Below are positions 1 through 24,011 of a DNA stretch of 24,011 nt, piece after piece (positions within the stretch are counted from its first letter, which is position 1; every line of letters starts with the position of its first letter). The position numbers and the translations under genes are program-made. This stretch comes from Candidatus Heimdallarchaeota archaeon (GTDB lineage Archaea > Asgardarchaeota > Heimdallarchaeia > JABLTI01). The DNA is taken from the NCBI GenBank assembly GCA_030614005.1, contig JAUWKS010000051.1, positions 1 through 24,011 of the forward strand, in the 5' to 3' direction. A model generated the notes under the pieces. That model ran no database searches and was not told the DNA's origin. It saw only the letters and a list, made by a program, of their open reading frames with translations.

Positions 1-60
1 AAAAAAATATTAAAAGAAAAATTTCATAGAATTGCAGAAAGAGAATACAATATAAACTAA
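1..60 (+). CDS. 3' end of an upstream CDS (partial, product unknown)
   Basis: Frame 1 is open from the window edge: KKILKEKFHRIAEREYNIN, ending TAA (58-60) and followed by a second TAA. Too short to identify. Confidence 0.5.
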   Translation, partial: KKILKEKFHRIAEREYNIN

Positions 61-76
61 TAATAAATAGTAAATA

Positions 77-102
77 TACTAGATTTACAGTTTAATCTAG
101 TA
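77..102. promoter_or_regulatory. Perfect 9-bp inverted repeat (operator or terminator hairpin) upstream of the first GTPase
   Basis: TACTAGATT (77-85), 8-nt spacer, AATCTAGTA (94-102). Lies between the upstream stop (60) and the AGGTGA RBS (139-144). Confidence 0.45.
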
Positions 103-148
103 AACTACCCAAGAATATTTCATAAGTGGTCTTTAGTTAGGTGAACAT

Positions 149-1372
149 ATGTCTAAACCAGGATTAGAATCAAAAGTAATTGTTTTAGGATTATCACAGT
201 CTGGGAAAACATCTATTCGGCAGGTCATTTTTGAAGGGTTTGCACCTGATTCAACTGCTCTGAATCCAGCAACTGTTAGAATAAACAGAAAGCTGTTTAA
301 TTTAGCTGGAGGAGGCATAAATTTGTTTGATATTGGAGGTCAGACATCATATCTCAACGAAGTGTTTGATCAATATAAAGAAAGAACATTTACAAATGTT
401 AAAGCAGCCATTTTTGTTGTGGATATCTCAGATGCTGCGAATATTATGCGCTCAAAATACTATTTTGATTTAACGCTCAAAAATCTTGCATTATTAAGTA
501 AAAAGTCACGTATCTATATTTTTGCTCATAAAATGGATGTTGTCCAATTGAATAAAAGAAAAGTAATGGTTGAATCAATTGGAGAAATTTTTGAAACAGA
601 AAATTATGATAACGTGAGTATTTTTGGCACTTCTATCTTTGATCAGACTATTTGGGATGCAATGCAAAAAGTTCTTTCATTTGTTTATCCAAGAGATGAT
701 AGCAAAACTAAGGGTATCAAAGATATTGTAGGAAAATTCTCCTTAGAGTTTTTAGCTCTTTCAACTTCTCAAGGATTGGTTCTTTATTCTGAACCAGAAG
801 TTGACACTGGAGTTAATTATTCTAGACTGAAAAATGAGATTACTAAAGCTTATTTCCCAACCAGTTTTTTGAACCAAGCAATATTCACTATTGGAGAATT
901 TAATGCTTTTATGAAAGAATTGGATGATGACTTAGTTGTAACAACAGTATTTCCATCTGATCAAACAGTACCTAAGTCACAGGAATCCTTTACTCAATTG
1001 TGTGAACAAATTAAAACACTATTCAAACCAGATGAACTTCTAGGTCGTGCCAAAGTTAAAATGAGAAAGGCTTTAGAAGACCATCTGAAAAAGAATGGTT
1101 TGAAAAATGTTCATGAACTTGATAGAAAATTAGATGCAAAAATAAGTATCAAATGTGACGTTTGCGGAAAACAAATACAAAAATCGTTATTAGACGTTGC
1201 ACTTGAAAATTCCGAGCAACTTGAAAGAGGGTTAAAAATCTCTATTGGTTTCGGTATTTCTACTGTTGAAATGTATCCACTACACGATTGTATTGAAGGT
1301 ATTCGAGAAATTCCAGTTATTCTAGATGGAAATTTGGAATATCGTCGATATGATAAAAGTAGACCAATTTAA
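149..1372 (+). CDS. Rag/Gtr1-like small GTPase with roadblock/longin-like domain and C-terminal putative Zn-binding domain
   Basis: G1 GLSQSGKT, switch I PATV, G3 DIGGQ, G4 HKMD, G5 TSIFD (Gtr1/RagA pattern). Middle alpha/beta domain (FLALSTSQGLVLYS...LVVTTVF). C-terminal CDVC...HDC. RBS AGGTGA at 139-144, ATG at 149. Confidence 0.88.
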   Translation: MSKPGLESKVIVLGLSQSGKTSIRQVIFEGFAPDSTALNPATVRINRKLFNLAGGGINLFDIGGQTSYLNEVFDQYKERTFTNVKAAIFVVDISDAANIMRSKYYFDLTLKNLALLSKKSRIYIFAHKMDVVQLNKRKVMVESIGEIFETENYDNVSIFGTSIFDQTIWDAMQKVLSFVYPRDDSKTKGIKDIVGKFSLEFLALSTSQGLVLYSEPEVDTGVNYSRLKNEITKAYFPTSFLNQAIFTIGEFNAFMKELDDDLVVTTVFPSDQTVPKSQESFTQLCEQIKTLFKPDELLGRAKVKMRKALEDHLKKNGLKNVHELDRKLDAKISIKCDVCGKQIQKSLLDVALENSEQLERGLKISIGFGISTVEMYPLHDCIEGIREIPVILDGNLEYRRYDKSRPI

Positions 1373-1375
1373 GAT

Positions 1376-1434
1376 AAAAAATTGATGTCTTTTCAAATCT
1401 AATTATGATATGAAAAGGTTAATCTCTTTTTTTT
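1376..1434. terminator. Probable bidirectional terminator between the convergent GTPase genes
   Basis: A6 tract 1376-1381, stem CTTTTCA (1389-1395)/TGAAAAG (1411-1417) with further partial pairing, then T8 tract 1427-1434. Each strand therefore has a U-tract after the stem. Confidence 0.5.
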
Positions 1435-3247
1435 ATTTATTATTTTTTTCATCTTCTTTTTGCTGTACTAAAAATTCTACTAGCCTTTTTACATCGCCTT
1501 TTGAGAGAGTAAGGTTTTCATCTGAATCATCTTCTAAATTGGAAGCTAATAATTCAATCTGTTTTATGTTATATTTTCTTCTCTCTTCTTTCAAGCGGTC
1601 CATAAAACCTATTCTCGTTGGTTTTTTGACTTTTGATTCTACTTTCGTTTCAACTGTTAATTCAGGTTCAATAGACTCTTCAATAATAGGCGCTTGTATG
1701 GGTTCTTCTGTCTCTACAGATACCTCGGGTTGTTCAATTTCTTGCTTTACTTGCGGAGCAATTGATTCTGCTTTTGGTTCTTCTGTTTCCACAGATTCAA
1801 TATGGTCAACTTTTGATTCTGGTATTTTTTCAATTACCGGAGGAATAATTTCCTCTTTTACTTCTGGTGGTGTTTCTGTTACTGGTGGAACAATAGCAGC
1901 AGATATTAGTTCTAGTTCTGCTACAGGTGCTTGAATTGGTTCAGTTGGAGCACTTTTGAGTTCCTCTTTTAATTTATTTAAGAACGTAAAACTACTCTTT
2001 TCTTCTACTGATTCAACTTTTGCTGTTACATCAGGTTTAGGTGTTACTTTCTTGTCAACTTTTTGTTTAGGTGATTTTGTAGCAACTTCTTTAGGTTTTG
2101 TAGCTGTAGACAATACAATGCCCTCTATAGGAGCTTGTTGTGGCAAAGTTGTTCCATCTGTCGATTGAGAAAACTTGCGAATTAATTCATAAAATATCCT
2201 AGTTTTTTCTTCAGTAATAGCGGAGAATGAAGTAATGAGCAAAATATTATTTTCAAGTTTGAATACCATAGCATTTACTTTATTATTAGAAGAAGTGATA
2301 ATGGATGCAGTCGAGCTTTCACCAATTTCATTCTTCTCTTTGATAATTTTCTTGAATTCTTGTAAAGCCGAAATATAATCCATAGATTTCTCTGCACTAA
2401 CAGCTCCTTTTGAAGAGGTCCCAACAATGGGTGAAAACGTTTTGCCATCAATTAGAACTATTTCAACAATGTCATATTCAGATAAATCAAAATTAATTGC
2501 TAGTTTGCCAAAAGTGGGTAAAGTTGCTTGAGGATCAGGATTTAGAAATTCCAATAATTGTGCAATTCTGGGGTCTTCCTCATGTTCCATAATATAGCTT
2601 TGAAATTCATCACTTTCCTCTATTTTTTGACCTATGTTAGTAATTAGTTCAAAGCGTTTTGTATTCATTTTCACTTCATTCATCAAGGAATAAATGACTT
2701 CTTTTAAGCTTTCAGAATAATAAATACTAGATGGTTCAAAACGGATTTTGTATTTTTTATCATCAAATGAATCGGCTATATGACCAAGTAATGGAACTAA
2801 TTCCTCGGGGGGAATTAGATCTACTTTATGGCAAAGAACGGTAATTATACCTTTAGGATTTTCTTTCTTAAACTGACGAATGGTGAAACTAAATCTTCGT
2901 TCTGATTCTTCATATAGATTTGGTTTTGTCATATCTATAATCCAAAAAAGTAATTTCACATTTGAAAACACTAGATGTCGAAAATGTGTTACTGCTTCAT
3001 TCCAGTAATTTTCTTGTCCACCGGAATCGATTATCAAATTAGTTTTTTCTTCATCTAAATATTGACGTTCGTAATGCACTGTTGCCATGTAATCTTCGAC
3101 TTCACTAGGTTTTTTGCCAAAAAAGACTACATCCTTAATTGCTGTTTTTCCTGCTTGCTGTAGTCCCATAAAAAGTATTTTATCCTCTACCTTGGCATCG
3201 GTATCTTTAGATTTTAATTCGTCGATTAGATAGGACATTAGCATCAC
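1433..3247 (-). CDS. Rag/Gtr-like small GTPase with roadblock/longin-like domain and long Pro/Glu/Val/Lys-rich tail
   Basis: G1 GLQQAGKT, switch I MATV, G3 DSGGQ, G4 HKVD, G5 SSIY. Roadblock-like segment (DIVEIVLIDGKTFSPIVG...MVFKLENNILLITSF), then a low-complexity tail. Start is ambiguous (GTG 3247, ATG 3244 or ATG 3238). Confidence 0.88.
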   Translation of the reverse strand: MMLMSYLIDELKSKDTDAKVEDKILFMGLQQAGKTAIKDVVFFGKKPSEVEDYMATVHYERQYLDEEKTNLIIDSGGQENYWNEAVTHFRHLVFSNVKLLFWIIDMTKPNLYEESERRFSFTIRQFKKENPKGIITVLCHKVDLIPPEELVPLLGHIADSFDDKKYKIRFEPSSIYYSESLKEVIYSLMNEVKMNTKRFELITNIGQKIEESDEFQSYIMEHEEDPRIAQLLEFLNPDPQATLPTFGKLAINFDLSEYDIVEIVLIDGKTFSPIVGTSSKGAVSAEKSMDYISALQEFKKIIKEKNEIGESSTASIITSSNNKVNAMVFKLENNILLITSFSAITEEKTRIFYELIRKFSQSTDGTTLPQQAPIEGIVLSTATKPKEVATKSPKQKVDKKVTPKPDVTAKVESVEEKSSFTFLNKLKEELKSAPTEPIQAPVAELELISAAIVPPVTETPPEVKEEIIPPVIEKIPESKVDHIESVETEEPKAESIAPQVKQEIEQPEVSVETEEPIQAPIIEESIEPELTVETKVESKVKKPTRIGFMDRLKEERRKYNIKQIELLASNLEDDSDENLTLSKGDVKRLVEFLVQQKEDEKNNK

Positions 3248-3325
3248 AGTAATAATTACTAGTTTTACGTTTTAGGTAGGCATAGAAGTATCAATATCAA
3301 TGTTACTATCGCGTCAAATTTTCTC

Positions 3326-6300
3326 TCATTGATATTGCTTGTTTTCCTCTTTGCTTTTCTTTAGGTTATTCTTAGCAGCAATCATTATAATTACAGAACG
3401 TCTGCGAACTTTTTCTAAAAGAACCTTAATTTCTGACAATTCTTTCTTTTCTTTTAGAGCAAGAATGAGCTCATCAATTTCAACGAACATAAATTCTTGA
3501 TTTGCAAGCATAAGTCCACCGAACTCTGTATCAGCAAGAATAATTAAGGAAAGGTTTTCAAATCCTCCTCTTGCGTTTTTATTTTCTAATTGAATACCAT
3601 GAATGAAACCAATCATATCTTCATTTGGTAAATTAATTGAACCAATCCTTCTTTTCTCATCATGTTCCTCAAACCCTAATGATGAGTATGCTTGATCTGA
3701 GATTTTCAATAAGAAATTATCAACACCAATACGCATTCTTCGACTATATTCAGGTTCTTCAAGTGATTGATCCATGATTAGTGGTACTGGTCCTTTTGCT
3801 TGGTCGAATAATGATAGAATAACACCTGGAGAAACTTTCTCAAAGTTCTTATCAATTTCATCTTCTGTGACTTTTTCCATTAACTCCTCAAATGGTCTTG
3901 CTCTTACAAGACGATAAATAACGAAACTTATTATTATTGAAAAAAGAAGACTTCCAGCAATAATTATTATAAGAATAAGAATTGGTAAACCACTGGGATC
4001 AATGATGAAAACGTTTTCAGTATATTCTGTCCCTAAAGGATCATATATATCGCTTCCTTGATAGCTTACAAAAATAACCACATAATCCATTTCTTCTGTC
4101 ATTTCAAATGACGTTTGTGCTAGTCCATTTGCATCTGTTGTAGTCGTTTTATTGATTATATCATTGTATGTTGTAGGTAATTCTGTTGTTGTGGCTACAT
4201 CTTTGTAGATAATGTAAATGCTGAAAGTGATATCTTGAAAAGCTACTGGTGTTCCATCAACTCTAACTAATTCAGCGTAAATAACTAAGTCGTTTCCATA
4301 AACTATTTCGCTACTTGAGACATTTACTCTTAAAATAATTGGAACAGCTAAAATTGTAGCTGATAGAGATGAAGTATCATTCATTGCTCCGAAATAATAA
4401 TTTGATTTAACTAATATTTCGAATAAATGAATGCCTTTTGCAGAAATGAAATCAGCTGAATTGAATGTTACTTCATAAATATAATTAACTGCATCAATTA
4501 ACTCATAAGTGATATCTTGATAGTTACCGTTAATTGAGATGTAATTTAATGCTTGAGCAGAAGAATTTGAATCGTCAAATAGTTTCAAGGATATTGATAT
4601 ATTTTCACCAAATACAACACTAATTGTTGAATCTAGAATAACAAGATTACCTTCCTCTCTTTGAATGAGTATATTGACCGTAATAGATTGTTTATGATCT
4701 TCGAATTGCCAGAATTGAAATTCAATGTATTTGTAAGCACTGTTAGTAACATTAGTTGCATCAATGGTAAACTCATAGGAAGTGGAATTTAGTTGTAGTT
4801 GTGATATTCCTAAATTGAGACTAGTATCTTCTTCTAAGTAAGCTATTGTTAAACCGGTAATAACAGTTTCATTTACTATATCTCTTACATCAACTGAAAA
4901 AGTAAATGATTCTCCATACTTCATAACATAATAATAGTCATCAGAGAAGTCTCCTGGTGTGAGATAATTAATTTCTATATCATCTACTGTGAAAACATAT
5001 TTTACTGTTATTTTGTTTGTATAAAGCCCTCCACCGGTATCATCCTCTAATTCAATGTAAAGAGTGTGAACACCATCGAGTGATGGAATAATGATATCAT
5101 ATGGAGCAGTCAATGTTTGGGAATCATTATCTGTATCCCATCTAAAACTGAATTCTTGTAAGTCAGCAGAGAGTACATTGAAATCAAGGATAGTATTCCC
5201 TCTAACATAAGTGTCATTTGTTATACCTATTAATTCATAATTTGGTGCTTCAAAATCTAGAAAGAATTTATACAAAATAGTGTATGAATTTCCAACTATG
5301 TCTTCAGTGAAGATTGTTATTGTGGCTTCAGTTTCGTCTAAATATTGAATACTTAATGTAGCAGAAAATTCAATGTTTTCAGGTGAAGCTGACCCTTCTA
5401 AATTCCATTGAGAAGTAATAATATCTATAGTGTCATCTGAGAGATCTTCCACTTTGAAATTCAAAAGAGTATCTTCATTAATTTTTGAATTGTTCTGAAT
5501 GAAGTTAAGGAATACAGTTGGGTGAGAATTATCAATAGTAATTGTTAAAGTTTCAAATTCTTCATTACCTAAAGTATCATTCGAGTAAATAACTAAAGTA
5601 GCTGTTCCTTCAATTGATGGTAGTGTAAAAGTATCATCAAATGAAATATAACTTGAACCATTCCATGAATAATAATTATGGAAAGTTGGATCGGCATCTG
5701 TAATTACACACGTTACCTCAGAGTTTGCAGGAACATAATTTGAACTGTCCGGTAAAGTAGCTAAACCACTAATACTCGAGATAGTAATAACAGGAGCTGA
5801 AATATCTATTGTGAATTCAATATAGTACCTGTAATAATTTCCTGCAATATCATAAGCAATAATTGTTAAATTATGAAGACCTTCAGATAGTGAGTTAAGA
5901 TAATAATCTAATGGTTGAGAAAAGGTTTGATTATCTTCTCCATCTATTGAAATAAAGATTTCCATATTTTCAGTTAGAGTCCAATTATCAGCTATTGTAA
6001 ATGATAATACCGTACTATCTAAAAATCTAGATTGATTATAATCAGGCCCAACAACAGATTGGACAATTGTTGGTGCTTCTTGATCTACAGTAAACTCGAA
6101 CACAAATTCATGAAGAACATCAACCGCATCTCCAACCCATACAGTTAGATAATAAGTACCAGGGGTTGAGGAAAGTGCATCAATACCTGATAATGTCAAT
6201 ATATTATTTCCATCAGGTACTCCGTCTTTTGGAGCATCATTTCCCCAAAAATATTTTACTGTACCATTATCATTGATTATTGTTATTTCAATAATTTCTT

Positions 6301-8026
6301 CACCCATATAATATGTACTGTTAACCATGTTTGTTAATTCAATCAGCAGATAAGTTGTATTTGTATAAAATGAATATACCTTAGAGATATCTTGACCAAA
6401 TGTATCATTGGCATATACAGTTAAATTATGCCAACCTTCAGATGTGGGCAAAGTAGTTCTCCAAATATTACCACTCACTTTAGTTGTCCAAGATGCAAAA
6501 CTGTCGCTATCCCATTTATATAAAACATCTATATCTGAATCATCGGTTATTTTAACATCAATATTTTTACCTAAAGGTTGTTGAGTATTATTTACAACAT
6601 TTTCTAAACTAATTACTGGTGCTGAATTATCAAAATTAAAGAAATATACTGAACTTGCAGCGCCAAAAACATCCGTTGTTTCAATAGTCAGATTATGTAT
6701 TTCATTAAAATCTTGATTAGGATAGATATCATAAGGTGAATTAAGGAGTATTTGAACACCACTGTTATCCCATTCATAAGTAGCAAAGATTACATCTACA
6801 ATGGTAAAATTGAGCAATTGCCCATCAGTTACTATCGAATTGTTAGCTGGAGAATTTAAAACAACATTATATTGCGATGTGTCATAACCAACAATAAATG
6901 TTACTTGAGCAATATTATCGAAGAAATCACTTGATTCTACAACCAAAGTATGCCAACCTATTGTCTCAGGTAGAGAAATTTCTACAGATGTTCCAAAACT
7001 AGTAAAAGAATCAGAATCCCATTTATACTTGTCTGATACAGAATTAGAGATAGTTATTGTTGCATTGGTTGATTCAAAATATCTAGTATTATTTGTAAAA
7101 CCAGTGATGTCAATTATTGGGTAACTGTCCTGATACATAAATAATTGCATACCAAATGATTCAATTTGATTGCCTAAATAGTAAGTATTATCAAAAGTAT
7201 CATTTGTATCATCAATACTCCAATCATGTAGATATGTAGTAGATCCAGTTCTAGCTTCAATATTATTATCACTGCCACCAATATATGATGCACTTGATAA
7301 CCTACATTCATAAGTTGTTCGTAATCTATAACCAGCAGGTATGAATAGAGTTGAGACGAGATCTATATATCCTTCCCAAGGATAATTCCAAGTATCATCA
7401 AATCTACTTTGCGTTGATCCAATAGATGTTGTTTGCCCATTGGCTGGATTAAATAATTCTATTGTTACTCTTAAAGTCCAGAGGTTATCTCTTGAGGGCC
7501 TTACATCACCGTTTACCATAAAGTATATTTTTCCTTGAATATAGGAATCTTCAGTAAAAACTGGACTAAAAACTGTTGAATTAATATTATCACCGTTTAT
7601 TGTATTATAGCTTCGCAATTGACCAAAAGTATCGAGTGGATGCCAAAAAACAGCCGGGGTAGAGGAACGATTCCATTGTCTAAATCTTGCATAAACATAG
7701 TCTGAAACAGAGCCTAAATCCTCGTATTGTTCACTTTCAAAGACATAACCATTTTCATCCAAATCAACAAAATTATTTTGAGTAAAATAACCAACAGTTT
7801 TATAGTTACCAGGAGTTTCAACATCATTTTCAACAATTGCTGTTGGAACAAAATCATCCTCTATTGGTTTTTCAGGTAGTGCTAGAGGTTCAATAGCTGA
7901 AATTGTTTCATTGGTATCACTTTCACTAGAAATTTCCGAATAATAATATAATGAACTTATACTTAAAATTACTAGAATTATACTTATAATCTTGGACTTA
8001 TTTTTAATCAACACATTTAACCTCAT
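3326..8026 (-). CDS. Large single-pass surface protein: signal/anchor, Ig-like repeats, transmembrane helix, cytoplasmic longin/uDENN (folliculin/SMCR8-like) domain
   Basis: N-terminal KNKSK + hydrophobic IISIILVILSISSLYYYS. About 8 repeats with Y-x-W ... G-x-H-x-L-x-[VI]-x-x-x-D-x-x-G-N. Many N-x-S/T sequons. TM LPILILIIIIAGSLLFSIIISFVIY (~3914-3988). Cytoplasmic ILSLFDQAKGPVP and NARGGFENLSLIILAD. The ORF track starts at TTG 8116; ATG 8026 or GTG 8014/TTG 8011 (after GAGGT) are more plausible. Stop is TGA at 3326-3328. Confidence 0.85.
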   Translation of the reverse strand: MRLNVLIKNKSKIISIILVILSISSLYYYSEISSESDTNETISAIEPLALPEKPIEDDFVPTAIVENDVETPGNYKTVGYFTQNNFVDLDENGYVFESEQYEDLGSVSDYVYARFRQWNRSSTPAVFWHPLDTFGQLRSYNTINGDNINSTVFSPVFTEDSYIQGKIYFMVNGDVRPSRDNLWTLRVTIELFNPANGQTTSIGSTQSRFDDTWNYPWEGYIDLVSTLFIPAGYRLRTTYECRLSSASYIGGSDNNIEARTGSTTYLHDWSIDDTNDTFDNTYYLGNQIESFGMQLFMYQDSYPIIDITGFTNNTRYFESTNATITISNSVSDKYKWDSDSFTSFGTSVEISLPETIGWHTLVVESSDFFDNIAQVTFIVGYDTSQYNVVLNSPANNSIVTDGQLLNFTIVDVIFATYEWDNSGVQILLNSPYDIYPNQDFNEIHNLTIETTDVFGAASSVYFFNFDNSAPVISLENVVNNTQQPLGKNIDVKITDDSDIDVLYKWDSDSFASWTTKVSGNIWRTTLPTSEGWHNLTVYANDTFGQDISKVYSFYTNTTYLLIELTNMVNSTYYMGEEIIEITIINDNGTVKYFWGNDAPKDGVPDGNNILTLSGIDALSSTPGTYYLTVWVGDAVDVLHEFVFEFTVDQEAPTIVQSVVGPDYNQSRFLDSTVLSFTIADNWTLTENMEIFISIDGEDNQTFSQPLDYYLNSLSEGLHNLTIIAYDIAGNYYRYYIEFTIDISAPVITISSISGLATLPDSSNYVPANSEVTCVITDADPTFHNYYSWNGSSYISFDDTFTLPSIEGTATLVIYSNDTLGNEEFETLTITIDNSHPTVFLNFIQNNSKINEDTLLNFKVEDLSDDTIDIITSQWNLEGSASPENIEFSATLSIQYLDETEATITIFTEDIVGNSYTILYKFFLDFEAPNYELIGITNDTYVRGNTILDFNVLSADLQEFSFRWDTDNDSQTLTAPYDIIIPSLDGVHTLYIELEDDTGGGLYTNKITVKYVFTVDDIEINYLTPGDFSDDYYYVMKYGESFTFSVDVRDIVNETVITGLTIAYLEEDTSLNLGISQLQLNSTSYEFTIDATNVTNSAYKYIEFQFWQFEDHKQSITVNILIQREEGNLVILDSTISVVFGENISISLKLFDDSNSSAQALNYISINGNYQDITYELIDAVNYIYEVTFNSADFISAKGIHLFEILVKSNYYFGAMNDTSSLSATILAVPIILRVNVSSSEIVYGNDLVIYAELVRVDGTPVAFQDITFSIYIIYKDVATTTELPTTYNDIINKTTTTDANGLAQTSFEMTEEMDYVVIFVSYQGSDIYDPLGTEYTENVFIIDPSGLPILILIIIIAGSLLFSIIISFVIYRLVRARPFEELMEKVTEDEIDKNFEKVSPGVILSLFDQAKGPVPLIMDQSLEEPEYSRRMRIGVDNFLLKISDQAYSSLGFEEHDEKRRIGSINLPNEDMIGFIHGIQLENKNARGGFENLSLIILADTEFGGLMLANQEFMFVEIDELILALKEKKELSEIKVLLEKVRRRSVIIMIAAKNNLKKSKEENKQYQ
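4981..7105 (-). repeat. Eight tandem ~90-aa Ig-like (bacterial Ig/Big-type) domain repeats within the surface protein
   Basis: Repeat ends seen in translation: GWHTLVVESSDFFDN, EIHNLTIETTDVFGA, GWHNLTVYANDTFGQ, GTYYLTVWVGDAVDV, GLHNLTIIAYDIAGN, GTATLVIYSNDTLGN, EATITIFTEDIVGN, GVHTLYIELEDDTGG. Each is preceded by a Y/F-x-W (or equivalent) strand. Confidence 0.75.
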
Positions 8027-8185
8027 TTTAACTTTTATTTGATACTTTGAGTCAATATCTATTCTATTGTAATATTTACCTGTGAAATAATAATCTTTAC
8101 AATCACTGTATTTCAATATTTGAAACTAAATAAATTGTGTAACAACTTATCTTTAAATTTAAGTAATTAGGAATAAAAGGTATTT

Positions 8186-15830: not shown

Positions 15831-17771
15831 TTGGAAAGGGAAAAAAAAGAAAAGGGGTGGGTTAAAATAAAAGTAAAATTCCAAGCAATTCTAATGATAC
15901 TAATTGTTTCACAAATTTCATGCAGTGGAGCTTGTTACTCATCATTTGATACAACAGAACAACCCAATTTTACTTTGGTGTTTAAGTCATCTAGTTGGGG
16001 ATTTAGAACAGATTATTGAAACTTACTCATACAACCACTAGCAAAAATTGGAATAAACGTTTATGTTAGTATACATGATTGGTATTGGGGATACTATGGT
16101 TTCCGAGATTACGATATTGTTTATGCTTCTTTCGCTGGTAATGGTGCTGATCCAGACTTTACCGGTGTATACAACGAAAATGGTTCTCTCAATATATTTG
16201 GTTACCACACCGATATGGACTACAATGAAACATTAGGTACAGGTATAAATGAATGGTATATGAAACAAGGCAATTTAATTATGCCTCCGGACAGTAATGC
16301 AAGAATTCAACACTATTGGGACTGGGAGAACTATCTTATGGATAAAATTTGTCCTATGTTACCAACTTTTGCACCAAATTTCTATGAAGCATATTGGGAT
16401 ACTCTGGAAGGATATAACATTTCTAAAGGCATTTTACAGTCTTGGGGTAATATGCATTGGGAATCTAGCCATCAGGGACAGCTAAATACAGATGAATTTG
16501 TTATTTCTGATTATCCATGGTCTGATTTGAATCCATTATTCCAAGATGACACCTCATCAAAGAAAATTAGTGATGCAATAATGGACTCGCTAATTTACTA
16601 TGACAATGATTTAAGCATCCATCCACACTTAGCAGAAAGTTATACGTTCATCAATGACACAACAATTGAAATCGTTTGTCGTGAAGGAATTAAATGGCAA
16701 TCAGATTATGAGGGCAATTTTACCAACGAATTTTTTGATGCAGAAGATATTTACTTCACACTCTACTCTTGGGCAACAGTCTCAAATGATGTAGCCAAAT
16801 ATGATTGGATAAAGAAGATGGAAATTGTCGATGAGATGACTATTAAACTCTACATTGATGGTGACCCATCAACTCAACAAAGTGATCCTTTTGCACCTGC
16901 TCTCACTTACTTAGCAACAAAAATTTTACCAGAACATTATTTGAACCAAACACAATTAGCAGATGGAGTTACTCCGGACATAACACATGCTTCATGGAAT
17001 ACATTTGCAACCCACTGTTTCGGAACTGGTCTATTCGAACTCGGTACCTTCACTGAAGGTGTTGAAACAGAATTAGATGTTTTCGATAGTTGCTGGTTGT
17101 TAGATGTTACTGTAGATAAAACCAACATGGACTTTGTTAACAGATTTGGCGACTTCTCTAACATAATGGATAAATTAAGAATAAAAATCCCCTCTAATGA
17201 TTTAATTCGGTTAAACCTTTTTACATCCGGAAGGTTAGATCACTACGATTTTAATGATCTTCATTCTTTCAATTATAATACCCAAGGAATAGAAGGAATT
17301 AGTTTTCAAAAAGAACTACGATATTACCTTGGATTCTTTGGATTTAATATGCGTCCAGTTAGACCGATTATCGGTAATCCCGAACCATGTGAGGATGATC
17401 CAACAATAACTAAAGGACTTGCTATTAGGAAAGCTATCTGTTACGTAACTAACCGTGAAGAAATAAACGATATAGTTCATGGAGGAGAATATTCAATTAT
17501 AAATTGCCCAATTTATGAGCGAATGGGTATCTGGTGTAATCCAAATATCATAAAATATGATCATGATTTTGAAATGGCTAAATATTACATGGAATTAGCT
17601 GGTTATGATATTCCCGATTATATCTACAATCTGCCTACAAATACACTTTGGATATATATTTTAGCAGGGATTTCCTATGGAATTGGAACTGGAGGAGTAA
17701 TTTTTGGTTTCATTTTCATTCGACGAAAAAAATCAAAGAAGCCAATTGATAACAATTTACAAACTATTTAA
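15831..17771 (+). pseudogene. Family-5 (Opp/Dpp-type) ABC substrate-binding protein, copy 1, interrupted by an in-frame TGA at 16017-16019
   Basis: ORF-track pieces 15831..16019 and 16215..17771 are in the same frame (offset 384). Reading through gives RTDY*NLLIQPLAKIGINV...GADPDFTGVYNENGSLNIFGYHTDM, collinear with RPDYGNLLKQQLARIGINV in the paralogs. C-terminal TM + RRKK. Confidence 0.85.
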
Positions 17772-17832
17772 TTAGATAATTTAACAATAAAACATGGAGA
17801 ATAAGAGTAAAAAAATAGGATTTGTGAAAAAT

Positions 17833-19728
17833 ATGGAGAGAATTAGATTTAAACAATTTATTGGACTATTAATAATAATGTTATTTGCAACGAATTCCAG
17901 TTTTCTTTTTGCTTCAGAAGGTGAAGCGATAGAGCCTTATTTTACTTTGGTTTTCAAAACAAATGGTGGTGGAGTTAGACCAGATTATGGTAACTTCCTC
18001 AAACAACATCTATCAAGAGTCGGAATAAATGTTGATATTATTGTGCAAGATTGGCCAACTTTTGTGAGTGAAATAACAGTCTACCATGATTTCGATATTT
18101 GTTATGTCGCTCTCTCAGGCAGTGGTGCAGATCCAGATTTTACTGGTGTATATAACGAAAATGGTTCTCTAAACTTGTTTGGATACCACACTGATATGGA
18201 CTATAACGAAACTCTTGGCACTGGTTTAAATGAATGGTATATGAAACAAGGCAACTTAATTATGCCTCCTGACAGTAATGCAAGAATTCAACATTACTGG
18301 ATTTGGGAACAATATTTAATGGATAAAATTTTACCCTGTCAACCAACATTCGCACAAAAAGAATACATTGCTTATTGGTCAAATTTAGAAGGTTGGAATA
18401 TAGAAGATGGTATGAAGCAATCATGGGGTAAAATGAACTTTACCGGCACACATGATGGTCAAATAGATCCAACAGAAATAGTTACAGCTAACGCAGCTTG
18501 GTCAAATCTCAACCCATTATTCCAAGATGATACCGTCTCAAATCAAATCAGTAATGCAGTAATGGATTCTCTAATTTATTACGATGAGGATTTAAGCGTC
18601 CATCCGCATTTAGCAGAGAGTTATACTTTTGTTAATGATACAACTGTTGAAATCGTTTGTCGTGAAGGAATAAAATGGCAGGAAGATCCAGATGGATTAT
18701 TCCCAGGAGAAGAATTTGATTCAGAAGACATTTTCTTCACACTATCCGCTTGGGCAACAGTCTCAGATGACACATCTAATTTTGATTGGATTAAGAAAAT
18801 AGAAATTGTTGATTCAACTACAATCAAACTTTACATTGATGGTGACCCATCAACAGAAGTAAATGATGCTTTCGCCCCCGTTATCACTTACTTTGCAAAA
18901 GAAATTCTCCCAGAACATTACTTGAATCAAACACAATTAGTAGATGGAGTTACTCCAGACATAACACATGCTTCTTGGAATACATTTACAACCCACTGTT
19001 TTGGAACTGGTTTATTCGAACTCGGTACCTTCACTGCAGGTGTTGAAACTGAATTAGATGTTTTCGATGACTGCTGGTGGTTAGATCCCGCTGTAGACAA
19101 ATCCAACATGGATTTTGTAGACAGATTTGGTAATTTTACAAGTGACTTAGACACCTGGAGAATCAGAATAATTCCAGACCAACAAACCGCTCTATTTGAA
19201 TTTAATGCCGGAAAGACTGATATCCAAGAAATTACTCAATTTCCGGAGACACGTGAAGATTATACTGAAAATCCAGACTTCGAAGTCCAAAATGAAACCA
19301 GATTCTATTTGGGATTCTTCGGTTATAACATGCGTCCTACCCGACCTGTTATTGGTAACCCAGCTCCTGCACCTGGAGATCCAACAATATCTGTTGGGTT
19401 AGCAGTCAGAAAAGCTATCTCTTACGCACTGGATAGAGTTGAAATCAATAATGTTATTCACAGAGGTGAATACACAATCACAGATCACCCAATCTACTTA
19501 AAATTGGGGATATGGTGTAATCCAAACATTATTCGATACAACCACGATCTCGACTTAGCACGAGAATATATGGAAATTGCAAGTGGACCCACATCAATAG
19601 TAACCACTACGTCATTAGAATCTATAATCGTAGGAATGAATTGGTTCTATTCTCTTAGTGGATTAATCATTTTTCTTGGAATTATAATTATAATCAGAAA
19701 AAAAGGTGAAAAATATGGTAAAAAATAG
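17833..19728 (+). CDS. Family-5 ABC substrate-binding protein, copy 2 (circularly permuted, C-terminal TM anchor)
   Basis: LNPLFQDD...DSLIYYD...HPHLAESY, EGIKWQ...FDSEDIFFT, GTGLFEL, VRKAISYALDR, YNHDLDLAREYM. Signal peptide and C-terminal TM + RKK. ATG 17833 (GTGAAAAATATG, as in copy 3) is preferred over 17794. Confidence 0.9.
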   Translation: MERIRFKQFIGLLIIMLFATNSSFLFASEGEAIEPYFTLVFKTNGGGVRPDYGNFLKQHLSRVGINVDIIVQDWPTFVSEITVYHDFDICYVALSGSGADPDFTGVYNENGSLNLFGYHTDMDYNETLGTGLNEWYMKQGNLIMPPDSNARIQHYWIWEQYLMDKILPCQPTFAQKEYIAYWSNLEGWNIEDGMKQSWGKMNFTGTHDGQIDPTEIVTANAAWSNLNPLFQDDTVSNQISNAVMDSLIYYDEDLSVHPHLAESYTFVNDTTVEIVCREGIKWQEDPDGLFPGEEFDSEDIFFTLSAWATVSDDTSNFDWIKKIEIVDSTTIKLYIDGDPSTEVNDAFAPVITYFAKEILPEHYLNQTQLVDGVTPDITHASWNTFTTHCFGTGLFELGTFTAGVETELDVFDDCWWLDPAVDKSNMDFVDRFGNFTSDLDTWRIRIIPDQQTALFEFNAGKTDIQEITQFPETREDYTENPDFEVQNETRFYLGFFGYNMRPTRPVIGNPAPAPGDPTISVGLAVRKAISYALDRVEINNVIHRGEYTITDHPIYLKLGIWCNPNIIRYNHDLDLAREYMEIASGPTSIVTTTSLESIIVGMNWFYSLSGLIIFLGIIIIIRKKGEKYGKK

Positions 19729-21583
19729 GTTAAAACAATTCATTGGTATATCAATAATAATTTTATTTACTACGAATTCCAGTTTCCTTTTTGCTTCAGA
19801 TGGAGAAGCAATAGAGCCTTATTTTACTTTGGTTTTCAAAACAAACGGTGGAGGAGTTAGACCAGACTATGGCAACCTCCTCAAACAACAACTCGCAAGA
19901 ATCGGAATAAACGTTGATGTTATTATTCAAGATTGGCCAACTTTTGTTGGTGAATTGATCGCTTACCGTGATTTCGATATTTGTTATGTCGGCCTCACTG
20001 GTGACGGTAGTGCAAACCCAGACTTTACTGGTGTCTACAATGTAAATGGTTCTCTAAACTTGTTTGGTTATGATACAAGTATGGATTACAATGAAACATT
20101 AGGTACAGGATTAAACGAATGGTACATGAAAGAGGGAAGACAAATACTTCCAGCTTACTCTCAAGAGAGACTTGAACATTATTGGGCTTGGCAACAACAT
20201 TTGATGGATAATCTTTTACCATGTTTACCCACTTTTGTGCCGAAAATCTATACTGCTTATTGGTCCAATTTAGAAGGATATAATATGTCTGATGGTCTTC
20301 TCCAATCATGGGGAAAAATGAGCTGGGATGGAAATCATTTAGGACAAACAAACACAAATGAAGTAGTAATTTCTGATGCCGCTTGGTCAGATTTAACTCC
20401 CTTTTATCAGGATGATACTTCATCTAGTTTTATTAGTGATGCTCTAATGGATACAATGATCTATTATGATACAGACATGACACCTTGGCCACATTTAGCA
20501 ACAAATTGGACACATATCACCGATACACAAGTGAGAGTTAAACTTAGGGAAGGAATAAAATGGCAACCAGATTATGAAGGTAATTTTACTAATGAATACT
20601 TTGATGCAGAAGATGTCTATTTCAGTTATACTTTATGCGATAGGATAGTTGGTTCACCCTGTGCCCCTTGGCTGGATCATATGGAAATAGTTGATGATCA
20701 TACAATTGATTTCTTTATAGATGGAAATGATTATGAACCTGGAGCACAACCTTCAACTCTTTATCTTGAAAGTTTTGAAAGAAAAATATTGCCCGAACAC
20801 TATCTCAATCAAACCCAATTTCCAGATGGATCTCCCGATATAACTCATGAATCTTGGAGGCTCTTTGCCACAAAAGCATTTGGAACAGGATTATTTTCGT
20901 TAACACACTTTGAGCAAGGTGAAGAAACTATACTTACAGTTAATCCTGAATGTTGGAGATTAAATACTTCAATAACTAGTGATCCTGCATTAGAATGGGA
21001 ACGAAGATTTGGTGATTTTGCTGGTGGACTTAACCAATTACGAATAAGAATTATTCCAAATCAGCAAACCGCTCTACTAGAATTTGAAGCCGGTAAAACA
21101 GATATCCAAGAAATTACTCAATTTTCAGAAACACGTAAAGAAATGATTGCTAGTCCAGACTTTGCTGTCCAAAATGATATCACATTCTATTTTGGTTTCT
21201 TTGGATATAACATGTGCCCAGTAAGACCAGTTATCGGCAACCCTGATGACGCTCCTGGCGATGCTTCAATGACTGTAGGTCTAGCTGTTAGAAAAGCAAT
21301 TAGCTATGCGATAGATTTAGAGGAAATGAATAACATCATTCATGGTGGAGAATATGCTATTACTTATCATCCAATATACATGAAACTGGGTATTTGGTGT
21401 AATCCAAATATCATAAAATATGAACACAATTTGTCTCAAGCAATAGAATACATGACTCTTGCGGGAGGTTATACCCCAACAAATTATACTTCAAAAACAG
21501 GAATAAATTGGATCTATTCCCTAAGTGGAATATTCATTTTACTTGGTATACAAATTATAATTAGAAAGAAGATCGGGAAATAG
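19715..21583 (+). CDS. Family-5 ABC substrate-binding protein, copy 3 (circularly permuted, C-terminal TM anchor)
   Basis: Same motif set as copy 2. GGTGA RBS, then ATG 19715 overlapping the end of copy 2 (translational coupling). C-terminal GINWIYSLSGIFILLGIQIIIRKK. Confidence 0.9.
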   Translation: MVKNRLKQFIGISIIILFTTNSSFLFASDGEAIEPYFTLVFKTNGGGVRPDYGNLLKQQLARIGINVDVIIQDWPTFVGELIAYRDFDICYVGLTGDGSANPDFTGVYNVNGSLNLFGYDTSMDYNETLGTGLNEWYMKEGRQILPAYSQERLEHYWAWQQHLMDNLLPCLPTFVPKIYTAYWSNLEGYNMSDGLLQSWGKMSWDGNHLGQTNTNEVVISDAAWSDLTPFYQDDTSSSFISDALMDTMIYYDTDMTPWPHLATNWTHITDTQVRVKLREGIKWQPDYEGNFTNEYFDAEDVYFSYTLCDRIVGSPCAPWLDHMEIVDDHTIDFFIDGNDYEPGAQPSTLYLESFERKILPEHYLNQTQFPDGSPDITHESWRLFATKAFGTGLFSLTHFEQGEETILTVNPECWRLNTSITSDPALEWERRFGDFAGGLNQLRIRIIPNQQTALLEFEAGKTDIQEITQFSETRKEMIASPDFAVQNDITFYFGFFGYNMCPVRPVIGNPDDAPGDASMTVGLAVRKAISYAIDLEEMNNIIHGGEYAITYHPIYMKLGIWCNPNIIKYEHNLSQAIEYMTLAGGYTPTNYTSKTGINWIYSLSGIFILLGIQIIIRKKIGK

Positions 21584-21592
21584 TATTCCTAA

Positions 21593-21607
21593 TTCTTTTA
21601 TTTTTTT
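21593..21607 (+). terminator. Oligo-T terminator after copy 3
   Basis: TTCTTTTATTTTTTT shortly after the TAG at 21583; archaeal-type U-rich termination signal. Confidence 0.45.
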
Positions 21608-21658
21608 GCGCGTGTTAAATTTCAGTCGAAATCCTTTAGTTTTTGGCATTAAAGAAAG

Positions 21659-21685
21659 TAATATAAACCATAGAGGTTTATATTA
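21659..21685. promoter_or_regulatory. Second copy of the palindromic operator/TATA upstream of peptide-binding gene 4
   Basis: TAATATAAACC-ATAGA-GGTTTATATTA (11-bp arms here). Downstream TATTATTATTTAAACAAC also resembles TATTACTATTTAGAACAAC after the first copy. Confidence 0.75.
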
Positions 21686-21759
21686 TTATTTAAACAACGA
21701 GCATTATAAAATATTTTAGAAGTTGATAAATATAGGAGAAAAAAGGAAAGGTGATAAAA

Positions 21760-23625
21760 ATGGCGAGGTTTAGATTAAAACAAATTGTTGGATTATCAAT
21801 AATAGTTTTATTTGCTATAAATTCTTGTTCTCTTTTTGTTTCAGAAAGTGAAGCAGTAGAACCTATTTTTACTTTGGTGTACAAAACAAATGATCAAGGA
21901 GTTAGACTAGATTATGGTAACTTCCTCAAACAACATTTAGCAAGAATTGGGATAAACGTTGAAATAATTGTTCTAGATTCCATATTATCTTTTACTTGTG
22001 AGTATCTTGGTGAACTTGATTACGATATAATTTATCTCTCTTTAAGTGGTGGTGCTGCAGATCCAGATTTTACTGGCATATATAATGAAAACGGTTCTTT
22101 GAATGTATTTGGTTATCGAACTGAAATGGACTACAATGAAACACTGGGAACTGGCGTAAATGAGTGGTACATGAGACAAGGCAGATTAATTATGCCTCCC
22201 GACAGCTCTGAAAGAGTTCAACATTACTGGGCATGGGAACAACATTTGATGGATGAAATTTGTCCTATGTTACCTACTTTCGCCCCGAAAGCCTACACTG
22301 CTTACTGGTCCAACTTAGAAGGATATGATATGCAAGAAGGTATAAAACAGTCATGGGGTAAAATGGAATTTTCAGGCCTCCATGATGGTCAAATTAAAAA
22401 CACAGAACTAGTAACAACTGACACAGCTAGGGGAGATTTTAACCCATTATTCCATAGTTATTCGTCATCAAAAACAATTAGTAAAGCAATATTGGACTCT
22501 CTTATATTTTATGATAGTGATTTAAGCGTTCATCCACACTTAGCTGAAAGCTATACATTCATCAATGACACAACTGTTGAAATCGTTTGTCGTGATGGAA
22601 TCAAATGGCAGGATGACCCAGATGGATTATTCTTAGATGAATATTTTGATGTTGAAGATGTTTACTTCACACTCTACTCATGGGCAAATCTCTCGAACGA
22701 CCAATATGGTTATGACTGGATAAAGAAGATGGAAATTATCGATGAAATGACTATGAGAATTTATATTGACGGTGACCCAAAAACACCAGAAAATGATCCC
22801 TTTGCACCTGCTCTCCCTCACTTAGCAACGAAAATTCTCCCAGAGCATTACTTGAACCAAACACAATTAATCGATGGAGTTACTCCAGATATCACAGATG
22901 CTTCTTGGGATACCTTTGAAACAAATTGTTTTGGAACAAGTTTATTCGAACTTGATACCTTCACTGAAGATGTTGAAACAGAATTAATCGTATTCAATGA
23001 CTGTTGGTGGTTAGATGATAATATAGACAAAACCAACATGGATTTTGTAAACAGATTCGGTGACTTTACTGGTGGATTAGATTCTTGGAGAATCAGAATT
23101 TTTCCAAATACACAAACTGCTTTATTAGAATTTGAAGCTGGTAGAACTGACCTCGAAGAAATTACCCCATTTTCAGCAAAACGTAAAAAATATGTTGCCA
23201 GCTCAGACTTTGATGTCCAAAACGACACCATGTTCTATTTGGGATTCTTCGGTTTCAACATGCATACCCGCCGACCTGTTATTGGCAATCCAAATCCAGC
23301 ACCTGGTGATCCCTCTATGTCTATTGGATTAGCAGTAAGAAAAGCTATTTCATATGCTCTTGACAGAGAGGAAATTAATAACGTTGTTCATGGAGGAGAA
23401 TACACAATTACAAATCATCCTATCTACTCAAAAATGGGAATATGGTGTAATCCTAATATTATTCAATATAATCATGATCTTGACAAAGCAAGAGAATTCT
23501 TGGCTATCGCAGGATATGAACTAGTCTTAATGGCTAGCATACTTATAGGATTGAATTGGATCTATACATTTAGTGGGATTTTTAGTTTTCTCGGGATTTT
23601 AATTATTGTCAGAAAGAAAAAATGA
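21760..23625 (+). CDS. Family-5 ABC substrate-binding protein, copy 4 (circularly permuted, C-terminal TM anchor)
   Basis: Same motif set. AGGTGA RBS at 21749-21754, ATG 21760. C-terminal GLNWIYTFSGIFSFLGILIIVRKKK, TGA. Confidence 0.9.
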   Translation: MARFRLKQIVGLSIIVLFAINSCSLFVSESEAVEPIFTLVYKTNDQGVRLDYGNFLKQHLARIGINVEIIVLDSILSFTCEYLGELDYDIIYLSLSGGAADPDFTGIYNENGSLNVFGYRTEMDYNETLGTGVNEWYMRQGRLIMPPDSSERVQHYWAWEQHLMDEICPMLPTFAPKAYTAYWSNLEGYDMQEGIKQSWGKMEFSGLHDGQIKNTELVTTDTARGDFNPLFHSYSSSKTISKAILDSLIFYDSDLSVHPHLAESYTFINDTTVEIVCRDGIKWQDDPDGLFLDEYFDVEDVYFTLYSWANLSNDQYGYDWIKKMEIIDEMTMRIYIDGDPKTPENDPFAPALPHLATKILPEHYLNQTQLIDGVTPDITDASWDTFETNCFGTSLFELDTFTEDVETELIVFNDCWWLDDNIDKTNMDFVNRFGDFTGGLDSWRIRIFPNTQTALLEFEAGRTDLEEITPFSAKRKKYVASSDFDVQNDTMFYLGFFGFNMHTRRPVIGNPNPAPGDPSMSIGLAVRKAISYALDREEINNVVHGGEYTITNHPIYSKMGIWCNPNIIQYNHDLDKAREFLAIAGYELVLMASILIGLNWIYTFSGIFSFLGILIIVRKKK

Positions 23626-23711
23626 TATTCAAGATAAATTATATATGAGTTGTACGTTAATTCAGCTCATATTTCTTCTTTTTTTCCAATAGAAAATTTC
23701 AATCTATTAGA

Positions 23712-24011
23712 TTATGATTCTTCTTTAATTTCAGAATTTTCAACAGATTTTGCTTTCTCAGTAGCTCTCCTAATCTTTCTTTTCCTTAGAACTAAAACCA
23801 ATACAGCTATACCAGAAATAGTAATAACACTGACAATTGAAGCCACAACGATAATAACTGTTCTTGATATAAAACGATCTAATTGGACAATCTCAAGATT
23901 TACTTCAATGGCTGAAAGATAGACTTTGTTTTCACTTACATCAAAACTTGTTAGAAATTCATCACAGCTGAAACTTCCTTCAAGATAAGGTGAGTTCCTA
24001 TCCTCAAAATT
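23712..24011 (-). CDS. 3' end of a membrane-anchored surface protein, possibly LVIVD-repeat (partial; not in the ORF track)
   Basis: Minus frame open from the window edge: NFEDRNSPYLEGSFSCDEFLTSFDVSENKVYLSAIEVNLEIVQLDRFISRTVIIVVASIVSVITISGIAVLVLVLRKRKIRR...KEES* (TAA 23714-23712). TM + RKRK. The segment before the TM resembles an LVIVD beta-propeller blade. Confidence 0.75.
   Translation of the reverse strand, partial: NFEDRNSPYLEGSFSCDEFLTSFDVSENKVYLSAIEVNLEIVQLDRFISRTVIIVVASIVSVITISGIAVLVLVLRKRKIRRATEKAKSVENSEIKEES

What the first reader, a model, noticed from the sequence alone, without database searches (positions are those of the whole stretch)
3326..3913. Folliculin/SMCR8-like longin (uDENN) domain with an intact arginine-finger motif on the cytoplasmic side of a giant Ig-repeat receptor
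Seen: after the TM helix the protein reads GVILSLFDQAKGPVPL...GFIHGIQLENKNARGGFENLSLIILAD (Arg codon at 3569-3571, ORF-track residue 1516). Established knowledge (recalled, not searched): uDENN/longin domains of FLCN, SMCR8, C9orf72 and NPRL2 begin with a hydrophobic strand ending F-x-x-x-x-G-P. FLCN (DSLARGFQRWYSII) and SMCR8 (DLEARGFVRPFCM) carry an ARG motif whose Arg is the GAP arginine finger, and FLCN acts on RagC/D. Inference: this is a single-pass receptor coupling an extracellular Ig-repeat sensor to a Rag-GAP-like output. Eukaryotic FLCN/SMCR8 are soluble, and I do not know of this fused receptor architecture being described.
Basis: partly seen in the sequence, partly recalled or inferred. 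Interest (0 to 1): 0.92.

Follow-up and report, generated by a model that had tools for sequence, protein, structure and literature searches.

The report
Surface receptor with folliculin-like tail
A giant single-pass surface protein of a Heimdall-group (Asgard) archaeon ends inside the cell in a small domain with the fold and signature residues of the catalytic part of human folliculin, and its gene stays beside two Rag-like GTPase genes in dozens of related genomes. This suggests, but does not prove, an archaeal membrane-wired forerunner of the eukaryotic Rag nutrient switch.

Summary
ORF 3326-8116 (-) encodes a protein with a signal/anchor, a ~1300-aa ectodomain, one TM helix (aa 1377-1404) and a 192-aa cytoplasmic tail. 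That tail holds the quoted strings, with Arg1516 at 3569-3571.

In 72 homologous tails the F-D-Q-x-x-G-P-x-P motif is 90% or more conserved and the Arg of A-R-G-G-x-E-N is invariant. A joint profile hits human folliculin first in the PDB (E 6e-4) and puts this Arg on FLCN R164.

The family is always TM-anchored at the C-terminus of large surface proteins. Strong matches occurred only in Heimdallarchaeia among the genomes searched. In most close loci the gene order is atypical GTPase, receptor, Rag-like GTPase, then a convergent Rag-like GTPase.

GAP activity and the identity of the target GTPase remain inferred. The one complex prediction gave no answer.

Asgard FLCN/SMCR8-type longins with these motifs are already published. 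I did not find the receptor fusion or the Rag operon in the literature searched. This scan has already reported the same family on other Heimdall genomes.

The parts
3326..8116 (-). Receptor gene: longest ORF of 1596 codons from TTG. The probable start is ATG at 8024-8026 (Met31), giving about 1566 aa.
   Evidence: the orthologue P0002 is 1561 aa
7937..8026 (-). N-terminal signal peptide or signal anchor (aa 31-60: K/R-rich, then hydrophobic)
   Evidence: read from the sequence; homologues have an N-terminal hydrophobic segment
3989..7936 (-). Ectodomain (aa 61-1376), rich in N-x-S/T sequons
   Evidence: 32 sequons against about 20 expected
5237..7129 (-). About seven tandem Ig-like beta-sandwich modules (aa 330-960)
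   Evidence: AF2 pLDDT 87.2, all-beta; Foldseek hits to multi-Ig proteins, E down to 2.5e-17
3905..3988 (-). Single transmembrane helix (aa 1377-1404)
   Evidence: hydropathy peak 3.0; a TM helix 5-40 aa upstream of the domain in essentially every full-length homologue
3329..3904 (-). Cytoplasmic tail (aa 1405-1596): two juxtamembrane helices, the longin core and a long C-terminal helix
   Evidence: AF2 pLDDT 94.8, pTM 0.90
3452..3832 (-). Longin core (aa 1429-1555), topology beta-beta-alpha-beta-beta-beta-alpha-alpha
3782..3808 (-). GP motif F-D-Q-x-x-G-P-x-P (aa 1437-1445), at the end of strand 1 and start of strand 2
   Evidence: at least 90% conserved in 72 tails; aligns with F-D-D-x-x-G-P of the soluble Heimdall FLCN-like proteins
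3554..3574 (-). A-R-G-G-x-E-N motif (aa 1515-1521) in the strand 4-5 loop; Arg1516 = 3569-3571, the candidate arginine finger
   Evidence: R 72/72; aligned to FLCN R164
1433..3247 (-). Rag/Gtr-like GTPase ('Rag604'; probable start Met4 at 3238). It has a G domain (G1 GLQQAGKT, G3 DSGGQ, G4 HKVD), a structured middle domain, a variable P/E/K-rich linker and a conserved C-terminal segment.
   Evidence: Pfam Gtr1_RagA 3.9e-22; PDB Gtr1/RagA 8e-9; motifs; downstream of the receptor in most loci
149..1372 (+). Rag/Gtr-like GTPase ('Rag407'), convergent; G1 GLSQSGKT, G3 DIGGQ, G4 HKMD
   Evidence: Pfam Gtr1_RagA 6.5e-33; PDB Gtr1 2.7e-23, RagA 3.3e-20, with the alignment running into the C-terminal domain; best Gtr1_RagA match in the genome
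8186..8929 (-). Atypical small GTPase ('Ras247') heading the co-oriented gene set. The P-loop GDGNTGKT is intact, but M-P-G-Q replaces DxxGQ and T-H-L-D replaces NKxD.
   Evidence: conserved upstream of the receptor in at least 17 loci

Best explanation
The gene encodes a type-I single-pass surface protein of a Heimdallarchaeial archaeon. Outside the cell it carries a long chain of Ig-like modules. Inside, about 25 residues after the membrane, it carries a longin domain of the folliculin/SMCR8/NPRL2 class (shown). This domain keeps the two sequence features that mark the catalytic subunits of the eukaryotic longin GAP complexes: the GP motif at strand 2 and an arginine in the strand 4-5 loop that aligns with FLCN R164 (shown). 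The most likely mechanism (inferred) is as follows. The tail, probably as a membrane-held longin dimer, docks on the G domain of one or both of the Rag/Gtr-like GTPases encoded beside it. It then inserts Arg1516 into the nucleotide pocket to speed up GTP hydrolysis. In that way adhesion, clustering or ligand binding of the ectodomain would set the nucleotide state of a Rag-like pair at the plasma membrane. By analogy with RagC, my first guess for the target is the co-directional downstream GTPase (Rag604), which has long extensions. This choice is not supported by any test here.

For: Sequence: Pfam Folliculin is the only family hit repeatedly, by 32 of 72 tails with best E 1.8e-4. The tail HMM finds the genome's own soluble FLCN-like proteins at 1.2e-8 and 7e-5, and relatives of these carry PF11704. 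hhalign of tails against that family gives E 3.8e-5 and probability 71%, aligning GP with GP and ARGG with ARGG. A joint profile hits human folliculin first among 177,635 PDB sequences at E 6.4e-4, with the invariant Arg on R164.

Conservation: Arg is 72/72, and the GP motif is at least 90% conserved.

Context: both neighbours are Rag/Gtr family, with HK[MV]D as G4 and DxGGQ as G3. They rank first and third among the genome's 16 Gtr1_RagA matches. The order Ras247, receptor (one to three copies), Rag604, then convergent Rag407 recurs in most of 38 Heimdall loci. A distant member with about 32% tail identity is also flanked by two Gtr1_RagA genes.

Literature: according to PMC12290439, the GP motif plus Arg finger is specific to the catalytic GAP longins and absent from FNIP2, NPRL3 and non-GAP longins.
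Against: No biochemical or structural evidence for binding or GAP activity exists. The tail does not reach Pfam's Folliculin gathering score and lacks the DENN domain found in FLCN and SMCR8. All 72 tails carry the Arg, and no Arg-less FNIP/NPRL3-like partner was seen, unlike the asymmetric eukaryotic heterodimers. A large second subfamily (P0032, P0039, P0048, P0054) sits in tandem arrays of giant surface-protein genes with no Rag gene within 10 kb. Some paralogues in Rag-containing genomes also lack Rag neighbours. Linkage to Rags is therefore not universal. An invariant Arg could serve binding or stability rather than catalysis. Both neighbouring GTPases are closer to RagA/Gtr1 than to RagC/Gtr2 by E-value, so the FLCN-to-RagC analogy does not identify the target.
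Confidence: 0.5

Rival explanations
1. The tail is a membrane anchor or scaffold for the Rag-like pair, playing the role of Ragulator/EGO, or it is a GEF-type longin platform. It would not be a GAP. It would recruit the GTPases to the plasma membrane under the surface protein, and the conserved Arg would serve binding.
For: Longin and roadblock dimers are general GTPase platforms and act more often as GEFs or scaffolds than as GAPs (PMC10933270). The domain is held at the membrane about 25 residues from the TM helix. Neither Rag-like protein has an obvious lipid anchor. Synteny supports partnership, not a particular activity.
Against: According to PMC12290439, the GP motif plus Arg in the FLCN R164 position marks the catalytic GAP longins and is absent from scaffold or GEF longins. 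The nearest structures are the GAP longins, not LAMTOR or TRAPP.
Confidence: 0.2
2. The tail regulates a different GTPase. One candidate is the atypical P-loop protein encoded directly upstream (Ras247, with an MglA-like P-G-Q switch II). Another is an Arf-like GTPase, as SMCR8-C9orf72 does for Arf.
For: Ras247 is co-oriented and conserved directly upstream in at least 17 loci. In Swiss-Prot AFDB the best hits are SMCR8, not FLCN. Many family members have no Rag neighbour.
Against: Ras247 lacks canonical G3 and G4 motifs and may bind or hydrolyse GTP poorly. The distant P0063 locus keeps the two Rag genes but no Ras247 homologue was called there. The profile-based PDB match is to FLCN.
Confidence: 0.15
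3. The protein is mainly a structural adhesin or cell-envelope protein. The cytoplasmic longin would serve only dimerisation, sorting or anchoring to the cytoskeleton, with no role in GTPase signalling. Adjacency to the Rag genes would be inherited gene order.
For: The ectodomains are huge and varied: open frames reach 10,431 aa, some members are annotated LamG or DUF2341, and there are up to 11 copies per genome. This is typical of adhesins. Most close loci come from related genomes, so their synteny is not independent.
Against: The catalytic-type motifs are near-invariant across tails that share only 20-30% identity. The Rag pair recurs at a distant member and in a rearranged order in L036.
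Confidence: 0.1

Closest known systems
Folliculin-FNIP (yeast Lst7-Lst4), the longin-DENN GAP for RagC/D (Gtr2)
   Different: There is no DENN domain and no Arg-less FNIP-like partner was found. The domain is covalently tethered to the plasma membrane behind a giant ectodomain, whereas FLCN is soluble and recruited to lysosomes. It scores below the Pfam PF11704 cut-off.
SMCR8-C9orf72 (Arf/Rab GAP) and GATOR1 NPRL2-NPRL3 (RagA/B GAP)
   Different: The eukaryotic proteins are multi-domain, soluble, asymmetric heterodimers. No sequence-level hit to them was obtained here.
Soluble Asgard FLCN/SMCR8-type longin proteins (Liu et al. 2021 preprint 10.1101/2020.10.19.343400; PMC12290439, Traffic 2025)
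   Same: They are homologous (hhalign E 3.8e-5; HMM 1.2e-8 within the same genome). The F-D-x-x-x-G-P and A-R-G-G motifs are the same.
   Different: Those are cytosolic proteins of about 250 or 420 aa, the longer ones with a C-terminal extension, and they pass PF11704. This family is a longin-only tail that always follows a TM helix at the end of large surface proteins.
Lokiarchaeal Roadblock-Longin protein, longin domain dimer (PDB 8yqg)
   Different: In the profile alignment it has no A-R-G-G at the Arg position. It is fused to a roadblock domain, not to a TM receptor.
MglB-MglA (bacterial roadblock GAP and small GTPase)
   Same: It is a prokaryotic roadblock/longin-superfamily regulator encoded next to its GTPase. 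Ras247 has an MglA-like P-G-Q in switch II.
   Different: MglB is a roadblock that supplies no Arg finger (my own knowledge). Structural similarity is much weaker (Foldseek TM 0.32).

Membership tests
Longin domain fold | Five-stranded antiparallel sheet with beta-beta-alpha-beta-beta-beta-alpha-alpha order | tested here: met
   AF2 pLDDT 94.8; element order E27-34, E38-46, H61-76, E86-92, E97-107, E115-125, H126-151; longin structures fill the hit lists
FLCN/SMCR8/NPRL2 catalytic 'GAP longin' class | GP motif at the loop/start of strand 2 | tested here: met
   G1442-P1443 at the start of strand E38-46; G 71/72, P 65/72; feature as defined in PMC12290439
FLCN/SMCR8/NPRL2 catalytic 'GAP longin' class | Arginine finger at the position of FLCN R164 | tested here: met
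   The joint profile aligns the invariant Arg column with R164 of 6ulg_L, E 6.4e-4. Whether it reaches a nucleotide pocket was not tested.
FLCN/SMCR8/NPRL2 catalytic 'GAP longin' class | Arg-dependent stimulation of GTP hydrolysis by a Rag or Arf GTPase | not testable with these tools
   Needs biochemistry
Pfam PF11704 Folliculin | Score at or above the gathering threshold (23.3 bits) | tested here: not met
   14.5-14.7 bits, E about 0.03; 32 of 72 family members give sub-threshold hits, best E 1.8e-4
Folliculin / SMCR8 orthologue (full protein) | Longin domain followed by a DENN domain | tested here: not met
   The protein ends about 40 residues after the longin core, with one long helix
Eukaryotic longin GAP complexes | Heterodimer of one Arg-bearing and one Arg-less longin subunit | tested here: inconclusive
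   All 72 tails carry the Arg, including tandem paralogues. No partner was identified and oligomeric state was not tested.
Rag/Gtr GTPase family (neighbours 149-1372 and 1433-3247) | Pfam Gtr1_RagA above cut-off; G4 H-K-x-D; G3 D-x-G-G-Q | tested here: met
   114.5 and 79.3 bits against a cut-off of 22; HKMD and HKVD, DIGGQ and DSGGQ; best PDB hits are Gtr1 and RagA
Rag/Gtr GTPase family (neighbours) | C-terminal roadblock domain mediating heterodimerisation | tested here: inconclusive
   The Rag407 alignment to Gtr1 extends to residues 224-268. No structure was predicted and dimerisation was not tested.

The most novel reading that the evidence does not exclude
Heimdallarchaeia may have an outside-in signalling device in which the state of a giant Ig-repeat surface receptor directly controls a membrane-tethered, Arg-finger longin GAP. 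That GAP would act on a RagA/RagC-like heterodimer. This would be a plasma-membrane ancestor of the lysosomal FLCN/GATOR1-Rag nutrient switch, predating TOR and lysosomes. A symmetric Arg-bearing longin homodimer would stand in place of the asymmetric eukaryotic heterodimers.
Probability: 0.3. Interest if true: 0.9.

Novelty: new variant of a known kind. Interest (0 to 1): 0.72.

Why it matters
Authors working on Asgard small GTPases state that regulators cannot be matched to GTPases from genome layout (PMC10933270). They also ask which GTPases the GP-motif Asgard longins act on (PMC12290439). This locus gives a concrete, conserved pairing: a FLCN-type longin with its candidate Arg finger, encoded between an atypical GTPase and the two best Rag homologues of the genome.

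The longin is fixed to the membrane behind an extracellular domain. It therefore also suggests how a Rag module could have worked before lysosomes existed. The pairing can be tested directly with recombinant proteins.

Tried and rejected
1. Complex prediction: Rag604 (aa 4-375), Rag407 (aa 1-300), two GTP and the tail as partner scored 0.00 against a mark of 0.32. The verdict was 'no answer' and no controls were run. This is neither support nor evidence against binding.

2. Sequence searches of the tail alone and of the tail-only profile against PDB sequences found nothing relevant. The soluble protein L001 alone also found nothing. Only family profiles reached FLCN.

It was repeated with the closer set A2.

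4. Sequencing runs: no RNA holder was listed. The DNA holders are cold-seep metagenomes, possibly the source sample. Expression and co-transcription were therefore not addressed, and read laying was not used.

5. An ESM Atlas feature search of ectodomain residues 62-340 gave only scores of 0.86 or less to unnamed clusters. The N-terminal region remains unassigned.

6. Literature searches for 'Roadblock-Longin' with Lokiarchaeota, for 'LokiRagM', and for combinations of Heimdallarchaeia or Asgard with longin, Rag, transmembrane or membrane-anchored found no description of this architecture. The supplements of PMC12290439 are not held, so I could not check whether its 15 Asgard longins include a member of this family.

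7. I rejected the idea that the nearby M17 aminopeptidase and the four family-5 peptide-binding proteins are functionally tied to the Rag module. That wider synteny holds only in the closest relatives.

Full report
**1. What is there**

The window has about 31% G+C. Its closest relatives are MAGs labelled Candidatus Heimdallarchaeota: tail identity is 93% to isolate HM7_B34 and 54% to Ca. Heimdallarchaeum aukensis. DNA holders of the stretch are cold-seep metagenomes.

The finding lies on the minus strand at the 3' end of ORF 3326-8116.
Arg1516 is the AGA codon at 3569-3571.
- The protein most likely starts at Met31 with a K/R-rich, then hydrophobic, signal or anchor.
- It has one strong TM segment (aa 1377-1404). 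Positive charges follow this segment, and N-glycosylation sequons are enriched before it.
- The 192-residue tail is therefore cytoplasmic by the positive-inside rule. This is an inference from sequence, not an experiment.

**2. The ectodomain**

Residues 330-960 were modelled with 13 homologues. The model has pLDDT 87.2 and is entirely beta, with about seven sandwiches of roughly 90 residues. Foldseek returns only chains of tandem Ig-like domains, such as the GhpA grappling hook, contactin, CEA, DSCAM and titin, at E down to 2.5e-17.

'Giant Ig-repeat' is therefore correct for this part. Pfam sees only sub-threshold Big_13, PKD and MG4. The N-terminal ~270 residues and residues 960-1376 are unassigned.

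**3. The tail is a longin of the GAP class**

An exhaustive phmmer search over 1.84 billion representatives found 81 clusters. In essentially every full-length one the domain is the extreme C-terminus and lies 5-40 residues after a single TM helix. The proteins are up to 3411 aa long.

With 72 of these as alignment A1, AlphaFold2 gives pLDDT 94.8 and pTM 0.90. The model has two short juxtamembrane helices, a beta-beta-alpha-beta-beta-beta-alpha-alpha longin core and a long terminal helix.

Structural comparison results:
- Foldseek against the PDB ranks a Lokiarchaeal longin first (8yqg, E 2.9e-6). Lst4, FLCN, NPRL and FNIP2 chains follow.
- In Swiss-Prot AFDB the first ten hits are SMCR8, C9orf72, Lst7 and NPRL2.

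**4. The motifs**

Conservation in A1:
- G1431, F1437, D1438, Q1439, G1442, P1443 and P1445 are at least 90% conserved.
- D1474, S1478, A1515, G1517, G1518, N1521 and R1571 are also at least 90% conserved.
- F1482, R1516 and E1520 are invariant.

G-P opens strand 2, and the Arg lies in the strand 4-5 loop. PMC12290439 describes exactly this arrangement as the shared signature of FLCN, NPRL2 and SMCR8, and reports it as absent from FNIP2, NPRL3 and non-GAP longins.

**5. Does the Arg align with FLCN R164?**

- By itself the tail gives only a sub-threshold Pfam Folliculin hit of 14.7 bits. Folliculin is nonetheless the only family hit by many members, 32 of 72.
- The same genome encodes three soluble Folliculin-family proteins with F-D-D-x-x-G-P and A-R-G-G. 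The tail HMM detects two of them at 1.2e-8 and 7e-5.
- Their family (alignment A5; most members carry PF11704) aligns with A1 at hhalign E 3.8e-5 and probability 71%, motif on motif.
- A5 hits human folliculin first in the PDB (E 0.057), with its Arg on R164.
- A joint profile of 22 tails and 17 soluble proteins (A7) hits folliculin at E 6.4e-4, first of 177,635 sequences. Counting from residue 137 of chain 6ulg_L, the invariant Arg column falls on R164.
- 8yqg comes second but has no Arg at that position.

**6. Context**

Both flanking genes, 149-1372 (+) and 1433-3247 (-), pass Pfam Gtr1_RagA. They have Rag-type G3 and G4 motifs and match Gtr1 and RagA best in the PDB. They rank first and third among the genome's 16 Gtr1_RagA matches. 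The upstream gene 8186-8929 (-) is an atypical P-loop GTPase.

In 38 loci from other genomes the prevailing order is Ras247, receptor (one to three tandem copies), Rag604, then convergent Rag407. One locus is rearranged (L036), and several paralogues have no Rag neighbours. Many of these genomes are close kin, so the count overstates independence. However, a distant member (P0063, about 32% tail identity) is also flanked by two Gtr1_RagA genes.

A second, larger subfamily lies in tandem arrays of giant surface-protein genes without Rag genes.

Among 300 genomes sampled across the phylum, strong matches (E below 1e-40) occur only in families of the window's own class, apart from one listed as same phylum. 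There are up to 11 copies per genome, and open frames reach 10,431 aa. Other classes give only weak matches, of the strength expected for soluble FLCN-like longins. Database names for members are 'hypothetical', 'LamG' or 'DUF2341'.

**7. Mechanism**

Shown: the topology, the fold, the motif conservation, the Arg alignment and the conserved adjacency to Rag-family genes.

Inferred: that the tail binds one of these GTPases and that Arg1516 is a catalytic finger. The single complex job gave no answer and is not counted either way.

Three differences from eukaryotes stand out:
- There is no DENN domain.
- Every copy carries the Arg, which suggests symmetric dimers rather than catalytic/non-catalytic heterodimers.
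- The domain is tethered directly to the membrane.

The scaffold/GEF reading, a different target GTPase and a purely structural role remain open. They are listed above with the results that would refute them.

**8. Novelty**

Already published:
- FLCN-like longin-DENN proteins and NPRL2-like longins in Asgard archaea (10.1101/2020.10.19.343400).
- The GP motif and Arg finger in Asgard FLCN/SMCR8-type longins (PMC12290439).

Neither text mentions a transmembrane fusion (PMC12290439 contains the word 'transmembrane' zero times) or an operon with Rag GTPases. Liu et al. explicitly note that the GTPase in their FLCN-like operon is not of the Rag family. PMC10933270 states that GTPases and regulators are generally not in operons in MK-D1.

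I therefore rate this a new variant of a known kind. This scan has already reported the same family in other Heimdall genomes, so it is not new to the scan.

Noticed in passing
window 8186-8929 (-): An atypical small GTPase heads the co-oriented gene set. Its P-loop GDGNTGKT is intact, but M-P-G-Q replaces DxxGQ (reminiscent of MglA's T-x-P-G-Q; this comparison is from memory) and T-H-L-D replaces NKxD. It is conserved upstream of the receptor in at least 17 loci.
   Followed up: partly
window 1433-3247 (-), aa ~375-560 and 560-604: Rag604 carries a long P/E/K/V-rich low-complexity linker whose length varies between orthologues (501-698 aa overall). A basic C-terminal segment follows, and phmmer alignments still reach it in many orthologues. 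It may be a conserved binding or membrane motif.
   Followed up: partly
window 149-1372 (+), aa ~300-407: Rag407 has an extra C-terminal region of about 100 aa after the Gtr1-like part. It contains C-x-x-C ... H-D-C and is conserved in length in orthologues (409-445 aa). It may be a small metal-binding module.
   Followed up: no
window 1410-1934 (+): A 174-codon ORF lies wholly antisense within the Rag604 gene and has no Pfam hit. It is most likely not a gene.
   Followed up: no
window 9952-11788 (+) and 11836-13377 (-): A Band7/SPFH gene, a 319-aa protein without Pfam hit (its G-Q-D-G and S-T-G-A-G-S-T-A-W strings look NAD-kinase-like; from memory, not tested) and an M17 leucyl aminopeptidase lie upstream of the GTPase module. 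This order holds only in the closest relatives (L004, L011-L014).
   Followed up: partly
window 16215-23625 (+): Four tandem family-5 (SBP_bac_5) solute-binding protein paralogues lie here. No permease or ATPase genes are visible in the window.
   Followed up: no
L006, L007, L046, L047 (other genomes): A second subfamily of tail-bearing receptors sits in tandem with further giant proteins (one called gene encodes 8856 aa). A conserved ~960-1025-aa protein without Pfam assignment follows, next to a class-I lysyl-tRNA synthetase gene. No Rag gene lies nearby.
   Followed up: partly
G000 contig C74 (L002, L003): Two soluble Folliculin-family genes (428 and 248 aa) lie about 4 kb apart in the same genome. 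One is divergent from a 204-aa small Arf/Rag-like GTPase gene, which is another possible regulator-GTPase pairing.
   Followed up: no

What the first reader, a model, noticed from the sequence alone, without database searches (positions are those of the whole stretch)
15831..23625. All four family-5 peptide-binding proteins are circularly permuted
Seen: each mature protein begins with the segment that normally ends OppA/DppA (FTLVFK...LKQHL.R.GINV.I...DW...FDI......DPD...R..HY...Q..LM..LP..P......AY..NLEG). The canonical N-terminus follows (LNP...D..S..I...MDSLI.YD..L..HPHLAESY...EGIKW...FD.ED), and the chain ends at Y.HDL..A.EY...AG. Established: in standard family-5 proteins the order is LDP...LAESW...GTGPF...VRQAI...YDPEKAKELL.EAG, then the GI.V/DPD/R...Y segment. 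The permutation creates a new C-terminus that leads straight into a TM anchor. I am not aware of a described permuted, C-anchored class.
Basis: partly seen in the sequence, partly recalled or inferred. Interest (0 to 1): 0.7.

Follow-up and report, generated by a model that had tools for sequence, protein, structure and literature searches.

The report
Circularly permuted Asgard peptide-type binding proteins
Four neighbouring genes of a Heimdall-group Asgard archaeon encode membrane-tethered nutrient-binding proteins of the well-known OppA/DppA class whose last third has moved in front of the first two thirds without changing the fold, a natural rewiring that I could not find described for this class.

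Summary
Window 15831-23625 holds four tandem + strand paralogues (51-67% identical) of family-5 (Pfam PF00496, cluster C) ABC substrate-binding proteins. Three are intact; the first has one in-frame TGA.

In each protein, Pfam profile positions 290-358 lie at residues ~40-116 and positions 2-284 at residues ~260-596. A high-confidence AlphaFold2 model puts residues 227-601 on E. coli DppA 1-343 (Z 21.9, rmsd 2.5 A). The N-terminal block folded alone lands on DppA 335-480. Against a doubled canonical relative, BLAST gives one collinear alignment across the junction.

All family-5 genes found in this 90%-complete genome are permuted. All 150 listed cluster representatives (152 below E 1e-30), bar one or two at the bottom of the list, share the order.

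- The C-terminal anchor is not a product of the permutation. Canonical-order Asgard relatives carry the same tail, and C-anchored archaeal OppA proteins are known.
- The order has switched more than once. Permuted and canonical relatives 63-67% identical exist, and a single origin is rejected (AU p 0.0002).

Six literature searches found natural permutation described only for a sugar-binding class (T. pallidum MglB-2). This scan has noted the same phenomenon before on other DNA. Ligand and transport role are inferred, not shown.

The parts
15831..17771 (+). g1: permuted family-5 binding-protein gene, interrupted by one in-frame TGA
   Evidence: One reading frame, 15831-16016 and 16020-17771, with TGA at codon 63. 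Block B runs to about 16496 and block A covers 16497-17609. PF00496 scores 85.7 bits, profile 2-284 at residues 200-535 of the second part. It keeps 55/55 invariant and 100/106 near-invariant family residues.
16017..16019 (+). in-frame TGA in g1 (D-Y-stop-N, where paralogues read D-Y-G-N)
   Evidence: Sequence read directly. The laid public contigs were too fragmentary to confirm or refute the base.
17794..19728 (+). g2: intact permuted binding protein, 644 aa (the protein modelled)
   Evidence: ORF. PF00496 scores 115 bits in two stretches. AlphaFold2 mean pLDDT 89.3, pTM 0.82.
17794..17925 (+). g2 export signal: basic n-region, hydrophobic core FIGLLIIMLFA, likely cleavage near FLFA/SEGEA
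   Evidence: Read from the sequence. Helix 12-38 with low pLDDT in the model. No signal-peptide predictor was available, so this is inferred.
17926..18471 (+). g2 block B (residues 45-226): the part that ends canonical family-5 proteins (second half of lobe 2 plus the return to lobe 1)
   Evidence: Pfam profile 290-355 at residues 51-116. The block-B profile matches B. subtilis AppA 361-503 of 520, E 3.6e-4. Folded alone it aligns to DppA 335-480 and AppA 350-490, Z 7-8, and all 50 top matches are the C-terminal thirds of family-5 proteins.
18472..19584 (+). g2 block A (residues 227-597): the part that begins canonical proteins (lobe 1, its sub-domain, first half of lobe 2)
   Evidence: Pfam profile 2-276 at residues 269-596. 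Model residues 227-601 align to DppA 1dpe 1-343, Z 21.9, rmsd 2.5 A, 322 residues.
19585..19725 (+). g2 Ser/Thr-rich linker, hydrophobic helix and basic tail (RKKGEKYGKK)
   Evidence: Sequence. Helix 615-642 in the model. No match to Heimdall-CTERM at E up to 10.
19706..21583 (+). g3: intact permuted binding protein (625 aa from GTG; an ATG lies 9 nt downstream); overlaps the end of g2
   Evidence: ORF. Block B at 19808-20362 and block A at 20363-21469. PF00496 scores 116.4 bits: profile 3-282 at residues 261-593 and 290-358 at 41-109.
21751..23625 (+). g4: intact permuted binding protein (624 aa)
   Evidence: ORF. Block B at 21853-22407 and block A at 22408-23520. PF00496 scores 122.6 bits: profile 2-282 at residues 260-593 and 290-355 at 40-107. 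Against a doubled canonical protein, one HSP covers 40-590.

Best explanation
The four genes are old tandem paralogues encoding Sec-exported, C-terminally tethered substrate-binding proteins of the OppA/DppA/NikA class (cluster C, Pfam PF00496), in which the chain is circularly permuted. Write the canonical mature protein as A-B. A corresponds to DppA 1-343: lobe 1, its extra sub-domain and the first half of lobe 2. B corresponds to DppA ~335-507: the second half of lobe 2 and the strand that returns to lobe 1. These proteins read signal peptide - B - A - linker - hydrophobic tail. The old C- and N-termini, neighbours in lobe 1, are joined near residue 226. The new termini lie in the surface loop after the conserved helix that ends in AG. 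The three-domain fold is retained. Up to this point the statement is shown. What follows is inferred. The proteins sit on the cell surface, capture peptides or similar oligomers, and hand them to Opp/Dpp-type ABC permeases encoded elsewhere in the genome (for example contig C116). In this they would resemble the multiple orphan OppA paralogues of other organisms. The order most likely arose by internal duplication (A-B-A-B) followed by loss of the outer A and B, with export signal and tail kept in place.
For: Swapped order by sequence:
- Pfam stretches lie in swapped order.
- Sequence searches of the PDB place block A on the start of solved family-5 chains and block B on their end.
- BLAST of g2 against canonical P0269 gives two HSPs in swapped order, 218-596 to 44-364 and 33-132 to 369-467.
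- Against the doubled P0269, one collinear HSP covers 33-596 (E 2e-21); g4 gives 40-590 (E 2e-24).

Fold:
- The model has mean pLDDT 89.3.
- Residues 227-601 lie on DppA 1-343, Z 21.9, rmsd 2.5 A.
- Block B folded alone lies on DppA 335-480.

Not an artefact:
- Each ORF runs from an export signal to a hydrophobic, basic tail and a stop codon.
- The same order is found in 6 close paralogues and 3 distant ones of this genome.
- It is found in 32 loci of other MAGs, mostly as single genes.
- Of the 150 listed cluster representatives (152 below E 1e-30), all but two at the bottom share the order or are fragments of it: P0269 is canonical and P0263 (463 aa) matched block A only and was not looked at further.

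Transport role:
- Other permuted subfamilies lie directly beside an OppB-type permease (L051) or an OppD-type ATPase (L050).
- This genome has Opp-type permeases and ATPases, and a permuted binding-protein gene lies 7 kb from them on C116.
- The conserved DPD motif of block B aligns with the DPD of a solved DppA.
- An M17 aminopeptidase gene lies 2.5 kb upstream in the window.
Against: - No permease or ATPase gene lies on the 24-kb contig.
- No OppB/C-like gene was found within 8 kb of window-type genes in 32 related loci. The link to a transporter is therefore indirect for this subfamily.
- Some relatives are fused to TSP3 repeats or carry a cytoplasmic Cys/His-rich tail, which hints at roles other than transport.
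- No ligand, expression or localisation data exist for these genes.
- The whole-fold superposition under a permutation-aware aligner was not run. The two blocks were matched separately, and block B only at Z 7-8, from a model with pLDDT 67.7.
- g1 carries a stop codon.
Confidence: 0.8

Rival explanations
1. The proteins are permuted family-5 folds but no longer serve an ABC importer. They would act instead as surface receptors, sensors, adhesins or abundant envelope proteins.
For: The array is orphan, and there is no OppB/C-like gene within 8 kb in 32 related loci. Relatives are fused to TSP3 repeats. The paralogue on C64 has a cytoplasmic RING/zinc-ribbon-like tail behind the membrane helix. 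The neighbours in the window are surface-type proteins. In P. syntrophicum a family-5 binding protein of similar size and with helices at both ends is the most abundant, glycosylated protein of a cell without a detected S-layer (PMC11284389); its chain order was not checked.
Against: Orphan binding-protein paralogues that share one permease are common in this family (established knowledge). Ligand-side motifs and the bilobate fold are strongly conserved: 55 invariant and 106 near-invariant columns. Other permuted subfamilies sit in Opp/Dpp operons. The genome has far more binding proteins than permease pairs.
Confidence: 0.17
2. The permutation is an artefact of reading a tandem array out of register: the end of one canonical gene joined to the start of the next. 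Alternatively it is a mis-assembly.
For: The genes are tandem and similar. Public contigs of a related population show one joint between paralogues (16111 to 18093).
Against: Stop codons, export signals and hydrophobic tails bound each unit as B-A. The B-to-A junction lies inside an open frame and is modelled with pLDDT above 90. The same order is seen in single-copy loci of many independent assemblies and in nearly all of the 150 listed cluster representatives.
Confidence: 0.01
3. The N-terminal block is an extra, duplicated piece added to an otherwise complete canonical protein. This would be a partial duplication, not a permutation.
For: Permutation by duplication passes through such intermediates. 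Long relatives with two matched stretches exist (P0121, P0129).
Against: In all four genes the Pfam match ends at profile position 276-284 of 368, immediately before the linker and tail. There is no second copy of block B, and the length (about 550 mature residues) fits one fold.
Confidence: 0.01

Closest known systems
Canonical cluster C / family-5 substrate-binding proteins (Pfam PF00496): E. coli DppA (1DPE/1DPP, 8Z1Z), B. subtilis AppA (1XOC), C. jejuni NikZ (4OET), E. coli GsiB/YliB (1UQW)
   Same: Same fold and domain make-up (Z 20-23 over ~320 residues). Same sequence family, above the Pfam cut-off. Other permuted subfamilies sit in the same kind of operon partnership.
   Different: The chain order is B-A instead of A-B. 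The new termini lie in a lobe-2 loop, so the tether leaves from lobe 2 rather than lobe 1. No curated NCBIfam model reaches its cut-off.
C-terminally anchored archaeal oligopeptide-binding proteins (S. solfataricus, A. pernix; reviewed in PMC3387779)
   Same: N-terminal Sec signal plus a C-terminal membrane segment, preceded in g2 and g3 by a Ser/Thr-rich stretch. Archaeal surface-tethered peptide-type binding proteins.
   Different: Nothing in that review says these proteins are permuted. The Sulfolobales and Desulfurococcales relatives I examined are in canonical order. The characterised proteins themselves were not examined here.
TpMglB-2 (Tp0684) of Treponema pallidum, 'Type Ic / Cluster Bc' (PMC4990184)
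   Same: A natural circular permutation of an ABC ligand-binding protein with the fold and ligand binding retained. Its authors note that members are mostly tethered proteins.
   Different: It belongs to a different structural cluster (B, sugar-binding, two domains) and has different cut points. It is not homologous at the family level. This is an analogy, not membership.
Heimdall-CTERM / Loki-CTERM / PGF-CTERM sorting tails (NCBIfam NF045529, NF033507, TIGR04126)
   Same: Tripartite tail of motif, hydrophobic helix and basic end. Paralogue C16 (23.0 bits) and relatives (L055 27.5, L063 22.8) match Heimdall-CTERM near or above its cut-off of 24.
   Different: The four window tails lack the PGF-like motif and give no Heimdall-CTERM match at E up to 10. 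They have G-(I/L/M)-N-W-(I/F)-Y instead. No exosortase/archaeosortase (PF09721) match was found in this genome (the control shows this model is weakly sensitive).

Membership tests
Pfam PF00496 SBP_bac_5 / cluster C substrate-binding proteins | Significant match to the family profile above the curated cut-off | tested here: met
   115, 116.4, 122.6 and 85.7 bits against a cut-off of 32.4.
Pfam PF00496 SBP_bac_5 / cluster C substrate-binding proteins | Collinear match over the whole profile (canonical chain order A-B) | tested here: not met
   Profile 2-284 lies at residues ~260-596 and profile 290-358 at residues ~40-116. Only a doubled canonical sequence aligns collinearly. The proteins are therefore homologous members with a permuted topology.
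Pfam PF00496 SBP_bac_5 / cluster C substrate-binding proteins | Bilobate three-domain fold of DppA/OppA | tested here: met
   Model pLDDT 89.3. Residues 227-601 align to DppA 1-343, Z 21.9, rmsd 2.5 A. Block B alone aligns to DppA 335-480, Z 7-8. A permutation-aware whole-chain superposition was not run.
Pfam PF00496 SBP_bac_5 / cluster C substrate-binding proteins | Encoded with Opp/Dpp-type permeases (BPD_transp_1) and ATPases (oligo_HPY) | tested here: inconclusive
   None on this contig or within 8 kb in 32 related loci. They are present elsewhere in the genome and directly beside other permuted subfamilies (L050, L051).
Pfam PF00496 SBP_bac_5 / cluster C substrate-binding proteins | Binds peptide, nickel, opine or oligosaccharide ligand in the cleft | not testable with these tools
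   Only motif conservation could be seen: the DPD of block B aligns with the DPD of Pseudoalteromonas DppA.
Archaeal C-anchored oligopeptide-binding class (Sulfolobus/Aeropyrum type) | SPase I-type signal plus a C-terminal membrane segment preceded by a Ser/Thr-rich stretch | tested here: inconclusive
   Signal-like N-termini and hydrophobic, basic tails are present in all four. The Ser/Thr-rich linker is clear in g2 and g3 but not in g4. No predictor was run and no processing data exist.
NCBIfam NF045529 Heimdall-CTERM surface proteins | Match to the C-terminal sorting-domain model at 24 bits or more | tested here: not met
   No match at E up to 10 for the four window tails. Paralogue C16 scores 23.0 and relative L055 27.5 bits.
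TpMglB-2-like 'Cluster Bc' permuted binding proteins | Cluster B (MglB-type) fold with the TpMglB-2 strand order | tested here: not met
   All structural and sequence matches are to cluster C / family-5 proteins. The resemblance is in principle only.

The most novel reading that the evidence does not exclude
Family-5 binding proteins form a natural, so far undescribed 'cluster C-permuted' topology that has arisen or reverted repeatedly in Asgard archaea, by swapping two blocks between a fixed export signal and a fixed C-terminal sorting tail. The window's lineage is an old, wholly permuted and mostly orphan branch that has replaced the canonical order in this genome altogether. Moving the tether from lobe 1 to lobe 2 may be what selection acts on in surface-tethered binding proteins.
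Probability: 0.55. Interest if true: 0.7.

Novelty: new variant of a known kind. Interest (0 to 1): 0.6.

Why it matters
Family-5 binding proteins are among the most studied parts of ABC importers and a standard scaffold for biosensors. A large natural set of permuted members would be useful in several ways:
- It includes pairs 63-67% identical in the two chain orders, which gives a ready-made experiment on how chain topology affects folding, hinge motion and docking to the permease.
- It shows that domain-based annotation under-describes these proteins: Pfam reports a truncated 'middle' match.
- It bears on how Asgard archaea, which live on peptides, display their main nutrient receptors. The most abundant surface glycoprotein of the cultured P. 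syntrophicum is a family-5 protein of the same size and end architecture, and its chain order should now be checked.

Tried and rejected
- Reads for the TGA in g1. One search for runs and one laying of four metagenome runs gave only short, low-depth contigs. No listed piece spans 16017, and 210 difference rows were not shown. The TGA is therefore neither confirmed nor refuted. No RNA holder was listed.
- Doubling test with ten distant canonical Asgard proteins against the family profile. It gave junction-spanning hits for only two of them and fragments for the rest. The test became clean only with P0269 and with the close pairs L053/L059 and P0271/P0277.
- Block B folded alone gave a mediocre model (pLDDT 67.7; residues 140-188 unstructured) and only Z 7-8. 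I used it for location, not as proof of fold.
- Exosortase/archaeosortase PF09721 gave no match in this genome. The control found it in only 1 of 14 genomes, so this says little.
- phmmer with this genome's OppB/C/D/F against the flanks of 32 related loci found no permease, only generic ABC ATPase hits in three loci. A single-sequence query may miss divergent permeases.
- NCBIfam has no model that reaches its cut-off for the four proteins.
- Six literature searches found no description of a permuted family-5 protein. The library holds open-access papers only.
- I could not obtain the sequence of P. syntrophicum DSAG12_03090, so I could not check its chain order.
- Range outside Asgard archaea could not be tested directly, because the genome search is centred on the window's phylum.
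Full report
**What is there**

The window is a whole 24,011-base contig (C101) of a 3.6-Mb assembly that is 90% complete. The organism is an Asgard archaeon:
- The left half of the contig encodes Gtr1/RagA-, Arf- and Ras-type GTPases.
- The closest relatives of the genes in question come from MAGs labelled Heimdallarchaeota.

Between 15831 and 23625 lie four + strand ORFs:
- g1, 15831-17771
- g2, 17794-19728
- g3, 19706-21583
- g4, 21751-23625

The spacing is a 22-base gap, a 23-base overlap and a 167-base gap. The genes are old paralogues, 51-67% identical to each other. g1 has one in-frame TGA at 16017-16019, reading D-Y-stop-N where the paralogues read D-Y-G-N. It still keeps all 55 invariant and 100 of 106 near-invariant residues of the family. 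It is therefore a very recent pseudogene, a base-calling error or a read-through case. Public contigs could not settle which.

**Is the chain order really swapped?**

Five independent comparisons say yes.

1. *Pfam.* PF00496 matches all four proteins above its cut-off, but in two stretches. Profile positions 2-284 of 368 lie at residues ~260-596, ending just before the hydrophobic tail. Positions 290-358 lie at residues ~40-116. For g1 the second stretch was not recovered on the part behind the TGA, but the family's own block-B model matches it.

2. *Solved structures, by sequence.* g2 residues 229-349 match NikZ 8-123, and residues 535-597 match HbpA 255-341. A profile of the N-terminal block matches B. 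subtilis AppA 361-503 of 520 (E 3.6e-4).

3. *Predicted fold.* An AlphaFold2 model of g2, built on 54 homologues, has mean pLDDT 89.3 and pTM 0.82.
   - Residues 227-601 superpose on E. coli DppA 1-343 with Z 21.9 and rmsd 2.5 A over 322 residues. All 50 listed entries align the same way.
   - The N-terminal block folded alone is a weaker model (pLDDT 67.7).
   - All 50 of its best matches are the C-terminal thirds of family-5 proteins, for example DppA 335-480 and AppA 350-490, at Z 7-8.

4. *BLAST, single against doubled.* BLAST of g2 against the nearest canonical-order protein found (P0269, collinear Pfam 2-357) gives two HSPs in swapped order. Against P0269 written twice it gives one collinear HSP, 33-596, E 2e-21. 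g4 gives 40-590, E 2e-24.

5. *Gene boundaries.* Each unit starts with a basic-then-hydrophobic export signal. Each ends in a hydrophobic helix, a basic tail and a stop codon. The B-to-A junction lies inside the open frame, in a region modelled at pLDDT above 90. This excludes an out-of-register reading of the tandem array. It also excludes a partial duplication, because there is no second block B before the tail.

**How widespread is it?**

- *This genome.* Every PF00496 match stops at profile position ~280-287, or is the separate 289-358 piece lying upstream of such a match. There are six close paralogues: the four here, one on C16 and one on C64. There is a 28%-identical one on C81, and two of another subfamily on C59 and C71. 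All are in B-A order with a C-terminal tail. No collinear family-5 gene was found.
- *The protein library.* A profile search of 1.84 billion cluster representatives lists the best 150 hits (152 lie below E 1e-30). Almost all are collinear with the permuted query or are fragments of it. The first canonical-order protein, P0269, appears at E 1e-31. One 463-aa hit near the bottom (P0263) matched block A only and was not looked at further.
- *Named sources.* Close relatives come from sources labelled as Asgard lineages: Heimdall-, Thor-, Gerd- and Promethearchaeota. A few MAGs carry other labels.
- *The Asgard phylum sample.* Across 121 genomes, both collinear matches (1-365) and truncated matches (2-28x) occur. 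Seven of the truncated ones that I fetched are all permuted at the same loop.

**More than one origin, and an anchor independent of the order**

I built a tree on the shared block A of 15 permuted and 11 canonical Asgard proteins.
- The most parsimonious reading needs four changes of order.
- Well-supported branches force at least two.
- Holding the permuted proteins together costs 74.7 log-likelihood units (AU p 0.00017).

The sample is small and was chosen by Pfam score, so the number of events is uncertain. A single origin is nevertheless rejected.

Two close pairs make the point directly:
- L053 (permuted) and L059 (canonical) give two HSPs of 44% identity in swapped order. Against the doubled L059 they give one HSP of 505 columns.
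- P0271 (permuted, beside an OppD-type ATPase) has only four full-length relatives. Its next relatives, P0276 and P0277, are 63-67% identical but in canonical order, and 114 of 119 further hits are canonical.

P0271 and P0277 both carry a signal peptide and a C-terminal PGF-like/hydrophobic/basic tail. So does the canonical L063. The two blocks have therefore been swapped between fixed ends.

C-terminally anchored archaeal oligopeptide-binding proteins are established knowledge (PMC3387779). NCBIfam curates a 'Heimdall-CTERM' tail that relatives match: L055 at 27.5 bits, C16 at 23.0, against a cut-off of 24. The four window tails do not match it.

In contrast to the young events above, the window's own clade has no close canonical relative; the nearest is about 22% identical. 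Its permutation is old.

**What the proteins probably do**

Shown:
- They are homologous to family-5 binding proteins, and the fold is retained.
- They carry export and tether signals.
- They are strongly conserved across the family.

Inferred:
- They act as surface receptors that hand peptides or similar oligomers to Opp/Dpp-type permeases.

For the transport role:
- Permuted proteins of other subfamilies lie directly beside an OppB-type permease (L051) or an OppD-type ATPase with the oligo_HPY domain (L050).
- This genome has Opp-type permeases and ATPases, and a permuted binding-protein gene lies 7 kb from them on C116.
- The conserved DPD motif of block B aligns with the DPD of a solved DppA. 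From memory, this region supplies the aspartate that holds the peptide's amino group. I did not test that here.
- An M17 aminopeptidase gene lies 2.5 kb upstream in the window.

Against the transport role:
- The array is orphan, and no OppB/C-like gene lies within 8 kb in 32 related loci.
- Relatives are fused to TSP3 repeats.
- The C64 paralogue has a cytoplasmic Cys/His-rich tail resembling a RING or zinc ribbon, below Pfam cut-offs.

I put a non-transport surface role at about one in six.

**Comparison with what is known**

Natural circular permutation of an ABC ligand-binding protein is documented for T. pallidum MglB-2. Its authors proposed the subclass 'Cluster Bc' and noted that its members are mostly tethered (PMC4990184). 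That is a different structural cluster.

Six full-text searches found nothing on a permuted family-5 protein.

The glycoproteomics paper on P. syntrophicum treats its dominant family-5 binding protein as an ordinary MppA-type protein. That protein has about 590 residues and helices at both ends (PMC11284389). I could not check its chain order.

This scan has reported permuted family-5 proteins before on other DNA, from Asgard archaea, Haloquadratum and Anaerolineae. I re-tested only the claims about Asgard proteins and about repeated switching.

**Verdict**

The idea that the permutation created the anchor is not supported, and neither is the idea of a single class. This is a new topological variant of a well-known family. 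I could not find it described, and its functional consequences are unknown.

Noticed in passing
window 16017-16019: g1 carries a single in-frame TGA, yet it keeps every invariant residue of the family. It may be a very recent pseudogene, a sequencing error or a read-through case.
   Followed up: partly
G000 contig C64:7369-9618 (+), held as L003:673-2922; L018 in another MAG has the same length: A window-type permuted binding protein has about 110 extra residues behind the membrane helix. They are Cys/His-rich and resemble a RING or double zinc ribbon below Pfam cut-offs (zf-RING_16 23.9 bits against 27.4). This would be a surface binding domain wired to a cytoplasmic zinc finger.
   Followed up: partly
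L029:163-3250, L032:9757-11837, L034:4001-5056, L036:12992-14985: Tandem 'mini' genes of ~290-355 aa lie beside full-length permuted genes in related Heimdall MAGs. They hold block B plus only Pfam positions ~202-287, which amounts to lobe 2 alone. None was seen in the window's genome.
   Followed up: partly
P0121 (1772 aa), P0124 (1233 aa), P0048; window 14529-15494 (-): Permuted binding domains occur fused to bacterial TSP3 (calcium-binding) repeats in metagenomic relatives. The gene just left of the array in the window is itself a TSP3-repeat protein.
   Followed up: no
L004:1423-1572 (C16 tail), L055:2988-3137, L063:463-612: The C-terminal tails of relatives match NCBIfam Heimdall-CTERM (PGF-like motif), which suggests sorting or processing rather than a plain membrane helix. 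The four window tails have G-(I/L/M)-N-W-(I/F)-Y instead. No PF09721 exosortase match was found in this genome.
   Followed up: partly
window 16111 / 18093: A contig of a related marine-sediment population (run X3) joins 16111 to 18093, skipping 1981 bases between equivalent points of g1 and g2. This could be copy-number variation of the array or an assembly chimera.
   Followed up: no
window 149-1372 (+), 1433-3247 (-), 8186-8929 (-): Two Gtr1/RagA-family GTPase genes (one of 604 aa with a long extension) and a Ras-like GTPase flank a 1596-aa Ig/PKD-like surface protein (3326-8116, -).
   Followed up: no
G000 contig C40:19055-19633 (-): A 193-aa open frame holds only the last part of block A plus the tail of a C59/C71-type permuted binding protein. 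It is probably a gene remnant.
   Followed up: no
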